In this document: positions 1 to 64,000 of the stretch, piece after piece
Layout of the letters: every line of letters starts with the position of its first letter
How positions within the stretch are numbered: position 1 is the stretch's first letter
Assembly (NCBI GenBank): GCA_041558415.1
Contig: JBFFEY010000001.1
Span: 89,630 to 153,629 of the forward strand
Length of the DNA stretch: 64,000 nucleotides
Source: Burkholderiales bacterium
GTDB taxonomy: Bacteria > Pseudomonadota > Gammaproteobacteria > Burkholderiales > SG8-39
Direction of reading: 5' to 3'
Program-made: the position numbers and the translations under genes
Notes under the pieces: generated by a model
Seen by the model: only the letters and a program-made list of their open reading frames with translations
Told to the model about the DNA's origin: nothing
Database searches by the model: none

Positions 1-81
1 GTCGACATAAGCCTGTGTGCGGAACAGTTGCGGGTCCTTTAGCGAGATCGGCGGGAGCCCTGATTTGCCCGGTGCATTCAT
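1..81 (-). CDS. 5' end (27 codons) of an aldehyde / succinate-semialdehyde dehydrogenase-like gene that runs off the window
   Basis: ATG at 81-79 is preceded by GGAGGA. The translation MNAPGKSGLPPISLKDPQLFRTQAYVD resembles the N-terminus common in GabD-type ALDHs. The fragment is too short for certainty. Confidence 0.35.
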   Translation of the reverse strand, partial: MNAPGKSGLPPISLKDPQLFRTQAYVD

Positions 82-176
82 GACGGTGTCCTCCTGTTGC
101 GCTGCAATGCGGAAATTCTAGTGGCTTCGGCGCGCCGATGTCGCATTTGCGATCATTCGGGCGACAAACTTTATGA

Positions 177-206
177 TTGACAGTGCCCTGCGTGGGTGCG
201 TACAGT
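177..206 (+). promoter_or_regulatory. Sigma70-like promoter for the LIV-type ABC operon
   Basis: TTGACA (177-182), an 18-nt spacer, then TACAGT (201-206), about 95 nt upstream of the substrate-binding protein ATG at 301. Confidence 0.4.
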
Positions 207-300
207 GCCTTGGAAAAACCAGCATAAACAAGGACCTCCGATGCGTTCAGCAGAACGCGGCGCGAGGCCGTTCCGTCGTTTCGAACATGAGGAGAGCGCA

Positions 301-1491
301 ATGAAACGCAGCACGCCCATCAAAGGGATCGCCGTCGCGCTGACGGCAGCCGCAGTACTCGCGCCGCTGGCACCGGCATCCGCGCAGGACGTGCGCATCG
401 GCTACGCCATTGCGCGTACCGGACCGTGGTCGGTGGGCGCGCAGGTGACGCAGGAGCCGAACTACGTCATGTGGGCCGAGCAGGTGAACGCCGCCGGTGG
501 CCTAAACGTCGGCGGCAAGAAGCGCAAGATCGAGCTCGTCGCCTACGACGACCGCAGCAACATGGAAACGGTCGTGCGCACCTACGAAAAGCTCATGACC
601 AGCGACAAGGTGGATCTCATCCTGCCGCCCTGGGGCACAGGCGCGAACTTCGCGATCATGCCGCTCGCCAAGAAGCACGGCTATCCGATGCTGTCGTGCA
701 CGGCCGCCGGGCGCAAGCTGATCGGCATGAAGAACCCTTACTTTTTCGGCTTGCTGCAGCAGCCCGACACCATCATGGATGCGCTCGCCGAGTACATGGT
801 CGCACGCAACGTGAAGACCGCGGCCGTGATTCACGTCGACGAGCTGTTCGGTCTCGCGATGTACAACGGGCTCGAGGCGTCGATGAAGCGCAAGGGCATC
901 CGGATCGTCGAGAAGAAGAGCTATCCGCTCGGCATCAAGGACCTCTCGCCGGTGCTGAAGGGCATGCAGGCGAAGAACCCCGATGCCTTCGTCGGGCTGA
1001 CCTACCCGCCGGGCACCTTCCTGTCGACCGGGCAATCGAAAGCGATCGGCTTCAACCCGAAGATCTTCTACGTTGCGGTTGCGGCAGCCTTTCCGGTGTA
1101 TCGCGACAAGATGACGCCGGCGACGGTCGAGGGCGTGATGGGCATCGGCAGCTGGAACCCGAAGACGAGCCCGGCGGCAAAGGACTACTTCGACGCGCAC
1201 GTAAAGCGCTGGAAGAAGGAGCCCGATCGCTGGGCGAGCGCGCACTGCTGGGCCGGGTTGCAGATCCTGCAGGCCGCGGTCGGAAAGGTCGGCCTCGATC
1301 GCAGAAAGATCCGCGACTACATCGCGAACACGGAACACGACACCATCATCGGCAAGATGCGTTTCAAGGGCAGCGAGAACGTATCGACGCCGGGCGTCGT
1401 GAGCCAGTGGCAGAACGGCGAGTTCGAGGTGGTGTGGCCGCCGCAGCGGGCAACCTCGGCGGCGCTGTTCCCGAAACCCAATTGGAAATAA
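301..1491 (+). CDS. Periplasmic substrate-binding protein of a branched-chain-amino-acid (LIV/HAAT) type ABC transporter
   Basis: Start taken at the ATG at 301 after GAGGAG. Signal peptide MKRSTPIKGIAVALTAAAVLAPLAPASA/QD. LivK-like type I periplasmic binding protein sequence (YDDRSN, PPWGTG). Followed by two permease and two ATPase genes. Confidence 0.85.
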   Translation: MKRSTPIKGIAVALTAAAVLAPLAPASAQDVRIGYAIARTGPWSVGAQVTQEPNYVMWAEQVNAAGGLNVGGKKRKIELVAYDDRSNMETVVRTYEKLMTSDKVDLILPPWGTGANFAIMPLAKKHGYPMLSCTAAGRKLIGMKNPYFFGLLQQPDTIMDALAEYMVARNVKTAAVIHVDELFGLAMYNGLEASMKRKGIRIVEKKSYPLGIKDLSPVLKGMQAKNPDAFVGLTYPPGTFLSTGQSKAIGFNPKIFYVAVAAAFPVYRDKMTPATVEGVMGIGSWNPKTSPAAKDYFDAHVKRWKKEPDRWASAHCWAGLQILQAAVGKVGLDRRKIRDYIANTEHDTIIGKMRFKGSENVSTPGVVSQWQNGEFEVVWPPQRATSAALFPKPNWK

Positions 1492-1510
1492 TCTAAGCAC
1501 GCAATCCGCG

Positions 1511-1561
1511 CCCCGCGGGCCTTGACGCGAAGCGCGTCGCGGGCTCCGCGGGGCTTTTTTT
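1511..1561 (+). terminator. Rho-independent terminator/attenuator after the substrate-binding protein gene
   Basis: CCCCGCGG (1511-1518) pairs with CCGCGGGG (1546-1553), with an inner GACGCG-AAG-CGCGTC hairpin, followed by a run of 7 T (1555-1561). Confidence 0.6.
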
Positions 1562-1570
1562 CATCCTCCC

Positions 1571-2440
1571 ATGGGATTTTGGCTCGAGCTCGCGGCGTCC
1601 GGACTGATCACCGGCGGGATCTATGCCGTGGTCGCGATCGGCCTCAACCTGCAGTACGGGTTGATGCGCATTCTGAACATCTCGCACGGCGAGTTCCTGA
1701 TGCTCGGCGCCTACCTCACCTGGCTCGCGCACACCACGCTGAGAATCAATCCCGTGGTGCTGCTGCCGGTGGTCGCCGTGGCGCTGTTCCTGCTCGGTGT
1801 CGTGGTCTATCGCCTGTGCTTTCGGCGCATCGCGCGCGCGGCGCCGACGGTGGAGGTGATCGAGGCGAGAAGCCTGCTCGTCGGCTTTGGCCTGATGTTC
1901 TTCGTGCAGAACGCCGTGTACCTCGTCTGGGGTGCCGATCTGCGCGGCTATTCCTTCATGGCCGAGCCGGTCGACATCGCCGGCGCGCGCTTCATGGCGA
2001 ACCGGCTGCTGGTGTTCGGTTTCGCGGTGGCGGCGAGCCTCGGCCTGCTTGCGCTGTTGCGCTGGACCCTGTTCGGCAAGGCAGTGCGCGCGATGATGCA
2101 GTCGCCGACCGGGGCGCAGCTGGTCGGTGTCGACACGGGGACCCTGCACCCGCTGGTGTTCGGTGCCGGTCTGGCGCTGGCCGGCGTCGCCGGCGGATTG
2201 CTGTCGATGGTGTACGAGATCTCGCCGACGATGGGTGAACCCTACACCGTCACCGCGCTGATCGTGATCACGCTCGGTGGTCTCGGTAGCGCGATCGGCA
2301 GCCTGCTCGGCGGCTTTCTGCTCGGGCTGGTCGAGGCCTTCGGCATGCACTTCACCAATCCCTCGCTGAAGATGGTGCTGTCCTACGGCGTGCTGGTCGC
2401 GGTGCTGATCGCCCGTCCGAAGGGGCTGTTCGCACGATGA
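1571..2440 (+). CDS. LivH-like HAAT-family ABC permease
   Basis: 289-aa polytopic membrane protein. Its TGA overlaps the next ATG (ATGA at 2437-2440). Position in the operon fits. Confidence 0.85.
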   Translation: MGFWLELAASGLITGGIYAVVAIGLNLQYGLMRILNISHGEFLMLGAYLTWLAHTTLRINPVVLLPVVAVALFLLGVVVYRLCFRRIARAAPTVEVIEARSLLVGFGLMFFVQNAVYLVWGADLRGYSFMAEPVDIAGARFMANRLLVFGFAVAASLGLLALLRWTLFGKAVRAMMQSPTGAQLVGVDTGTLHPLVFGAGLALAGVAGGLLSMVYEISPTMGEPYTVTALIVITLGGLGSAIGSLLGGFLLGLVEAFGMHFTNPSLKMVLSYGVLVAVLIARPKGLFAR

Positions 2441-3375
2441 ACGCAGCGGTGACATCGAAGATGCGCGGCGTGCCGCTCGCCCTGGCATTGACTGCGGGCG
2501 GCGGCGTCGTGCTGGCGCTGCTGCCCTGGCTGCTGTCGGACTTCCTGCTGGCGCTGGCGCTCAGCTGCCTGATGTTCGCCGCGCTTGCGGTGAGCTGGTC
2601 GATGTTCTGCGGTCCGACGCAATACCTGTCGCTCGCCACCTCGGCCTTTTTCGGCCTCGGTGCCTACGTCACCGCCTGGGGGCTGGAGTCCATGCCCTAC
2701 GGCCTGGCGGTGCTCGGCGGCGGGCTGGTCGGCGCGGCATTCGCCGCGCTCATCGGGATGCTCGTGCTGCACCTGCGCGGTGCCTATTTCGCCGTCATCA
2801 CCTTCGGCCTGACCGAGCTGACGCTGCACTCGGTGACCTATTTCGAAAAAACCTACGCCAATACCGCAGGGCGGATCATCAGCGAAGCCCCCGAGAACAC
2901 GGTGATCTACTGGACCGTGCTCGGCATCACGCTGCTCGCCATCGCCACGGCGATCCTGGTGCGCGCCAGCCGCCTCGGCTTCGCGCTTTCCGGCATCGGC
3001 GGCGACGAAGAGCGCGCGCAGACGCTCGGCGTGAACACGCGCCGTGTGAAGGTCATCGCGTTTACGCTGTCGGCGTTCTTCCCGGGCGCGCTCGGTGCGG
3101 CGATGGCGGTGCGCTGGACCTACATCGAGCCGCTGTCGGTGTTCAATCCCTTCATCGGCTTTCAGACCGTGCTCATCGCCATGGTCGGTGGCGCACAGAC
3201 CCTGCTCGGGCCCATCGTGTCATCGGTGTTCTTCAGCCTGCTTACAGAATTCCTGCGCCTGCGCTTCCCCTACGCTTTCCTGCTCGTCCTCGGGCTGTTG
3301 CTGGTGGTGCTGGTGCTGTACCTGCCGGGCGGCCTGGCGTCGCTGTTCGTGCGCCGAGCGAGGCAGCATGGCTGA
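2437..3375 (+). CDS. LivM-like HAAT-family ABC permease
   Basis: 312-aa hydrophobic protein, second permease in a LivKHMGF-type order. Confidence 0.85.
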   Translation: MNAAVTSKMRGVPLALALTAGGGVVLALLPWLLSDFLLALALSCLMFAALAVSWSMFCGPTQYLSLATSAFFGLGAYVTAWGLESMPYGLAVLGGGLVGAAFAALIGMLVLHLRGAYFAVITFGLTELTLHSVTYFEKTYANTAGRIISEAPENTVIYWTVLGITLLAIATAILVRASRLGFALSGIGGDEERAQTLGVNTRRVKVIAFTLSAFFPGALGAAMAVRWTYIEPLSVFNPFIGFQTVLIAMVGGAQTLLGPIVSSVFFSLLTEFLRLRFPYAFLLVLGLLLVVLVLYLPGGLASLFVRRARQHG

Positions 3376-4123
3376 GGCGCTGCTGTCCGCGCGCGGCGTG
3401 AGCGTGCGCTTCGGCGGCCTGACCGCCGTGAATGCGGTCGACCTCGACGTGCGTGCGGGTGAGCTGGTCGGCATCATCGGCCCGAATGGCGCAGGCAAGA
3501 CGACCTTCTTCCATACGCTGTCGGGCGTGCTCAGACCGACCGAGGGCCGGCTGATCGTGGCGGGCGACGATCTCACCGGATGCGCGCCGCATGTCTACGC
3601 GGCGCACGGCGTCGCACGCACCTTCCAGACGCCGCGCGTATTCCGCGACATGCCGGCGGGGGACAACGTGCGCTTCGCGCTCGAGTTCGCCGGCCGCCTG
3701 CGCAGGCACGCGCACGACGCCTTCGACGACGCCGAAACGATCCTCGGCTTTCTCGGTCTGGCCGAGGTGGCGGCGATGCCGGCCGGGGCGCTCACACCGG
3801 CGCGCCAGCGCCTGCTCGAGATCGGCGTCGCGCTCGGCGCGCGCCCGCGCGTGCTGCTGCTCGACGAGGTCGCAGCCGGACTCACCCACACCGAAGTCGA
3901 CGCCACCGCGCAGCTCGTCCGCCGGGTGCGCGACGAGCTCGGCGTGGCGGTGATCTGGATCGAGCACGCGGTGCGCGCGCTGATGGACACCGTCGAGCGT
4001 GTCGCCGTGCTGCATCAGGGCGCCAAGATCGCGGACGGCGATCCGCGCGCCGTGGCGAAGCAATCGACGGTGATCGAAGCCTACCTGGGCGAGGAAGGCG
4101 GGCCGGAAAGGATCGCGGCATGA
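3368..4123 (+). CDS. LivG-like ABC ATP-binding protein
   Basis: ATG at 3368. Walker A motif GPNGAGKTT. C-terminal ...VIEAYLGE typical of LivG. Overlaps the next ATG by 4 nt. Confidence 0.9.
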   Translation: MAEALLSARGVSVRFGGLTAVNAVDLDVRAGELVGIIGPNGAGKTTFFHTLSGVLRPTEGRLIVAGDDLTGCAPHVYAAHGVARTFQTPRVFRDMPAGDNVRFALEFAGRLRRHAHDAFDDAETILGFLGLAEVAAMPAGALTPARQRLLEIGVALGARPRVLLLDEVAAGLTHTEVDATAQLVRRVRDELGVAVIWIEHAVRALMDTVERVAVLHQGAKIADGDPRAVAKQSTVIEAYLGEEGGPERIAA

Positions 4124-4863
4124 GCGCCGCGCTCGTGGTGCGCAACCTCTCGGCGGGTTACGGCCCGATGCGAGTGCTGGAGAACGTCGCGCTCGAGGCG
4201 CCGAGCGGTGAGCTCACGGTCGTTGTCGGCCCGAACGGCGCCGGCAAGAGCACGCTGCTGCGTGCGATCTCGGGCATCATCCCGCGCGCGGGCGAAGTGC
4301 TGTTCGACGGTGAGCCGCTGCCGACGCGCGCCTCGGCGATCGTTTCGCGCGGCCTGGCGCAGGTGCCCGAGGGGCGACAGCTGTTTCCGCAGATGACGGT
4401 CCTCGAGAACCTCGAGCTCGGCGCCTACCTCGTCCGCCGCGCCGAGCGCGCCGGACGCCTCGCGCGGGTGCTCGAGCTTTTTCCGCGGCTCGCCGAGCGG
4501 CGTCATCAGCTCGCCGGTACCATGTCGGGCGGCGAGCAGCAGATGCTCGCCGTCGGGCGCGCGCTGATGGGCAAGCCGAAGCTGCTGATGCTCGACGAGC
4601 CTTCGCTCGGTCTCGCGCCGAGGATGGTCGACGAGCTGCTGGCGATCGTGCGCCGCATCCGTGACGAGGGCGTGACCGTGCTGCTGGTCGAGCAGAACGT
4701 CGCCAAGGCGCTGGCGATCGCGGAAAGCGCCTACGTGCTGGAACGCGGCGCGGTCGTGATGAAGGGGGCCGCGCGCAGCCTGCTCGGCTCGGAGCGGCTG
4801 CGCGCGTCGTATCTCGGAACCGAAACGAAACCCGGAATGCTGATCTGGAAAGGAGGGCTTTTC
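4120..4863 (+). CDS. LivF-like ABC ATP-binding protein with no stop codon (reads in frame into the next gene)
   Basis: ATG at 4120. Walker A GPNGAGKST, signature LSGGEQQML, and the usual LivF C-terminus ...RASYLG at about 4819. The frame stays open through TETKPGMLIWKGGLF into the ATG at 4864. The end coordinate is nominal. Confidence 0.75.
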
Positions 4864-6345
4864 ATGACCACGGAACAGACCACTGCGGTGACCATCGCCG
4901 CGGAGAACGCTTGGAAGGGGAAAGTCTTTTCCGGGCGCTGGATGATGCCGAAGGGCGGCTCGCGCGAAGTGATCGAGCCGGCCACCGGCAACGTGCTGAC
5001 CGAGGTCGGCATCGCCGACGCAGAGGACGTGCGCGAGGCGGCGGCGACGGCCAAGGCGGCGCAGATCGAATGGGCGAACACGCCGGCCGATCAGCGTGCC
5101 GCGGTGCTGCGCCGCGCCGCGCAGTTTCTCGAAGCGCAGAGCGACACGCTGCGCCCCTGGATCATGCGCGAAACTGGCGGCATCGCGCCCAAGGCCGACA
5201 AGGAGCTGCATTTTGCGACCGAGATCCTGATCGAGGCGGCGGCGATTGCGACCCAGCCGCCCGGCGTGATGCTGCCCTCCGGACCGAAGCGCATGAGCTT
5301 CGCGCGGCGCGTGCCGCACGGCGTGGTTGGCGTCATCTCGCCGTTCAACTTCCCGCTGATCCTGTCGACGCGTGCGGTCGCGCCGGCGCTGGCGCTCGGC
5401 AACGCGGTCATCCTCAAGCCCGATCCGCAGACGCCGGTGACCGGCGGCTTCATCCTGGCGCGTATTTTCGAGGCGGCCGGGCTGCCCGCGGGCCTGCTGC
5501 ACGTCCTGCCGGGCGGCGCGCAGACCGGCGAGGCGATCGTCAGCGACCCGGACATCGCCATGATCTCGTTCACCGGCTCGACCGCGGCCGGGCGGCGCGT
5601 CGGCGAGCTGGCGAGCAAGCACCTGAAGAAGGTGACGCTCGAACTCGGCGGCAAGAATTCGACCATCGTGCTGGACGACGCCGACCTCGATGTCGCCGCG
5701 TCCTGCGTCGCCTGGGGCGCTTATCTGCACCAGGGGCAGATCTGCATGGCGACGGGCAACGTCTACGCGCATCGCAGTATTGCGCGCGACCTCACCGAGC
5801 GCCTGGTGCGCAAGGCCAAGCACCTGCCGGTGGGCGATCCGACCAGCGGCAAGGTGGCGCTGGGGCCGCTGATCAACGCGCAGCAGCTCGAGCGGGTCGA
5901 CGGCATCGTCCGCGACGCGGTGGCCAAGGGCGCGGTGCTGCGCGCCGGCGGCGAGCACGAGAACCTGTTCTACAAGCCGACCGTGCTGGAGGAAGTGCGA
6001 CCGGGCATGCGCGTGCTGGAGGAGGAGGTGTTCGGGCCGGTGGTGGCGATCGTGGCCTTCGATTCCGACGACGAGGCGATCGCGATGAACAATGCCTCGC
6101 AGTACGGCCTGTCGACCGGCGTGATCACCACCTCGCTCGAGCGCGCGATGAGCTTCACCGCGCGCCTCACGACCGGCATCATCCACGTCAACGACCAGAC
6201 CGTCGGCGACGAACCCTGGGTACCGTTCGGCGGCACCGGCGCCTCCGGCAACGGCGGCCGGCATGGCGGCGTCGCCAACTGGGAGGAGTTCACCCAGTGG
6301 CAGTGGGTGACGATGCAAGACAAGGCGACGCCGTTCCCCTTCTGA
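4864..6345 (+). CDS. NAD(P)-dependent aldehyde dehydrogenase (benzaldehyde / aromatic-aldehyde dehydrogenase-like)
   Basis: ATG at 4864 lies 7 nt after AAGGAGG. ALDH motifs ELGGKNS and the catalytic-Cys context GQICMATG are present. N-terminus ...AWKGKVFSGRW resembles aromatic ALDHs. Confidence 0.85.
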   Translation: MTTEQTTAVTIAAENAWKGKVFSGRWMMPKGGSREVIEPATGNVLTEVGIADAEDVREAAATAKAAQIEWANTPADQRAAVLRRAAQFLEAQSDTLRPWIMRETGGIAPKADKELHFATEILIEAAAIATQPPGVMLPSGPKRMSFARRVPHGVVGVISPFNFPLILSTRAVAPALALGNAVILKPDPQTPVTGGFILARIFEAAGLPAGLLHVLPGGAQTGEAIVSDPDIAMISFTGSTAAGRRVGELASKHLKKVTLELGGKNSTIVLDDADLDVAASCVAWGAYLHQGQICMATGNVYAHRSIARDLTERLVRKAKHLPVGDPTSGKVALGPLINAQQLERVDGIVRDAVAKGAVLRAGGEHENLFYKPTVLEEVRPGMRVLEEEVFGPVVAIVAFDSDDEAIAMNNASQYGLSTGVITTSLERAMSFTARLTTGIIHVNDQTVGDEPWVPFGGTGASGNGGRHGGVANWEEFTQWQWVTMQDKATPFPF

Positions 6346-6384
6346 ACGGCGTGTCCAGCGTGGTGCACGGCAGGACAAGCCGGC

Positions 6385-7653
6385 ATGGATAAGGTCGCCA
6401 TCGTCGGCGGCGGTCTCTGCGGGCTGGCGCTCGCCATGAATCTGCACGCGCGCGGCATCGGCTGCACGGTCTTCGAGCGCGCGGAGGAGATCCGGCCGCT
6501 CGGCGTCGGCATCACGCTGCTGCCGCATGCAATGCGCGAGTTCGCCGCGCTCGGCCTGTCCGAGGCGATCCTCGCCGCCGGCATCGAGAACCGCGAAAGC
6601 TGCTTTTTCAACCGCTTTGGCCAGCTGATCTACCGCGAAGACCGCGGCCGCTACGCCGGCTACCCGCTGCCCGAGGTCGGCATCCACCGCGGGCGGCTGC
6701 ACGGAATTCTGTACGCGGCGGCGCTCGCGCGTCTCGGTGCGGCGCGCATCCGCCTCGGCCACCAGTGCACGGGCGTCGAGCAGGACGCGCAGGGCGCCAG
6801 CTTGCGCTTCGTCTCGAGCGCGACGCAGGCGCCGCTGGCGCCCGCGCGTGCCGAGGTCGTCGTCGACTGCGAGGGCGTCAACTCGGCGCTGCGCGCGCAG
6901 TTCTACCCCGCCGAACACCTGGCCTTCGCCGGCATCAACACCTGGCGCGGGGTGACGCGCCACGCGCCGATCCTCACCGGGCGCAGCTACCTGCGCGTTG
7001 GCTCGCTGCGCAGCGGCAAGATGGTGATCTATCCGATCGTCGACGATATCGACGGCGACGGCAGCGGTCGGCAGCTGATCAACTGGGTCGCCGAGGTACA
7101 GCGCGAGGACTTCGCGCGCAACGACTGGAACCAGCCGGGCGAGTTGACGGACTTCATCGGCCTGTACGAAAGCTGGCGTTTCGACTGGCTCGACGTGCCG
7201 GCACTGATTCGCAACGCCGAGCAGATTCTCGAGTACCCGATGGTCGATCGCGATCCGGTCGATCGCTGGACCTTCGATCGCGTCACGCTCGCCGGCGACG
7301 CCGCGCACCCGATGTACCCGCGCGGCTCGAACGGCGCGGCGCAGGCGGTGATCGACGCGCGCACGCTGGCCGACTGCCTGGCGGCGGCCGTCGATCCGCG
7401 CGACGCGCTACGGGCCTACGAGGCGGCGCGCCGCGAGGTGACGGCGAAGATCGTGCGCACCAACCGCGCGCATCCGCCCGATTACATCATCGCCAGGGTC
7501 GAGGAATGCGTCGGCGACCGGCCGTTCGACGACCTGGAGCGCTACGTGACGCAGGAGGAACTGCGCGCGCTTTCCGAGAACTACAAGCGCATCGCCGGAT
7601 TCAGCGCCGCCGACGTCGCAGCGGCACCCGCCGCTCAGAACGTGCCCGGGTAG
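6385..7653 (+). CDS. FAD-dependent aromatic-ring monooxygenase family protein
   Basis: N-terminal dinucleotide-binding fold MDKVAIVGGGLCGLALA. GD....AHPMYPRGSNGAAQAIxDA-type motif of class A flavoprotein monooxygenases. Confidence 0.75.
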   Translation: MDKVAIVGGGLCGLALAMNLHARGIGCTVFERAEEIRPLGVGITLLPHAMREFAALGLSEAILAAGIENRESCFFNRFGQLIYREDRGRYAGYPLPEVGIHRGRLHGILYAAALARLGAARIRLGHQCTGVEQDAQGASLRFVSSATQAPLAPARAEVVVDCEGVNSALRAQFYPAEHLAFAGINTWRGVTRHAPILTGRSYLRVGSLRSGKMVIYPIVDDIDGDGSGRQLINWVAEVQREDFARNDWNQPGELTDFIGLYESWRFDWLDVPALIRNAEQILEYPMVDRDPVDRWTFDRVTLAGDAAHPMYPRGSNGAAQAVIDARTLADCLAAAVDPRDALRAYEAARREVTAKIVRTNRAHPPDYIIARVEECVGDRPFDDLERYVTQEELRALSENYKRIAGFSAADVAAAPAAQNVPG

Positions 7654-8417
7654 GCGCCGCCGTCCAGCAGGAAGTTCTGTCCGGTGATGTAGCCGGCCTG
7701 CGCGCTGCATAGGTAGGCGCAGCAGTCGCCGAACTCCTCGATCGTGCCGAAGCGCCCCGCCGGGTTGGCGTCGGCGCGTGCCTTGGCGAGCGCCTCCGGC
7801 GTGGTGCCGGTCTTCTTCGCGTTGAAGGCGAAATTCGAGCGCAGCCGGTCGGTGTCGAACGGCCCGGGCAGCAGGTTGTTGATGGTGACGTTGTGGCGCA
7901 CGGTCTTGCGCGACAGGCCGGCGATGAAGCCATGCAGGCCGGTGCGTGCGCCGTTCGACAGTCCGAGCTCCGGAATCGGCATCTTCACCGCGCCCGAGGT
8001 GATGTTGACGATACGGCCGAACTTGCGCTCGATCATGCCGTCGACCACCGCCTTGATGAGCTCGATCGGCGTGAGCATATTGGCCTCCAGCGCCTTGATC
8101 CAGTCCTCGCGCGACCAGTCACGGAAGTCCCCCGGCGGCGGCCCCCCGGCGTTGTTGACCAGGATGTCGACCGCGCCGGCCGCCTTGAGCGCCGCCGCGC
8201 GCCCTTCTGCCGTCGTGATATCGCCCGCGACGGCGGTGACGTTCACGCCGCTCGCGCCGCGAATCTCCGCCGCCGTGGCCTCGAGCGCGTCCTTGCCGCG
8301 CGCCGTGATCACCAGGTTGACGCCGTCGCGCGCGAGCGCCAGCGCGCATCCCTTGCCCAGGCCCTTGGATGCTGCGCAGACCAGCGCGGTCTTGCCGCGA
8401 ATGCCGAGATCCATCAT
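7635..8417 (-). CDS. Short-chain dehydrogenase/reductase (SDR) family oxidoreductase
   Basis: ATG at 8417 after AAGGAGG. TALVCAASKGLGKG cofactor-binding motif and NNAGG motif. About 260 aa. The 3' end overlaps the convergent monooxygenase by 19 nt. Confidence 0.85.
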   Translation of the reverse strand: MMDLGIRGKTALVCAASKGLGKGCALALARDGVNLVITARGKDALEATAAEIRGASGVNVTAVAGDITTAEGRAAALKAAGAVDILVNNAGGPPPGDFRDWSREDWIKALEANMLTPIELIKAVVDGMIERKFGRIVNITSGAVKMPIPELGLSNGARTGLHGFIAGLSRKTVRHNVTINNLLPGPFDTDRLRSNFAFNAKKTGTTPEALAKARADANPAGRFGTIEEFGDCCAYLCSAQAGYITGQNFLLDGGAYPGTF

Positions 8418-9322
8418 GTCCTCCTTGCTTTCGATTTGAGCGAGACTAGCAGAACGCCGCCGATGACGAGCAGCCCGCCGAGCGCCTGCAGCCAGCCGAA
8501 GGGTTCGTCCAGCCCGAGCGCGCTGGTGAGCGCGACGCTCACCGGTCCGACTGCCGCGATGAGCGCGAACTGGTTGGCGCCGATGCGGCGCAGCGCCTCG
8601 GCGACGCAGAACACGGGCAGCACGGTGCTGAAGGTTGCCATCACGATCGCGTAGCCCCACACCGCGGCCGGCAGCTCCAGTGCGGCGAGCGGCTCGAGTG
8701 CGAAGAACTGGACCACCGCGGGCGCGGTCGCGACGACCATAGTGTAGGCGGTGAAGCGCAGCGAGCCGATGCGCTGCACCAGCTGGCTGCCGGCGACGAG
8801 ATAGATCGCGTAGCACAGTGCCGAGCCGAGGATGAGTAGGGCGCCGAACAGGAACGCCTTGCCCTGCGGCGTGGCGTCGAGCTGATTCGACACGACGAGC
8901 GCGATGCCGAGGTAGCACGTCAGCAGCGCGCCGATCTCGCGCCGCGTCGGGCGCTTATGCAGGAACAGGAACGACAGCAGCAGCACCAGCGTCGGGTAGA
9001 GGAACTGGATCAGCCGTCCGACGCCGGCACCGACGTGCACCAGGCCGAGGAAATCGAGGAAGCTCGCCAGGTAATAGCCGATGAAGCCGAGGCCGGCGAC
9101 GCCGGCCCAGTCCTTCGCCGTCAGGCGCGGTTCTGCGCCGCGCAGCCACCACGCCATCGCCAGGAAGAACGGCAGCGCGAGCAGCATGCGCAGGAACAGT
9201 AGCGTGACCGGTCCGACCGGGTGCGCGGCGTAGGCCAGCTTGATGAGAATCGGGCGGAACGAAAACGCGACGACACCGACCAGCGCCAGCGTCACGCCCC
9301 AGGCGCGCTGCGGCGCGCTCAA
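8414..9322 (-). CDS. EamA/DMT-family transporter
   Basis: 302-aa protein with about 10 TM segments and two EamA-like halves. TTG start at 9322; an in-frame GTG at 9295 is an alternative. Confidence 0.75.
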
Positions 9323-10854
9323 CGCTTCTTGCCGCCGAGGATCGAGCCGAGAACGCCGCGCAGGATCGAGCGACCGATGCCCGAGCCGATCGAGCGCGCC
9401 GCGCTCTTCGCCATCGCTTCGAGCGCGCCTTGCGATTGCCGGCCGCCGCGCGGCCCGGTGCGCCCGAAGACGATGTCGCGGATGTCGTCGTCGATGCCAC
9501 GTTGGTTGCGCGCCGGTTGCGGTGGCTGTGCGGACGGCTCGGGTGCACGGCGTGCCGGCCCCTCCGCGGGGATCGCCTGCGCCGCGCGTTCGCGCAGTTT
9601 CTCGTACGCCGACACGCGGTCGACCGCCTTCTCGTAATGACCGAAGACGACGGACGACTCGATCAGGCGCTTGCGCTGCGCGGGGCTGATCGGGCCGAGC
9701 TGGCTGCCGGGCGGCACGATCAGCGCACGCTCGACGATCTGCGGGCGGCCCTTGGGGTCGAGAAACGACACCAGCGCCTCACCCACGCCGAGCTCGGTGA
9801 TCGCCGCGGCGACGTCGAGCTTCGGGTTCGGACGCATGGTCTCGGCCGCCGCGCGCACCGCCTTCTGGTCGCGCGGCGTGAACGCGCGCAGCGCGTGCTG
9901 CACGCGGTTGCCGAGCTGGCCGAGCACCGCATCGGGGATGTCGAGCGGATTCTGGGTGACGAAGTAGACGCCGACGCCTTTGGAGCGGATCAGCCGCACC
10001 ACCTGTTCGATGCGATCGAGCAGGGCTTTGGGCGCGTCATCGAACAGCAAGTGCGCCTCGTCGAAGAAGAACACGAGCCGCGGCTTCTCGGGGTCGCCGA
10101 CCTCGGGCAGGTTCTCGAACAGCTCGGCCAGCATCCACAGCAGGAAGGTCGCGTAGAGCTTCGGCGCGGTCATCAGCTGGTCGGCGGCGAGAATGTTGAC
10201 GACGCCGCGCCCCTTGCCGTCGGTCTGCATCAGGTCGGCGATGTCGAGCATCGGCTCGCCGAAGAAACGCTCCGCGCCCTGGCTCTCGAGGGCGAGCAGG
10301 CCGCGCTGGATGGCGCCGACCGAGGCGGGCGAGACGTTGCCGTATTCCACCTTGACCGTGCGCGCATTGTCGGCGACGAAGGCGAGCATCGCGCGCAGAT
10401 CCTTCAGGTCGAGCAGCAGCAGGCCGCTGTCGTCGGCGACGCGGAAGACGATGTTGAGCACCCCCTCCTGCGTCGGGTTGAGGCCGAGCATGCGCGCGAG
10501 GAGCAGCGGCCCCATGTCGGAGATCGTGGCGCGTACCGGATGGCCGTCCTTGCCGAAGACATCCCAGAACGCCACCGGGCAGCCCTCGAAGGCGAGCTCG
10601 AGGCCGAGCAGCGTGGCGCGCGCGTCGACCTTGGCGTTGCCACCGCCGGGCTGGGCGATGCCCGAGAGATCGCCTTTCACGTCAGCCATGAAAACCGGCA
10701 CCCCGATCGCCGAAAAGCGCTGTGCCATCGCCTGCAGGGTGACCGTCTTGCCGGTGCCGGTGGCGCCGGTGACCAGGCCGTGGCGGTTGGCGAGACCCGG
10801 CAGCAGGCAAAGCTCGGTCGTGCCGTGCTTCGCGATCAATAATGGGTCAGCCAT
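9319..10854 (-). CDS. HerA-like / DUF853 (YjgR-type) P-loop ATPase
   Basis: ATG at 10854 ([11 protein letters not shown]...). Walker [12 protein letters not shown] and Walker B-like [11 protein letters not shown]. Basic Gly-rich C-terminal tail. Confidence 0.75.
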
Positions 10855-10918
10855 GCGGGTCGCCGGGGCGTTAAAATTCGACGGTTTTTCTGCAATCTTA
10901 ACTGAGCCGTTCAGCACC

Positions 10919-11656
10919 ATGGCCGGACACAGCAAATGGGCCAACATCCAGCACCGCAAGGGTCGCCAGGATGCCAAGCGCGGCAAGATCTTCACCAAGC
11001 TGATCAAGGAGATCACGATCTCCGCGCGGCTCGGGGGCGGTGATGCCTCGACCAATCCGCGGCTGCGGCTCGCGATCGACAAGGCGCGCGACCAGAACAT
11101 GCCGAACGACAACATCCAGCGCGCGATACAGCGCGGCACGGGCGAGCTGGAGGGCGTGGCCTATGAGGAGATCCGCTACGAGGGCTATGGCGTCGGCGGG
11201 GCCGCGGTGATCGTCGACTGCACCACGGACAACCGCACGCGCTGCGTCGCCGAGGTTCGCCACGCCTTCACCAAGAACGGCGGCAACCTGGGCTCGGACG
11301 GCTCGGTGGCCTACCTGTTCAAGCGCTGCGGGCAGTTCATCTTCGCCCCCGGTACGAGCGAGGACAAGGTCATGGAGGTGGCCCTCGACGCAGGGGCGGA
11401 GGATGTGACGAGCGACGAAGACGGCTCGATCGAGGTGCTTTGCGCGCCCGGCGATTTCGGCACGCTGCGCGATGCCTTTGCCAAGGCCGGGCTCAAGCCG
11501 GCGGGCGCGGAGATCACCATGAAGGCGTCGAGCGAAAGCGTGCTCGCCGGCGAGGAGGCGGTGCGCATGCGCCGGCTGCTCGATGCGCTCGACGAGCTCG
11601 ACGACGTGCAGGACGTCTACACCAACGCCGCGCTCGAGACCGAAGCAGCCGCTTGA
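10919..11656 (+). CDS. yebC: YebC/PmpR-family transcriptional regulator
   Basis: Canonical N-terminus [28 protein letters not shown]. 245 aa. Immediately upstream of ruvC, as in many proteobacteria. Confidence 0.92.
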
Positions 11657-12189
11657 GCGCCGACCGCAGCCTGCGCATCCTCGGCATCGACCCCGGCCTG
11701 CGGGTCACCGGCTTCGGCGTGATCGACAAGCGCGGCGCGACGCTGCGCTACGTGACGAGCGGCTGCATCCGCACGCCGGGCAGCGAGCTGCCCGAGCGGC
11801 TGGCGGCGATTCTGGACGGGCTCGCACAGGTGATCGCCGAGCACCGCCCGGCGCAGGCGGCGGTCGAGCGCGTGTTCGTCAACGTCAATCCGAGCTCCAC
11901 GCTCGCGCTCGGCCAGGCGCGCGGCGCGGCCATCTCGGCGCTGGTCCTCAAGCGCCTGCCGGTGTCGGAGTACACCGCGCTGCAGGTCAAGCAGGCAGTG
12001 GTCGGCACAGGGCACGCGCGCAAGGAGCAGGTGCAGTCGATGGTGCGTCGCCTGCTTTCGCTGCCGGGCGATCCGAGCCCCGACGCCGCCGATGCGCTCG
12101 CCTGCGCGATCTGCCACGCCCACGGCGGCCAGGGGCTCGGCGCGCTGTCGACGCGGCGCATGCACATGCGCCGTGGGCGGCTGGTATGA
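11653..12189 (+). CDS. ruvC: Holliday-junction resolvase RuvC
   Basis: TTG start at 11653 overlaps the yebC stop (TTGA). [18 protein letters not shown] catalytic N-terminus. 178 aa. Confidence 0.9.
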
Positions 12190-12265
12190 GCCGCGAGCGA
12201 CGAATGCGCAGCGCGTCGCGGCGCGCTCTGGCATGCTTGTTCGATCGCAGACTCGGGGCATTGGC

Positions 12266-12847
12266 ATGATCGGACAGTTGCGCGGCACGCTGCGCTCCAA
12301 GCACCCGCCGCAGGTGCTGGTCGACGTCGGCGGCGTGGCCTACGAGGTCGACGTGCCGATGAGCACGTTCTACCACCTGCCGGCGACGGGGGCCGAGGTG
12401 ACGCTGCACACGCACTTCCTGGTGCGCGAAGACGCGCAGGTGCTCTACGGCTTTGCCACGCTGGAGGAGCGCACCGCCTTTCGCGAGCTGATCCGCATCT
12501 CGGGGGTCGGCGCGCGCACCGCCCTCGCGGTGCTCTCCGGCATGTCGGTCGCCGACCTCGCCCACGCCGTGGCCGCGCAGGAGACCGGCCGGCTGGTGAA
12601 GGTGCCGGGTATTGGCAAGAAGACGGCCGAGCGGCTGCTGCTCGAGCTGAAGGGACGCCTCGCCGAGCCGCTGCCGGGCGCCACCGCCTTCGCGCCGAAG
12701 GGGGGCGACGCGGCCGACATTCTGAATGCGCTGCTCGCGCTTGGCTACAGCGAGAAGGAGGCAAGCGCGGCGATCAAGGGGCTTGTGCCGGGCCTCGGCG
12801 TGGCCGAGGGCATCCGGGCGGCGCTCAAGGCTCTGGCAAAATCCTGA
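12266..12847 (+). CDS. ruvA: Holliday-junction DNA helicase subunit RuvA
   Basis: MIGQLRGTL...[13 protein letters not shown] plus a helix-hairpin-helix segment [13 protein letters not shown]. 193 aa. Confidence 0.93.
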
Positions 12848-12848
12848 C

Positions 12849-13919
12849 GTGGCGGTCGAAACGGATCGGTTGATCTCGGCGCAGCCGGCCTCGGGCGAGG
12901 AAGAGCGCTTCGAGCGCTCGCTGCGCCCGACCTCGCTCGCGGACTACGTCGGGCAGGCGAAGGTGCGCGGCCAGTTCGAGATCTTCATCGAGGCGGCGCG
13001 CGCGCGCGGCGAAGCGCTCGACCACGTGCTGCTGTTCGGCCCGCCCGGACTGGGCAAGACCACGCTTGCGCACATCGTCGCGCGCGAGATGGGCGTCAAT
13101 CTGCGCCAGACCTCGGGCCCGGTGCTCGAGCGCCCGGGCGATCTGGCTGCGCTGCTCACCAACCTCGAGCCGCGCGACGTGCTGTTCATCGACGAGATCC
13201 ACCGCCTCTCGCCGGTGGTCGAGGAGATCCTCTATCCCGCGCTCGAGGACTACCAGATCGACATCATGATCGGCGAGGGCCCGGCCGCGCGCTCGATCAA
13301 GCTCGACCTGCCGCCGTTCACGCTGGTCGGCGCGACCACGCGCGCGGGCATGCTCACCAACCCGCTGCGCGACCGCTTCGGCATCGTCGCGCGGCTCGAG
13401 TTCTACGACACCGACGACCTGGCGCGTATCGTGCATCGCTCGGCGCAACTGCTCGATGTGGCGATCGACGAGGCCGGCGCGCGCGAGATCGCATCGCGCG
13501 CGCGCGGCACGCCGCGGATCGCCAACCGCCTGCTGCGGCGGGTGCGCGACTACGCGCAGGTGAAGGCCGAGGGCGCCGTGTCGCGCGAGGTCGCGGACGC
13601 CGCCCTGGCGATGCTCGAGGTCGACGTGCTCGGTCTCGACCTGATGGACCGCAATCTGCTGCTTGCGGTGATCGAGAAGTTCTCCGGCGGCCCGGTCGGC
13701 ATCGAGAATCTGGCCGCGGCGATCGGCGAGGAGCGCGACACGATCGAGGACGTGCTCGAGCCTTATCTCATCCAGCAGGGCTACCTGCAGCGCACGCCGC
13801 GCGGACGCGTGGCGACGCTGGCCGCGTACCGGCATTTCGGCGTCGTCGCGCCGGCCGAGATGCGCGATCTGCTCTCCGACGCCGACAGGGCCCAGGGCGG
13901 GGCGCAGACCGGCGCTTAA
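12849..13919 (+). CDS. ruvB: Holliday-junction DNA helicase RuvB
   Basis: GTG start 2 nt after the ruvA stop. [12 protein letters not shown], Walker [12 protein letters not shown], Walker [10 protein letters not shown]. Confidence 0.93.
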
Positions 13920-13975
13920 CCCGAATCGCGCTCCGCCCCGTTCAACGGGGGGTGTCCAACACCCAAGGAGCGCAC

Positions 13976-15376
13976 ATGAAGCGCAACTTCCTCACATTGG
14001 CCTTCGCCGCGGCCCTGGCCGGCGTTCCGGCGGTGGCGCAGGCCTTCTGCGGCTTTTACGTCGGCAAGGCCGACGCCAGCCTGTTCAACGAGGCCTCCAA
14101 GGTGGTCATGGTGCGCGACGGCGATCGCACCGTGATCAACATGCTGAACGACTACCAGGGCGAGCTGAGCGAGTTCGCGCTCGTCGTGCCGGTGCCGGTG
14201 GTGCTGCAAAAGGAGGACGTGAAGACCCCCTTGCGCGCGCTGTTCGACCGCATCGACGCCTATAGCGCGCCGCGGTTGGCCGAATACTACGATCCGAATC
14301 CCTGTCATCCGCAATACCCGAGGGCGCTCGCAGCGCCCAGCGCGGCGCTTAAAAGCGGACGCAACGAGGTGGCCGTGGACCGTGCGCAGGCGCTCGGCGT
14401 GCGGGTCGAAGCGCAGTACACGGTCGGGCCCTACGACATGGTCATTCTGTCCGCCGAACAGTCCGACGGGCTGGAGACCTGGTTGCGCGAGAACGGCTAC
14501 CGCATCCCGGCCGGCGCCTCGCAGGCGCTCGCGCCGTACATCCGCCAGGACATGAAGTTCTTCGTCGCCAAGATAAACCTCGAAGAGCACGCCAGGTCCG
14601 GTGCACAGACGCTCGCCCCGCTGCAGTTCGCGTTCCGCAGCGAGAAGTTCATGCTGCCCATCCGGCTGGGCATGATCAACGCGCGCGGCCCGCAGGACCT
14701 GGTGCTCTGGGTGCTGTCGAAGAAGGGCCGGGTCGAAACGACCAACTACCGCACCGTCAAGCTGCCGGCGAACGTCGAGCTGCCGCCCTACGTGAAGTTC
14801 GACGCGGACCACAGCTTCGCGCGCTTCTACCGCACGATGTTCGACGCGCAGGCGAAGCGCGAGGACTACCGTGTCGTGTTCACCGAGTACTTCTGGGACA
14901 TGAGCTGGTGCGATCCCTGCGCGGCGAATCCGCTCAGCGCGCAGGAGCTCGCCAACCTCGGCGTCGAGGGCGTGCGCGGCGACACGCGGCGCGGCGCGCG
15001 CGTGATGCTCACGCGCCTGCACCTGCGCTACACGCCGGAGACCTTCCCGGAAGACCTGGTGTTCCAGGAGACTGCCGACCGCCGCAACTGGCAGACGCGC
15101 TACGTGCTGCGCCACCCGGCAAAGCTCGATCTCGAGGATTGCCCTAACCGCGCCAACGCCGAGCGCTACCTTGTCGAGCTCGCCCGGCGCCAGGAGCGGG
15201 AAGCGCAAACGCTCGCCACGCTGACCGGCTGGGACGTCGACACAATCCGCGCCAAGGCGGTTACCGCCCCTGACGGCGAGGCGCAGCAGATCGCGCCGGT
15301 CGGGCCGCAGGGCGCGCTCGAGGCGCCATTTGCGCGCCTGTGGCGCTGGCTGCAGGGCGGCGGAGGGCGGCCGTGA
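13976..15376 (+). CDS. Secreted DUF2330-domain protein
   Basis: ATG at 13976 after AAGGAG. Signal peptide MKRNFLTLAFAAALAGVPAVAQA/FCGFYV. The sequence pattern (FALVVPVP, WCDPCA) is as I recall for DUF2330. Function unknown. Confidence 0.7.
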   Translation: MKRNFLTLAFAAALAGVPAVAQAFCGFYVGKADASLFNEASKVVMVRDGDRTVINMLNDYQGELSEFALVVPVPVVLQKEDVKTPLRALFDRIDAYSAPRLAEYYDPNPCHPQYPRALAAPSAALKSGRNEVAVDRAQALGVRVEAQYTVGPYDMVILSAEQSDGLETWLRENGYRIPAGASQALAPYIRQDMKFFVAKINLEEHARSGAQTLAPLQFAFRSEKFMLPIRLGMINARGPQDLVLWVLSKKGRVETTNYRTVKLPANVELPPYVKFDADHSFARFYRTMFDAQAKREDYRVVFTEYFWDMSWCDPCAANPLSAQELANLGVEGVRGDTRRGARVMLTRLHLRYTPETFPEDLVFQETADRRNWQTRYVLRHPAKLDLEDCPNRANAERYLVELARRQEREAQTLATLTGWDVDTIRAKAVTAPDGEAQQIAPVGPQGALEAPFARLWRWLQGGGGRP

Positions 15377-16242
15377 GACCGCCGGCCCTCGCTGCCGGCA
15401 CGCTCGCCGACGCAGGGGGGCTGCGCGCCGGGCTCGGCGCGCTCGCCCGATTTGACGCACGCCTTTACCAGATCGTCTTTCTCGCCCTGCTGCTCGGCGG
15501 CGGCGTGCTGATGCGCGATTTCAGCCTGCAGCCCGGGCAGGTGGCGCTCGCCTTCGCCGCGGGCATCGCCACGCAGCGCGTCTGGCTGCGCGTGCTCGGC
15601 CTGCGGGGCGTGGGGGTGCTGAGCGCGGTCATCACCTGCTTCGGGCTCTCGGTGCTGTTGCGTGCGGACAGCCTGTGGGTGCACCCGCTCGCCGCCGCGG
15701 CCTGCCTGTCGGCCAAGTTCGTCCTGCGGGCGAACGGCAAGCACCTGTTCAACCCGACCAACCTCGGCGTCGTGCTGGCGGTGCTGCTGCTGCCCGGGGC
15801 CTGGGTGTCCCCCGGACAGTGGGGCGCGGACCTGCTGGTTGCCTGCTGGGTGGTGGCGCTCGGCGGCGTCGTCGCCAACCGCGCGCGCAGCTTCGACATG
15901 AGCGCCGCGTTCCTCAGCTTCTACGTCGGCGCCCTCGCGGCGCGGGTGGCCTGGCTCGGCCAGGACTGGAGCGTATTCGCCCACCAGCTGCAATCGGGCG
16001 CGCTGCTGGTGTTCGCCTTCTTCATGATTTCCGACCCGATGACGATCCCCAGCCGCCGGGCGGCGCGCGTCGCCTACGCCGCCGGGGTGGCGGCGCTGGC
16101 CTATGCCTGGCAGTACCTGTTGTACGCGCCCAATGGCCCGCTCTGGGCGCTGTTTCTCTGCGCCCCCCTGGTGCCCCTGCTCGATCGGCTCTGGCCGGGG
16201 GCGCGCCCGGTCTGGCGACGCACGCCGGCGACGCCGCGGTAG
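15373..16242 (+). CDS. Stand-alone RnfD/NqrB-like integral membrane protein
   Basis: GTG at 15373 overlaps the DUF2330 stop (GTGA). Polytopic protein. Motifs GKHLFNPTNLGVV and FFMISDPMTIP match conserved RnfD/NqrB blocks. No other Rnf/Nqr subunit is nearby. An alternative upstream start lies at 15340. Confidence 0.6.
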   Translation: MRPPALAAGTLADAGGLRAGLGALARFDARLYQIVFLALLLGGGVLMRDFSLQPGQVALAFAAGIATQRVWLRVLGLRGVGVLSAVITCFGLSVLLRADSLWVHPLAAAACLSAKFVLRANGKHLFNPTNLGVVLAVLLLPGAWVSPGQWGADLLVACWVVALGGVVANRARSFDMSAAFLSFYVGALAARVAWLGQDWSVFAHQLQSGALLVFAFFMISDPMTIPSRRAARVAYAAGVAALAYAWQYLLYAPNGPLWALFLCAPLVPLLDRLWPGARPVWRRTPATPR

Positions 16243-16253
16243 CATGCCCCCTA

Positions 16254-16658
16254 ATGGCGACACCCTTCTCGATTCCGCTGCGCGTCTACTACCAGGACAC
16301 CGACGCGGGCGGCGTCGTCTTCCATGGACAGTACTTCGCCTTCATGGAGCGCGCGCGCACCGAGCTGCTCAATTCCCTCGGTTACGACCTCGCGCGCTTC
16401 GCCGAGTCGCACGGCATCCTGTTCATGGTGCACTCGCTGAGGGCGACCTTCCACGCGCCGGCGCGGCTCAACGAGATGATCTCGATCAGCGCCGAAGTCG
16501 CTAAAATGCGCCGTGCAAGCCTGGATTTTCGCCAGCGCGTGGAACGCGGGCGCGAACTGCTGGTCGAAGCCGAGGTGACATTGGCGCTGGTAGACCGCGA
16601 GCGGCTCAAGCCGGCGCGGATGCCACAAGAACTCAGAAACGCGCTGGACGCATCGTGA
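16254..16658 (+). CDS. ybgC: Tol-Pal-associated acyl-CoA thioesterase YbgC
   Basis: Hotdog-fold 4HBT motif VYYQDTDAGGVVFHGQY. 134 aa. Directly upstream of tolQ, overlapping it by GTGA. Confidence 0.88.
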   Translation: MATPFSIPLRVYYQDTDAGGVVFHGQYFAFMERARTELLNSLGYDLARFAESHGILFMVHSLRATFHAPARLNEMISISAEVAKMRRASLDFRQRVERGRELLVEAEVTLALVDRERLKPARMPQELRNALDAS

Positions 16659-17335
16659 ATGTAACGCAGGACCTCGAACTCTGGACGCTCATCATCAACG
16701 CCAGCTTGGTGGTCAAGCTGGTGATGCTGCTACTGATGGTGGTTTCCTTCCTGTCGTGGACCTTCATCTTCAGCAAATGGATCGCGATCCGTCGGGCGCG
16801 CTCGCAGACCGAGCAGTTCGAGCGCGATTTCTGGAGCGGCAACGACCTGAACTCCCTCTACCAGGGCGCGGTCAGCAGCCGGCACAGCATCGGCAGCCTG
16901 GAACGCATTTTCGAAGCCGGCTTCCGCGAGTTCTCCAAGCTGCGCAACCAGCGCGCTAACGACGCCTCGGCGCTGGTCGAGGGTGCCGAGCGCGCGATGC
17001 GCGCCACCTTCCAGCGCGAAATGGACCACCTCGAGCGCCACCTGTCGTTTCTCGCCTCGACCGGCTCGGTGAGCCCCTACGTGGGACTGTTCGGCACGGT
17101 GTGGGGCATCATGCACGCCTTTCGCAGCCTGGCGAACGTGCAGCAGGCGACGCTTTCCCTGGTGGCGCCGGGCATTGCGGAAGCGCTGATCGCGACCGCC
17201 ATCGGCCTGTTCGCCGCGATCCCCGCGGTCGTCGCCTACAACCGCTTTTCGCACGACATCGACCGCCTGTCGATTCGCTTCGAGAGCTTCATGGGCGAGT
17301 TTTCCAACATCCTGCACCGGCAGGGGCCGAGGTAG
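16655..17335 (+). CDS. tolQ: Tol-Pal system protein TolQ
   Basis: MotA/TolQ/ExbB-type protein of 226 aa with 3 TM segments. Followed by tolR, tolA, tolB and pal. Confidence 0.93.
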   Translation: MNVTQDLELWTLIINASLVVKLVMLLLMVVSFLSWTFIFSKWIAIRRARSQTEQFERDFWSGNDLNSLYQGAVSSRHSIGSLERIFEAGFREFSKLRNQRANDASALVEGAERAMRATFQREMDHLERHLSFLASTGSVSPYVGLFGTVWGIMHAFRSLANVQQATLSLVAPGIAEALIATAIGLFAAIPAVVAYNRFSHDIDRLSIRFESFMGEFSNILHRQGPR

Positions 17336-17341
17336 CGGCGC

Positions 17342-17776
17342 ATGGCGTCCCTGCCGCTGCGCCGCCGGCGCAGGCCGATGCACGACATCAACGTCGTGCC
17401 GTACATCGACGTGATGCTGGTGCTGCTGGTCATCTTCATGGTGACCGCGCCGCTCATCACGCCGGGGGTCATCGACCTGCCCTCGGTGTCCAAGGCGCCG
17501 GTCGTACCGGCGGCGCCGATCGAGGTGGTCGTCAAGCGCGACCAGACCCTGTTGCTGCGCACGCGCGACGCGAAAACCGGCGAGCAGGACGAGCGCGTCG
17601 TCCGGCACGAGGAACTTGCGCAGCTGGTACGCGAGCGGCAGGCGTCTACGCCGGACAGCCCGGTAATCATCGCCGCAGACAAGGACGTGCGCTACGAAGC
17701 GGTGCTCAAGGTGATGGACCAGTTGCAGCGCAGCGCCGTGCGCCGCGTCGGACTGCTGGTGCAGCCCGCGAAATAG
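17342..17776 (+). CDS. tolR: Tol-Pal system protein TolR
   Basis: ExbD/TolR N-terminus ...INVVPYIDVMLVLLVIFMVTAP. 144 aa. Confidence 0.92.
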   Translation: MASLPLRRRRRPMHDINVVPYIDVMLVLLVIFMVTAPLITPGVIDLPSVSKAPVVPAAPIEVVVKRDQTLLLRTRDAKTGEQDERVVRHEELAQLVRERQASTPDSPVIIAADKDVRYEAVLKVMDQLQRSAVRRVGLLVQPAK

Positions 17777-18637
17777 ATGGGGACCGCGGAGTTCTACGCG
17801 CGATTCGAGCAGCGCTACGAGCCGGGGATCGGCCGCGCACTGGTCTTCGCGCTGATCGTCCATCTGGTGCTGCTCGGCATCCTGTTCGTCGGTGTGCGCT
17901 GGCAGAGCCACCGCCCCACGCCCGTGACGGTGGAGCTGTTCCGGGCGGCGCCGGCACCGGCGCCCAGGCCCGTCGTCAAGGTGGAACCGCCGAAGCCCGC
18001 GCCACCAAAGCCCGAGCCGCCCAAACCCGTGCCGAAGGTCGAGGCGCCGGCGCCGCGACCGGAGCCGAAGATCGCGCCAAAACCGGAGCCGCGCATCGAA
18101 AAGCCCGACATCGCGCAGCAGGCGGCGCCGAAGCCGGAACCCAAGCCGAAGCCGAAACCGGTGGCCAAGGTGGAACCGAAGCCCAAGCCGAAGCCGGCGC
18201 CCAAGGTCGAAGCCAAGCCCAAACCCAAGCCGCAGCCGTCGCCCAGTGTGGCGGCACGCAATGAGATGCGCGCGGAGCTGGCGCGCGAAGAGGCGGCGAT
18301 ACGCGCGCAGCGCCAGGAGGCGGAGCTGCGCGCGCTGCTCGCCCGCGAGGCGCGCGCGCGCGCGCTGGCGAGCTGGACCGACAAGATCCGCGCCAAGATC
18401 CGCGGCAATATCATTCTGCCGCCGGCGATGACCGGAAATCCGGAGGCGATTTTCGACGTGGTGCTGTTGCCGACGGGCGACGTGCTCGGCACGCCGCGCC
18501 TGCGCCGCTCGAGCGGCGACCCGCGCTACGACGACGCCGTGCTGCGCGCGATCCTGAAATCCTCGCCGTTGCCGCGTCCCGACGACCCGAACGTCTTCAC
18601 ACGCAACCTCGAGCTGCGTTTCCGACCGCAGGATTGA
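17777..18637 (+). CDS. tolA: Tol-Pal system protein TolA
   Basis: N-terminal TM anchor, a long Pro/Lys/Glu/Ala-rich spacer, and a C-terminal TolA domain. Operon position fits. Confidence 0.88.
   Translation: MGTAEFYARFEQRYEPGIGRALVFALIVHLVLLGILFVGVRWQSHRPTPVTVELFRAAPAPAPRPVVKVEPPKPAPPKPEPPKPVPKVEAPAPRPEPKIAPKPEPRIEKPDIAQQAAPKPEPKPKPKPVAKVEPKPKPKPAPKVEAKPKPKPQPSPSVAARNEMRAELAREEAAIRAQRQEAELRALLAREARARALASWTDKIRAKIRGNIILPPAMTGNPEAIFDVVLLPTGDVLGTPRLRRSSGDPRYDDAVLRAILKSSPLPRPDDPNVFTRNLELRFRPQD
17948..18245 (+). repeat. Low-complexity P-K-P-E-rich coding repeat inside tolA (domain II spacer)
   Basis: Translation reads PAPAPRPVVKVEPPKPAPPKPEPPKPVPKVEAP...PKPEPKPKPKPVAKVEPKPKPKPAPKVEAKPKPKPQPSP. 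This is a coding repeat, not an independent element. Confidence 0.7.
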
Positions 18638-18642
18638 TCCGC

Positions 18643-19989
18643 ATGGCCACGTTAGAATTACGCGCTGTGATAAAACGCGCGAAGCATCGAACCGCCGTCG
18701 CAGCGTACGTGCCGCTGCGCGCCGTCTGCGTTTTGTTGAGTCTGCTGCTCGCACTCGCGGCGCAACCGGCTGTTGCACAGCTCACCATCGAGATTACCGG
18801 CGCGGGCGAAAAGCGCCTGCCGATCGCGATCGTGCCGCTCGCCGGCGAAGGCGTGCTGTCCTCGAGCATCTCGTCGATCGTGCGCGCAGACCTCGAGCGC
18901 AGTGGCCTGTTCCGCGGCATCGAGACGCCGATCCTGAAGCCGCATCCCACGGAGGCGTCGAACGTCGACTACGCGGAGTGGCGCGCGCGGCTGGCCGACG
19001 CGCTGGTGCTCGGATCGGTCGCGAACCGGCCGGACGGCAAGTTCGAAGTGCGCTTCCGGCTGTTCGATGTCGTGAAGCAGACGGCCATCGGCGGCGTCGC
19101 CTATACGCTGACGCGCGAACAGGCGCGGGCCACCGCGCATCGCATCGCCGACTACGTTTACGAAAAGCTTACCGGCGAGAAAGGCGTGTTCTCGACCAAG
19201 GTCGCCTACGTGGTCAAGCGCGGCACCGTCTACGAGCTGCAGATCGCCGACGCGGATGGCGCGAACGGTTTCTTCGTGTTGCGCTCGAACGAGCCGATCC
19301 TGTCGCCGGTCTGGTCGCCGGATGGCAGCCAGCTCGCCTATGTGTCCTTCGAGCAGAAGAAGCCCATCGTCTACGTGCACTCGCTGCGCGACGGACGGCG
19401 CCGCGTGGCGGCGAATTTCAAGGGTTCGAATTCGGCGCCGGCCTGGTCACCGGACGGCAACACGCTTGCCGTGTCGCTGTCGCGTGAAGGCGGGTCACAG
19501 CTGTTCCTCGTCAACCCGGACGGCAGCAACGTGCGGCGGCTGACGCGCACGAGCGCGATCGACACCGAGCCGCGCTTCTCGCCCGATGGGCAGTTCCTGT
19601 ACTTCACGTCCGACCGTGGCGGAAGCCCGCAGATCTACCGCATGCCGGTTGCCGGCGGATCCGCGCAGCGCGTCACCTTCGAGGGCAGCTACAACGTGTC
19701 GCCGCGCATCAGCCCGGACGGCCGGCGGCTTGCCTTCATCCACCGCAACGAGGGCCGTTTCCAGGCCGCGCTGCTCGACCTGGAAACGCGGCAGATGCAG
19801 ATCCTGACCGACAGCGCGCGCGACGAGTCGCCGAGCTTCGCGCCGAACGGCCGAATGATTCTGCTCGCCACGGTCATCGGCGGACGCGGTGTGCTTTCCG
19901 CCGTGTCGGCCGATGGTCGCGTCAAGCAGCGACTCAGCGTCACCGCAGGCGACGTGCGCGAGCCCGCCTGGGGCCCCTTTATTCAGTGA
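18643..19989 (+). CDS. tolB: Tol-Pal system beta-propeller protein TolB
   Basis: WD-like repeated blocks (SP.WSPDG...A/LAYVS, SP.FSPDG). ATG at 18643. An in-frame GTG at 18709 would give a textbook signal peptide MPLRAVCVLLSLLLALAAQPAVA/Q and a more typical length. Confidence 0.9.
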   Translation: MATLELRAVIKRAKHRTAVAAYVPLRAVCVLLSLLLALAAQPAVAQLTIEITGAGEKRLPIAIVPLAGEGVLSSSISSIVRADLERSGLFRGIETPILKPHPTEASNVDYAEWRARLADALVLGSVANRPDGKFEVRFRLFDVVKQTAIGGVAYTLTREQARATAHRIADYVYEKLTGEKGVFSTKVAYVVKRGTVYELQIADADGANGFFVLRSNEPILSPVWSPDGSQLAYVSFEQKKPIVYVHSLRDGRRRVAANFKGSNSAPAWSPDGNTLAVSLSREGGSQLFLVNPDGSNVRRLTRTSAIDTEPRFSPDGQFLYFTSDRGGSPQIYRMPVAGGSAQRVTFEGSYNVSPRISPDGRRLAFIHRNEGRFQAALLDLETRQMQILTDSARDESPSFAPNGRMILLATVIGGRGVLSAVSADGRVKQRLSVTAGDVREPAWGPFIQ

Positions 19990-20003
19990 CAAGGAGAACC
20001 ACT

Positions 20004-20531
20004 ATGCGCGCTTTCTGGATTGCCGTCCTTTGCGCCTTGCTCGCCGCCTGTGCGAGCACGTCGGAACAATCGCCGGCGGGCGTCGAGGATCGCAAACCGG
20101 GCGCCGAGGCGCGCGGCGCCGAGGGCGGCGGCCCGGGCAGCGTCGATCTCACCGCCGGTCAGCGCGCCGCGCTGACCGACCCGTCGAGCCCACTTTCCAA
20201 GCGTTCGATCTTCTACGACTTCGACAAATACGACGTGAAGCCGGAGTACCGCCCGCTGGTGGAGGCGCACGCCAGGTTTCTGCGCGACAATCCTGGCATG
20301 AAGATGCTGATCCTGGGCAACACCGACGAGCGCGGCAGTCGCGAGTACAACATCGCGCTCGGCCAGCGCCGCTCGGACGGCGTAAAGCGCATGCTGCTGC
20401 TGCTCGGCGCGCGCGAGGACCAGGTCGAGTCCGTCAGCCTGGGCGAGGAGAAGCCGCGCGCGCAGGGCTCGAGCGAGGACGCCTGGGCGCAGAACCGGCG
20501 CAGCGACATCCTCTATCAGGGCGAATATTGA
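20004..20531 (+). CDS. pal: Peptidoglycan-associated lipoprotein Pal
   Basis: ATG at 20004 after AAGGAG. Lipobox LLAAC. OmpA-like C-terminal domain (NTDERGSREYNIALGQRR). Confidence 0.93.
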   Translation: MRAFWIAVLCALLAACASTSEQSPAGVEDRKPGAEARGAEGGGPGSVDLTAGQRAALTDPSSPLSKRSIFYDFDKYDVKPEYRPLVEAHARFLRDNPGMKMLILGNTDERGSREYNIALGQRRSDGVKRMLLLLGAREDQVESVSLGEEKPRAQGSSEDAWAQNRRSDILYQGEY

Positions 20532-21259
20532 TGCGCCAGCGTGCCGCCGCACTGGTGTTCGTGGCCTTGACGCTGCCGCTGCCGGCGGTGGCGCAGCTGT
20601 TCGGCAGCGACGAAGCATTCCAGAAAGAAGTCCGCTCGCGTCTCGACAAGCTCGAAGCGAACTCCGCCGAGCGGCGCCTGCTGATCGATCTGGCGAACCA
20701 GATCGATCTGTTGCGCGCCGACGTGGCGCGCATGCGGGGCGAGGTCGAGCTGCTGGTGCATCGCATCGACACGCTGGAGAAGCGCCAGAAGGACCTGTAT
20801 CTGGACATCGATACGCGCCTGCGCAAGCTCGAGCCGCCGGTGCCCGGCGGCTCGCCCGGCGGTGAAGCGCAGGCCACGCCCAATGAAGCGAAGGCGTACG
20901 AGGAAGCGCTCAACCAGTTCAAGCTTGGCAAGTACTCGACCGCGATTTCCGCGTTCGAGGTCTTCCTCAAGACCTTTCCCACCAGTCCGCTCGCGCCGTC
21001 GGCGCAGTACTGGATCGGCAATTCCTATTTCGCCAAGCGCGACTACAAGAATTCCCTTGCCGCGCAGCAGAAGGTGCTGAGCGACTGGCCGGACAACCCG
21101 AAGGCGGCGGATGCGATGCTCAACATCGCGAGCTCGCAGGAGGCGCTCGGCGATCGGCGCGGCGCGCAGGAGACGCTCAAGGACCTGATCCAGCGCTATC
21201 CGGCGAGCCCGGCCGCGGCAAGCGCGAAGCAGCGGCTGGAACGGAACGCACGGCGCTGA
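20531..21259 (+). CDS. cpoB: Cell-division coordinator CpoB (YbgF)
   Basis: ATG overlaps the pal stop. Signal peptide, N-terminal coiled coil and C-terminal TPR region ([16 protein letters not shown]). Confidence 0.88.
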
Positions 21260-21933
21260 ACGCCGTCGTCCTTCTCTCGGGCGGGCTCGATTCGGCGACC
21301 ACGCTCGCCTGGGCGCGGCGCGAAGGCTATGCCTGCCATGCACTGAGCGTCGACTACGGCCAGCGTCATGCCGCGGAACTGGCCGCGGCCGCAAACATCG
21401 CCAGGGTGCTCGGTGCGCGCGAGCACCGCGTCGCGCGGCTCGACGCGTCGATCTTCCAGGGCTCGGCGCTCACCGATGCGGCGGTCGCGGTGCCGGTCGA
21501 CGGTGCCGGCGGCGGCATTCCGGTCACCTACGTGCCGGCGCGCAACACGATCCTGCTCGCGCTCGCCCTCGGCTGGGCCGAGGTGCTCGATGCGCGCCAC
21601 ATCTTCATCGGCGCGAACGCGGTCGACTACTCGGGCTATCCCGACTGCCGGCCCGAGTACCTGCACGCGTTCGAGGCCATGGCGAACCTGGCGACCAAGG
21701 CGGCCCTCGAGGGACGTCACATCGAGATCCGCGCGCCGCTCATCGACCTGCCCAAGGCCGAGATCGTGCGCCGCGCGATCGCATTCGGCATCGACCCGGC
21801 GGTGACGGTGAGCTGCTACCAGGCCGATGACGAAGGCCGTGCCTGCGGACGCTGCGACGCCTGCCGCATCCGGCGCGCGGGTTTCGAGGCCGCGGGTGTC
21901 GACGACCCCACGCGCTATCGCGTGGCCGGATAA
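21256..21933 (+). CDS. queC: 7-cyano-7-deazaguanine synthase QueC
   Basis: [19 protein letters not shown]-loop and C-terminal Zn-Cys cluster C..........CGRCDAC. No ATG/GTG/TTG precedes the PP-loop. Start placed at CTG 21256, overlapping the cpoB TGA (CTGA). Confidence 0.85.
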
Positions 21934-22038
21934 GCCACGTTGATTGGCGCCTAGGCCGATTCGAGGCGCGTGCCGCGCGGCCTGCGCAGCGATCCGCTAT
22001 AGTCGCCGGGTTTTTCGAGCCAGCGGGAGGGGGAGCCC

Positions 22039-23157
22039 GTGACCGAAGCCAATCCTGACCAGATCGCCACGTACGTCACCTGGGGCGCGTTCGTCCTCGC
22101 TTTCGTCTTCGGCGCGGTCGCCAACAAGACCAACTTCTGCACCATGGGCGCGGTTTCCGACTGGGTCAACATGGGCGACACCAGCCGCATGCGCATGTGG
22201 CTGCTGGCGATCGCCGTGGCAGTGCTCGGCGCGAACGGCCTGCAGCTCGCCGGCGTCGTCGACCTGTCGAAGAGCATCTATCAGGCGCCGAACTTCACCT
22301 GGCTCTCCTATGTCGTCGGCGGCTTCCTCTTCGGCGTCGGCATGACCCTGGGCTCGGGCTGCGGCTCGAAGACGCTGGTCCGCATCGGCGGCGGCAACCT
22401 GAAATCGCTCGTCGTGTTCGTCTTCCTCGGCATCGCCGCCTACATGACGCTGCGCGGACTGTTCGGCGCGTTCCGCGTCGGCGTGCTCGAACAGGCCTCG
22501 GTCGCGTTGGCCGGCGGGCAGGACCTGCCTTCCATCGTCGCGCGCACCGTCGGCGGCGCCAAAGGCACCTGGGTCACCGCGCTCTCGCTCATCGTCGGTC
22601 TAGGCCTCGTCTCCTTCGTCTACGCCAGCCGCGACTTCCGCTCGAGCTTCGACTACACCCTGGGTGGCGTCGTCACCGGCCTGGTGGTGATCGGCGGCTG
22701 GTGGGTGAGCGGCTCGCTCGGCCACATCGCCGAGCACCCGGAAACGCTGCAGGAGGCGTTCATCGCGACCAACACCGGCCGCATGGAGTCGTTCTCCTTT
22801 GTCGCGCCGGCGGCGTTCGGGCTCGAGTACCTCATGCTGTGGACCGACACCACCAAGATCGTGACTTACGGCATCGCTTCGGCGCTCGGCGTGGTCGCCG
22901 GCTCGGCGGCCTACGCGCTCGCCACGAAGCAATTCCGCTGGGAAGGCTTCATCAACGCCGAGGACACCGCCAACCACATCATCGGCGGCATTCTGATGGG
23001 CTTCGGCGGCATCACGGCGCTCGGCTGCACCGTGGGCCAGGGCATCACGGGGTTTTCGACGCTCGCTCTGGGCTCGATCATCACCTTCGTCGCCATCGTC
23101 GCGGGTGCTGCGGCGACGATGAAGTGGCAGTACTGGCGCATGATGCGCGAGGCATAG
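22039..23157 (+). CDS. YeeE/YedE-family sulfur-compound (thiosulfate-type) transporter
   Basis: 372-aa polytopic protein with the paired conserved-Cys motifs of YeeE/YedE (NFCTMGA, GSGCGSKT, LGCTVGQG). Confidence 0.8.
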   Translation: MTEANPDQIATYVTWGAFVLAFVFGAVANKTNFCTMGAVSDWVNMGDTSRMRMWLLAIAVAVLGANGLQLAGVVDLSKSIYQAPNFTWLSYVVGGFLFGVGMTLGSGCGSKTLVRIGGGNLKSLVVFVFLGIAAYMTLRGLFGAFRVGVLEQASVALAGGQDLPSIVARTVGGAKGTWVTALSLIVGLGLVSFVYASRDFRSSFDYTLGGVVTGLVVIGGWWVSGSLGHIAEHPETLQEAFIATNTGRMESFSFVAPAAFGLEYLMLWTDTTKIVTYGIASALGVVAGSAAYALATKQFRWEGFINAEDTANHIIGGILMGFGGITALGCTVGQGITGFSTLALGSIITFVAIVAGAAATMKWQYWRMMREA

Positions 23158-23166
23158 CGCGCTGCG

Positions 23167-23195
23167 TTGCACCACCTCGCGCGAAGCCTTAAAAT
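23167..23195 (+). promoter_or_regulatory. Sigma70 promoter of tRNA-Lys
   Basis: TTGCAC (23167-23172), a 17-nt spacer, TAAAAT (23190-23195), then a GC-rich discriminator CCCGCCC about 15 nt before the tRNA 5' end. Confidence 0.55.
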
Positions 23196-23210
23196 CCCGC
23201 CCTTCCCGTC

Positions 23211-23286
23211 GGGTCGTTAGCTCAGCTGGTAGAGCAGCGGACTTTTAATCCGTTGGTCGGCGGTTCGAATCCGCCACGACCTACCA
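23211..23286 (+). tRNA. tRNA-Lys (anticodon UUU)
   Basis: 76-nt cloverleaf read by hand. Acceptor GGGTCGT/ACGACCT, anticodon arm GCGGA-CTTTTAA-TCCGT, T arm GGCGG-TTCGAAT-CCGCC, encoded CCA. Confidence 0.95.
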
Positions 23287-23295
23287 AATGCCGAA

Positions 23296-23322
23296 GGCCC
23301 CAGCGGTTGCTGGGGCCTTTTT
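23296..23322 (+). terminator. Rho-independent terminator after tRNA-Lys
   Basis: GGCCCCAGC-GGTT-GCTGGGGCC followed by TTTTT. Confidence 0.75.
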
Positions 23323-23442
23323 CCTTCTGCTTCAACCCGCTGCCTCCGATCGGCACCCGCCTCGGCGCGGCCGCAGTCTCTCTGCAGCATGTGCATCGGT
23401 GCCGTGTCGCGCGCTGGAGGCACTGGCCGCCAGAGTGAGGTT

Positions 23443-23470
23443 TGATCAAATCTATCCGCTGATCAAATCT
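23443..23470 (+). promoter_or_regulatory. Tandem direct repeat (possible regulator binding site) upstream of the SorA-like gene
   Basis: TGATCAAATCT occurs at 23443-23453 and again at 23460-23470 (17-nt period). It is AT-rich in a GC-rich background and lies about 130 nt upstream of the ATG at 23600. Confidence 0.35.
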
Positions 23471-23599
23471 GCTGCTTGTACGCGGTGCCGGAATCCGGTA
23501 TCCCACTCTAAAAGAAGGGTGTCGGCCGCGCGTCTCTCGGCTCTTGTGAGACGCTCGGTAACCGGCGCACGACAAACCGACAACCAGGAGGAGGCTGCC

Positions 23600-24928
23600 A
23601 TGTCGAAGGAATCCAAGGACGACCCGATCTTTTCCGAATCGAAGCTCGACCTCTTCGAGATCTATGCCCGCGACCCCGAGCGCGCTGACAAACTGGTCTT
23701 CGGCCGCATCCCCTACCCGGACCGACGGGGGTTCCTGAAGGGCGCGGGCCTCGCGACGATGGGCGCTCTGGTCGGGGCTGCCATCCCGTTCCATCGCAAC
23801 ATGCCTGCCGGGTTCATTCCGGAGGCCATGGCTGCGACCGACATGACGATCAAGGGCAAGCAGGGACTGACGATCCTGAACGACCGCCCGGTCAACGCGG
23901 AAACGCCGGCGCATCTGCTTGACGACGATGTGACGCCCACCGCACGACATTTCATCCGCAACAACGGCGTCCCGCCGGAAAGCGTGAACCCCGACAAATG
24001 GGTTCTGACGATCGACGGCCTGGTCGACAAGCCGCTGAAACTTTCGATCGCCGATCTCAAGAGCAAGTTCGAAGTGGTGAGCCGCAAGATCTGCATCGAA
24101 TGCGGCGGCAACGGGCGGGCGTTCTTCGACCCCAAGGCGAAGGGCAACCAATGGACCCTGGGCGCGGTGGCTTGCTCCGAGTGGACGGGTGTACGCCTGG
24201 TCGACGTGTTGAAGGCCGCCGGCGTCAAGGACAAGGCGATCTACACCGCGCACTACGGCGCCGACACGCACCTTTCCGGAAAGGCCGACAAGCTGCCCAT
24301 TTCGAGGGGCGTGCCGATCAAGAAGGCGATGGATCCGAACAACCTGATCGCCTTCGCCATGAACGGGGAAGCGATTCATCCGATGAACGGGGCGCCGCTG
24401 AGGCTCCACATACCGGGGTGGCCGGGTTCGGTCTCTCACAAGTGGTTCACCCGCATGCAACTGCGCGACGTCGTGCACGACGGCCCGAAAATGACCGGTT
24501 CGGCGTATCGGATGCCGCCCCATCCGGTTGCGCCGGGCGCCAAGGTCAAGACCGAAGAAATGGTGTTCATCGAGTCGATGCCGGTCAAATCGCTGATCAC
24601 CGCACCGGCAAGCGGCGTCAAGCTGCCCAAGGGGGAGCGCTCGGTCACGGTCCGCGGACATGCCTGGGCCGGAGACAACAAGGTCACGCGCGTCGATCTC
24701 TCGTTCGACTTCGGCGTTACCTGGGTCCAGGCGAAGCTCGACGATCCGCCCAATCCGTACGCGTGGCAGAGCTTCTCGCAGACCCTGCGCCTGCCGCAGG
24801 AGGGCTACTACGAAATCTGGGCGCGGGCCACCGACGACCAGGGACGCGCACAACCCTTCGCGATCGCGTGGAACCCGAAGGGTTACTTGAACAACTCCAT
24901 GCATCGCATCTCGGTGTACGCGTCCTGA
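23600..24928 (+). CDS. Sulfite oxidase/dehydrogenase-family molybdopterin oxidoreductase (SorA-like), Tat-exported
   Basis: ATG after AGGAGGAGG. Twin-arginine motif DRRGFLKGAG. Conserved Mo-binding Cys context (ICIECGGNGR). C-terminal dimerisation/Ig-like domain. Followed by a cytochrome c gene. Confidence 0.85.
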   Translation: MSKESKDDPIFSESKLDLFEIYARDPERADKLVFGRIPYPDRRGFLKGAGLATMGALVGAAIPFHRNMPAGFIPEAMAATDMTIKGKQGLTILNDRPVNAETPAHLLDDDVTPTARHFIRNNGVPPESVNPDKWVLTIDGLVDKPLKLSIADLKSKFEVVSRKICIECGGNGRAFFDPKAKGNQWTLGAVACSEWTGVRLVDVLKAAGVKDKAIYTAHYGADTHLSGKADKLPISRGVPIKKAMDPNNLIAFAMNGEAIHPMNGAPLRLHIPGWPGSVSHKWFTRMQLRDVVHDGPKMTGSAYRMPPHPVAPGAKVKTEEMVFIESMPVKSLITAPASGVKLPKGERSVTVRGHAWAGDNKVTRVDLSFDFGVTWVQAKLDDPPNPYAWQSFSQTLRLPQEGYYEIWARATDDQGRAQPFAIAWNPKGYLNNSMHRISVYAS

Positions 24929-25542
24929 GACGGAAAAGCCTTTGCCTATCGGCCGCGGTTCTCGCGGTCGCGCTGGCCGGCCAGGGCGTGCTGTCCCTGG
25001 CCGCGTCGGCTGCCGAGCCGGCATCCACGGCCGCCGAGGCGGCCGAGGACTACGGCGGCCTGCCTGACGGCGTGGGTCGCACGGCCGTCTACTTCAACTG
25101 CACGGCCTGTCACTCCGTAAAACAATTCAGTCAGCAGCGGCTGTCGCGCGAGCAATGGGACGAGGTGCTCGACCAGATGGTGGCGCGCAACAACATGCAT
25201 CCGCTGCAACCATGGGCGCGCCGGCGGGTGCTGAACTACCTCACCACCCATTTCGGTGCCGAAATGGATACCTGGCAGGGCCTGCCCGTCGGCAAGGGGC
25301 GCGAGGTGGTTTTCGGTCTGTGCCAGGCTTGTCACTCGCTCGCCATCGTCAAGCAGCAGGGCCTGAGTCGCGCTTCCTGGGATGACACGCTGAAGTGGAT
25401 GGTCGAGGAGCAAGGGATGCCCGAGTTGGAGCCGGCGACTCGAAATCTGGTACTGGATTACCTGTCGACGCACTACGGTTTGGGTGTGAAGTCTGCCCGT
25501 CCGGGGCCGACGACCGCGGGCGCGGCCGGCAGCCGGCGCTAG
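24925..25542 (+). CDS. Diheme c-type cytochrome (probable electron acceptor of the SorA-like enzyme)
   Basis: Two CxxCH motifs (CTACH, CQACH) in two similar half-domains. Signal peptide (M)RRKSLCLSAAVLAVALAGQGVLSLAASA. Start uncertain: CTG 24925 overlaps the upstream TGA (CTGA), or GTG 24868 would add 19 residues. Confidence 0.75.
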   Translation: MRRKSLCLSAAVLAVALAGQGVLSLAASAAEPASTAAEAAEDYGGLPDGVGRTAVYFNCTACHSVKQFSQQRLSREQWDEVLDQMVARNNMHPLQPWARRRVLNYLTTHFGAEMDTWQGLPVGKGREVVFGLCQACHSLAIVKQQGLSRASWDDTLKWMVEEQGMPELEPATRNLVLDYLSTHYGLGVKSARPGPTTAGAAGSRR

Positions 25543-25566
25543 GCAGGTCCGTCGCGACCGAGGCGG

Positions 25567-26484
25567 TCAGGCGGTGCGGCGCGCGTCGAGCCGCTGTACC
25601 GGTAAATCGAGACCCCCGATGGTGGCCGCCAGCTTCTCTACCGCCGCGGGGCGCGCAAAGCCCTTGCGCCAGGCAAGCGCGACGCGGCGCATCGGCACCG
25701 GCGCTACGAACTCGATCACCTTGACGAGGGGGTTGGCGTAGCGCGCGGTCAGTGCGCTCGCCGGCAGCACGCTGATGCCGGCGCCCGAGGCGACCATGCT
25801 GCGCAGCGTCTCGAGCGAGTTGCCCTGGCGCCCGGGCGGCGGCGGGCGCGTGAACTCGCGGCAGGCATCGAGTACCTGGTCGCGCAGGCAATGCCCGACC
25901 GGCAGCAGCAGCAGCTCGGCGGCATCGAGCGCGTCGGCGGCGATGGTCTTGCGCCGGGCAAGCGGGTGGCCGCGCGGTACCACCACCTTGAACGGCTCGT
26001 CGTAGAGCGCGCGCGTGAGGACGCCGGTTTCTTCGTACGGCAGCGCGAGTACGACGACGTCGAGCGTGCCGGCCCTGAGCAGGCCATCGAGCGCCGCGGT
26101 GGTGTTCTCCTCGATGTCGAGCGGCATCTCGGGCGCGCTGCGGCGCAGGGCCGCGACCAGGTCGGGCAGCAGGTAGGGCGCGATGGTGTGGATGACGCCG
26201 AGCCGCAGCGTGCCCTTGAGCGGGTTGCGGCCCTGCTGCGCCACGGACTTGACACGCGCCGCCTCCTCCAGCGTGCGGCGCGCCTGTGCAATCACCTCTT
26301 CGCCTGCCGGCGTCGTCTTTGCGCCGCGCCGGCTGCGCTCGAACAGCTTCACGCCGAGCTCGTCCTCGAGCTTGGCGACCGACGCCGACAGGCTCGGCTG
26401 GCTGACATGGCAGCGCTCGGCGGCACGGCCGAAGTGGCGCGTCTCGGCCACCGCGACGATGTAGCGCAGCTCGGTAAGGGGCAT
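25567..26484 (-). CDS. oxyR: LysR-family hydrogen-peroxide sensor/regulator OxyR
   Basis: HTH LRYIVAVAETRHFGRAAERCHVSQPSLS. Redox Cys pair in PVGHCLRDQVLDAC, matching the OxyR C199/C208 context. Divergent from a peroxiredoxin gene. Confidence 0.85.
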   Translation of the reverse strand: MPLTELRYIVAVAETRHFGRAAERCHVSQPSLSASVAKLEDELGVKLFERSRRGAKTTPAGEEVIAQARRTLEEAARVKSVAQQGRNPLKGTLRLGVIHTIAPYLLPDLVAALRRSAPEMPLDIEENTTAALDGLLRAGTLDVVVLALPYEETGVLTRALYDEPFKVVVPRGHPLARRKTIAADALDAAELLLLPVGHCLRDQVLDACREFTRPPPPGRQGNSLETLRSMVASGAGISVLPASALTARYANPLVKVIEFVAPVPMRRVALAWRKGFARPAAVEKLAATIGGLDLPVQRLDARRTA

Positions 26485-26595
26485 TGCAGTTTTAACGAAT
26501 ACCCCTTTGGGTTCGCATGCTGATAAACTCTCTCCCCGCGCGGGGAGGGGCCGTAGATTGTGGACATCGCATTCAACCCCCACACAGAACCAACC

Positions 26596-27330
26596 ATGCA
26601 GAACCAGGAAGGCAAGAAAGTCCCACAGGTCACGTTCCGCATCCGCGTGAACAACGACTGGACCAGCATCTCGAGCGACGACATCTTCAAGGGCAAGACG
26701 GTGGTGGTGTTCTCGCTGCCGGGCGCATTCACCCCGACCTGCTCGTCGACGCACCTGCCGCGCTACAACGAGCTCGCGCCGGCGTTCCGCGCCAACGGCG
26801 TCGATGCCATCGTCTGCGTCTCGGTCAACGACCCCTTCGTCATGAACGAGTGGGCCAAGGATCAGGACGCCGACCAGGTCATGCTGCTGCCGGACGGCAA
26901 CGGCGAATTCACCGAAAAGATGGGCATGCTGGTCGACAAGGCCGATCTCGGCTTCGGCAAGCGCGCGTGGCGCTATTCGATGCTGGTGAAGGACGGCGTT
27001 GTCGAAAAGATGTTCATCGAGCCGCAGAAGCCGGGCGACCCCTTCGAAGTGTCGGACGCCGACACCATGCTCGCCTACATCAACCCGCGGGCAAAGAAGC
27101 CCGATCAGGTGGCCATCCTGACGCGCGAGGGCTGCAGCTACTGCGCCAAGGCGAAGGCGCTGCTCGAGGAACTCGGCTATGCCTACGCCGAAATTCCGCT
27201 CGAGCACCGCACGCGCAGTCGCGCCGTCGGCGCCATCACCGGCCAGGGCACCGTGCCGCAGGTCTTCATCAACGGCAGGCACATCGGTGACTGGGAAGCC
27301 CTAGAGCACTGGGCGAAGAAGGCCACGTAG
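26596..27330 (+). CDS. Hybrid peroxiredoxin (Prx5-type) / glutaredoxin
   Basis: ATG at 26596. PGAFTPTCS peroxidatic-Cys motif and a C-terminal Grx domain with CSYC and TVPQVFI. 244 aa. Confidence 0.88.
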   Translation: MQNQEGKKVPQVTFRIRVNNDWTSISSDDIFKGKTVVVFSLPGAFTPTCSSTHLPRYNELAPAFRANGVDAIVCVSVNDPFVMNEWAKDQDADQVMLLPDGNGEFTEKMGMLVDKADLGFGKRAWRYSMLVKDGVVEKMFIEPQKPGDPFEVSDADTMLAYINPRAKKPDQVAILTREGCSYCAKAKALLEELGYAYAEIPLEHRTRSRAVGAITGQGTVPQVFINGRHIGDWEALEHWAKKAT

Positions 27331-27376
27331 CGGCTCGAAATCAAGCACTTACCCTCCGCCGCGGCGCGCAGTACCG

Positions 27377-27410
27377 GGGCCGGGCTCGATCGCCCGGCCC
27401 TTTTTCGTTT
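27377..27410 (+). terminator. Rho-independent terminator after the peroxiredoxin gene
   Basis: GGGCCGGGC-TCGATC-GCCCGGCCC followed by TTTTTCGTTT. Confidence 0.75.
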
Positions 27411-27513
27411 CGCCGGCGGTCGGTGAACCGGCGTCGCGCGAGGAATTAGAATCGCACCCTCGGACGCAGCCGTGGCTGGCGGTCCCATCGCAACCCAAAG
27501 GGGAGGAGAAGTC

Positions 27514-28500
27514 ATGAAGCACAAGCTGATTCCTGGCGTCGCCGTGCTCGCCGCCTGCGCCACGTTCGGCGCGCAGGCCGCCGATGTCACGATGCGCATG
27601 AGCCACCAGTTCCCGCCGGCACATCACTCGGCTAAGAACATGGACCAGTTCGCGGCCGACGTGAAGGGGCTCTCGGGCGGCAAGGTCGAAGTGCAGATCT
27701 TCGGCGCCGCGCAGCTGTTCAAGCCCAACCAGCACCATGCCGCGGTCGCCGGCGGCAAGATCGAGTCGGCCATCATGCTCAACTTCCAGTGGGGCGGTGC
27801 GATCCCGGAGATGAGCGTGACGCTGATTCCCTATCTCATGTCGCGCGTTGCGCTGATGAAGAAGTTCGTCGGCTCCGACGCGGCCAAGCTGCTCGACGCG
27901 AAGATGGAAGCGAAGGGCGTCAAGAACCTCGCCTGGTTCGTCGACGCGAACGACGGCATCTTCACCTCGGCCAAGAAGCCGCTCATCAAGCCCGAGGACT
28001 TCAAGGGCGTGAAGATCCGCGGACTGAACAAGCTGTTCGACGCCGGCCTGGCGGCGATGGGCGCATCGCCCACGCCGATGCCGGGCTCGGAGGTCTACCA
28101 GGCGCTGCAGACGGGCGTGATCGATGCCGGCTTCACCGGCGTGCAGGCGGCCAACAGCCGGCGCTTCTACGAGGTGCAGAAGTACGGGGTCGCTTCGTCG
28201 ATCATCCTGGCCTACGACATCCTGGTGGTGAACCCGGAGTGGTGGGCGAAGCTTTCGCCGCAGAATCGCAAGGCGATCGAGGAGGCCGTGAAGAAAGCCG
28301 AAGCGCGCGCCATGCCGAAGAGCGACGACATCCCCGTCGAGCGCATCACCGTGCTGCGCGACAAGGGCATGAACGTGACGGTGCTCACGCCGGCGCAGGA
28401 AAAGGTGATGGCGGATGCGATGCAGCCCGCCGTGATCAAGGCCTTCGAGGCCTCTGGCCCGGATGCGGTCAAGCTCATCGAGACGCTGAAGAAGCTGTAA
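27514..28500 (+). CDS. TRAP transporter substrate-binding protein (DctP family)
   Basis: ATG after GGAGGAG. Signal peptide MKHKLIPGVAVLAACATFGAQA/AD. DctP-type sequence. Followed by the small and large TRAP permeases. Confidence 0.88.
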   Translation: MKHKLIPGVAVLAACATFGAQAADVTMRMSHQFPPAHHSAKNMDQFAADVKGLSGGKVEVQIFGAAQLFKPNQHHAAVAGGKIESAIMLNFQWGGAIPEMSVTLIPYLMSRVALMKKFVGSDAAKLLDAKMEAKGVKNLAWFVDANDGIFTSAKKPLIKPEDFKGVKIRGLNKLFDAGLAAMGASPTPMPGSEVYQALQTGVIDAGFTGVQAANSRRFYEVQKYGVASSIILAYDILVVNPEWWAKLSPQNRKAIEEAVKKAEARAMPKSDDIPVERITVLRDKGMNVTVLTPAQEKVMADAMQPAVIKAFEASGPDAVKLIETLKKL

Positions 28501-28526
28501 GCGCCGCGTCGTGAACCGGTGAACCG

Positions 28527-29072
28527 GTGAACCGCGCGCTCGCGCTCATCGCGCGCGCGATCGGCGCGATCAATGCCGCCGCCGTCGCGGTCTCGGCGGC
28601 GTGCATCCTCGTCTCGCTCGGGCTGATCGCCTGGGCGGTGGTGATGCGCTATGTGTTCAACCGTCCACCGGTGTGGACCGACGAGGTCGTCGGCTTCCTG
28701 CTCGTGGCGATCGTCATGCTCGCTGCGGCGCAGTCTTTGCGCCGTGGCGAGCACATTGGCGTCGATATCCTCATCGCCCGGCTCGGGCCGCGCGGCTCGT
28801 TCTGGGCGCAGCTCTGGTCGTCGGTCTCGGTGCTCGTCGTCGCGCTCATCTTCATCGTCAACGGCTGGCGCACGGCCATGTTCTCGCGCCAGATCGGCGT
28901 GCTGACCGAGGGCAATCTCGAGATTCCGGTCTTCTGGCTGCAGCTCTTCCTGCCGCTCGGTGGACTGATGATGCTGCTCGTTTCGCTCGAGGCGATCGCG
29001 CGGCTGCTCGCGGGCCTGCCGTCGCTCGCGGCGCAGGGCTCGCAGCTGCCGCACGGCGAGAGGATCGAATGA
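28527..29072 (+). CDS. TRAP transporter small permease (DctQ family)
   Basis: 181 aa with 4 TM segments. GTG start. Overlaps the large-permease ATG by 4 nt. Confidence 0.85.
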   Translation: MNRALALIARAIGAINAAAVAVSAACILVSLGLIAWAVVMRYVFNRPPVWTDEVVGFLLVAIVMLAAAQSLRRGEHIGVDILIARLGPRGSFWAQLWSSVSVLVVALIFIVNGWRTAMFSRQIGVLTEGNLEIPVFWLQLFLPLGGLMMLLVSLEAIARLLAGLPSLAAQGSQLPHGERIE

Positions 29073-30361
29073 CGGTTGCGCTGATTCTCGCTGGCCTGGT
29101 GCTGCTGCTGTTCACCGGGCTGCCGATCTTCGCCGGCCTGGCGCTGTTCGGCGGGGCGTTGCTGGTTGCCACCCAGGGCGGGCTCGGCTCGATCAGCGAG
29201 GTGATCTTCGGCGAGCTGAACCGTTATCTACTGGTGGCGATCCCGCTGTTCGCGTTCATGGCGCACGTCATGATCCGCGGCAGGATCGTCGACGACCTGT
29301 ACAACACCGCGTACACGCTGACGCGTCATCTGCCGGGCGGCGTGGCGATCGCCACGGTCGCCGCCTGCACGATCTTCGCCGCGATTTCCGGCTCCAGCGT
29401 GGCGACCGCGCTGACGATCGGGTCGGTGGCGATCCCGCAGATGATCCGCTTCGGCTATCCACCGCGGGCGGCCTACGGCGTCGTCGCCGCCGGCGGCACG
29501 CTCGGCATCCTGATCCCGCCCTCGGGCCCGATGGTGCTCTACGGTGTGGTCGCCGAGACTTCGATCGGTGGCCTGTTCATGGCGGGGCTGCTTCCCGGGC
29601 TGCTGATGGCACTCATCTTCTCGGCCTGGTGCATGGGCTCGACGGCGCTCGGCGCGCCCAGGACGCGGCGCGCGCCACGCGCCTCGCTCGGCGAGGCTGC
29701 GGTTGCGATCCGCAAGTCGCTCTGGGCGCTCTCGCTTCCGGTGTTCGTGCTCGGTGGCATGTACGCCGGGGTGTTCACCGCGACCGAGGCGGCGGCCGCA
29801 GGCGCCGCGCTCGCGCTCGCCGTCGCGACGCTCGTCTATCGCAGCCTTGGCTGGCGCGACATCTGGGACTCGGCGCTCGACGCGAGCCGCACCTCGGCGA
29901 TGCTGTTCATGATCCTCGCCGGCGCATCGGTGCTCGGCTTCGTGCTCACCAAACTGCGCATCCCACACCAGATCGTCGAGTTGGTGGTCGCCATGAACAT
30001 CGGGGTGGCCGGTTTCCTGGTTGCGATGATGGTGCTCATCGTGGTGCTCGGCATGTTCCTCGAGTCGATCGCAATCATCCTCATCACCACGCCGGTGATC
30101 CTGCCGGTAATGGCGCATCTCGGCATCAATCCGATCTGGTACGGCGTGCTGCTCACCATCAACCTCGAGCTCGCCATGATCACGCCACCGGTGGGGATGA
30201 ACCTGTTCACCATCAAGGCGGTGACGCAGGCGCCGATCGGCGAAGTGATCCGCGGGGCGCTGCCCTATGCGCTGCTGATGATCCTCTGTCTGGCGCTGGT
30301 GATGATCTGGCCGCAGATCGCGCTATGGCTGCCGGGCACGATGCTCAACATCCGCTCCTAG
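29069..30361 (+). CDS. TRAP transporter large permease (DctM family)
   Basis: 430-aa polytopic protein with DctM-like blocks (LVAIPLFAFMA, FAAISGSSVAT, PPSGPMVLYG). Confidence 0.9.
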   Translation: MTVALILAGLVLLLFTGLPIFAGLALFGGALLVATQGGLGSISEVIFGELNRYLLVAIPLFAFMAHVMIRGRIVDDLYNTAYTLTRHLPGGVAIATVAACTIFAAISGSSVATALTIGSVAIPQMIRFGYPPRAAYGVVAAGGTLGILIPPSGPMVLYGVVAETSIGGLFMAGLLPGLLMALIFSAWCMGSTALGAPRTRRAPRASLGEAAVAIRKSLWALSLPVFVLGGMYAGVFTATEAAAAGAALALAVATLVYRSLGWRDIWDSALDASRTSAMLFMILAGASVLGFVLTKLRIPHQIVELVVAMNIGVAGFLVAMMVLIVVLGMFLESIAIILITTPVILPVMAHLGINPIWYGVLLTINLELAMITPPVGMNLFTIKAVTQAPIGEVIRGALPYALLMILCLALVMIWPQIALWLPGTMLNIRS

Positions 30362-31638
30362 CCCGCCAGGGAGGCCATGGGCGGCGCATCGCCAGTTCGC
30401 TGCACGCGCGCCGGATACTCGGCGCGGATGTCGATGCGCAATTGCGCGTGCGCGGCGCGCAGCGCGGTTTCCGCCTCGGCTGGCCGCTCGGCGCGCGAAA
30501 AGATGAAGCCGAGGTAGCTCGAACCTTCCGGTGGCGGTGCGACGAGCTGCCCGCGCTCGGCCGAAATCGTGACCTCGCTGACGCCTGGCACGGCGCGCGC
30601 CGCCTCGAGTCCTTCAATACCGTGCAGCAGCCCGCGGCGCGGAATCGGGATCATCATCACGCCGGCGGCCTTCGCCCCAGGCTCGATCGCGAGCCGCTCG
30701 CCGAGCGCGCGGCGCAGGATGAGCGCTTCCAGGCTCTGGCCGAGTAGATGCGTTAGGGCGCGGCTGCACAGGCCGCCGATCGAGCGCGCGGCAACTTCGA
30801 GAAACCAGACGCCGCCCTCATTGACGCGCAGTTCGGCGTGCACCGGGCCTTCGCGCAGGCCGGCGAGCGCGCAGAGCTGCGCGGTCTCGGCGCGGATGTG
30901 CGACTGCAGTTCCGCGGGGAGCCGCGACGGCGTGACGTAAAGTGTTTCCTCGAAAGTCGGCCCGTCGAGGGGATCGGGCTTGTCGAACAAGGCGAGGGTG
31001 GTGAGCGCGCCCGCCTGCAGCATGCCCTCGAGGGCGAGTTCGCGGCCCGGAATGAATTCCTCGACCACGAGGCCGAGCGATTGTGCGTCACGGTCGGCGC
31101 GTGCCTGGATCGCGCGCACGCGCTGCACGGCGCGCTGGAGCTCAGCGGCATCGTCGGCGCGGATCACGCCGCGGCTCGCGGAAAGGCGCCGCGGCTTCAC
31201 GACCACTGGAAAGACGAGCTGCGGCAACAGCGCCTCGGGTTCGGCGTCGCTCGGCAGATGATGGAACGCCGGGCAGGGCAGGCCGTGGCGCCGCAGCAGC
31301 CCGCGAAACGCCAGCTTGTCGCGCAACACGCGCACCGCCTGCGCGCTGTTGCCGGCGAGACCGAATCGCGCGCAGAGCAGCGCCGCAAGTTCGAGTCCCG
31401 AATCGTCGACCGCCAGCACGGCGTCGGGTGCACGGCCGATCTCGCGCAGCACGGTGTCGGCCGCTTGCTCGGCGCGGTCGAAGTGCAGCGCCATGATCGG
31501 TGCCATGCCCCAGGCGGGCGCAAGCTGGTGGCAGTAATTCGCCGCTGCGACGATTTCGACGCCGAGCGCCTGCGCCGCCGCGCGGAAGTCGCGGTTGCGG
31601 TAGCCGGTTGTCGGCAAGAGCAGCAGGACGCGCTTCAT
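30358..31638 (-). CDS. ATP-grasp domain protein (carboxylate-amine / L-amino-acid-ligase-like architecture)
   Basis: ATG at 31638, 8 nt after the radical-SAM stop. 426 aa with a pre-ATP-grasp N-domain. FPVVVKPRRLSASRGVIRADD, VVEEFIPGRELALEG and ...HAELRV...FLEVAARSIGG are typical ATP-grasp blocks. Confidence 0.75.
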   Translation of the reverse strand: MKRVLLLLPTTGYRNRDFRAAAQALGVEIVAAANYCHQLAPAWGMAPIMALHFDRAEQAADTVLREIGRAPDAVLAVDDSGLELAALLCARFGLAGNSAQAVRVLRDKLAFRGLLRRHGLPCPAFHHLPSDAEPEALLPQLVFPVVVKPRRLSASRGVIRADDAAELQRAVQRVRAIQARADRDAQSLGLVVEEFIPGRELALEGMLQAGALTTLALFDKPDPLDGPTFEETLYVTPSRLPAELQSHIRAETAQLCALAGLREGPVHAELRVNEGGVWFLEVAARSIGGLCSRALTHLLGQSLEALILRRALGERLAIEPGAKAAGVMMIPIPRRGLLHGIEGLEAARAVPGVSEVTISAERGQLVAPPPEGSSYLGFIFSRAERPAEAETALRAAHAQLRIDIRAEYPARVQRTGDAPPMASLAG

Positions 31639-31646
31639 CGCGTCGC

Positions 31647-33134
31647 TCAGAACGACTGCAGCTGCTGTGCGGTCGGCTCGGCGCAGCAGTACCAAGGTTC
31701 GGAGAGGCGCGGAATCGGCGCGCCGAGGTCACCGGGCAGCGGCGGCCCGCCGCGGCCCGCAGCGGCGTGCGCCTGCTCCCAGATCGCGGCGAAGGCGTCG
31801 CGGCGCGCAACACTGTCGGCTTCGCAGTGCGCGACCAGCGCTTGCAGTTCCCGCTGCAGCCGGTCGACGCGAGCGTCGCGGTGCGCCCAGGGATAACCGA
31901 GCAGTGCCGCATCGAACGGTTGCAGCATCTCCCTGAAGCCGGGCAGCGCAAGCAGCCAGGAACCCTGCGGCACCAGTAGCCGGATCGTGAGCTGCACCGG
32001 CGGCACGCTCTCCACCAGCCGCAGCTGCACCAGGCGCTCGAGCAGTGCGAGGTAGCCCTCGAGCGTCGTCCAGGGCGTGAAGGCGACAAAGGTCGGTGCC
32101 AGGGCGATGCCGGCGGCGCGCGTCAGGGCCACCGCGCGGTCGAAGTCCGCGCTGCGGTGGTGCTTGTCGAGCAGACGGAGAATGTCGTCATCGACCGCTT
32201 CGACCGCGGACGTGATAAACAGACAGCCGCTGGCGCGCAGTTCCGGCAGCAGTGCGGCGTGATTGATCAGGTGCTGAATCTTGATGGTTGCGTCGAAGGT
32301 GACTTCCGGAAACGCGGCGTGCAGGGCGCGGGCCAGACGCAGGCCATGGGTGGGCCCGTTGAGGAAATCCGGATCGCCGAAGGAGATGTGCTGCGCACCC
32401 TCGGCAACCTGCTGCCGGATGTCTTCGATCACGATGTCCGGCGGCACGGCGCGAAAGCGTCCCTGGTAAACGGGAACCACCGGGCAGTGCCGGCACAGGT
32501 GTTTGCAGCCGCGGCTGCCTTCTGCAAAGCCGGCGACGCGCGTCGTGCCATCGGGCAGCACGAGGTGCGCATAGCGCGCCAGCCTCGGCAGCACGCTGCG
32601 GTCCGGCACCACGAAGCTGAGCCTGCGCACGGTCTCTTCCGGCGCGTCGCCTGCGCGCGTCGAGCCGGCATCCTGCAGGCGCCGGCACAGCTCGAGCAGC
32701 GCCGTCTCGGGCTCGGCGTCGAGCACCGTGTTGACACCGAGATCGCGCAGCAGCGCCGCGTTCATCGGCGCATACAGCCCGTAGGCGCAGAGCTCCGCCT
32801 GCGGCGCGAGCTGGCGGATGCGCGGCAGCGCCTCGATCGCGATACGGGTCGCGGTATGCATGCCGAGGGAGATCGCCACCACGCGGGCGTCGCGCAGTAC
32901 TTCCGCGTCTAGCGTCTCGAGCGACAGGTCGAGCGCGCGCACGACGAAGCCCGCCCGCCTGAGCTGCGCCGCGGGCTGGGCGAGCGCGAACGGCTGTCGG
33001 CCCAGCTCGTAGGGGTTGACGAGGACGACGCTGAGCGGTGCAGCTACTTCGCGCGCGGCCGCTGCGCGTAGGGCGCCGGGCCCGGCTCGCGGCTCGCTCC
33101 GGCCTCGGCCAGGCGACGGAGATAGTCCTGCCAC
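31647..33134 (-). CDS. B12-binding-domain radical SAM protein with a C-terminal CCAEP tail
   Basis: Radical SAM cluster motif CKHLCRHC (CxxxCxxC) follows an N-terminal Rossmann-like B12-type domain (VVLVNPYE...VVAISLGMH). C-terminus is ...EPWYCCAEPTAQQLQSF. I recall a RefSeq family named 'CUAEP/CCAEP-tail radical SAM protein'. Start uncertain: GTG 33134 or ATG 33176, both inside the DUF971 gene. Confidence 0.75.
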   Translation of the reverse strand: MAGLSPSPGRGRSEPRAGPGALRAAAAREVAAPLSVVLVNPYELGRQPFALAQPAAQLRRAGFVVRALDLSLETLDAEVLRDARVVAISLGMHTATRIAIEALPRIRQLAPQAELCAYGLYAPMNAALLRDLGVNTVLDAEPETALLELCRRLQDAGSTRAGDAPEETVRRLSFVVPDRSVLPRLARYAHLVLPDGTTRVAGFAEGSRGCKHLCRHCPVVPVYQGRFRAVPPDIVIEDIRQQVAEGAQHISFGDPDFLNGPTHGLRLARALHAAFPEVTFDATIKIQHLINHAALLPELRASGCLFITSAVEAVDDDILRLLDKHHRSADFDRAVALTRAAGIALAPTFVAFTPWTTLEGYLALLERLVQLRLVESVPPVQLTIRLLVPQGSWLLALPGFREMLQPFDAALLGYPWAHRDARVDRLQRELQALVAHCEADSVARRDAFAAIWEQAHAAAGRGGPPLPGDLGAPIPRLSEPWYCCAEPTAQQLQSF

Positions 33135-33445
33135 ATCTCCTCCTGGTGCAGGCCGTACTGGTACAGGAGGTCCCATGAATAGATTCCGGTGTCGTGACCG
33201 TCCGAAAATACGAGCTGGATCGCGTAGGTGCCCACCGGCTCGATATGCGTGATGCCAACGTCCTGCTTGCCGGTCTGCAGCACCTCCTGTCCCGGTCCGT
33301 GGCCGCGCACTTCTGCAGAAGGCGAATGCACGCGCAGGAACTCGCAGGGCAGCTGAAACGTTTTGCCGTCGGCGAACGAGATCTCCAGCACGCGCGACTT
33401 CTGGTGCAGCTTGATCTCGGTGGGTTGTGGGGAATTTCCGTCCAT
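33044..33445 (-). CDS. DUF971-domain protein (gamma-butyrobetaine-hydroxylase-N-terminal-like)
   Basis: ATG at 33445. 133 aa. Blocks LEISFADGKTFQLPCEFLRVHSPSAE and YAIQLVFSDGHDTGIYSWDLLY match what I know as DUF971. Confidence 0.75.
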   Translation of the reverse strand: MDGNSPQPTEIKLHQKSRVLEISFADGKTFQLPCEFLRVHSPSAEVRGHGPGQEVLQTGKQDVGITHIEPVGTYAIQLVFSDGHDTGIYSWDLLYQYGLHQEEMWQDYLRRLAEAGASREPGPAPYAQRPRAK

Positions 33446-33537
33446 ACCAGCTTGTGTCGAGGCCTTGGGCCGACACGCACTATAGCAACTCAAGACAGCG
33501 GCAAAGCCAGGGTTATTGCGGCGCGCTTCGGGCGCGC

Positions 33538-34530
33538 TCAGCCGCCCGCGGTGAAGCCTCGTGCGTACACGGACTCCAGCCGGTCGACGACCTCCGCCGG
33601 CAGGGGCCCCTGGGCCTCGGCCGCGATGACTTCCTCGAGGTGCGTCGGCTCACCGAGACCGACGACGAAGCAGGCGAAATCCGGATGCGCGAGGGCAAAG
33701 CGCAGCGCCGTCTGCGCGCGCGTGCCGTGCCCGGGGCCGAGCGCAGCGAGCGCGGCATGGGCGCGCTGCGTCTCGACGTCGAGCGCGCTTTTCTCGGTGA
33801 GCACCATCTCGCGCCCGTGACGCAGGTCGGTGGCGAGCACGCCGGAGGCGAAAACCCGGATGCCCATCATCGCCACGTCGTGCCGCGCGCAGGCGGCCGC
33901 CACGCCGGAAAAACGGTGCCCGCTCCAGCCGACCGGCATGATGCGCGCCGCGCTCGGGTTGAGCAGGTTGTAGTACACCTGCGCCGAGTCGAAGCGTCCG
34001 CTGTCGAGCGCGCGGACGATCGCCGTCGCCTCGCCCAGCGCGGTCAGCCCGATGAAACGCGTCAGGCCTTCTTTACGCATGCGCTCGAGGCCGTCGGCGA
34101 CGCCGCCCTTGCGCAGCACGTCCTCGACGCTGATGGCGCCCAGCACCCCGCTGCCGGTGCGCGCGCCGATCTGGTTGTGCAGCTGCAGCAGGTCCACCGA
34201 GTCGCGCTTCAGGCGGCGCAGGCTCTCATGCACGCTGCGCTCGATGGTGCCCGGGATGTCCGACAAGTCGTTTAGGTCGAGCCGCACCTTGGTCGAGAGG
34301 TAAGGCTTGTCCTCGACCTCGGCGAGCAGCCAGCCGAGCGCTTCCTCCGAGCGACCCTGGCCGTACAGCGGCGCGGTGTCGATCCAGTTGATGCCGGCGT
34401 CTAGCGCACGGCGCAGCACGCGGCGGCGCGTGTCGTCGTCGGCGAGGATGATGACGCCGCCGACGTAGCCGCCGCCGAACACGACCTGCGAGACCTTGAG
34501 GCCGGTGCGGCCGAACCGCCGATATTTCAT
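33538..34530 (-). CDS. Aldo/keto reductase family oxidoreductase
   Basis: MKYRRFGRTGLKVSQVVFGGG..., IDTAPLYGQGRSEE, LLQLHN: classic AKR blocks. 330 aa. Confidence 0.88.
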   Translation of the reverse strand: MKYRRFGRTGLKVSQVVFGGGYVGGVIILADDDTRRRVLRRALDAGINWIDTAPLYGQGRSEEALGWLLAEVEDKPYLSTKVRLDLNDLSDIPGTIERSVHESLRRLKRDSVDLLQLHNQIGARTGSGVLGAISVEDVLRKGGVADGLERMRKEGLTRFIGLTALGEATAIVRALDSGRFDSAQVYYNLLNPSAARIMPVGWSGHRFSGVAAACARHDVAMMGIRVFASGVLATDLRHGREMVLTEKSALDVETQRAHAALAALGPGHGTRAQTALRFALAHPDFACFVVGLGEPTHLEEVIAAEAQGPLPAEVVDRLESVYARGFTAGG

Positions 34531-34689
34531 GGACTCCCTTCCTTCAAGCGCTCACCATTAAATTTATATGTTTTAGTTCAATAACTTAATACTTTTTAAC
34601 GACGTTGCAGATCAACAACAACGAGCATCCCATTAATTAAACAAGGTAAATGGATGTTGACAGGGTGGCGCGACAAGCGCATTCTAGAG

Positions 34690-34810
34690 TCACTTTCCAG
34701 CGGCTCACCAAGAAGGCCGCGGAAACTGCCCGAAGTACCCTCCTCCTCCTCCTCTCGGGCTCCTCGGCAGAGACTGGCCCCTGGCAATAACCAGGGGCTT
34801 TCTTTTTTCT
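34690..34810 (+). ncRNA. Candidate small RNA (or leader) with an anti-Shine-Dalgarno CCU-repeat loop
   Basis: TTGACA at 34657-34662 with a weak -10 about 17-18 nt downstream. Hairpin 34700-34720. Hairpin 34728-34760 (GCCCGA/TCGGGC) has the loop AGUACCCUCCUCCUCCUCCUC. Strong terminator at 34777-34810. No credible ORF. The 5' end is approximate. Confidence 0.5.
34777..34810 (+). terminator. Rho-independent terminator of the candidate sRNA
   Basis: 8-bp stem GCCCCTGG/CCAGGGGC with loop CAATAA, followed by TTTCTTTTTTCT. Confidence 0.8.
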
Positions 34811-34931
34811 GCCCGCGGGTCAGACGAGCCGAGCGCGAACGCCGTGCAGCCGTCCGCGGCGACTGCATCGTGCGCCGGTTCTCGGGGGACTCGGTAGACT
34901 TTGCGCCTCAGCCCAAACGAGGAGTCGGACC

Positions 34932-35402
34932 ATGCGCGTTTTTCTGATCCTGGGGATCGCCGGTGCTCTGGTTTTGCTGTCGATCCCGTCACAGGCTCAA
35001 ATGGGCGGCCGCGGCATGATGCAGGGTGGCGGCATGATGGGCGGCCCCATGGCGCGTCACCGCATGGCGATGCACGGCGGCCTGCCTTCGGAATACGCCT
35101 CGAAGAAGAACCCGCTCAAGGCATCGGCGGACAACGTGGCCGCGGGCAAGGCGCTTTTCACGCAGAACTGTGCCGTCTGCCATGGCGCGAAAGGTGCGGG
35201 CGACGGCGAGGGCGGCAAGGCGCTCAACCCGCCGCCAGGCGACTTGCGCGGCCTGAGCCGCATGCCCATGGCGGGCGACGCGTTTTACTACTGGACGATC
35301 GCCGAGGGCGGCGCACCGGTGAAGAGCGCGATGCCGCCCTACAAGTCGGTGCTCAAGGAAGACGACATCTGGAGGCTGGTGCACTACCTGCGCACGCTGT
35401 GA
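34932..35402 (+). CDS. Monoheme c-type cytochrome with a Met/Gly-rich N-terminal segment
   Basis: ATG after GAGGAG. Signal peptide ...LLSIPSQA/QM. Mature N-terminus MGGRGMMQGGGMMGGPMARHRMAMHGG. Heme motif CAVCH with a distal MPPY. Confidence 0.85.
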   Translation: MRVFLILGIAGALVLLSIPSQAQMGGRGMMQGGGMMGGPMARHRMAMHGGLPSEYASKKNPLKASADNVAAGKALFTQNCAVCHGAKGAGDGEGGKALNPPPGDLRGLSRMPMAGDAFYYWTIAEGGAPVKSAMPPYKSVLKEDDIWRLVHYLRTL

Positions 35403-35472
35403 CGCCCATGCTGGTCCGACGGTCGCTGCCCGCGGAGGGCAATCGCTGATCGCGCTGCCGCAGCCCCATTGG

Positions 35473-36693
35473 CTGCGCCTTTTCAGTGTCGGCTCGCTGG
35501 TGCTCGCCACTGCGCTGCTGCCGGCGATGGCCGTCGGCGAGGAGACCGTCACGCCCGAGCAGCAGCAAGCGCGCAAGCGCGAGGCCGAGGCGTCGGAGGA
35601 CCCGCTCAAGCAGCGCCAGGCGGAGAAGGTCGACCGTCCGGATCTGTGGAGCGACGAGCCGAGCGGCGTTGACCTGTACGGCAGCGTGCGGTTGCGTTAC
35701 CGCAAGGCGGGCGGCGACACGGTGCTCGGCGACGGCGGCTCGCGCATCGGACTGGAGGCCAACTGGCAGTACCGCCCGCAAAGCTGGCTGCATGGTCGCG
35801 TCGAGGCGGGCTTCAACGTGCTCGATGCTTTCGACCGCGTGTTCAGTCCAGGCAGCCGCGGCGCAAGCGATGCTGCATTGATCACGCCGCGACTCTATTA
35901 CGCCGGCGTGGAAACCCCCAGGCTGATCGCGTCGTTCGGCAAGATATGGTCGACCTACTACCAGGTCACCGCCTTTACCGATTTGTTCGACAGTACCGGC
36001 GGCAGCGCATCGGGTACCTACAACGCACAGACCGACGGCGGCCCGAGCGGCACCGGACGCGCCGATTCGGTGTTGCAGACGCGCCTCACGGTCGACTGGT
36101 TCCCGGATTCGTTTCACGTCAAGCCGTTCGACATGAACGTGCAGTTGCAGTACGAGCGAAAGATTCCGAATGTCGAGGGCGCGCGCTACGGTCTCGCGCT
36201 CGGCATGAGCGCGGTGTTCAAGACGAAGGATGACACCGAGGTCGGCTTCGCCTACAACTACGCCGACGTGCGCGACGAGAACGCGCCCGCGGTGTCCGCG
36301 GCCGGCATCGACGGCGACGACCATGCGCTCGCGATCGCCGCGCGCCGCATCAGCGATCGCTGGTACCTGGCGAGCACCGTCGCGCGGCTGCTCAACCACG
36401 AGACCACCGACCAGAAGCTGTATGTCGATGCCTGGGGCTGGGAGCTGTACGCCCGCTACCGCCTGTTCGGCAAGCTGTGGGCGGTGGGCGGCTGGAACTG
36501 GCTCAAGCCCGATCGCGGACAGCCGCTCGCCGGGCTGTACCGTGTGAAATACGGCGTGCTTGGCCTGCGTTACTCGATCAAGGAGTTCCGCCGCCTCGTT
36601 TACCTCGAAGCGCGCTACGACAAGAGCCGCAACGCGGACGGTTCGCCGATCGGCGATAGTGCGGCCTTCGGCATCCGGTGGGATTTCGATTGA
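35473..36693 (+). CDS. Outer-membrane beta-barrel porin-like protein
   Basis: Alternating beta-strand pattern with Tyr/Gly-rich turns, ending ...AAFGIRWDFD. A charged coiled-coil-like segment follows the signal peptide. Start uncertain: CTG 35473 gives (M)RLFSVGSLVLATALLPAMA/VG, while GTG 35500 gives a truncated signal. Confidence 0.65.
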   Translation: MRLFSVGSLVLATALLPAMAVGEETVTPEQQQARKREAEASEDPLKQRQAEKVDRPDLWSDEPSGVDLYGSVRLRYRKAGGDTVLGDGGSRIGLEANWQYRPQSWLHGRVEAGFNVLDAFDRVFSPGSRGASDAALITPRLYYAGVETPRLIASFGKIWSTYYQVTAFTDLFDSTGGSASGTYNAQTDGGPSGTGRADSVLQTRLTVDWFPDSFHVKPFDMNVQLQYERKIPNVEGARYGLALGMSAVFKTKDDTEVGFAYNYADVRDENAPAVSAAGIDGDDHALAIAARRISDRWYLASTVARLLNHETTDQKLYVDAWGWELYARYRLFGKLWAVGGWNWLKPDRGQPLAGLYRVKYGVLGLRYSIKEFRRLVYLEARYDKSRNADGSPIGDSAAFGIRWDFD

Positions 36694-37319
36694 GAGCGTT
36701 GGATCGATCAGCACGAGACTCGCCGTCGCGCACACGACGCACCTGTGGCGGCGGGGCGCCTGGGCGATTCACTACAACGCGTCCATGTTGCGCTCACTCG
36801 TTGCGATACCGCTCCCGGACGCGCATCCTGACTGCCAGCGGGCACGACGAGGATCAGCGCATTCACGCCGAGCCCTGTCACATTCGCGCCGACCGCCGCG
36901 CGCAGGCGATGCCGTGAATGGGCTCCTGTCGCGGTGGCCTCGCCCACGGTCGTGGCGTAATGCTGCTCGACAAAACCCGGGCGCACCGCCAGACCGACGA
37001 CGGTGGCAAGCGCGGGGACCGGGCCAGTGAGACAGTCAGCTGGATGCCCGATGGCCGATGCTTCTGGGCGCGCCGCGCATTGCCCCGCACGGTGTCGAAG
37101 ACCCAAACGCCCGGCCGGAGTATGTGTTCGCGTGGGCGCGAGCCGTTCTTGCGCCGCGCGGCAGATGCTGCTGAACTGCCGCCGGTCCCATGGGTAACCG
37201 CCGAACCGAGACGCGATCGCCGGGCCCGAGTTGTTCTGGATCGATACTTCGTCATACCCTAACGCGACTCGCGATGCCGATCTGAGAGGAGTTCGGCACG
37301 GGACGGAGGAGACAGGTCG

Positions 37320-40145
37320 ATGGGAAGCCTGCGGATGCGGATAGCGATACTGGGACTTGCGCTTGCGGCGGCGCTCGCTGCGGCACCAGCCCATGCGGAG
37401 TGCGGTGGCTCCACGCAGTGCATCGCGATCGGACTGACGCCGGGCGACGCGGCGGTTGCGCACCACGGCGGACCGGCGCCAGCGACGCCGACCATGGCGT
37501 TCGGCAACCAGGTCACCGCGACGACCAGCGCGTCGCGGACGCTGTACGTCGCAGCGGTCCAGGGCGGTGTGGGAATGGCGACGCTCGGTCCGATCACGAT
37601 CACCGGAACGAACGCGGCGGAATTCACCGTCACCGGTGGCAGCTGCTCGACGACCAATGGGCCGGTGCACGGTGGGGCGAACTGTACGATTACGGTCGCA
37701 TTTGCGCCGACGAGCCTCGGCGCGAAGGATGCGACGCTGAACGTCCCGTTGAATCCGCCGCCCGGCTGCGGCGGCTGCATCACCGGCCGCACGGCGATGC
37801 TCACCGGAACCGGCGTCGATCCGCTGCCAGCGGCCTCGCCCGCAACGCTGACGACGGCGATAGGCACGCCGGCGACGCTCGATCTCGCGCCTTTCATCTC
37901 CGGCGCCAACCTGCTCGGGATCCGCATCACCGTGCCTCCGGGGAACGGCAGCGTGAGCGTGAGCGGCACGCGCGTGACCTACACGCCGAATGCCAATTAC
38001 GTCGGCAGCGATACGTTCTTCTACGAATCGTTCAACGCGATCACTGCGTCGGCGCCTGCTGCGGTGAGCGTGTCAGTGGGCAGTCGCGCCGACCCATCAG
38101 ACGATCCAAACGTCACTGGTCTGCTCGGCGCGCAGATCGCGACGGCGCGGCGCTTTTGGCGCGCGCAGATCTTCAATTTCCAGCGGCGCATGGAATCGCT
38201 CCACCGGAGTGCGCCGGCGCCTCGATCCGAGGATGGCGCGCGGCTCGCAAGTAATGCTGGGGTGGCGACGCAGCCGCCGACGATGACCGACGCGGGCAGC
38301 GGGATCGTCCCGACGTCGCTCCTGGCGCCGCTGTTGAGTGCGGCGAACACGCGCTCCCTCAGGCTGTCCAGCAGCGGCGACGGCGGCGACGGTGCGTCGC
38401 CACTGCCGCCGGGGACCGGGATCTGGATCGCAGGTAACGTCAGCTTCGGCAACCGCGATCAGGGGAGTGCGAGTGGTGGATCGCGCTTTAGCACCGACGG
38501 CATCAGTGTCGGCATCGACCGTCGTTTGAACTCGGCGCTCGCGCTCGGCGTCGGCCTCGGCTATGCGCGCGACGAGACCTCGATTGGGCTCGACGGAACG
38601 CGCAGCAAGGCGCGCGGCTGGTCGATCGCGGCCTACGGCAGCTACCAGCCCTTCGCCGATGCCTATGTCGATGGCCTGCTCGGCTACGGGGAGACGACCT
38701 ACGACAGCGTACGCTACGTTGCCGCGGCCAACGATTACGCTTCGGGCACGCGCAAGGGGCGGCAGCTCTTCGCCTCCCTCGCTGCGGGCTATGAGTTCCA
38801 TCGCAACGGCGTGCTGCTGTCACCCTATGCAAGACTCGACTACGCGAGCGATCGGCTCGGCGCGTTTACGGAAATCGGCGCCGGGCTGAATGCGCTGCGC
38901 TACTCGGGCCAGACGCTGCCGTCGCTGCAGCTTGGCGCGGGCGTGCGTGTCGAGTCGGTGCACGCGACGAACTTCGGTTGGGTGCGGCCGCGGCTACGTC
39001 TCGAATACCGGCACGACTTCGAGGGTGCGCGTGCAGCCACCGTGCGTTACGCCGACCAGTTCGCCGGCCCGACTTATTCCGTCACGCCGGCGGGACTGGA
39101 TCGCGATGCGCTCGTGCTCGGGATCGGCGGCGATTTCGTCTTGCGCCGTGGCTGGCAGCTGGGCATCGACTACCAGACCCAGTATCAATCGGGCCTCGAC
39201 AGCGCGCAAGCGATCCGCTTCTGGGTTGCGGCGGATCCGGAGGCGACCGCATCGCCACTCGGGTCGGTCGCATCGTCCACGCTGCTGGAAGATCCGGTGC
39301 GCGTCGAGGCGGGCTACGTTTTCGATGACAACGTCAACCGGGCGCGCAGCGCCGACCAGCTTTCGGATCACGTCTACAGCGCAAATGTGGCCAAAAGCAC
39401 GGTCATTCCGCTCACCGAGAATACACGCGCGATCCTGCGCGGCTTTGTCGGTGGCGAGAAGCTGCATAGGTTCTCGGGTCTCGATCACCTCACGGCCGGC
39501 GCGTACGGCGAATTCCAGTATCGCGCGTCGGGCGATATCGATGCACCGACTTTCGGCGTCTTCGGGCGCGCGGCCTACGAAGGTTACAGCTCTAGCCTAC
39601 GCGACGGGTTTCGCTACACGCTCGGCGTGAACGCGCGACAGGCAGTTACCGACCGTCTGGAGTTGTTCGGCGCGCTCGATGCCCGCTGGCGCAGCGCGCG
39701 CAATACGGTGTTCGATGGCACCGATTGGGGGGCGCGGCTCAATCTCGACGTTTCCTTCGACTGGGAGGGCACGCTTTACCTGGGCGGCGAGTATCGGCGC
39801 GGCGATGCCGTATCGAGCGGGCCACCGACGCAGGACAGCGCATCGATCGCGAAATCGCTGGTACCGGACGACGCCTATCCAGGCCGCCGATTGTTCGCAT
39901 ATCGCTTCGACGCGGAAACGGTTCTGTGGACCCTGGGCTACAACTGGCCGCTCGGGCCGCGCGACTCGATCGATTTCTCCTGGCGCAACGTTCGCTCGAC
40001 CGCGACGCAACAGCCGAGCGCGGCTCCCGGCGGAGTCTACGCGGGGCCGCCGAGCTACTATGGCGTCACGCTCGCGCCCGGCACGGGCGGTACGCAACGC
40101 TACCGCGTCAACCAGTTCTCACTCGTCTACTTGATGCGCTTCTAG
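37320..40145 (+). CDS. Autotransporter-like outer-membrane protein with Ig-like passenger repeats and an additional C-terminal barrel-like module
   Basis: ATG after GGAGGAG. Signal peptide MGSLRMRIAILGLALAAALAAAPAHA/EC. Passenger has Ig-like segments (TITGTNAAEFTVTGGSC...CTITVAFAPTSLGAKDATLNV; VSVSGTRVTYTPNANYVGSDTFFYES). Autotransporter beta-domain-like region (GIWIAGNVSFGN...AIRFW). A further roughly 300 aa ends in ...FSLVYLMRF. Confidence 0.75.
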   Translation: MGSLRMRIAILGLALAAALAAAPAHAECGGSTQCIAIGLTPGDAAVAHHGGPAPATPTMAFGNQVTATTSASRTLYVAAVQGGVGMATLGPITITGTNAAEFTVTGGSCSTTNGPVHGGANCTITVAFAPTSLGAKDATLNVPLNPPPGCGGCITGRTAMLTGTGVDPLPAASPATLTTAIGTPATLDLAPFISGANLLGIRITVPPGNGSVSVSGTRVTYTPNANYVGSDTFFYESFNAITASAPAAVSVSVGSRADPSDDPNVTGLLGAQIATARRFWRAQIFNFQRRMESLHRSAPAPRSEDGARLASNAGVATQPPTMTDAGSGIVPTSLLAPLLSAANTRSLRLSSSGDGGDGASPLPPGTGIWIAGNVSFGNRDQGSASGGSRFSTDGISVGIDRRLNSALALGVGLGYARDETSIGLDGTRSKARGWSIAAYGSYQPFADAYVDGLLGYGETTYDSVRYVAAANDYASGTRKGRQLFASLAAGYEFHRNGVLLSPYARLDYASDRLGAFTEIGAGLNALRYSGQTLPSLQLGAGVRVESVHATNFGWVRPRLRLEYRHDFEGARAATVRYADQFAGPTYSVTPAGLDRDALVLGIGGDFVLRRGWQLGIDYQTQYQSGLDSAQAIRFWVAADPEATASPLGSVASSTLLEDPVRVEAGYVFDDNVNRARSADQLSDHVYSANVAKSTVIPLTENTRAILRGFVGGEKLHRFSGLDHLTAGAYGEFQYRASGDIDAPTFGVFGRAAYEGYSSSLRDGFRYTLGVNARQAVTDRLELFGALDARWRSARNTVFDGTDWGARLNLDVSFDWEGTLYLGGEYRRGDAVSSGPPTQDSASIAKSLVPDDAYPGRRLFAYRFDAETVLWTLGYNWPLGPRDSIDFSWRNVRSTATQQPSAAPGGVYAGPPSYYGVTLAPGTGGTQRYRVNQFSLVYLMRF

Positions 40146-40151
40146 CGCGGC

Positions 40152-40889
40152 CTAATAGTCGCGTCGCGGACTGCCGTAGTCGCCGCGCGGGAACACGAAC
40201 GGCGGCGTGCGCCCGACCAGGCGCTCGATCAGCATCAGCTCCTGGTCGGTATGGTTGATGAACGGTGCGTCGCGAATTGCCTTTCCTTCGGCAGAAGACC
40301 CGAGGATGTACAGTGGCCGATCGTGGTGCGTGGATTGGACGGTCGTGCGGCTCTGCGGGTCCCGCTTCGCGGTGACGTCGATGACGCCGTAGCAGTTACA
40401 AAAGTAGGTCTGCGCGGGCTCCGATTCCGCGTACCAGCCGGTGCCGCGAATCCCGATGGTGGCCGTCGCAGTGATGACGCGCATCGTGGTATTGCGTGAA
40501 ACCGAAAGCAGCTTGCCGGTCAGCAGCCGCAGGCCGCGAATCAGTAGCGATGCCGACGCCTGCTTCGTACCCTCGATCTCAAGGCGACCCTGGTCGCGCA
40601 GGATCATTGCGTGGCCACCGACTACAAAAATGATCTCGCTTCGTTCCCCGGTCTCGACCGTGTCGCCCGGTCGTACTTTCGTTTGCAGCGTGGCCGCCGT
40701 GCCGTTGACTGTCACGGTTCCCGATAGCCTGTAAACCGACTGCCCGGGCGGCAGCCGCTCCAAGCGGTTGCCGAAGATGCCCTGCGCCAGACCGACGCGC
40801 GCGGGCATCGCGGTCGAGAACAGGCCGAGGGCGAGCGCCTCGACCAGCAGACGGCGCCTCGGATCTTCCAGTTTGTCGAATTGGCTCAT
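40152..40889 (-). CDS. FecR-domain protein with a Tat-type signal
   Basis: MSQFDKLEDPRRRLLVEALALGLFSTAMPARVGLA is a twin-arginine-like leader. The central block (GDTVETGERSEIIFVVGGHAMILRDQGRLEI) is typical of FecR/DUF4974-type beta-sandwich domains. Confidence 0.65.
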   Translation of the reverse strand: MSQFDKLEDPRRRLLVEALALGLFSTAMPARVGLAQGIFGNRLERLPPGQSVYRLSGTVTVNGTAATLQTKVRPGDTVETGERSEIIFVVGGHAMILRDQGRLEIEGTKQASASLLIRGLRLLTGKLLSVSRNTTMRVITATATIGIRGTGWYAESEPAQTYFCNCYGVIDVTAKRDPQSRTTVQSTHHDRPLYILGSSAEGKAIRDAPFINHTDQELMLIERLVGRTPPFVFPRGDYGSPRRDY

Positions 40890-41067
40890 GCCGACTTCCT
40901 GCTATCGCCTTCGGGCGTTCACGCGGCCGGGGCGCAGAGGCCGAAGGCGCAGCAGGCGCCTTGGACTTTAGCACAAACCTCTCGCGCCTCCGGTCTTTCG
41001 CGTGACGGGCCCGCGTCGTCGGCGCGGCCGCGTCAGGGCCTGCGATACACTGCGCGACGACCGAAAA

Positions 41068-42435
41068 ATGAAACCCGTCGGATTCGCTCGTCACTTGCTC
41101 GTTGGGATGGCGGTGCTGGCCGCGATCGGCAGCGGCTCCGCCGCGCAGGCCGCGCCGCCGCTCGTGGCGCTGCGCGACGGCATGCCGTCGCTCGCGCCGA
41201 TGCTCGCGCAGGTCACGCCGGCGGTGGTCAACATCGCTGTCATCCAGCGTCGGCCCGAGGCGCAGAACCCGCTGCTGCGCGATCCGTTCTTCCGCCGCTT
41301 CTTCGGCCTGCCGGACCAGGCGCGGCCGCAGATGTCGGCCGGCTCGGGCGTGATCATGGACGCGACGCAGGGTTACGTCCTCACCAACCATCACGTCATC
41401 AAGGATGCCAGCGAAGTGGTGGTGACGCTGAAAGACAACCGTCGCTTCGAGGCGCGCGTCGTCGGCTCGGATGCCGGGACCGACATCGCGCTGCTCAAGA
41501 TCGAGGCCGAGAACCTCGTCGCGGCCGCGCCCGCGGACTCGGACGCGCTGCAGGTGGGCGATTTCGTCGTCGCCATCGGCAACCCGTTCGGCATCGGCCA
41601 GACCGTCACCTCGGGCATCGTCTCGGCCCTCGGCCGCGCGGGACTGTCGAGCGAAGGCTACGAGGAGTTCATTCAGACCGACGCGCCCATCAACCCCGGC
41701 AATTCGGGCGGCGCGCTGGTCAACCTGAGGGGTGAGCTGGTTGGCATCAACACGGCGATCATCGGCCCGGCGGGCGGCAACGTCGGCATCGGCTTTGCGG
41801 TGCCGGTCAACATGGCGCGCGCGGTGATGCGCCAGCTGATCCGCTTTGGCGAGGTGCGTCGCGGCCGGCTCGGCATCAGCATGCAGGACCTCACGCCCGA
41901 ACGTGCACATGCGCTCGGGCTGAGCGCGAACCAGGGCGCGGTGATCGCCGAAGTACAGCCCGGTTCGCCCGCGGCGCGCGCCGGGCTGGGTGCCGGAGAC
42001 GTCGTCACGGCGGTGAACGGCCGCCCGGTCACCACCGCCTCGGGCCTGCGCGCCCGGCTCGGTGTCCTGCCGGTGGGCGAAACGGTCGAGCTGAGCGTGC
42101 GCCGCGAAGACGGTTCACGCACGATCCGCGCGCGCATCGGCGAGATCGAGTCGCGCCACGCGCGGGAGGGCCGCCGCATCCCGGAGCTCGAGGGCGCGAC
42201 CCTCGCTGCCGCGCGACGCGGTGGTCCCGGGAACAACGGCGGCGTGCTGGTGGTTTCGGTCGCGGCGGGCACGCCCGCCTTCGAGCACGGCCTGCGGCCG
42301 GGCGACCTGATCGTCGGCGTCAATCGGCGCCGCGTCGATTCAGTGGAGGCGCTGGCGCAGCGGCTGCGCGGCCGCGGGCCGATTGCGCTCAACGTGCTGC
42401 GCGGCGACTTCCTGCTGACCATCGTCATCGGCTGA
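41068..42435 (+). CDS. Periplasmic serine endoprotease, DegP/DegQ/MucD family
   Basis: ATG at 41068. Signal peptide. Catalytic triad contexts TNHHV, GTDIALLK and GNSGGAL. Two PDZ-like C-terminal segments. Confidence 0.9.
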   Translation: MKPVGFARHLLVGMAVLAAIGSGSAAQAAPPLVALRDGMPSLAPMLAQVTPAVVNIAVIQRRPEAQNPLLRDPFFRRFFGLPDQARPQMSAGSGVIMDATQGYVLTNHHVIKDASEVVVTLKDNRRFEARVVGSDAGTDIALLKIEAENLVAAAPADSDALQVGDFVVAIGNPFGIGQTVTSGIVSALGRAGLSSEGYEEFIQTDAPINPGNSGGALVNLRGELVGINTAIIGPAGGNVGIGFAVPVNMARAVMRQLIRFGEVRRGRLGISMQDLTPERAHALGLSANQGAVIAEVQPGSPAARAGLGAGDVVTAVNGRPVTTASGLRARLGVLPVGETVELSVRREDGSRTIRARIGEIESRHAREGRRIPELEGATLAAARRGGPGNNGGVLVVSVAAGTPAFEHGLRPGDLIVGVNRRRVDSVEALAQRLRGRGPIALNVLRGDFLLTIVIG

Positions 42436-42461
42436 GCGGGGCAGCGGCGCGCGACGGCCCG

Positions 42462-44576
42462 CTAGCTCTCGCTTACGCGCGCCAGTTTCTTGACGTCCGG
42501 CAGGCGGCGCAGCGCGCGCATGACGCGCGCCAGATGCTGGCGGTCGGACACCTCGAGTACGAAGTGCATGCTGGTGTAGACCGCGCGATCGTCTTCCATG
42601 CTGATCGAGTCGATGTTCGAGCTGGCCTCGGCAATTTCGGAGGCCACGCGGCCGAGCACGCCGCGCTGGTTGGCGACGGTCACGCGGATCTCTGCTTGGT
42701 AGAGCCGCGTTTTGTCGGGCGCCCATTCGACGTCGATCCACTGCTCGGGCTCGGTGCGACGCGAGCGCAACGCGACGCGGCAGGTCGCGGCGTGCACCAC
42801 TAGCCCGAGCCCCTTCTTGATCGAGCCGATGACCTGGTCCCCGGGAATCGCCCGGCAGCAGCGCGCCAGCTGCACCGCCATGCCCTCGGTGCCCCGGATC
42901 ATCACCACCGCGCCCGGCTTGGCTTCCGCCTGTCCCTCGGCATGCCGCAGCAGCCGCCGCGCAACCACGGCCGGCAGGCGCTTGCCGAGACCGATGTCGG
43001 CGAGCACGGACGCGCGCGATTCGGAGCCGCCGTCGCGCACCACGCGCTCCCAGCTCGCCTCGTCGATCTCCTCCAGTGCGGTGCCCAGCGCGCGCAGCGC
43101 GAGGTCGAGCAGCCGCTCGCCGAGGCGTACCGATTCCTCGTACTGCATCGTCTTGAGGAAGTGGCGGATGTTGGAGCGCGCCTTGCCGCTACGCACGAAC
43201 TGCAGCCAGGCCGGGTTGGGCTTGGCGTGGCTGGCGGTGATGATCTCGACGCGGTCGCCATTGCGCAGCTCGCTGCGCAGCGGCACCAGCTCGCCGTTCA
43301 CCTTCGCGGCGACGCAGCGATTGCCGATGTCGGTGTGCACCGCGTAGGCGAAATCGACCGCCGTCGCCCCGCGCGGCAGCGACAGGATCAACCCCTTGGG
43401 CGTGAAGACGTAGACCTCGTCCGGGAACAGGTCGACCTTGACGTGCTCGAGGAACTCGCGCGGATCGCCCGACTGGTTCTGGATCTCGAGCAGCGACTGC
43501 AGCCAACGGTGCGTCTGCCTCTGCACCGCGGACAGGGACTCCGCATCGTCCTTGTACATCCAGTGCGACGCCACCCCCGAATCGGCCAGCCGGTGCATCT
43601 CCTCGGTGCGGATCTGCACTTCCACCGGACCGCCGTAAGGGCCGAGCAGCGCGGTGTGCAGGGACTGGTAGCCGTTCGCCTTCGGGATGGCGATGTAGTC
43701 CTTGAACTTGCCCGGGATCGGCTTGTAGAGCGAATGCAGCGCGCCCAGCGCCACGTAGCAGGCGGGCACGTCCTTGACGATGACGCGCACGCCATGGATA
43801 TCGTGCACCTCGGAAAAAGAGAGGTGCTTCTCGATCATCTTGCGGTAGGTCGAGTAGACGTGCTTCTCGCGCCCGGTGACGCTCGCTTCGATGCCGCTCG
43901 CCACGAGCCGCGCCTTGATCGCCGACTCGATCTTGCTGATCGCTTCGCGCCGGTTGCCGCGCGCGGCGCGCGTCGCCTTGGCGAGGGTTGCGTAGCGCAG
44001 CGGGTACTGGTGCGAGAAGGCGAGCTCCTGCAGCTCGTGGTACAGCGCGTTCAGTCCGAGCCGGTTGGCGATGGGCGCGTAGATTTCCATGGTCTCGCGC
44101 GCGATGCGGCGGCGCTTGGCCGGCGGCACCGCGCCGAGGGTGCGCATGTTGTGCAGTCGGTCGGCGAGCTTGATGAGAATGACGCGCACGTCGCGCGCCA
44201 TCGCCAGCAGCATCTTGCGGAAATTTTCGGCCTGGGCCTCCTCGGCCGACTGCAGCTCGATGCGATCGAGCTTGGATACGCCGTCGACCAGCTCGGCCAC
44301 CGGCGGGCCGAAGGCGTCCGAGATCTCGTCCTTGGTGATGGCCGCATCCTCCAGCACGTCGTGCAGCAGGGCGGCGATCAAGGTCTGGCTGTCGAGACGC
44401 CACTCGGCCAGGATTTCGGCAACCGCCAGCGGGTGGGAGATATAGGGATCTCCGGACTGGCGTTTCTGGCCGGCGTGGGCGGCGTCCGAGAAGCGGTAGG
44501 CCTCGGCAAGGCGCTCGATGTCCTCGGGTGTCAGGTACCCGAAACGGGTCTCATCGAGCAGTGAAACAGCGGCCAT
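42462..44576 (-). CDS. spoT: Bifunctional (p)ppGpp synthetase/hydrolase SpoT/RelA-family
   Basis: HD hydrolase motif (YISHPLAVAEIL...HDVLED), RelA/SpoT synthetase domain, TGS and ACT regions. Downstream of rpoZ, as in the classical rpoZ-spoT arrangement. Confidence 0.9.
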   Translation of the reverse strand: MAAVSLLDETRFGYLTPEDIERLAEAYRFSDAAHAGQKRQSGDPYISHPLAVAEILAEWRLDSQTLIAALLHDVLEDAAITKDEISDAFGPPVAELVDGVSKLDRIELQSAEEAQAENFRKMLLAMARDVRVILIKLADRLHNMRTLGAVPPAKRRRIARETMEIYAPIANRLGLNALYHELQELAFSHQYPLRYATLAKATRAARGNRREAISKIESAIKARLVASGIEASVTGREKHVYSTYRKMIEKHLSFSEVHDIHGVRVIVKDVPACYVALGALHSLYKPIPGKFKDYIAIPKANGYQSLHTALLGPYGGPVEVQIRTEEMHRLADSGVASHWMYKDDAESLSAVQRQTHRWLQSLLEIQNQSGDPREFLEHVKVDLFPDEVYVFTPKGLILSLPRGATAVDFAYAVHTDIGNRCVAAKVNGELVPLRSELRNGDRVEIITASHAKPNPAWLQFVRSGKARSNIRHFLKTMQYEESVRLGERLLDLALRALGTALEEIDEASWERVVRDGGSESRASVLADIGLGKRLPAVVARRLLRHAEGQAEAKPGAVVMIRGTEGMAVQLARCCRAIPGDQVIGSIKKGLGLVVHAATCRVALRSRRTEPEQWIDVEWAPDKTRLYQAEIRVTVANQRGVLGRVASEIAEASSNIDSISMEDDRAVYTSMHFVLEVSDRQHLARVMRALRRLPDVKKLARVSES

Positions 44577-44660
44577 GGGGTGAGCGTACCCGAAGCCGCG
44601 CCCCCTGGGGGCGGTGCGCGGACCCGGCCCGAGGGCGGGTCCGCAAGGCAGGTCAGCGGC

Positions 44661-44906
44661 TTACAGCGGGCTGCTGGACGGCGCCGGGGCGGCGACGCCG
44701 GCGCTCGCGTTGCGCTTCAGGACCTCGGTGCCGACCTTGCCGGCCGCGATCTCGCGCAGCGCGATCACGGTGAACTTGTCCTTGTTCGGTTCAACCAGCG
44801 GCGAGGCGCCCGCGCCGAGCTGGCGCGCGCGGTAGGTCGCGGCAAGGGTGAGCTGAAAGCGGTTGCCGATGTTCTCGAGGGCGTCGTCTACGGTGATTCT
44901 GGCCAT
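44661..44906 (-). CDS. rpoZ: DNA-directed RNA polymerase omega subunit
   Basis: [30 protein letters not shown] is the canonical omega N-terminus. Confidence 0.93.
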
Positions 44907-44963
44907 GTGTCGCGTTCCGGTTGGTGACCTGTGTTGAATGCGCTGCGCGCCCGGGGCACCGGG

Positions 44964-45566
44964 TCAGGCCCTGAACAGCCCGGGGTGCCGCGCGAGCTGT
45001 CGGGCAGTGCGGACACGCTCGGCGCGCAGGACGCCCAGCAGGTCGCGCCGGGCCGTCTCAAAAACGTCGTTGATTATAACGTAGTCGAATTCCGGCGCGT
45101 GGCTCAGCTCCTCGCGCGCGTTCGCCAGGCGGCGCTCGATGACCGCCTCGGCATCAAGCCCGCGCGTGCGCATGCGGCGCCCAAGTTCGTCGACCGAGGG
45201 TGGCAGGATGAAAATCCCCACGCTCGCGGGGTAGAGGCGGCGCACCTGCGCCGCCCCCTGCCAGTCGATCTCGAGCAGCAGGTCCTCGCCCCGCGCGAGG
45301 CTCTCGTCGATGATGCGCTGCGAGGTGCCGTAACGGTTACCGTGCACCTCGGCGCACTCGAGGAACTCGCCACGCTGCACCATCGCCTCGAAGGTTTGCG
45401 GGTCGACGAAGTGGTACTCGCGGCCGTTCTGCTCCCCCGCGCGCGGCGCGCGCGTGGTGTACGACACCGAAATCCGGATGGACCGTTCCTCTTCGAGCGC
45501 GGCGCGGATCAGAGAGCTCTTACCCGCGCCCGAGGGCGCCGTGACGACGTAGAGCAAGCCGTTCAT
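44964..45566 (-). CDS. gmk: Guanylate kinase
   Basis: P-loop APSGAGKSSL, YTTRAPR.GE.NG.EYHFV, and GNRYGT. Confidence 0.93.
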   Translation of the reverse strand: MNGLLYVVTAPSGAGKSSLIRAALEEERSIRISVSYTTRAPRAGEQNGREYHFVDPQTFEAMVQRGEFLECAEVHGNRYGTSQRIIDESLARGEDLLLEIDWQGAAQVRRLYPASVGIFILPPSVDELGRRMRTRGLDAEAVIERRLANAREELSHAPEFDYVIINDVFETARRDLLGVLRAERVRTARQLARHPGLFRA

Positions 45567-46429
45567 TCGATGTTCTGCACCTGTTCGCGCATCTGCTCGA
45601 CCAGCAGCTTGAGGGCGAGCGCGGCATCCGCGAGCCCCTGCGAGGCTGCCTTCGAGGCGAGCGTGTTGGCTTCGCGGTTGAGCTCCTGGGCGAGGAAGTC
45701 GAGCCGCTTGCCGGCAGGACCGCGCTGGCCGAGCACGCGCAGCACCTCGTCCAGGTGCGTGCCGAGCCGCGTCAGCTCCTCGTCGACGTCGACGCGCGTG
45801 CCGAACAGCGCCAGCTCGGTGCGCACGCGGTCGTCGTCGGCCGAGCCGAGCGCGTCACGCAGGCGCTGCGCGATTTTCTCCTGGTAGGCGGCGATCGCCT
45901 GCGGCACCAGCGGCGCCGCCTCGGTGACGCGCTCGTGCATCTCGGCGACGCGCGAACGGATCGCCTCGGCCAGCCTGGCGCCCTCGCGGGCGCGCGCCGC
46001 GACCAGCTCGTCGATGCCTTGCGCGGCCAGCTGCTCGATGCGCTCGCGCATTTCGCTCTCGCTCGGCGCGTCGTCGCTCATCACGCCTGGCCAGCGCAGG
46101 ATGTCGGCGACACGCAGCGGCGCGGCGTCGGGCACGGCTTTTTTGACTTCGCCGGCCAGGCGCGCGAGCTCGGCCAGCGCCTCTGCATTCAGCGCGCCGC
46201 GCGGCATGCCCGCCGTGCCGGGGGCGAACTGCAGCCGGCACTCGACCTTGCCGCGCGCGAGGCGCGCCGAGAGCACTTCGCGCAGCAGCGGCTCGTGGAT
46301 GCGCAACTCCTCGGCAATGCGGAACTGCAGGTCGAGAAAGCGCCCGTTCACCGAGCGCAGCTCGAGGCTAAGGCGTCCGCGCGGCGCGTCGACGGCGACG
46401 GCGGCATAGCCGGTCATGCTGTGAATCAT
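45563..46429 (-). CDS. yicC: YicC-family stress-induced protein (endoribonuclease YicC-like)
   Basis: MIHSMTGYA N-terminus and C-terminal EANTLASKA...VEQMREQVQNIE blocks typical of YicC. 288 aa. Confidence 0.88.
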   Translation of the reverse strand: MIHSMTGYAAVAVDAPRGRLSLELRSVNGRFLDLQFRIAEELRIHEPLLREVLSARLARGKVECRLQFAPGTAGMPRGALNAEALAELARLAGEVKKAVPDAAPLRVADILRWPGVMSDDAPSESEMRERIEQLAAQGIDELVAARAREGARLAEAIRSRVAEMHERVTEAAPLVPQAIAAYQEKIAQRLRDALGSADDDRVRTELALFGTRVDVDEELTRLGTHLDEVLRVLGQRGPAGKRLDFLAQELNREANTLASKAASQGLADAALALKLLVEQMREQVQNIE

Positions 46430-46613
46430 GGTGTGCGCGCGGGCCGAATCGGGTGCGATGCGCGGCGCTCATGGCGTCGAAGCGGCGCCCGCGCGATCGT
46501 TCGCTTCGAAGGAGCGCGTATCATAGGGCGATTATCGGCGCGAGCCAACCAGCTGCGCAGCGCTGCGTGCGCCGAAGCGTGGGTGGCCGCTGCGGAGCGT
46601 GATCGGTTACCGG

Positions 46614-47420
46614 ATGGGATTGAAGTACAGCATTGCGCAGGCCTGCCGCATCGGCGCGCGGCAAAGCAACCAGGACCGCGTCGGCCATTCGGCGAGCGAC
46701 GCGGCGCTGCTGATGGTCGTCGCCGACGGCATGGGCGGGCATCCGCGCGGCGAGCTCGCCGCGCAGCTCGCGGTCGACCAGCTGGTCGAGGATTTCGAAC
46801 GCGAGGCGCAGCCGCGCCTCGCGCAGCCGGAGACTTTCCTGCAGGCGGCGTTCAACCGGGCGCACTGGCGCATCGCGCGTGAGACGCGTGCGCTGCGCCT
46901 GGCCGACGCGCCGCGCACCGTGCTCGTCGCCTGCGTCGTGCAGGACGGCGCGGCGACCTGGCTGCACGTCGGCGATTCGCGCTTCTATCTGCTGCGCGGC
47001 GACAAGGTGGCGGTCCGCTCGCGCGACGATTCGTTCATCCAGCAGCTCGTCGACATGGGCTGGCTGCGCGAGGAGGACGCCGCAATTCATCCGGATCGCA
47101 ACATCGTCGTTCGCTGTGTCGGCGGCAACGAGGCGCCGCGGCCACGCCAGCCCGTGCGCGTGGTGCTCGAGCCGAACGACATCATGGTGCTGTGCTCGGA
47201 CGGCTTCTGGGGCCCGCTTTCGCCCAGCGAGCTCGCCGCCGGGTTGCGCGGCCAGGATCTGCAGGGCGAGGTCGACACGCTCGTCGCGCTGGCGGAGAAG
47301 CGCAGCGGCGTGCAGTGCGATAATGTCTCGGTCGTCGCGCTCGCCTGGAACGAGCGCCAGCGCCGCGGGCGTCGCTTCCGGCGCACGAAAGCCGCAGGCG
47401 ACCTGCCGACCGAAGCATAG
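46614..47420 (+). CDS. PP2C-family Ser/Thr protein phosphatase
   Basis: [12 protein letters not shown] and LCSDGFWG metal-binding motifs. ATG at 46614; GTG 46599 is an alternative. Confidence 0.82.
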
Positions 47421-47429
47421 GAATCCGTT

Positions 47430-48176
47430 ATGAGCACAGCCGAGAGGGCAAGCCGGCCGAGCGGGCGCGCGCCCGACGCGCTGCGCCCGGTACGCTTTAC
47501 GCGCGCCTTCACGCGCCACGCCGAAGGCTCGGTGCTGGTCGAGTTCGGCGAGACGCGCGTGCTGTGCACGGCCAGCGTCGAAGAACGCGTGCCGGCCTTT
47601 CTCAAGGACCAGGGCCGCGGCTGGATCACCGCCGAGTACGGCATGCTGCCGCGCTCGACGCACACCCGCACCGACCGCGAGGCGGCGCGCGGAAGGCAGT
47701 CGGGCCGCACGCAGGAGATCCAGCGCCTGATCGGCCGCGCGCTGCGCGCGGCGTTCGACCTCGGCGCGCTCGGCGAGCGCACCATCAAGATCGACTGCGA
47801 CGTGCTGCAGGCCGACGGCGGCACGCGCACCGCATCGATCACCGGCGCCTTCGTCGCCGTGTACGACGCGCTCGGCTGGATGCAGGGCCAGGCACTGCTC
47901 GAGCGGCGGCCGGTGCGCGACTTCGTCGCCGCGGTCTCGGTCGGTCTGTACCAGGGCGTGCCGGTGCTCGACCTGGACTATGCCGAGGATTCGGCCTGCG
48001 ACTGCGACATGAACGTGGTGATGACCGGCGAGGGGCGCTTTATCGAGCTGCAGGGGACGGCCGAAGGCGAGCCATTCTCGCGCGCGCAGGTCGACGCGCT
48101 GATGCTGCTCGCGGAGAAGGGCGTGCGAGAGCTGGTCGCCGCGCAGCGTGCGGCGCTCGGCCTGGCGCGGGCGTGA
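47430..48176 (+). CDS. rph: Ribonuclease PH
   Basis: [14 protein letters not shown]...[18 protein letters not shown] and [19 protein letters not shown] are canonical RNase PH blocks. Confidence 0.94.
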
Positions 48177-48784
48177 AGGGGCTGGAGAAGCTCGTCCTCG
48201 CGAGCGGCAATCCCGGCAAGCTGCGCGAGATCGGCGCGCTGCTCGCGCCGCTCGGCATCGAGGTCGTGGCGCAGGCCGCGCTCGGCATCGCCGAGGCGGA
48301 GGAGCCGCACGAGACGTTCCTGGAAAACGCGCTCGCCAAGGCACGCCATGCGAGCCGCGCCAGCGGGCTGCCGGCGCTGGGCGACGATTCGGGGCTGTGC
48401 GTGGAGGCGCTGGGCGGCGAGCCGGGGGTGCATTCCGCCTACTACGCGGGCAAACAGGGTTCGCGCGAGCAGCGCGATGCGGCGAACAACGCCAAGCTGC
48501 TGGCTGCGCTCGAAACGCAGAGCGACCGGCGCGCGCATTTCGCCTGCGTCATGGTGCTGATGCGCCACGCCGACGACCCGCAGCCGTTGGTGGCGGAGGG
48601 CAACTGGCACGGCGAGATCGGGCAGGCGGCGCGCGGCGCCAATGGCTTCGGCTACGACCCGCTGTTCGTGCTGCCTGGGCGTAGCTGCAGCTCGGCCGAG
48701 CTGCCCGCCGCAGAGAAGAACCGCATCAGCCATCGCGGCCAGGCGCTGGCGCGCCTGCTCGATCGGCTGCGCGAGGGAGAGTGA
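48173..48784 (+). CDS. rdgB: dITP/XTP pyrophosphatase RdgB (HAM1 family)
   Basis: GTG overlaps the rph stop (GTGA). [44 protein letters not shown]. Confidence 0.92.
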
Positions 48785-48787
48785 ACG

Positions 48788-49978
48788 GTGAGCACGCAGC
48801 CCGTCACCTTGCGCCGTCCGGGAGAAGTGCATCTCGCCACGCTGCCGCCGCTCGCGCTTTACGTTCACATTCCGTGGTGCGTGCGCAAGTGCCCGTACTG
48901 CGACTTCAATTCGCACCAGAAAAATGACGGCTTGCCGGAGGGCGAGTACGTCGATGCGCTGGTCGCCGACCTCGAAGGCCTGCTGCCGTCGGTGTGGGGG
49001 CGGCGCGTCTCGAGCGTGTTCATCGGCGGCGGCACGCCGAGCCTCTTTTCCGCCGCGGCGATCGAACGGCTGTTGTCGGAAGTTCGCGCGCGTGTGGTGC
49101 TCGAGCCGGACGCGGAAGTGACGCTGGAGGCGAACCCGGGCACGGCCGAGGCCGGGCGCTTTCGCGGCTATCGCGAAGCCGGCGTCAACCGCCTGTCGAT
49201 CGGCGTGCAGAGCTTCGACGACGCCATGCTGCAGCGGCTCGGCCGCATTCACGACGGCGGCGAGGCGCGTCGTGCGCTGGAGATGGCGCGTGCGGTCTTC
49301 GACAACGTCAATCTCGACCTGATGTACGGCCTGCCCGGGCAGACGCCGGCCATGGCGCAGGCTGACCTTGCCGAGGCGCTGCGCTGGGAGACCACGCACC
49401 TGTCCGCGTACCAGCTGACGATCGAGCCGAATACCGCGTTCTATTCCAAGCCGCCGCAGCTGCCCGAGCACGATGCCTGCGCTGACATGCAGCGCATGGT
49501 CGAGGATCTGCTGGCGGCGTCGGGCTTCGAGCACTACGAGACCTCGGCGTTCGCCAGGCCAGGCCGGCGCTGCCGCCACAACCTCAACTACTGGCAGTTC
49601 GGCGATTACCTCGGCATCGGCGCGGGCGCGCACGGCAAGATCAGCTTTCCGGATCGCATCACGCGCCATGCGCGCGTCAAGCAGCCGCGCGAGTACATGG
49701 TGGCGGCGCGGCGCGGGGCCTCACTGGTCGAGGAGCGGACGGTCGGCGCCGCGGAACTGCCGTTCGAATTCATGCTCAATGCGCTGCGACTGGTCGAGGG
49801 CTTCGAGTCCGAGCTTTACGCGGCGCGCACCGGGTTGCCGATTCGTGCAATTGAAGTTCGCCTTGCGGATGCAGAGGCACAAGGCCTGATCGAGCGCTCG
49901 GCGACGCGCATCCGACCCACGGAGCGCGGCCGACTGTTCCTCAACGCGCTGATCGAGCGCTTTCTGCCCGCCGCTTGA
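48788..49978 (+). CDS. hemW: Radical SAM heme chaperone HemW (HemN-like, oxygen-independent coproporphyrinogen oxidase family)
   Basis: [19 protein letters not shown] radical SAM motif. Position after rph-rdgB is typical for hemW. Confidence 0.88.
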
Positions 49979-50630
49979 AGACGAGATCGAATACGGGATG
50001 TCCGAGCCGCTCGCCGCGGGCCTCGAACTTGGTTCGAGGACGACGCTCGGGCCGCGGCGCGTACGCTTCGGCCGTATTTTCCAATAGGGGTTCCGCGGCA
50101 AGCACGCCGAGGATCTGCTCGGCGTAGTCCGGCCAGTCGGTCGCCGCGTGCAGCAGCCCGCCGGGCGCGAGCTTGCGCGCGGCGAGCGCCGCGAACGCCG
50201 GCTGCACGATGCGGCGCTTGTGGTGGCGCTTCTTCGGCCAGGGATCCGGAAAGAATAGGTGGATCCCGGCGAGCGAGCCGTCGGGAATCATGTGCTCGAG
50301 CACCTCGAGCGCGTCGTGGCGGATGACGCGCAGGTTGGCGAGCTCCGCCGCCTGGATGCCGCGCAGGAGGCTTCCCACGCCGGGGGTGTGCACCTCGATG
50401 GCGATGAAGTCGATGGCAGGATCGGCCTTGGCGATCTCGAGCGTGGTCTCGCCCATGCCCGAGCCGATCTCGACGACCAGTGGCGCGTCGCGGCCGAACA
50501 CGGCGCGCGCGTCGATCAGCGCCTCGGCATAGGCAATGCCGTACTTCGGAGTCAGCGCCTCGACCGCGCGCTGCTGCGCAGCGGTCGTGCGTCCCTGCCG
50601 GAGGACGTAGCTCCGGATCGGGCGGCTCAA
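49941..50630 (-). CDS. trmB: tRNA (guanine-N7)-methyltransferase
   Basis: [12 protein letters not shown] motif and [16 protein letters not shown] signature. The 3' end overlaps the convergent hemW by 38 nt. Confidence 0.92.
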
Positions 50631-51436
50631 GCGGCTTTCGGCTGCGAGGCGGCGATGGTGCCGCCGACCGGCGAGGACGGGCTCGCGCTGTAGAGCTTCT
50701 TCGGCATGCGCCCGGCGAGGAAGGCTTCGCGCCCGGCCTCGACGGCCTTCTTCATGGCCTGCGCCATCAACACCGGGTTCTGCGCTGCGGCGACGGCCGT
50801 ATTCATCAGCACGCCGTCGCAGCCGAGCTCCATGGCGATCGCGGCGTCCGAGGCGGTGCCGACGCCGGCGTCGACCAGCACCGGGACCTTGGCGGCCTCC
50901 AGGATCAGCTTCAGGTTCCAGGGGTTGAGGATGCCCATGCCCGAGCCGATCAGCGAGGCGAGCGGCATGACGGCGACGCAGCCGATGTCCTCGAGCATCT
51001 TCGCCTGGATCGGGTCGTCCGAGCAGTACACCATGACCTGGAAGCCTTCCTTCACCAGCTGCTTCGCGGCCTGCAGCGTCTCGGGCATGTTGGGGAACAG
51101 CGTGTGCGGGTCGCCCAACACCTCGAGCTTGACCAGGTCGTGGCCGTCGAGCAGTTCGCGCGCCAGGCGCAGCGTGCGCACCGCATCCTCGGCGCTGTAG
51201 CAGCCCGCGGTGTTCGGCAGATAGGTGAACTGCGACGGCGGCAGCGCCTCGAGCAGGCTCGGCTCGCCGCGGTTCTGGCCGATGTTGGTGCGCCGGATCG
51301 CGACGGTGACGATCTCGGCGCCCGAAGCAACGACCGCCTCGCGCGTCTGCGCGAAGTCCTTGTACTTGCCGGTGCCGATCAGCAGGCGCGAGCCGTAGGC
51401 CCTGCCGGCGATGACCAGGGGATCATGCAGTGTCAT
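50627..51436 (-). CDS. thiG: Thiazole synthase ThiG
   Basis: [28 protein letters not shown] blocks. 269 aa. Immediately downstream of thiS. Confidence 0.94.
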
Positions 51437-51437
51437 T

Positions 51438-51641
51438 TCAACCTCCGCCGACGGCGACCACGATTTCGAGGCGGTCGCCGTCGTTGACCACGGTGCTGGC
51501 GTGCGCGCTTTTCGGCACGATCTCGCCGTTTTGCTCCACGGCGATCTTCTTGCCGGCCAGCTCGAGGCGGCGCAGCAGATCGGTGACCGGCAGCGGCTGC
51601 TCGAGGCGGTGCGCGGCACCGTTGACGACGATGTTAATCAT
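51438..51641 (-). CDS. thiS: Sulfur-carrier protein ThiS
   Basis: 67 aa with a ubiquitin-like fold pattern, ending in ...VGGG. 1 nt upstream of thiG. Confidence 0.88.
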
Positions 51642-51681
51642 GCAGCCAATAATACCTCTGCAGGCAGGCGAACGCCGCCGC

Positions 51682-52887
51682 TCAGACGACGGGCGGACGC
51701 TCGGCGGGCGCCGCCCGGGCCGCGAGCGCGGCGATGATGCGGTCCTTCGGCAACATGCCCAGGATGCGCGCCGCATCGTCGACGACCGCAACGGGGTACT
51801 CGCTCTCCAGGGTGAGCGGCAGCACGCGCTCGAGCACCATGGACTGCGGCGTTGACGGCACCGGCCGCGCCAGGGTGCGCAGCGTTGCGCCGGGCGCAGC
51901 CGCGCGCAGCATGGATGCGGTGAGCACGCCGGCGAGCCGTCCCTCGGCGTCGGCGAGATAGGCCACCGGCAGCGCCTGCCCGTGCAAGCGCTCGAGCACG
52001 GCCTGCGGCGCGTCGCGTTCCTGAACGACGATCGCCTCGAGCCGCACCGCGCCGGCGGTCAGCACGCGGCCACGGTTGACGTCTTCGATGAAGCGGGCGA
52101 CGTACTCGCTTGCCGGCTGCTCGAGGATCTCCTCCGGACGGCCGACCTGCTCGATGGCGCCGTCGTTCATGATCGCGATGCGATCGCCCAGCCGCAGCGC
52201 CTCGTCGAGGTCGTGGGTAATGAACACGATCGTGCGCTGCAGCTCGGCCTGCAGGCGCAGCAACTCGTCCTGCATCTCACGCCGGATGAGCGGGTCGAGC
52301 GCGCTGAATGCCTCGTCCATCAGCATGACCTCGGCCTCGGTGGCGAGTGCGCGCGCGAGGCCGACGCGCTGCTGCATGCCGCCGGAGAGCTGGGCCGGGT
52401 ACTGCGCTTCGTAACCGGCGAGGCCGACGCGCTCGACCCAGCGCCGCGCCTTCTCCAGATTGGCGTGCCGTTCGGCGCGGCTGCGTGCCTGCACGTTGAG
52501 TCCGTAGGCCGCGTTCTCGAGCACGCTCTTGTGCGGAAACAGCGCGAAGCGCTGAAACACCATGCTGGTGCGGTCGCGCCGGAAGCGCCGCAGCGCCTCG
52601 GCATCGAAACGCAGGATGTCCTGGTCGCCGAAGAGAATCTCGCCTGCCGTGGGCTCGATCAGGCGGTTGAGGTGGCGGATGAGCGTCGACTTGCCCGAGC
52701 CCGACAGACCCATGACGACGAAGCACTTGCCGGCCTCGATGGTGAGCGAAACGTCGCGCACGCCAATCGTGTGGCCGGTCTGCGCGAGCAATTCCTCCTT
52801 GCGTACGCCGGCGCGTACCTGTTCGAGCACACGCTCGGGCGTGGGCCCGAAGATCTTGGTGACATTGCGCAGGACGATGTCGCCCAT
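51682..52887 (-). CDS. proV: Glycine betaine/proline ABC transporter ATP-binding protein ProV (with C-terminal CBS pair)
   Basis: Walker A GLSGSGKST and signature LSGGMQQRV. C-terminal CBS-like segments. Follows the permease and binding-protein genes. Confidence 0.88.
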   Translation of the reverse strand: MGDIVLRNVTKIFGPTPERVLEQVRAGVRKEELLAQTGHTIGVRDVSLTIEAGKCFVVMGLSGSGKSTLIRHLNRLIEPTAGEILFGDQDILRFDAEALRRFRRDRTSMVFQRFALFPHKSVLENAAYGLNVQARSRAERHANLEKARRWVERVGLAGYEAQYPAQLSGGMQQRVGLARALATEAEVMLMDEAFSALDPLIRREMQDELLRLQAELQRTIVFITHDLDEALRLGDRIAIMNDGAIEQVGRPEEILEQPASEYVARFIEDVNRGRVLTAGAVRLEAIVVQERDAPQAVLERLHGQALPVAYLADAEGRLAGVLTASMLRAAAPGATLRTLARPVPSTPQSMVLERVLPLTLESEYPVAVVDDAARILGMLPKDRIIAALAARAAPAERPPVV

Positions 52888-52892
52888 GGCGC

Positions 52893-53753
52893 TCAGTGGG
52901 CAGCCTGGCGATGTGCGGCGAGGCGACGGCCGTAGGCCTGCGTGATGCGATCGAGCACGATCGCAAGCAGCACGATCGACAGCCCGGCGACGAAACCGGT
53001 GCCGGGCTCCTGGCGCTGCAGGCCGTAGAGCACTTCCTGGCCGAGGCCGCGCACGCCGATCATCGAGGCGATGACCACCATCGCCAGCGCCATCATGATG
53101 GACTGGTTCACGCCGGCCATGATGTTCGGCAGGGCGAGCGGGATCTGCACGCCGAACAGCGTCTGGCGGCGCGTCGCGCCGAAGGCGGTGGCCGCCTCGA
53201 TCACCTCCTTGTCGACCAGGCGGATGCCGAGGTCCGTCAGGCGCACCAGCGGCGGCGCGGCGTAGATCGTCGTGGCGATCACCCCGGAAAAGGTGCCCAG
53301 GCCGAAGAGCATCACCACCGGAATGAGATAGACGAACGACGGCATGGTCTGCATGAAGTCGAGGATCGGCATGGTGACGGCGCGCACCCGGTCGCTCTGC
53401 GACATCACGATGCCCAGCGGCAGGCCGAGCGCGACGGTCACCAGGAGAGACACGCTCATCAGCGACAGTGTCTGCATGGTCGGCGTCCACAGGTCGAGCG
53501 CCCAGATCAGCGCGAAGGCGGCGGCGACCCCGGCGGCGAGCCGCAGGCTGCGGCTCGCGTGATAGGCGAGCGCCGCGAAACCGAGCATCATGAGCGGCCA
53601 GGCGATCGACTGGTGCAAAAATCGCTCGAAGAAGCCGATCTTGTGGACGATCCAGTTGTTGATCTCGCCCAGCCGATCGCCGTAATGCACGACCAGCCAC
53701 TCGACCAGGCGGTCGATCCACTCGACCAGCGGGATGAACGCGGTGTCGACCAC
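52893..53753 (-). CDS. proW: Glycine betaine/proline ABC transporter permease ProW
   Basis: BPD-type permease with EAAxxxG-like loop EAATAFGATRRQTLFGVQIPLALP. GTG start. Confidence 0.85.
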   Translation of the reverse strand: MVDTAFIPLVEWIDRLVEWLVVHYGDRLGEINNWIVHKIGFFERFLHQSIAWPLMMLGFAALAYHASRSLRLAAGVAAAFALIWALDLWTPTMQTLSLMSVSLLVTVALGLPLGIVMSQSDRVRAVTMPILDFMQTMPSFVYLIPVVMLFGLGTFSGVIATTIYAAPPLVRLTDLGIRLVDKEVIEAATAFGATRRQTLFGVQIPLALPNIMAGVNQSIMMALAMVVIASMIGVRGLGQEVLYGLQRQEPGTGFVAGLSIVLLAIVLDRITQAYGRRLAAHRQAAH

Positions 53754-53772
53754 GTCGCCGCCGAGCAGCGGG

Positions 53773-54804
53773 CTACAGCGAGGCCTCGACGCGCGCTGCG
53801 ACCTCAGGCGGTACCCAGTCCTTCCAGACCTGCGGGTGCTTGTGCAGGAAGTCGCGCGCTGTCTTGGCGCCGCTGCGGTCGCGCTGTTCGCGCATCTGGA
53901 CGAGCGCCTGGTTCACCAGGCCGTCCTGCATGCGGTAGCGGTCGAAAAACCGGACCAGCATCGGCGCGGCGTCGGCGAAGGCCTTGTTGAGCGCGACCGT
54001 CACGCGGATGCTCGGGTAGGCGCAGGCCTCGAGCCCGACGCCCGAGGCCGCCTTGTCGAGCTTGTCCCACACCGCTTTCTCGTACGCGGGCTCTTCGAGC
54101 CGCAGCAGGTCGTACTTGCCGAGCACCCAGGTCGGCCCCCAGTAGTAGAAAACGATCGGCCGGCCGCGCTTGTAGGCCGAGGCGATCGCTGCGTCGAGCG
54201 CCGCGCCGCTGCCGGCCCTGAAGTTGGTGTAGTGCTCGAGCAAACCGTAGGCCTCGAGCTTGCGCGAATTGACCTTCTCGCAGTTCCAGCCCAGCTTGCA
54301 GTTGTAGAAGCGGCCTTTGGACGGCTGCTCGGGGTCGCGGAACAGGGCCTTGTACTGCGGCAGGTCGGCGACCGACTTGAGCCCGGGCGCCGCCGGCTTG
54401 ATGCCGCGTTTCGCGTCGCCCTCGACGAGGTAGCGCGGCACCCACCAGGCCTGAATCGCACCTTCGATGGAGACGCCCTTGGTTTCGATCGCGCGGCCGG
54501 TCTGCTCCATCTTGTTCCAGATTTCGACGTTGTTCTCCTTCCACAGCTCCATGAGGATGTCGACATCGCCCTTGGCGAGCGCGTTTAGCAGCGGCTGCGA
54601 GGTGCCCGGGACGGTGCTGACCTCGCAGCCGTAGCCCTTGGCGAGAATGTGGCTCGCCACGGCAACGTTGAACTGATGGCTCGCCCAGTCATTGCCCGCA
54701 AAGCGGATCGGCCGCTCGAGCTCGCAGCGCGGCGCCGCTTGGCCGCTGCCAAGTGCGAAAAAAAGGATGACGGCGAACAGGCGTCGCACAGTGGATCCGG
54801 TCAT
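53773..54804 (-). CDS. proX: Glycine betaine ABC transporter substrate-binding protein ProX
   Basis: ATG at 54804 after AGGAGG. Signal peptide. OpuAC/ProX-like blocks (GNDWASHQFN..., YYWGPTW). Confidence 0.8.
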   Translation of the reverse strand: MTGSTVRRLFAVILFFALGSGQAAPRCELERPIRFAGNDWASHQFNVAVASHILAKGYGCEVSTVPGTSQPLLNALAKGDVDILMELWKENNVEIWNKMEQTGRAIETKGVSIEGAIQAWWVPRYLVEGDAKRGIKPAAPGLKSVADLPQYKALFRDPEQPSKGRFYNCKLGWNCEKVNSRKLEAYGLLEHYTNFRAGSGAALDAAIASAYKRGRPIVFYYWGPTWVLGKYDLLRLEEPAYEKAVWDKLDKAASGVGLEACAYPSIRVTVALNKAFADAAPMLVRFFDRYRMQDGLVNQALVQMREQRDRSGAKTARDFLHKHPQVWKDWVPPEVAARVEASL

Positions 54805-54869
54805 ATGGCCTCCTGGCGTGGTCCCCGGGGTCACGTGTAGCACGTTTCGCCGTAAAATTGGCCCCCGCC

Positions 54870-54943
54870 GCGGGTGTAGTTCAATGGCAGAACAACAGCT
54901 TCCCAAGCTGTGAACGTGGGTTCGATTCCCATCACCCGCTCCA
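54870..54943 (+). tRNA. tRNA-Gly (anticodon CCC)
   Basis: 74-nt cloverleaf read by hand. Acceptor GCGGGTG/CACCCGC, anticodon arm ACAGC-TTCCCAA-GCTGT, T loop TTCGATT, encoded CCA. TAAAAT at 54853-54858 with a GC-rich discriminator lies upstream. Confidence 0.93.
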
Positions 54944-54963
54944 GCGAAGCCGCGGTGGTCGGC

Positions 54964-55599
54964 TCACTCTCCCCCGATCACGCGGTTCGAGGCGAGCCAC
55001 TGCTCGAGGCCCTGGAAGATCATCTCGACCGCCAGCGTGCCGACCACCAGCGCCGAGATGCGGCCGGCGATCGACACGTAGCGCTCGACCACGTTCGCGC
55101 TGCGGCCTTTTGCCCAGTCGTGCAGCAGCTTGAGAAGCACCAGGATCGCCACGGTGGTGGCCAGCGCGCCGATGATTGCGACGCAGGCCGAGAACAGGTG
55201 CATGCGCGAGCCTGCGAGCACCGCGGCGTTCACCGTCCCCGGGCCGACCATGAACGGCATGGCGATGGCGCTCGCCAGCCGCGCGGGCGGGCCGCTCAGC
55301 ATCTCGATCGCATGCGGCCCTTCGAACACGAAGCGGATGCCGATGATGAGAAACACGATGCCGCCGAAGATGAGGAACGCGGCGAAGCGCGCCTGCAGCA
55401 CGTTGGTGAAGATGGCGTCGCCGAGCCAGGCGAAGGGAAAGAACACGGCCGAGGCGATGAACGCGCCGGCGCTGACCACGCGCACGAAGGTCTTGAGATC
55501 CAGCTCGCGCACCAGGTTGAGCAGGTAGATCGCGAGCAGGAACGGGTTGAGCAGCACGAACAGCAGCAGCGCGTGCTTGACGATCAGGGCGGTCTGCAT
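54964..55599 (-). CDS. MarC-family (NAAT) integral membrane protein
   Basis: 211 aa with 6 TM segments. N-terminal ...LLFVLLNPF motif typical of MarC/UPF0056. Confidence 0.75.
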   Translation of the reverse strand: MQTALIVKHALLLFVLLNPFLLAIYLLNLVRELDLKTFVRVVSAGAFIASAVFFPFAWLGDAIFTNVLQARFAAFLIFGGIVFLIIGIRFVFEGPHAIEMLSGPPARLASAIAMPFMVGPGTVNAAVLAGSRMHLFSACVAIIGALATTVAILVLLKLLHDWAKGRSANVVERYVSIAGRISALVVGTLAVEMIFQGLEQWLASNRVIGGE

Positions 55600-55621
55600 G
55601 GCGCGGGCGCGGCGAGCGGCC

Positions 55622-56395
55622 CTAGTGCTCGCTCGGCTCGATCATCGATTCCGGGATCGAGCCACTCTTGCGACACGCCACGCCAAAGTAATACAGCGGC
55701 CGACCGTCCATCGACAGGCGGTGGCGGTAGCGCTCCATGTGGTAGATATCGAGGTATTCGCTCAGGATCAGGTTCTTGATGAACACCGAGAAGCCGGTCG
55801 TGTCCCGGTTGTCGAGGAAGGTCTCCTTGATGTTGAACGCCACCCAACCGCCGTCCTCGACGAGGTTGTAGGCCTCGGCGAACACGCGCACCGGAATGTC
55901 GCCGAAGCCGAGCGCGGCGACGGTGACCATGCAGTTGAAGCGCCAGCTCATCAGCTCCTCGCGCTGATCCTGGGACATGTTCGACATGTCGATGGCGTAG
56001 AACTCGTCGTAGACCCCCGGCCGATCGCGCTGCACCGCGATTGCCGCCGGCTTCGAGATGTCGACGCCGACGATGCGCGCCACGCCGTGCTTCTGCAGCA
56101 CTTCGCCGACCATGCCGTTGCCGGCGCCGAGGTCGAGTACGCGCAGTTCGTTGAACAGCCAGGGCTCGCCGCTCATCGCGTAGCGCAGAATGCTCACCAC
56201 CTTCTCCGGCGACTGGCACTTCAGTCGGTCGTAGAACAGCTGCTCGTACAGGCCCTGGCGCTCGTAGATGGCGTCGTAGTCGTGGAAGCGCAGCTCCGTC
56301 TGCGTGCCGTTCGGCTCGATCAGCGTGAAGTGGGCCTCGTCCTGCGCGAGGTCTTGGGTATTGCCCGAGGGAAAACGGATGTGGTGTCGTTTCAT
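55622..56395 (-). CDS. Class I SAM-dependent methyltransferase
   Basis: Motif I VLDLGAGNGMVG followed by acidic GVDIS. ATG at 56395. Confidence 0.75.
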   Translation of the reverse strand: MKRHHIRFPSGNTQDLAQDEAHFTLIEPNGTQTELRFHDYDAIYERQGLYEQLFYDRLKCQSPEKVVSILRYAMSGEPWLFNELRVLDLGAGNGMVGEVLQKHGVARIVGVDISKPAAIAVQRDRPGVYDEFYAIDMSNMSQDQREELMSWRFNCMVTVAALGFGDIPVRVFAEAYNLVEDGGWVAFNIKETFLDNRDTTGFSVFIKNLILSEYLDIYHMERYRHRLSMDGRPLYYFGVACRKSGSIPESMIEPSEH

Positions 56396-56526
56396 GGCGT
56401 TACGCAATTTGCGATTTCTGGCGGCAACAGGGGAAGATAGCCCACTTCGGCGGCGCTGGCGAATCGCGCGGCCGCGCGATCCGCTAAAATTGAGACTCGT
56501 TTTCGGAACCGGGTCGGATTGCCCAC

Positions 56527-57444
56527 ATGCCGGTCTCCTTTGAAGGCAAGCTTGTCGTCGCCATCTCCTCCCGCGCGCTGTTCGACTTCGAGGAGGAGAA
56601 CCGCATCTTCGATGCGCGGGGCGAACGCGCGTACATCGATCTGCAGTTCTCGCGCCTCGACGTGCCGGCGCGCACCGGCGTGGCCTTCGCGCTGGTGAAG
56701 AAGATGCTCGCCTTCAACACCCCCGAAACGCAGCGCGTCGAGGTGGTGATCCTGTCGAAGAACGATCCGGTGAGCGGGTTGCGGGTGTTCCGCTCGGCGG
56801 AGCGCGCCGGCCTGAAGCTCGAGCGTGGCGTGTTCACGCGCGGGCGATCGCCGTACCGCTATCTCGACGCGCTGCAGGCGAACCTGTTTCTCTCGGCCAA
56901 CGAGCACGACGTCATGAGCGCGCTCGAAGCGCGCGTGCCGGCGGCGCGCGTCATTCCCGAGTCGGCGCAGGCGGCCGAGCGGCACGCGGACGAGGTGCGC
57001 ATTGCCTTCGACGGCGACGCGGTGCTGTTCTCCGACGAGGCCGAGCGCGTATTCCAGGACGAGGGGCTCGAGGCGTTCACGACGCACGAGACGGTGCATG
57101 CGCTGCGCCCGTTGCCACCCGGGCCGTTCAAGCCGCTGCTCGAGGCATTGCACCGTCTGCAGATGGCCGCCGGCACCGACGTGCCGATGCGCATCCGCAC
57201 GGCGCTGGTCACCGCGCGCAGCGCGCCGGCGCACGAACGCGCTGTGCGCACGCTGATGGACTGGAACATCGGCGTCGACGAAGCGCTGTTTCTCGGCGGG
57301 CTCGACAAGGGCGCATTCCTCAAGGCCTTCGAGCCCGACTTCTACTTCGACGACCAGCGGGGGCACATCGAGTCGGCGCGTCAGCATGTCGCGTCGGGCC
57401 ATGTGCCGTTCGGCGTGGCAAACGTTACGCGGAGGGTCTCATGA
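56527..57444 (+). CDS. 5'-nucleotidase-family (PF06189-like) protein
   Basis: KLVVAISSRALFDFEEENRIF... and IAFDGDAVLFSDEAERVF... blocks as I recall for the bacterial 5'-nucleotidase family. Assignment from memory only. Confidence 0.55.
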   Translation: MPVSFEGKLVVAISSRALFDFEEENRIFDARGERAYIDLQFSRLDVPARTGVAFALVKKMLAFNTPETQRVEVVILSKNDPVSGLRVFRSAERAGLKLERGVFTRGRSPYRYLDALQANLFLSANEHDVMSALEARVPAARVIPESAQAAERHADEVRIAFDGDAVLFSDEAERVFQDEGLEAFTTHETVHALRPLPPGPFKPLLEALHRLQMAAGTDVPMRIRTALVTARSAPAHERAVRTLMDWNIGVDEALFLGGLDKGAFLKAFEPDFYFDDQRGHIESARQHVASGHVPFGVANVTRRVS

Positions 57445-59633
57445 AGGCGTTGCGCACTGTTTTCTATGCGCTCGGCGGCCTGGTGGTGCTGGTTGTCGCC
57501 GGTCTGATCGCGGTGGCCGTACTGTTCGATGCCAACGCGCTGAAGGGCGAAATCGAGCGCACGGTGCAGGAGAAAACGGGCCGCACGCTGAAGCTGGAGG
57601 GCAATCTCGAGCTTGCTTTCTGGCCGAGCATCGGCGCGTCGCTCGGCCGTGCCTCGCTCTCCGAGCGCGACGGCAAGGGCAGCTTCCTCGCGCTCGAGTC
57701 GGCGCACGTCTCGGTGGCGGTGATGCCGCTGCTGTCGAAGCAGCTCGTGGTGAGCGGCGTGCGGCTCGACGGTCTCAAGGCGACGGTGACGCGCGACAAG
57801 GCGGGGCGCTTCAACTTCGACGACCTGCTGGCCGCCCCGGCGGCGGCGAAGACGGACAAGCCCGGTGCGCCTGCGCCGCAGCCGCCCGCCGCAGGGGGTG
57901 CGGTGCGTTTCGACATCGGCAGCGTACGCATCGCGCGTTCGGCGCTCAGCTACCGCGACGCAAAAAGCGGGCAGGCGATCGACGTGTCGGGGCTCGACCT
58001 GCGCACCGGCCGCATTGCCGACGACACGCCGGGCAACTTCGAGCTTACCGCGCTGGTGAAGAGCAACACTCCGCTCGTCGACGCACGCGTCGCGCTGTCG
58101 GGCGGCTACCGCTTCAACCTGGCGAAGAAGGCCTTCGCGCTCTCCGGTCTGGACGCCAAGGTGGAGGGCGCCGCGGCGGGCATTAGCGGTCTGCTGCTCA
58201 CCCTGCAAGGCGACGTCGCCGCCGATCCCGCGGCGCAGACCTACGCGGTAAACGGTTTCGCGCTGAACGCCAAGGGTGCGCGCGCGCAGGATGCCTTCGA
58301 GGCGAAGATCACCGCGCCGAAGCTGGCGATCGCGCCGGACAGGGCGAGCGGCGCGGCGGTCGATGCCGCATTCACGTTGAAGAGCCCGCAGCGCAGTGCG
58401 GACGGCACCCTCAAGCTCTCCGGCGTCGAGGGCACGGCGAAAGCATTGAAAATCTCCAGCCTCGCGGCGCAGCTCAACCTGAGCGACCCGGCATTGCCGA
58501 TGAAGACGCTGAGCGTGCCGCTCAAGGGCACGCTGCAGGCCAATCTCGAGAAAGAGACGCTGCAGACGGATCTGACCTCGAAGTTCGACGAGACCAACCT
58601 CAAGGCAAAGCTCGGTCTTGCCAAGTTCTCGCCGCCGGCCGTCACCTTCGACATCGACGCCGATCGCTTGAACCTCGACCGCTACCTCGGCAAGCCGGCC
58701 GCAAGCGGCGGCCAGGGAGGCGGGGCGGCCTCCGGCGGCGGTGGCAGCGGCGGCGCAGCGGATCCGAAGGTCGATCTTTCCGGGCTGAAGGGCATCGACG
58801 CGCAGGGGCGCGTGCACATCGGTGCGTTGCAGGTGCAGAACGCCAAGCTCACGGACGTCACGGCGAATATCCGCCTGGCAAACGGCCGCCTCGACGTCAG
58901 TCCGCACTCGGCGAAGCTGTACCAGGGAGCGCTGTCGGGCGCGCTCAGTGCGGATGCCAACGGCAATCGCGTCGCGCTCAAGCAGACGCTCAGTAACGTG
59001 TCGGTCGGGCCGTTGCTGAGGGACGTCGCGCAGAAGGATGCGATCGAGGGCCGCGGCAACGTGACGCTCGATCTGCGGACCGCGGGCGGCACGGTTGGCA
59101 CGATGAAGAAGGCGCTTGCCGGCACGGCGCGCGTTAATCTGCGCGATGGCGCGGTGAAAGGCATCGACCTCGCCGAGACGCTGCGCAAGGCGAAGGCGGT
59201 GCTCGGCTCGAAGGACGCGCGCGAGCAACTTGCGCAGGGCGACAAGAAGACGGATTTCTCCGAGCTGAGCGGCAGCTTCAACGTCCAGAACGGCGTCGCG
59301 CGCAACAACGACCTGCAGGGCAAGGCGCCGCTATTCCGCCTCGCCGGCGCGGGCGATATCGACATCGGCAACTCGCGCATCAACTATCTCGCCAAGCCGA
59401 CCATCGTCGCGACCTCGAAAGGCCAGGGCGGTCGTGAGTTGGCGGAGCTGAACGGGGTGACCGTGCCGGTGCGGCTCGTCGGACCGTTCGACGCGGTGAA
59501 GTACCAGGTCGACTACGGTGCGGTGGCGACCGCGCTGGCCAAGTCGAAGATCACCGAGCAGATCACCGGCAAGTCGGGCAATGGCGGCTCGGTCTCGCCG
59601 CTCGACAAGCTGAAAAGCCTGTTCGGAAGATAG
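57441..59633 (+). CDS. AsmA-family outer-membrane-biogenesis protein
   Basis: N-terminal TM anchor (LGGLVVLVVAGLIAVAVLF). Long beta-rich repetitive body. C-terminal ...RLAGAGDIDIGNSRINYLAKP... typical of AsmA. 730 aa. Confidence 0.8.
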   Translation: MKALRTVFYALGGLVVLVVAGLIAVAVLFDANALKGEIERTVQEKTGRTLKLEGNLELAFWPSIGASLGRASLSERDGKGSFLALESAHVSVAVMPLLSKQLVVSGVRLDGLKATVTRDKAGRFNFDDLLAAPAAAKTDKPGAPAPQPPAAGGAVRFDIGSVRIARSALSYRDAKSGQAIDVSGLDLRTGRIADDTPGNFELTALVKSNTPLVDARVALSGGYRFNLAKKAFALSGLDAKVEGAAAGISGLLLTLQGDVAADPAAQTYAVNGFALNAKGARAQDAFEAKITAPKLAIAPDRASGAAVDAAFTLKSPQRSADGTLKLSGVEGTAKALKISSLAAQLNLSDPALPMKTLSVPLKGTLQANLEKETLQTDLTSKFDETNLKAKLGLAKFSPPAVTFDIDADRLNLDRYLGKPAASGGQGGGAASGGGGSGGAADPKVDLSGLKGIDAQGRVHIGALQVQNAKLTDVTANIRLANGRLDVSPHSAKLYQGALSGALSADANGNRVALKQTLSNVSVGPLLRDVAQKDAIEGRGNVTLDLRTAGGTVGTMKKALAGTARVNLRDGAVKGIDLAETLRKAKAVLGSKDAREQLAQGDKKTDFSELSGSFNVQNGVARNNDLQGKAPLFRLAGAGDIDIGNSRINYLAKPTIVATSKGQGGRELAELNGVTVPVRLVGPFDAVKYQVDYGAVATALAKSKITEQITGKSGNGGSVSPLDKLKSLFGR

Positions 59634-59636
59634 GCG

Positions 59637-60647
59637 TCAGATCCGGCCCTCTATCACGGCGTGGCAGGCCACTTGTCCCGAGGGCCGCGCCGCGAGCGCC
59701 GGTCGTTCCGCGCGGCAGCGCGCGTCGGCGTGCGGGCAGCGCGGATGGAAGGCACAGCCGCGCGGCGGGTCGAGCGGATTCGGCACTTCGCCGGCGACCG
59801 GGGTGCGCGCGCGCCCCGTCATGCCGAGATCGGGCAGCGCATCGAGCAGCATGCGGGTATACGGGTGTCGCGGACGGGCGAACAGCGCGTCGGCATCGGC
59901 GATCTCCACCAGCCGGCCGAGGTACATCACGCCGACGCGGTCGGCGACGTGCGCGACCACCGCGAGGTTGTGCGAGATGAACAGCACCGTCAGTCCGAGA
60001 CGCGCCTGCAGCTCGGTCATCAGGTTGAGGATCTGCGCCTGCACCGAAACGTCGAGCGCAGAGGTCGGCTCGTCGCAGACCAGGAACTCGGGATTGCCCG
60101 ACAGGGCACGGGCGATCGAGATGCGCTGACGCTGTCCGCCGGAGAATTCATGCGGGTACTTGCCGCCGTCGTCGGCGTTCAGCCCCACCTGCGTGAGCAA
60201 CGCGGCGACGCGCGCATCGACGTCGGCGCGCCGGCGGGCGAGGCCGAGCACGCGCAGCGGCTCGGCGACGATGTCGCGCACGCGCCAGCGCGGGTTGAGG
60301 CTGGCGTACGGGTCCTGGAAGATCATCTGCACGCGGCCGCGCCGCGAGGGGGCGCCGGCGGCCTGCGCGGCACCCGAGAGCACGACGCCGTCGAAGCGGA
60401 TGCGTCCGCGCGACGGCGCGTGCAGACCGACGATGAGGCGCGCGACGGTCGACTTGCCGCAGCCCGACTCACCGACCAGGGCGAGGGTCTCGCCGCGGCG
60501 GATGTCGAAGGAAACGCCGTCGACGGCGCGCAGCAGCTGGCGCGGCGCGCCCTCGAGCACGCGATTCAGCCAAGGCCGCGAGACGTCGAAGTCTCGTCCC
60601 ACGCCGTCGAGCTGCACCAGCGGCCGCGCTCCGGCGACCTCAGTCAT
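59637..60647 (-). CDS. Peptide/nickel-type ABC transporter ATP-binding protein (DppF/OppF-like)
   Basis: Walker A GESGCGKST, signature FSGGQRQRI, and the C-terminal oligopeptide-ABC extension with Cys motif CAFHPRCP. Confidence 0.88.
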   Translation of the reverse strand: MTEVAGARPLVQLDGVGRDFDVSRPWLNRVLEGAPRQLLRAVDGVSFDIRRGETLALVGESGCGKSTVARLIVGLHAPSRGRIRFDGVVLSGAAQAAGAPSRRGRVQMIFQDPYASLNPRWRVRDIVAEPLRVLGLARRRADVDARVAALLTQVGLNADDGGKYPHEFSGGQRQRISIARALSGNPEFLVCDEPTSALDVSVQAQILNLMTELQARLGLTVLFISHNLAVVAHVADRVGVMYLGRLVEIADADALFARPRHPYTRMLLDALPDLGMTGRARTPVAGEVPNPLDPPRGCAFHPRCPHADARCRAERPALAARPSGQVACHAVIEGRI

Positions 60648-61638
60648 CGGACGCTCCGTACAGCCAGCAGGCGACGAGCCCCGAACCGACCGGGCCGAGC
60701 GCGGGGCGCTCGGCCTCGCAGCGCGCCAGGCGCTGCGGGCAGCGCGGGTTGAAGGCGCAGCCCGGCGGAATGGCGTTCAGGCGCGGCATGGCGCCCTCGA
60801 TCTGCGCCAGCCGCGCGTGGCGTTTGCCCGCACCGCGGCCAAGCTTCGGAATCGAGCCCATCAGCCCGACCGTGTAGGGATGGCGCGGCGCATGGATCAC
60901 GTCGCGCACCGGGCCGACCTCGACGATGCGACCGGCGTACATCACGGCGACGCGGTCGGCGGTCTCGGCGATCACGCCCATGTCGTGCGTGATCAGCATG
61001 ACTGCGGTGCCGTGCTGGCGCGCGAGGCGCTTGAGCAGCGCGATGATCTGCGCCTGGATGGAGACGTCGAGCGCGGTGGTCGGCTCGTCCGCGATCACCA
61101 GCCGCGGCTCGGCGGCGAGCGCCAGCGCGATCACGACGCGTTGGCGCATGCCGCCGGAAAACTGGTGCGGGTAATGCTCGAAGCGCGCCTCGGCGGCCGG
61201 GATGCCGACCTCGCCGAGCAGCGCGATGGCGCGCGCCCGCGCCTGCACGGCGTCGAGATCGAGATGCGTGGTGATGGTCTCGACGAGTTGGCGGCCGATC
61301 GTGTAGAGCGGGTTGAGCGAGGTCAGCGGATCCTGAAAGATCGCGCCGATGCGCCGGCCGCGCACGCGCCGCATGCGCTCGGGCGGGAGAGCGTCGATGC
61401 GTTCGCCCTCGAGCCGGATCTGGCCCGCGGCGATGCGCCCGGGCGCTTCGAGCAGGCCGATGATGGCGGCACCGGTGAGCGACTTGCCGGCCCCCGACTC
61501 GCCGACTACGCCGAGAATCTCGCCCGGCGCGATGGAGAACGAGACGTCGTCGACCGCGACCAGCGTGCCGAACCGCGTCGGGAACTCGACGCGCAGGGCG
61601 CGCACGTCGAGCAGGGGCGGCGGCGTCGTTGCCGGCAT
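60640..61638 (-). CDS. Peptide/nickel-type ABC transporter ATP-binding protein (DppD/OppD-like)
   Basis: ATG at 61638, 4 nt after the permease stop. Walker A GESGAGKS, signature [10 protein letters not shown]-terminal CAFNPRCP. Confidence 0.88.
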
Positions 61639-61642
61639 CGGC

Positions 61643-62557
61643 TCAGCGCAGCTTGGGGTTGAGCGCGTCACGCAGCCAGTCGCCGAGCAGGTTGACCGAG
61701 AGCACCAGCACCACCAGCGCGAGCCCCGGGAAAATCGTGATCCACCACTCGCCGGAAAAGAGGAAGTCGTTACCGATGCGGATCAGGGTGCCGAGCGAGG
61801 GTTGCGTCGGCGGCATGCCGACGCCGAGGAAGGACAGCGTCGCTTCGGTGATGATCGCGGTGGCGATGTGAATCGTCGCCAGCACCAGCACCGGGCCCAT
61901 CACGTTCGGTAGCACGTGGCGCAGCATGATCGCCGCCGGCGCGCGGCCGATGACGCGTGCCGCCTGCACGTACTCCTTGTTGCGCTCGACCAGCGTCGAG
62001 CCGCGCACGGTGCGCGCGTACTGCACCCAGCCGGAAACGCCGATCGCCAGGATCAGCACCGGGATGGCGATGTGCGCGTGCGCGTCGGCGGGCAGCGCGA
62101 CGCGCGCCACGCCGTCGATCAATAGCGCGATGAGGATGGCCGGAAAGGAGAGCTGCACGTCGGCCACGCGCATGATGAAGGCGTCCAGCCGGCCGCCGCC
62201 ATAGCCGGCGAGCAGGCCCAGGCCGACGCCGAGCAGCATGGCGAACAGCACCGCGGCGATGCCGACGCCGAGCGAGACGCGCGCACCGTACATGATGGTG
62301 GAGAGCACGTCGCGTCCCTGGTCGTCGGTGCCGAGCAGGAACTTGGTGCCGCCGCCGTCGCTCCATACGGGTGGCGTAAAGGCGTCGTTCAGGTCGAGGG
62401 TGGCCAGATCGAAGGGGTTGTGCGGTGCGAGCCAGGGTGCGAACAGCGCGCCCGCCGCACAGATCAGCGTCAGCAGGGCCGCTGCGATGGTGACCGGCGA
62501 GCGGCGGAAGCTGTAGACGAGGTCCGAATCCCAGGCTCGAACGAGGGCGGCGCGCAT
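61643..62557 (-). CDS. Peptide-type ABC transporter permease (DppC/OppC-like)
   Basis: 304 aa. N-terminal ...LLGTDDQGRDVLS... motif characteristic of the C-type permease. BPD transporter core. Confidence 0.88.
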   Translation of the reverse strand: MRAALVRAWDSDLVYSFRRSPVTIAAALLTLICAAGALFAPWLAPHNPFDLATLDLNDAFTPPVWSDGGGTKFLLGTDDQGRDVLSTIMYGARVSLGVGIAAVLFAMLLGVGLGLLAGYGGGRLDAFIMRVADVQLSFPAILIALLIDGVARVALPADAHAHIAIPVLILAIGVSGWVQYARTVRGSTLVERNKEYVQAARVIGRAPAAIMLRHVLPNVMGPVLVLATIHIATAIITEATLSFLGVGMPPTQPSLGTLIRIGNDFLFSGEWWITIFPGLALVVLVLSVNLLGDWLRDALNPKLR

Positions 62558-62584
62558 GTCCTGTTACGGGCGCAGGGGCCAACG

Positions 62585-62608
62585 CGAAAAGGGGCGGTCA
62601 CCCGCCCC
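62585..62608 (-). terminator. Hairpin terminator/attenuator after the substrate-binding protein gene
   Basis: On the minus strand: GGGGCGG-GTGA-CCGCCCC followed by TTTTCGCG, starting 27 nt after the stop at 62635. Confidence 0.5.
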
Positions 62609-62634
62609 TCGTCGCCGCGCCGTGCGCCGAAACC

Positions 62635-64000
62635 CTATTTGATCGTCACCCAGCGCAGATAGTTGAAGTTGTCGGCGAGCTGCACGAGGCTGACGTTCTT
62701 CTTCATGCCCCAGCTGAGCGCCTGCTGGTGCAGCGGGATGTGGCCGAACGCTTCCTTGTGGATCTTGAAGGCCTCGCTGATCATCGCCTGGCGCTTCTTC
62801 GGATCGGTTTCCGAGGAAATCTGCGCGGTCAGCTCATCCACGCGCGTGTTCGAGTAGCTGCCGAGGTTGAACTGTCCCTGGCCCTTCGGTTCCGCGGCGG
62901 GCGTCGCCATCAGCGCGAACAGCGGGTTGTGCGAATCGTAGGAGCCGGGCGTCCAGCCGAGCAGGTAGAACGAGGTGTCGCGCTTCAGGATCTTGGGAAA
63001 GTACGTCGCCTTCGGCTCGGCGGTCAGGTTCACCTTGACGCCGATCTTGGCGAGCATCGCCGCGACCGCCTGGCAGATTTCGGCGTCGTTGACATAGCGG
63101 TCGTTCGGGCAGTTCATGCCGACCTCGAAGCCCTGGGGGTAGCCCGCGTCAGAAAGCAGCTTCTTCGCCGCGTTCGGGTCGTAGGCGTAGCGCCCGTTGA
63201 GCGCCTTGTCGAAGCCGTTGATGCCCGGCGCGACCATCAGGCCGGTGGGGGCGGAAGCGCCGCGCATGATGCGCTTCTGGATGGCGGCGATGTCGATCGC
63301 CTGGTAGAACGCCCTGCGTACGCGCACGTCCTTGAACGGGTTCTTGCCCTTGACGCTGGAAAACAGCAGCTCGTCGCGCGCCTGGTCCATGCCGAGGAAG
63401 ATCGTGCGCAGCTCCGGCCCCTGCAGCACCTTGAGCTTCGGGTTGGCGTCGATGCGCGCGACGTCCTGCAGCGGGACCGGCTGCATCATGTCGATCTCGC
63501 CCGAGATCAGCGCGGCGACGCGGGTGGCGTTGTTGCCGATCGGCGTGAAGATCACCTCGGTGAGGTTGTGCTCCTTCTTGCCCCACCAGTTCGGGTTCGG
63601 CACCAGCACCGTGCGCACGCCCGGCTCGCGCGACTTGAGCATGAACGGACCGGTGCCGTTGGCGTGGGTGCTGGCGTAGTTCTCGACGCCCTTGCGCACG
63701 TCGCTCGGTTTGACCGCGTTGTTCTTCTCGCACCAGGCCTTCGACATCATGCGCCACTGCGTGATGACCTGCGGCAGGATGGGAAACGGGGTCGCGGTGA
63801 CGATGTCGATGGTGTGATCGTCGATCTTCTTGATTTCCTTTACCGAGCCGACATAGGACTTGATGTCGGAGCCCTCGCCCTTGGCCCGCTCGTAGGAAAA
63901 GATGACGTCCTCTGCCGTGAATGGCGTGCCGTCGTGGAAGGTCACGCCCTTGCGCAGGTTGAAGCGCCACACCGTGGGCGCGGTCTGCTTCCACTCGGTG
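62635..64000 (-). CDS. Family-5 (DppA/OppA-like) ABC substrate-binding protein, N-terminus outside the window
   Basis: The frame stays open to the window edge (...TEWKQTAPTVWRFNLRKGVTFHDGTPFTAEDV...), with typical SBP_bac_5 blocks. Confidence 0.85.
   Translation of the reverse strand, partial: TEWKQTAPTVWRFNLRKGVTFHDGTPFTAEDVIFSYERAKGEGSDIKSYVGSVKEIKKIDDHTIDIVTATPFPILPQVITQWRMMSKAWCEKNNAVKPSDVRKGVENYASTHANGTGPFMLKSREPGVRTVLVPNPNWWGKKEHNLTEVIFTPIGNNATRVAALISGEIDMMQPVPLQDVARIDANPKLKVLQGPELRTIFLGMDQARDELLFSSVKGKNPFKDVRVRRAFYQAIDIAAIQKRIMRGASAPTGLMVAPGINGFDKALNGRYAYDPNAAKKLLSDAGYPQGFEVGMNCPNDRYVNDAEICQAVAAMLAKIGVKVNLTAEPKATYFPKILKRDTSFYLLGWTPGSYDSHNPLFALMATPAAEPKGQGQFNLGSYSNTRVDELTAQISSETDPKKRQAMISEAFKIHKEAFGHIPLHQQALSWGMKKNVSLVQLADNFNYLRWVTIK

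Follow-up and report, generated by a model that had tools for sequence, protein, structure and literature searches.

The DUF971, radical SAM and ATP-grasp ligase genes described here very probably form a three-gene unit with an Fe-S link, located in a window of 64,000 nucleotides (the whole stretch of DNA that was analysed) from a Burkholderiales bacterium. This predicted operon represents, in Betaproteobacteria, a two-enzyme module of radical SAM protein and ligase that many phyla carry, and our literature search found no publication on a module of DUF971, CCAEP radical SAM and ligase.

Four complete ORFs lie on the minus strand at 30358-34530, and when the ORFs and the DNA were read again, the four same-strand genes, the spacings and the motifs given in an earlier sequence-only reading all proved correct. 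The most upstream gene encodes an aldo/keto reductase (AKR; 33538-34530, 330 aa, Pfam PF00248 Aldo_ket_red, 134 bits), whose stop is 92 nt from the ATG of the DUF971 gene (33044-33445, ATG at 33445 and stop at 33044, 133 aa, Pfam PF06155 GBBH-like_N, 118 bits). At its 3′ end the DUF971 gene shares 91 nt (33044-33134) with the predicted beginning of the radical SAM gene (31647-33134, GTG at 33134 and stop at 31647, 495 aa, NCBIfam NF040546), and the radical SAM stop, a TGA at 31647-31649, is 8 nt from the ATG of the ligase gene (30358-31638, ATG at 31638 and stop at 30358, 426 aa, ATP-grasp_4 104 bits and LAL_C2 64 bits). These distances were read from the DNA, and the 8-nt spacing together with the overlap indicates co-translation. 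The stop of the convergent dctM is overlapped by the ligase stop, and the identities of DctP, DctQ and DctM were confirmed.

Gene order was compared in 80 genome loci anchored on the radical SAM gene, 54 of them with full flanks, and in a reverse sample of 80 metagenome loci obtained through the ligase, 60 of which were informative. No other partner of the radical SAM gene is conserved as widely as the ligase, which adjoins it in 51 of the 80 genome loci (39/54 with full flanks), and the radical SAM gene was present in 46 of the 60 informative metagenome loci. By lineage, the two genes adjoin in Betaproteobacteria (18/19), Acidobacteriota (25/27) and Methylomirabilota (2/2), and also in Verrucomicrobiota and Dormibacterota. 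Over both samples, the pairing extends to five or more phyla, in several gene orders. An adjacent ligase is rare in Gammaproteobacteria (2/17) and absent in Chloroflexota (0/6) with the radical SAM gene present, so the pairing is lineage-structured and the ligase may not be obligatory. At a Nonomuraea locus (L045), a GCS2 carboxylate-amine ligase occupies the expected ATP-grasp position, which supports a small-molecule ligation step. In Betaproteobacteria the conserved unit opens with DUF971. This gene immediately precedes the radical SAM gene in 17/19 betaproteobacterial genome loci and in 18/80 ligase-sampled metagenome loci, all 18 of which fall in the more similar half when ranked against the window's ligase. 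The synteny of DUF971, radical SAM and ATP-grasp genes, proposed earlier as a check, was therefore recovered in this class.

An Fe-S helper gene is found within 3.5 kb in 53/80 and 48/80 loci (~60-66%), be it YggX, DUF971 (in Betaproteobacteria only), an Nfu domain, SufT or SufS, and these helpers stand in at least seven different gene orders. Profile searches identified YggX (NF003817/PF04362), the Nfu domain (PF01106) and SufT (TIGR02945), and ligase loci that have no radical SAM gene keep DUF971, YggX or SufS-SufT-Nfu. Part of the YggX adjacency within Acidobacteriota could be inherited gene order and not independent evidence. What tells most about function is this association with YggX, Nfu and SufT in different phyla, which the sequence-only reading had missed. 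No yggX was found in the window. The PDB relatives of DUF971, 2L6N and 2L6P, are uncharacterised proteins, and published work gives Mrp, BolA and YggX as its cofitness partners and cobalt sensitivity as a phenotype of its mutants. LipA and MiaB are radical SAM enzymes with a genetic or functional tie to carriers of the Nfu type and to auxiliary Fe-S factors, NfuA and GrxD (PMC8593673), and the CCAEP radical SAM gene similarly adjoins Nfu, SufT, YggX and DUF971 genes. In LipA, however, the carrier rebuilds a sacrificed auxiliary cluster, whereas the family alignment of the CCAEP proteins holds no auxiliary-cluster Cys motif besides the two-Cys tail, and, unlike in LipA/MiaB, the Fe-S link of the module reaches the ligase alone.

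The radical SAM protein scored as a member of NF040546 (602.5 bits, cut-off 500), in agreement with the CUAEP/CCAEP family name that it had been given; the family was named by Haft (2022, bioRxiv 10.1101/2022.07.06.499078) and is uncharacterised. Its second-best NCBIfam model is that of ArsL (NF040542), at 263.8 bits below the cut-off of 450, and residues 35-445 share 33% identity with P0257, a member of the ArsL family by score (477 against the same cut-off), an identity that is no guarantee of an equal SAM cleavage mode. ArsL, homologous over the full length, is the sole characterised relative. In the protein, a Rossmann (B12-binding-like) domain on the N-terminal side precedes the radical SAM core, and a C-terminal helical domain and a Cys-Cys tail follow it. 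The protein's AlphaFold model (mean pLDDT 91.6) has AprD4, TsrM, OxsB, MgmA and MiaB as best fold matches in the PDB, and also matches TokK and CysS. The B12-type N-domain claimed previously holds at the level of fold, where the model matches class-B radical SAM structures, but not by Pfam score, as B12-binding reached 17.5 bits here and at most 31.7 bits in relatives, with a cut-off of 32.1.

The CX3CX2C motif (C210/C214/C217 in GCKHLCRHCP, minus strand, 32484-32507) lies within the span of the Pfam Radical_SAM match, and its three Cys columns, invariant in the 35-sequence family alignment, would ligate the SAM-cleaving [4Fe-4S] cluster. In the tail motif W481-Y-C483-C484-A-E-P487 (minus strand, 31674-31694; EPWYCCAEP being residues 479-487), E479, W481 and C483 are invariant, and E-x-W-[FY]-C-[C/U]-A-E-P is invariant or nearly so. 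A TGA stands at the position of C484 in 46 of 135 homologous loci, with the frame running on as AEPT..Q, so the second tail cysteine is selenocysteine in these homologues, which marks a reactive residue. The sequence-only reading had missed this Cys/Sec alternation, as well as the full-length ArsL homology.

[quoted passage not shown] ArsL, an enzyme of arsinothricin biosynthesis (arsQML), and the CCAEP protein have the same full-length architecture of a Rossmann-like N-domain, CX3CX2C core, C-terminal domain and Cys-rich tail, with the vicinal Cys in an equivalent place. The tails themselves differ: that of ArsL reads R-C-C-L-K-C, with three thiols, whereas E-P-W-Y-C-C-A-E-P has two, with Sec in a third of relatives, and lies ~40 residues further from the core. 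The partners differ as well, being ArsM, ArsQ and the ars operon for ArsL but an amino-acid ligase and Fe-S helpers for the CCAEP protein, and no ars or arsM genes were found near the cassette.

For the ligase, Pfam ATP-grasp_4 and LAL_C2 both pass their cut-offs, and no NCBIfam model scored above its own. The single sequence matches the L-amino acid ligase BL00235 (PDB 3VOT) over its full length at E=4e-37 and the family profile does so at E=1.5e-66, with BacD at 1e-24 and RimK and LysX far weaker (~1e-6), which upholds its assignment to the L-amino-acid ligases. Known members (BL00235/3VOT, BacD and RizA-type), with which the homology is full-length and includes LAL_C2, are ATP-grasp enzymes that couple two free amino acids, and several attach an unusual "warhead" amino acid from the products of neighbouring genes. 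Unlike them, the window's ligase belongs to a conserved orthologous group of its own (16 members, drawn from several phyla, with a mean column identity of 60%), and its family adjoins Fe-S maintenance genes rather than lying in antibiotic clusters. BL00235 favours Met as N-terminal substrate, and Met is an ACP-S-methyl amino acid. A RiPP is unlikely, as had been argued before, since the tight packing has no room for a precursor ORF, nor is the ligase of the graspetide type.

We propose that the radical SAM enzyme would, like ArsL, cleave SAM reductively at the C-gamma-S bond, and that the ACP group would be taken by a soft nucleophile on the flexible C483-C484 tail. Sulfur or selenium, in a persulfide for example, could fill this role, as could a thiophilic metal or metalloid, and the choice among them is a guess. 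The transfer would yield a gamma-substituted 2-aminobutyrate, which the ligase could couple, with ATP, to a second amino acid or amine. For the Fe-S helpers (DUF971 in this operon; in other lineages YggX, Nfu or SufT), the role may be to keep the cluster and iron of the enzyme loaded or else to use the product, and under either role the module would belong to Fe-S or iron homeostasis rather than antibiotic production. ArsL-like chemistry is in itself a rather doubtful prospect for the radical SAM enzyme; the whole explanation, ArsL-like transfer followed by ligation and tied to Fe-S maintenance, judged as a blend, falls a little short of an even chance. Diphthamide offers a parallel in logic only, as Dph2, an Fe-S enzyme, transfers ACP before an ATP-dependent amide formation by Dph6. 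Both proteins are unrelated to the enzymes of the module, Dph2 is outside PF04055, the substrate is a protein histidine and Dph6 is not known to be an ATP-grasp enzyme.

Other readings of the same genes were weighed. Class-B cobalamin-dependent methylation, or another 5′-deoxyadenosyl-radical reaction, is unlikely; the Cys-Cys or Cys-Sec tail would then be a redox or H-atom-donating arm, comparable to the C-terminal Cys-Sec of thioredoxin reductase, and the ligase would work before or after the radical SAM enzyme on the same small molecule. Such chemistry would suit the canonical CX3CX2C motif (most radical SAM enzymes make 5′-dA radicals), the weak B12-binding scores and the best fold matches, of which AprD4, TsrM, OxsB, MgmA, TokK and CysS are class-B or B12-domain enzymes. 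However, every one of those scores is below the cut-off, and AprD4, the closest fold match, has a B12-type domain but is not known to use cobalamin. ArsL, by far the nearest characterised relative, cuts the other C-S bond although its motif is canonical, and the tail position matches its substrate-binding tail. We give less credence to protein modification, in which ACP would be placed on YggX, another Fe-S factor or the enzyme's own tail before an ATP-dependent amidation or ligation, after the model of diphthamide (Dph2 then Dph6) or of RimK/LysX acting on small proteins encoded next door. The small proteins YggX, DUF971, Nfu and SufT do recur beside both enzymes in several gene orders, the ligase retains YggX, DUF971 or Nfu beside it in loci that lack the radical SAM gene, and Dph2 is a precedent for ACP transfer to a protein. 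Against this, the ligase aligns over its full length with free-amino-acid ligases and carries LAL_C2, with RimK/LysX matching far less well; the neighbouring small proteins have four unrelated folds, which fits helpers better than one substrate, and no conserved acceptor motif was identified.

Slightly less probable again is the handling of a toxic thiophilic element, a metal or metalloid such as As, Sb or Hg, with the ion bound by the tail, as by the C-terminal Cys pair of MerA or the tail of ArsL, and alkylated by the enzyme; Fe-S helpers would be nearby because such metals destroy Fe-S clusters. ArsL as closest relative, the CU motifs in organometal and mercury proteins (Haft, 10.1101/2022.07.06.499078) and the cobalt-sensitive DUF971 mutants are in keeping with it, as are P0122 (623 bits to NF040546), a fusion with a MerB alkylmercury-lyase domain that has another MerB-like gene close by; L045 and L040, where MerB-like genes (in L045 two copies, accompanied by DUF169) neighbour the radical SAM gene; and DUF169 itself, which is repeatedly placed between the radical SAM and ligase genes and is reported beside HgcA-like genes. 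Yet MerB-like neighbours are rare (3 in ~170), ars, mer and efflux genes are absent from the window's cassette and most loci, an ArsM-like methyltransferase partner is absent, and the chromosomal settings of the module are ordinary across soil bacteria, near leuS-lptE-holA, zwf or suf. The sequence-only reading had placed the AKR in the cassette as a reductase and let the convergent TRAP importer bring the substrate for a pathway of ligation, radical modification and reduction, which now seems very improbable. The genes up to the AKR do share a strand, no terminator-like site was found in the 92-nt gap, and two Chloroflexota loci have an AKR in the vicinity of the radical SAM gene, directly downstream in L079 (Anaerolineae) and nearby in L055 (Caldilineaceae). 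These are, however, the only cases outside the window's own lineage among 160 other loci, at 23-28% identity to the window's AKR, for which no NCBIfam model passed its cut-off. No other betaproteobacterial locus has an AKR beside the module, its position being taken by yggX in related Burkholderiales and by unrelated genes in other close relatives, so the AKR is probably a same-strand upstream neighbour outside the module. DctM occurs in one other locus and DctP in none, and a convergent TRAP operon makes co-transcription with the cassette impossible. With the AKR outside the unit and TRAP not conserved, the TRAP-fed pathway fails, and the synteny largely refutes a four-gene scheme. Chance neighbours with unrelated functions are scarcely credible: although the AKR and TRAP genes do look incidental, the synteny counts, independent in the two samples, rule this out for the three-gene core, as does the close packing.

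In the radical SAM gene, the GTG at 33134, with AGGAGGAG upstream, is the sole start codon 5′ of the conserved core, as no in-frame ATG, GTG or TTG was found between it and the core (~33029). The resulting 33-residue N-terminal extension is encoded by the DUF971 overlap, is disordered in the AlphaFold model and is missing from most homologues, whose matches start at query residue 35. An identical 495-aa product is called in the MAG GCA_035458905.1, and a 431-aa product is called in other assemblies.

The four genes of the cassette (window 30358-34530) lie on the reverse strand as complete ORFs, and Pfam matches were obtained for all four products: the aldo/keto reductase (AKR; 33538-34530), itself a good AKR (PF00248, 134 bits), the DUF971 protein (GBBH-like_N; 33044-33445), the radical SAM protein (31647-33134), and the ATP-grasp protein, hereafter the ligase (30358-31638). 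The spacings proposed in an earlier sequence-only reading were correct when read from the DNA, with 92 nt between the AKR and DUF971 genes, an overlap of the DUF971 and radical SAM genes, and 8 nt before the ligase gene. The overlap measures 91 nt, since the radical SAM gene has no usable start other than the GTG at 33134, which is preceded by AGGAGGAG; the 33-residue N-terminal extension of the protein is disordered in the AlphaFold model and missing from most homologues. The ligase gene abuts a convergent dctPQM TRAP operon stop-to-stop, and the stops of the ligase (-) and dctM (+) genes overlap at 30358-30361, leaving no space for a terminator between the operons. On its upstream side, the AKR gene is flanked by a divergently oriented cytochrome c gene and by a porin-like ORF. 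The same gene order is found in another Burkholderiales MAG, GCA_035458905.1, where the DUF971 protein is identical to that of the window.

Which of these genes belong together was judged from two independent samples, 80 species-representative genome loci sampled via the radical SAM protein and 80 metagenome loci sampled via the ligase, 60 of them with enough upstream sequence. The ligase gene lay within 3.5 kb of the radical SAM gene in 51 of the 80 genome loci; of the 54 whose flanks reach 2 kb or more on each side, 39 had it. The pairing was found in Betaproteobacteria (18/19), Acidobacteriota (25/27), and Methylomirabilota (2/2), as well as in single Verrucomicrobiota and Dormibacterota loci; the two genes adjoined in just 2 of 17 Gammaproteobacteria and in 0 of 6 Chloroflexota. 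Seen from the ligase, the radical SAM gene was present in 46 of the 60 metagenome loci. DUF971 adjacency was confined to the Betaproteobacteria (17/19). An AKR gene occurred near the radical SAM gene in 2/80 genome loci, both Chloroflexota with 23-28% identity, and in 0/80 metagenome loci. DctM appeared at a single other locus and DctP at no other. As AKR and TRAP genes are rarely near the module elsewhere, the unit comprises three genes, and the AKR and TRAP genes are local neighbors. The cassette proposed earlier therefore stood for DUF971, the radical SAM protein, and the ligase but not for the AKR, and the idea of a pathway fed by the TRAP importer fell with the same survey.

Two metagenome loci sampled via the ligase (L095, 1702-3484; L102, 4506-6248) carry DUF971 followed directly by the ligase gene across a gap of ~85 nt, which holds no radical SAM gene. 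The ligases encoded there share 66% and 59% identity with that of the window. The link between ligase and DUF971 is thus independent of the radical SAM gene. A homologue search with the DUF971 protein of the cassette returned close relatives only. One of these, 82% identical, is encoded on a 726-kb contig (L168), where it is followed by a 380-amino-acid ORF (6420-7562) that matches the first ~210 radical SAM residues (66% identity) and then diverges; the ligase is absent there, and the arrangement looks like a decayed copy of the module with a truncated radical SAM pseudogene.

The related loci also connect the unit to Fe-S proteins. In related Burkholderiales loci, yggX, whose product is Pfam Iron_traffic and the NCBIfam "oxidative damage protection protein," lies directly upstream of DUF971; the window itself carries no yggX. 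The gene recurs beside the module in many lineages: on the same strand and upstream in Betaproteobacteria, Methylomirabilota, and Acidiferrobacterales, in convergent orientation past the end of the ligase gene in Acidobacteriota, Verrucomicrobiota, and Dormibacterota, and, in a third arrangement, as a yggX-radical SAM pair facing the ligase. Seven metagenome loci have a NifU/Nfu-domain gene between the radical SAM gene and the ligase, and in Arenicellales and other Gammaproteobacteria a SUF-associated DUF59 (SufT-type) gene, together with sufS, immediately precedes the radical SAM gene. Within 3.5 kb, 53/80 genome and 48/80 metagenome loci encode one or more of YggX, DUF971, Nfu, DUF59, and SufS. 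Ligase loci without a radical SAM gene showed the orders DUF971-ligase, ligase-yggX, or sufS...sufT...nfu-DUF169-ligase. Beyond the module and yggX, ~10 loci carry ORFs resembling glucose-6-phosphate dehydrogenase and phosphoglucose isomerase by sequence likeness, among them the Acidobacteriota loci L067 (12022-13545) and L078 (3380-5464). SoxRS regulates both zwf and yggX in E. coli; the zwf-like ORFs after yggX may be simple lineage synteny. Nfu and SufT are recognized Fe-S carriers or auxiliaries (PMC8593673), and published fitness data connect DUF971 to Mrp, BolA, and YggX, as well as to cobalt and paraquat resistance. The three-gene unit and its connection to Fe-S proteins are, in our view, very probably real, and our searches found no description in the literature of the radical SAM-ligase pairing or of its link to YggX, DUF971, Nfu, and SufT.

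The radical SAM protein belongs to NF040546, the "CUAEP/CCAEP-tail radical SAM (seleno)protein" family, with 602.5 bits against a curated cut-off of 500 over model positions 1-467 of 468; the earlier recognition of this family was borne out by the score and by the C-terminal motif. C210, C214, and C217 of the radical SAM CX3CX2C motif are invariant in the family alignment (PF04055, 47.9 bits, cut-off 29.5), and the motifs GCKHLCRHCP and EPWYCCAEP are both present. A search of 50%-identity representatives gave 490 proteins at E<=1e-30, and a 90%-identity search gave >7,800 matches; the family is spread over many phyla of soil and sediment bacteria. The only paper mentioning the family terms it uncharacterized (10.1101/2022.07.06.499078), in keeping with the earlier remark that no function is established, and literature searches on CUAEP, CCAEP, YggX with radical SAM or ATP-grasp proteins, the ACP (3-amino-3-carboxypropyl) radical, DUF971, and DUF169 found none assigned to NF040546. 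Among the 83 loci examined for a DUF971-radical SAM fusion, none was found. An apparent radical SAM-ATP-grasp fusion (P0185) has a low-complexity middle section and resembles a frameshifted gene call, and a long family member (P0125) has repeat insertions. Of the domain fusions among long members, a single one, to MerB, was retained as a lead.

A B12-type N-terminal domain, also proposed from the sequence, held at the level of fold but not of sequence. The Pfam cobalamin-binding model PF02310 gave 17.5 bits (E=0.0037) on this protein and 21-31.7 bits on its relatives, every score under the cut-off of 32.1. In Foldseek searches of the PDB, the AlphaFold model (pLDDT 91.6) matched AprD4 (1.8e-18), TsrM (1.6e-15), OxsB (5e-15), and TokK (1.5e-9), and shares the Rossmann plus radical SAM TIM-barrel fold of TsrM, OxsB, and TokK. 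AprD4 carries a B12-type domain but is not known to use cobalamin.

The tail of the radical SAM protein (EPWYCCAEPTAQQLQSF) contains W481-Y-C-C-A-E-P487, which agrees with the C-[U/C]-A-E-P motif of NF040546. In an alignment of 35 diverse members, E479, W481, and C483 were invariant and the motif was E-x-W-[FY]-C-[C/U]-A-E-P. The codon at the C484 position was TGA, with the frame continuing as AEPT..Q, in 46 of the 135 loci carrying the radical SAM gene, which is a selenocysteine signature; the window has the Cys form. Such a Cys/Sec switch marks a residue that takes part in chemistry, and C484 occupies the site where ArsL, the radical SAM enzyme of arsinothricin biosynthesis, binds its substrate.

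No other radical SAM enzyme of canonical fold is yet known to cleave SAM "the other way," as ArsL does at the C-gamma-S bond. ArsL forms an Fe-bound ACP species and then moves ACP to arsenite on a three-cysteine tail, in reactions that contained nothing beyond ArsL, SAM, and dithionite (10.1101/2024.02.01.577332; 10.64898/2026.04.29.721666). The ArsL model, NF040542, is the second-best NCBIfam match of our protein, which shares 33% identity over residues 35-445 with P0257, a true ArsL-family member (477 bits) ending in KRCCIKC. We rejected the assignment as ArsL itself: the score of 263.8 bits is below the cut-off of 450, the RCCLKC three-cysteine arsenite-binding tail is replaced by two cysteines with no CCxxC, and no arsM or ars operon surrounds the cassette. 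Within 5 kb lie genes for the AKR, cytochrome c, the porin-like ORF, DctPQM, and a peroxiredoxin-glutaredoxin protein, and the recurrent neighbors clustered across 83 loci were the ligase, YggX, an ABC-transporter ATPase, zwf, DUF169, and suf genes. No ArsL structure was found in the PDB, where AprD4 was the only sequence match. From the 33% full-length identity, we infer that the radical SAM protein may cleave the C-gamma-S bond of SAM to MTA and an ACP species.

The ATP-grasp protein matched PF13535 (ATP-grasp_4; 104.3 bits, cut-off 27) and PF18603 (LAL C-terminal domain 2; 63.9 bits, cut-off 29.4), and is homologous to BL00235 (3VOT) over its full length (positions 20-413; E=4e-37 with the single sequence, 1.5e-66 with the family profile); no NCBIfam model scored above its cut-off. 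These matches upheld the ligase-type reading and identify an enzyme of the L-amino-acid ligase type, which may make dipeptides from free amino acids. The DUF971 protein covers the full PF06155 model (1-85; 117.9 bits, cut-off 22.8). As claimed from the sequence, no precursor ORF was found: the internal space of the unit is 8 nt plus an overlap, no conserved precursor-peptide gene was found in or beside the operon, and the conserved small genes of related loci are YggX, DUF971, Nfu, and SufT only, all known folded protein families. A RiPP or graspetide system was judged unlikely on these grounds.

Among the rarer neighbors, P0122 (JGI metagenome 3300047160, 8.3-kb contig) is a CCAEP-tail radical SAM protein fused to a MerB alkylmercury-lyase domain (NF040546, 623 bits), with a second MerB-like gene nearby. 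In a Nonomuraea locus (L045, 12095-14594), the genes accompanying the radical SAM gene encode a GCS2 carboxylate-amine ligase, an aminotransferase, two MerB-like proteins, and DUF169, and in Methylocapsa (L040, 162-944) a MerB-like gene lies 2.5 kb from the radical SAM gene. DUF169 (PF02596) recurs as an additional module member in Acidobacteriota, and in L046, L049, L061, L068, L076, L096, and L161 it is found either between the radical SAM gene and the ligase or next to them; one paper places it beside HgcA-like genes in Nitrospina. The rare MerB and DUF169 neighbors fit a possible soft-atom chemistry, and GCS2 a small-molecule ligation step. The MerB-like, GCS2, and aminotransferase neighbors were kept out of the main model because they are rare among the loci.

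We rate the system as a radical SAM pathway of ArsL-like type that differs in its tail, partners, and cellular role. In the mechanism that we propose, the radical SAM enzyme would cleave SAM as ArsL does and hand ACP to a nucleophile on the C483-C484 tail; candidates for it are sulfur or selenium, possibly in persulfide form, and a thiophilic metal or metalloid. The ligase would then join the resulting amino acid to a second one, and the Fe-S helpers would maintain the radical SAM cluster or use the product. The ArsL-like chemistry is put forward tentatively, as a possibility that may well prove wrong. The fuller reading is more speculative and, as a whole, unlikely; it sees in the radical SAM enzyme and ligase an unrecognized arm of Fe-S and iron homeostasis, in which an ArsL-type enzyme uses ACP and a Cys-Cys/Cys-Sec tail to make an unusual amino acid bearing sulfur, selenium, or a metal, from which the ligase makes a dipeptide-like molecule working with YggX, DUF971, Nfu, and SufT.

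Unlikely to a similar degree is conventional 5'-dA or B12 chemistry, in which the tail would serve as a redox arm; the fold of TsrM, OxsB, and TokK would suit it, and the sub-threshold PF02310 scores and the likeness to ArsL speak against it. The recurrence of yggX beside the module might also reflect two enzymes that together modify YggX or a protein like it; we regard this as improbable, and the L-amino-acid-ligase domains point rather to free amino acids as substrates. A metal or metalloid alkylation system, consistent with the MerB fusion, seems about as improbable, and no recurrent methyltransferase was recognized in the neighbor clusters of 83 loci. Despite the tight packing of the genes in the window, we give hardly any credence to the four-gene model of the sequence-only reading, which synteny largely refutes.

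If the homeostasis arm exists, it would provide the first biochemical partner for YggX and DUF971, which have had phenotypes for years and no biochemistry, and the second case of non-canonical C-gamma-S SAM cleavage within PF04055. NF040546 is a much larger sister family of ArsL, and if it shares the ArsL chemistry, that chemistry would be common and no curiosity. Possibly new carbon-heteroatom or carbon-metal chemistry is suggested by the Cys/Sec tail and by the fusion to MerB seen occasionally. The conserved enzymatic neighborhood offers a testable handle on YggX, on DUF971, and on the spread of ArsL-type SAM cleavage, and annotation should count DUF971, YggX, Nfu, SufT, and DUF169 as members of the unit and exclude the AKR and TRAP genes.

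Regulatory scans of the window found no sigma-70-like promoters in 30000-35200, and terminator-like sites there were no commoner than in shuffles, with none in the AKR-DUF971 gap, which has no bearing on co-transcription either way. For riboswitches and leader RNAs, an Rfam E-value scan of 30000-35500 gave only a sub-threshold sRNA match, and a gathering-threshold scan of eight related loci gave tRNA only. The sRNA match, to RF02278 ("Betaproteobacteria toxic small RNA"; 34746-34805, +; 25 bits where the gathering score is 50, E=0.076), sits within the 401-nt AKR/cytochrome c intergenic region and overlaps a strong terminator-like hairpin (34776-34799) with a T-run after it. Three kilobases from the cassette, with the TRAP operon between, is an oxidative-stress pair: a LysR-family regulator (25570-26499, -; HTH_1 and LysR_substrate) with an OxyR-like N-terminus, and a divergent peroxiredoxin-glutaredoxin hybrid (26560-27330, +; Redoxin and Glutaredoxin). 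The porin-like ORF (35500-36693, +; 397 amino acids, ending ...IRWDFD) had no Pfam match at E<=0.001, and its position is conserved in MAG GCA_035458905.1. In the same MAG, the counterpart of a 941-amino-acid ORF (37320-40145, +) has an Autotransporter beta-domain (PF03797) and weak Big_9 repeats.

Follow-up and report, generated by a model that had tools for sequence, protein, structure and literature searches.

In RsaE/RoxS of Firmicutes and in the 6C RNA of Actinobacteria, C-rich motifs located in unpaired hairpin loops pair with the G-rich ribosome-binding sites of several mRNAs. These motifs are of the CCCC type and contain no trinucleotide repeat, and both their sequences and their hosts are unrelated to the candidate small RNA (sRNA) described here. 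The closest described systems are the Betaproteobacteria toxic sRNA (RF02278) and the cuckoo RNAs, which include ar14 (RF02344), NfeR1 and CcsR/RSs0680. For RF02278 and ar14, the C/U motif has been described as an anti-Shine-Dalgarno sequence (PMC5688073, PMC4615179, PMC10746234). In Burkholderia cenocepacia, RF02278 is represented by the double-hairpin RNAs ncS03, ncS05, ncS27 and ncS62, which have a length of 57–92 nt (PMC4603805, PMC5688073), and Burkholderia genomes hold three to five copies (PMC5688073). In the double-hairpin layout, an unpaired CU-rich segment at the 5' side is followed by a hairpin whose loop is CU-rich and by a terminator hairpin. NcS27 (92 nt) is longer than the other members, possesses a 5' extension and is processed to a short form; when overexpressed it retards growth, and it covers ribosome-binding sites with its CU-rich region (PMC5688073). 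Furthermore, NcS27 co-regulates carbon-source use (PMC10987360). A cuckoo RNA has between two and four hairpins next to each other, and every loop contains CCUCCUCCC; a screen of 2,680 genomes identified members only in 78 Alphaproteobacteria (PMC4615179).

The window, i.e. the whole 64-kb stretch of DNA that was analysed, encodes proteins whose closest relatives come from Burkholderiales bacterium sources; its host is betaproteobacterial. With moderate confidence, we propose that an intergenic gap in this window contains a conserved, previously unannotated sRNA gene of about 117 nt on the + strand (34692–34808), whose product would act in trans by occluding Shine-Dalgarno sites. The gap has a length of 401 bp and lies between an aldo/keto reductase (AKR) gene (33538–34530, - strand) and a cytochrome c gene (34932–35402, + strand), the same flanks that the first-pass annotation had given. 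The label "porin" that had been attached to a gene further downstream finds no backing, as its 397-aa product has no Pfam match.

Predicted transcript and fold

The TTGACA box that had been noted at 34657–34662 (+ strand) is read directly in the sequence and is invariant in all nine variants of the element that were collected (see below). This -35 box is followed, 17 nt further on, by a weak -10 box CATTCT (34680–34685, + strand; consensus nAT[T/C]CT). The spacer has a length of 17 nt in nine of nine variants, and its sequence is nearly unconserved. Such a pattern typifies a sigma-70-type promoter and would place the transcription start near 34692. A consensus promoter scan called no promoter at the candidate sRNA, because the -10 box agrees with the consensus at only three of six positions; the case for the predicted promoter comes from conservation. 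Upstream of the -35 box, the blocks ...AACGACGTTGCAGATCAACAACA... and GCATCCCATTAATTAAACAAGGTAAA (34598–34656, + strand; approximately -94 to -36 from the predicted start) contain many invariant columns in a six-sequence alignment; the promoter spacer just 3' of them is free to vary. These blocks probably constitute a regulator-binding or UP-like region that serves the sRNA promoter; alternatively, the divergent AKR promoter may share them.

The 5' end of the predicted sRNA (34692–34808, + strand, about 117 nt) was deduced from the -10 box and its 3' end from the U-tract; the corresponding conservation block opens near 34692 and closes at the U-tract. Folding of a 128-nt stretch yielded -49.7 kcal/mol (z = -2.70), and 2 of 200 shuffles folded as well. 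RNAalifold, which the first-pass annotation had advised, returned a consensus with three hairpins: hairpin 1, hairpin 2 (which holds the CCU loop) and the terminator. Hairpin 1 (34695–34724, + strand) is formed by UUCC-A-GCGGC and GCCGC-GGAA. Its core is the 5-bp hairpin at 34700–34720 that had been noticed before, and the arms GCGGC (34700–34704) and GCCGC (34716–34720) are confirmed in the sequence. The 5' half of its loop differs among variants in sequence and length, while the 3' half, AAGAAGG (34710–34716, + strand), is invariant. Due to its (ARN)2 form, AAGAAGG is a possible Hfq distal-face site.

Hairpin 2 (34728–34760, + strand) corresponds likewise to what had been described: the arms GCCCGA (34728–34733) and TCGGGC (34755–34760; UCGGGC in the RNA) form six pairs and enclose a 21-nt loop at 34734–34754 with the sequence AGTACCCTCCTCCTCCTCCTC (RNA AGUACCCUCCUCCUCCUCCUC). 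The final 17 nt of this loop are the C/U tract CCCUCCUCCUCCUCCUC (34738–34754, + strand), which is the proposed anti-Shine-Dalgarno seed; TRF reports it as (CCT)5.3 at 34739–34754. In the eight variants that were folded, the mean unpaired probability of the tract is 0.70–0.93. Single-sequence MFE folds contain a competing lower stem, in which CUGCC (34726–34730) pairs with GGCAG (34766–34770). Between hairpin 2 and the terminator lies a second, shorter C/U motif, UCCUC (34761–34765, + strand), which would be a hairpin loop in an alternative, RF02278-like fold. The terminator scan bears out the intrinsic terminator and assigns it to 34776–34808 (+ strand), with a stem of nine pairs (seven of them G-C), a 6-nt loop and the tail UUCUUUUUU; the stem GGCCCCTGG/CCAGGGGCT occupies 34776–34799 and is followed by TTCTTTTTT. 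Among the homologs, there is no change in the stem and the U-tract persists; the sequence and length of the loop differ. On the opposite strand, no U-tract was found at the terminator.

In a window as rich in G+C as this one, the CCU run by itself is not a striking rarity. A search for its 11-mer with at most one mismatch gave five matches in the window compared to 1.1 expected, and 2 of 100 shuffles reached five. One of the other matches, CCTCCTCCTCC at 6018–6028 (- strand), is located inside an aldehyde dehydrogenase gene and belongs to no RNA element. The locus stands out from chance by the co-occurrence of several features, which is conserved in nine variants. The open reading frames that overlap the element have no Pfam match, and the frame is broken by 1-nt indels among the homologs, which affect the linker that follows hairpin 1, the beginning of the C/U tract, and the stretch preceding the terminator. 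A conserved reading frame or coding gene is thereby excluded, so that the small-protein reading was dropped and the earlier judgement that the overlapping ORF is non-coding holds.

Conservation at a single syntenic locus

Homologs were collected by a genome scan, from cytochrome c homologs with 68–82% identity, and by a DNA-pattern scan of metagenomes. Altogether, nine distinct sequence variants of the element were obtained from related MAGs and metagenomes. All nine share one gene order: radical SAM, GBBH-like_N (PF06155) and AKR genes transcribed leftward, then the sRNA and the cytochrome c gene transcribed rightward. The relatives are fairly close, as the DNA of their AKR genes is 81–86% identical. 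In the genome scan with the cytochrome c protein, Betaproteobacteria bacterium SG8_39 (L001) was the sole genome with the element. The pattern CCTCCTCCTC-N4-14-YCTNGGCAGAGAC retrieved 12 stretches from the metagenomes; five of these are genuine homologs, which share the gene order given above, and the others are microsatellite or coding chance matches.

In two groups of loci, the element is absent and the synteny is gone as well. Four loci whose cytochrome c is 48–57% identical (L002–L005) contain neither the AKR neighbour nor the sRNA, two loci with 66% identity (L120, L121) lack the sRNA, and AKR homologs with 70–82% identity lie in unrelated contexts without it. A blastn search of the sRNA against the PLSDB plasmids, aimed at the megaplasmids of Burkholderia or Ralstonia, gave chance matches of 23–25 nt only. 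The covariance model R1 scores 135 bits at the window sRNA and 124–143 bits in the homologs. With filters off, it found no second copy in the 64-kb window and none in 90 other loci. An R1 match at 27303–27410 (18.8 bits) consists of a gene 3' end and a terminator with chance occurrences of GAAGAAGG and CCCUCC and is no paralog; another at 23241–23327 overlaps a tRNA and a terminator. Within the reach of these searches, the element appears to be a single-locus feature confined to one SG8-39-like clade of Burkholderiales.

Conservation begins about 95 nt upstream of the predicted start and drops sharply beyond the U-tract. Between the sRNA and its homologs, identity is 81–92%; the spacer that follows the sRNA is 116–418 nt long and 26–67% identical. 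Both the hairpin and the loop, whose loss in related genomes would have spoken against an sRNA, are kept in the nine variants. The length of the hairpin-2 loop is 18–21 nt and that of the C/U tract 14–17 nt; the tract contains four or five CCU units, and in two variants it begins with ACC instead of ACCC. In four of the nine variants (L092, L096, L104, L122), the second motif CUCCUC is changed to CUUCUC or CUUCUA. It therefore does not qualify as a conserved feature, and its decay singles out the repeat loop as the conserved functional motif. An identical cytochrome c protein is encoded on at least 23 public contigs, and in the seven of them that were fetched (including MAG GCA_035458905.1) the intergenic region is identical, all with (CCT)5. 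The suspicion that the (TCC)n run is prone to slippage was therefore given up: since the tract is fixed as (CCT)5 in seven independent assemblies, slippage or phase variation in the present population was rejected, and the number of units differs only between lineages.

Covariation is thin and amounts to one compensatory pair. Hairpin 1 is the only helix with covariation, and the pair concerned changes between G-C and A-U (two versus six sequences). Three pairs change from C-G to U-G in our count, and the RNAalifold consensus adds a fourth, in which U-G and C-G alternate. A control with 500 shuffles was unimpressive, giving 29/500 for the covariation score and 251/500 for the count of pairs in which both sides had changed. 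The six pairs of hairpin 2 and the terminator stem show no variation at all. Covariation thus speaks neither for nor against hairpin 2, and the structure of these two elements rests on thermodynamics and invariance. For the predicted structure as a whole, the backing comes from thermodynamics, from invariance compared to a saturated neighbourhood, and from variable loops on constant stems rather than from covariation statistics. Two observations point to the + strand: read from the other strand, the U-G pairs would turn into A-C mismatches, and a U-tract exists only on +.

These observations bear on the question of whether the conserved block encodes an RNA at all. It might instead consist of DNA-level elements, such as sites for a regulator of the divergent AKR operon, next to a stray terminator; the conserved region 5' of the -35 box could indeed serve the AKR promoter. 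However, the block continues for another 150 nt away from the AKR gene and stops exactly at the U-tract, the changes in the stems are pair-preserving and strand-specific, in both hairpin 1 and the terminator the loop varies and the stem does not, and the layout of -35 box, 17-nt spacer and -10 box points into the element. We regard an explanation without a functional RNA as highly improbable.

The spacer is informative with respect to a second alternative, which the first-pass annotation had raised. The element might be a cis-acting leader of the cytochrome c gene, with the terminator stopping transcription from TTGACA and regulated read-through controlling the gene. In keeping with this, the element is next to the cytochrome c gene in each of the nine variants and points the same way, and the terminator lies upstream of the gene. 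In the window, the distance from the end of the terminator to the cytochrome c start is approximately 122 nt. A leader is difficult to reconcile with a distance between terminator and start codon that varies as widely as stated above and with the low identity of this spacer, in which even an opposite-strand ORF is called in L088. Moreover, the box CTCGGTAGACTT (34890–34901, + strand), which holds the -10-like TAGACT about 30 nt 5' of the cytochrome c start, is kept in every orthologous gap, although the spacer is otherwise unconserved. The conserved presence of this box at every locus suggests that the cytochrome c gene is probably self-promoted; CTCGGTAGACTT would then be its own promoter, located outside the sRNA. 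Inspection of the folds revealed no antiterminator pairing with either arm of the terminator, and Rfam gave no match to a riboswitch or leader family. The leader alternative is therefore disfavoured, and we consider it improbable.

Relation to RF02278 and the cuckoo RNAs

At gathering thresholds, a search of the whole window with Rfam identified two tRNAs only, and no family matched the sRNA. In a permissive scan, the best sub-threshold matches were all C/U-rich sRNA families. The top match was RF02278, which scored 25.0 bits in the window and 24.9 bits in the homolog L088 (cut-off 50). The alignment comprises the full 64-position model at 34746–34805 and has E = 0.0064 in a search of 461 nt; this value rises to 0.44 when 30 kb are searched. 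Even at E ≤ 10, RF02278 is listed for only two variants, those with (CCU)5 and CUCCUC. ar14 (RF02344) followed with 18.3–23.3 bits across the variants (cut-off 58.8), and further weak matches were mmgR (RF00519, listed as suhB) and BjrC68. The first-pass annotation had noted a resemblance to the cuckoo and toxic sRNA families, and with these families as the two best sub-threshold matches both proved to be real leads. Membership itself is not supported: the window sRNA misses both gathering thresholds, the scores are no more than half of the cut-offs, and the features that define the cuckoo family are missing. The matches are best read as pointing to a shared design, and we have filed the sRNA in neither family.

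The likeness to RF02278 comprises a betaproteobacterial host, a short RNA with its own promoter (predicted here) and an intrinsic terminator at its end, and a model alignment that is full-length though weak; furthermore, a longer member with a 5' extension exists in NcS27. In contrast to RF02278 RNAs, which have two hairpins and 57–67 nt in three of the four B. cenocepacia members, the sRNA has three predicted hairpins and about 117 nt. Its main motif is a perfect (CCU)4-5 in a hairpin loop of 18–21 nt, whereas that of RF02278 is a short, single-stranded CUCCUCC at the 5' side. Finally, the second motif is unconserved here, and within the scope of the search there is a single copy at one syntenic locus.

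The sRNA could nevertheless be a divergent true member of RF02278 with a 5' extension, which is processed to a short form; as for NcS27, the CCU tract would be single-stranded in this form and would be followed by a small hairpin that displays UCCUC and by the terminator. Such a classification would be compatible with the mechanism proposed below. It draws on the full-length top match, which is found again in L088, on the Burkholderiales-like host, on the precedent of NcS27, which is longer than its kin and processed (PMC5688073), and on an alternative hairpin UCUCGGGC/GGCAGAGA that can form six of eight pairs. However, in each of the eight variants folded, the hairpin-2 fold is more stable than this RF02278-like fold by about 4.6–5 kcal/mol, and the loop motif of the latter is degraded to UUCUC or UUCUA. 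A score at half of the cut-off, the E-value over 30 kb and the listing of only two variants also argue against membership, and a C/U motif with a terminator is a generic arrangement that convergence can produce. The 64 kb searched contained no second copy, compared to three to five in Burkholderia. On balance, we consider membership of RF02278 a possibility, albeit an unlikely one, and continue to treat the sRNA as separate.

With the cuckoo RNAs, the sRNA shares adjacent hairpins that are followed by a terminator (PMC4615179, PMC10746234, PMC8034643) and an anti-Shine-Dalgarno motif of the CCUCCUCC type in a hairpin loop. The ar14 model aligns here in full length, though weakly, and NfeR1 likewise has a sigma-70-type promoter that is preceded by a conserved stretch. 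Cuckoo RNAs are known to act by multi-target repression of transporter mRNAs. The differences are equally clear. Only the loop of hairpin 2 contains a C/U motif, whereas that of hairpin 1 is the purine-rich AAGAAGG; the run reads CCCUCCUCCUCC(UCC)UC and contains no exact copy of the 9-mer CCUCCUCCC. In addition, the host is betaproteobacterial, and there is no neighbouring DUF1127 gene.

Proposed function and significance

An intergenic location with a predicted promoter and a terminator, a non-coding sequence, and a C/U-rich seed that is accessible in the predicted folds are the properties of a trans-acting anti-Shine-Dalgarno sRNA, and the predicted transcript combines them. Of the original proposal of a discrete sRNA, the promoter and terminator of its own and, by comparison, the exposed CCU loop have been strengthened, and the possible assignment to a known family is not supported. 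By analogy with NcS27, the Burkholderia double-hairpin RNAs and cuckoo/ar14, we infer that the element is transcribed with a 5' end close to the predicted one, that Hfq is involved, and that the RNA represses targets. Transcription would start at the sigma-70-type promoter TTGACA-17 nt-CATTCT, which would probably rely on the conserved upstream sites, and would halt at the strong intrinsic terminator. The RNA would fold into three hairpins, the middle one of which would present the (CCU)n tract of 14–17 nt in a large open loop. This tract is expected to pair with GGAGG-type Shine-Dalgarno sequences of several mRNAs, with a preference for those with extended, GGAGGAGG-like sites. Pairing would block the binding of the 30S subunit and thus repress translation; possibly, the mRNA would be destabilised as well. 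The U-tail at the 3' end and the invariant AAGAAG motif in the loop of hairpin 1 are likely contacts of Hfq.

Candidate targets were taken from a crude scan of the 64 kb. Several genes of the window possess sites with a perfect complementarity of 7–9 nt at Shine-Dalgarno distance from their start codons. For example, the site AGGAGGAGG (23586–23594) of a Mo-/molybdopterin oxidoreductase gene, to which the first-pass annotation had drawn attention, is real; it comprises 9 nt and is located 5 nt before the ATG. The sites of the genes for a DctP-type solute-binding protein (27502–27508) and an autotransporter (37305–37311) are complementary to the tract as well, as had been proposed, and further complementary start regions belong to aldehyde dehydrogenase, SDR and AsmA-family protein genes. 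Since any Shine-Dalgarno sequence complements CCUCC, this complementarity is unspecific and constitutes weak evidence for particular targets. In the start regions of the cytochrome c and AKR genes, no conserved extended complementarity was seen.

The length of the tract (14–17 nt) and its repetitive nature are unusual, and as a consequence a Shine-Dalgarno sequence can pair with it in several registers. This would also suit a general brake or sponge without defined targets, i.e. a mimic of the 16S 3' end that titrates mRNAs in growth arrest, or a decoy for a C/U-binding protein. The RF02278 RNAs were named for their toxicity when cloned in E. coli, and NcS27 slows growth globally. However, NcS27 and NfeR1, which are relatives by design, have defined target sets, and the data presented here fit multi-target regulation equally well; we judge a function without defined targets to be decidedly improbable. 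A more elaborate version of the anti-Shine-Dalgarno mechanism may be mentioned as a speculation to which we give little credence. Here, the (CCU)4-5 repeat would be a multi-register platform that mimics the 3' end of 16S rRNA and serves as a lineage-specific global translation brake. Nearly any strong Shine-Dalgarno sequence could be paired in several frames, or two could be paired at once, and the strength of the platform could be tuned in evolution by gain or loss of repeat units (four versus five between lineages). In the ordinary view, the RNA would instead control a small number of mRNAs. The AAGAAGG loop, which resembles a Shine-Dalgarno sequence, could be a built-in partner or an Hfq switch.

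As the mechanism of the trans-acting anti-Shine-Dalgarno sRNA favoured here is already well known, the finding is incremental. It adds an unannotated sRNA family that is undetected by any Rfam model. The clade concerned consists of uncultured, SG8-39-related Burkholderiales that are represented by metagenome assemblies only (for example, estuarine sediment and soil MAGs); the literature and database searches made turned up no regulatory RNA from this SG8-39-like clade. The nine aligned variants and the covariance model R1 provide a seed with which these MAGs can be annotated and targets predicted. What sets the sRNA apart is its one large trinucleotide-repeat loop and its restriction to one uncultured clade. 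With this single large loop and its perfect trinucleotide repeat, the design of a loop-displayed anti-Shine-Dalgarno sequence, already described for the alphaproteobacterial cuckoo RNAs and the double-hairpin RNAs of Burkholderia, recurs in a third form. If the sRNA were to be linked to RF02278 via intermediates, it would widen that family and suggest an origin of the short double-hairpin form.

Terminator and upstream region of the sRNA

The pentanucleotide AGAGA (34770-34774), located directly 5' of the terminator hairpin of the sRNA with the CCU-repeat loop, is invariant among the sRNA variants, and its predicted pairing partner is the U-tract (34800-34808). The lone C of this tract moves between variants (UUUCUUUU versus UUUUUCUUU), and one G-C pair is retained. 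The predicted pairing may extend the terminator stem of the sRNA.

Two strongly conserved blocks lie within positions 34598-34656, 5' of the -35 box of the sRNA promoter. The first is AACGACGTTGnAnnTCAACAACA; the second, CATCyCATTAATTAAacaaGGTAAA, includes the palindrome TTAATTAA. These blocks are candidate regulator sites, which may serve the sRNA or the divergent operon of the aldo/keto reductase, GBBH-like_N and radical SAM genes.

Weak second match and tRNA genes

The covariance model of the sRNA gave a weak match (18.8 bits) in the window at 27303-27410 (+). The matching segment consists of the 3' portion of a gene that ends at 27330, together with its terminator, and sits immediately 5' of the dctP-like gene for a solute-binding protein. 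It holds GAAGAAGG and UACCCUCCGCC, both 5' of a strong terminator (27376-27401). The match was judged to be due to chance; a 3'-UTR-derived RNA is a less likely reading.

An Rfam scan of the window identified tRNA genes at 23211-23283 (+) and 54870-54940 (+). The former is located approximately 300 nt 5' of a Mo-oxidoreductase gene that has AGGAGGAGG (23586-23594) as its ribosome-binding site.

Spacer and genes downstream of the sRNA

In a subset of relatives, an expanded spacer of about 220-420 nt separates the sRNA terminator from the cytochrome c gene. The stretch concerned is 2092-2289 (-) in locus L088 and approximately 2790-2990 in L001, the equivalent locus from Betaproteobacteria bacterium SG8_39. 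In the L088 spacer, a 65-aa ORF is called on the opposite strand; a Pfam search of this ORF gave no match, and the stretch may be a gene remnant.

Downstream gene order was compared between the window (35500-40145) and the loci L088, L092, L096 and L100, whose cytochromes c are 68-82% identical. Downstream of cytochrome c, the window carries the gene of a 397-aa protein (35500-36693), which the first-pass annotation had called a porin and for which a Pfam search gave no match, and then that of a 941-aa autotransporter (37320-40145). Because the four relatives instead carry, after cytochrome c, a DegP-like protease gene (Trypsin/PDZ) and a RelA/SpoT gene in convergent orientation, the two window genes appear to be an insertion or replacement specific to the lineage.
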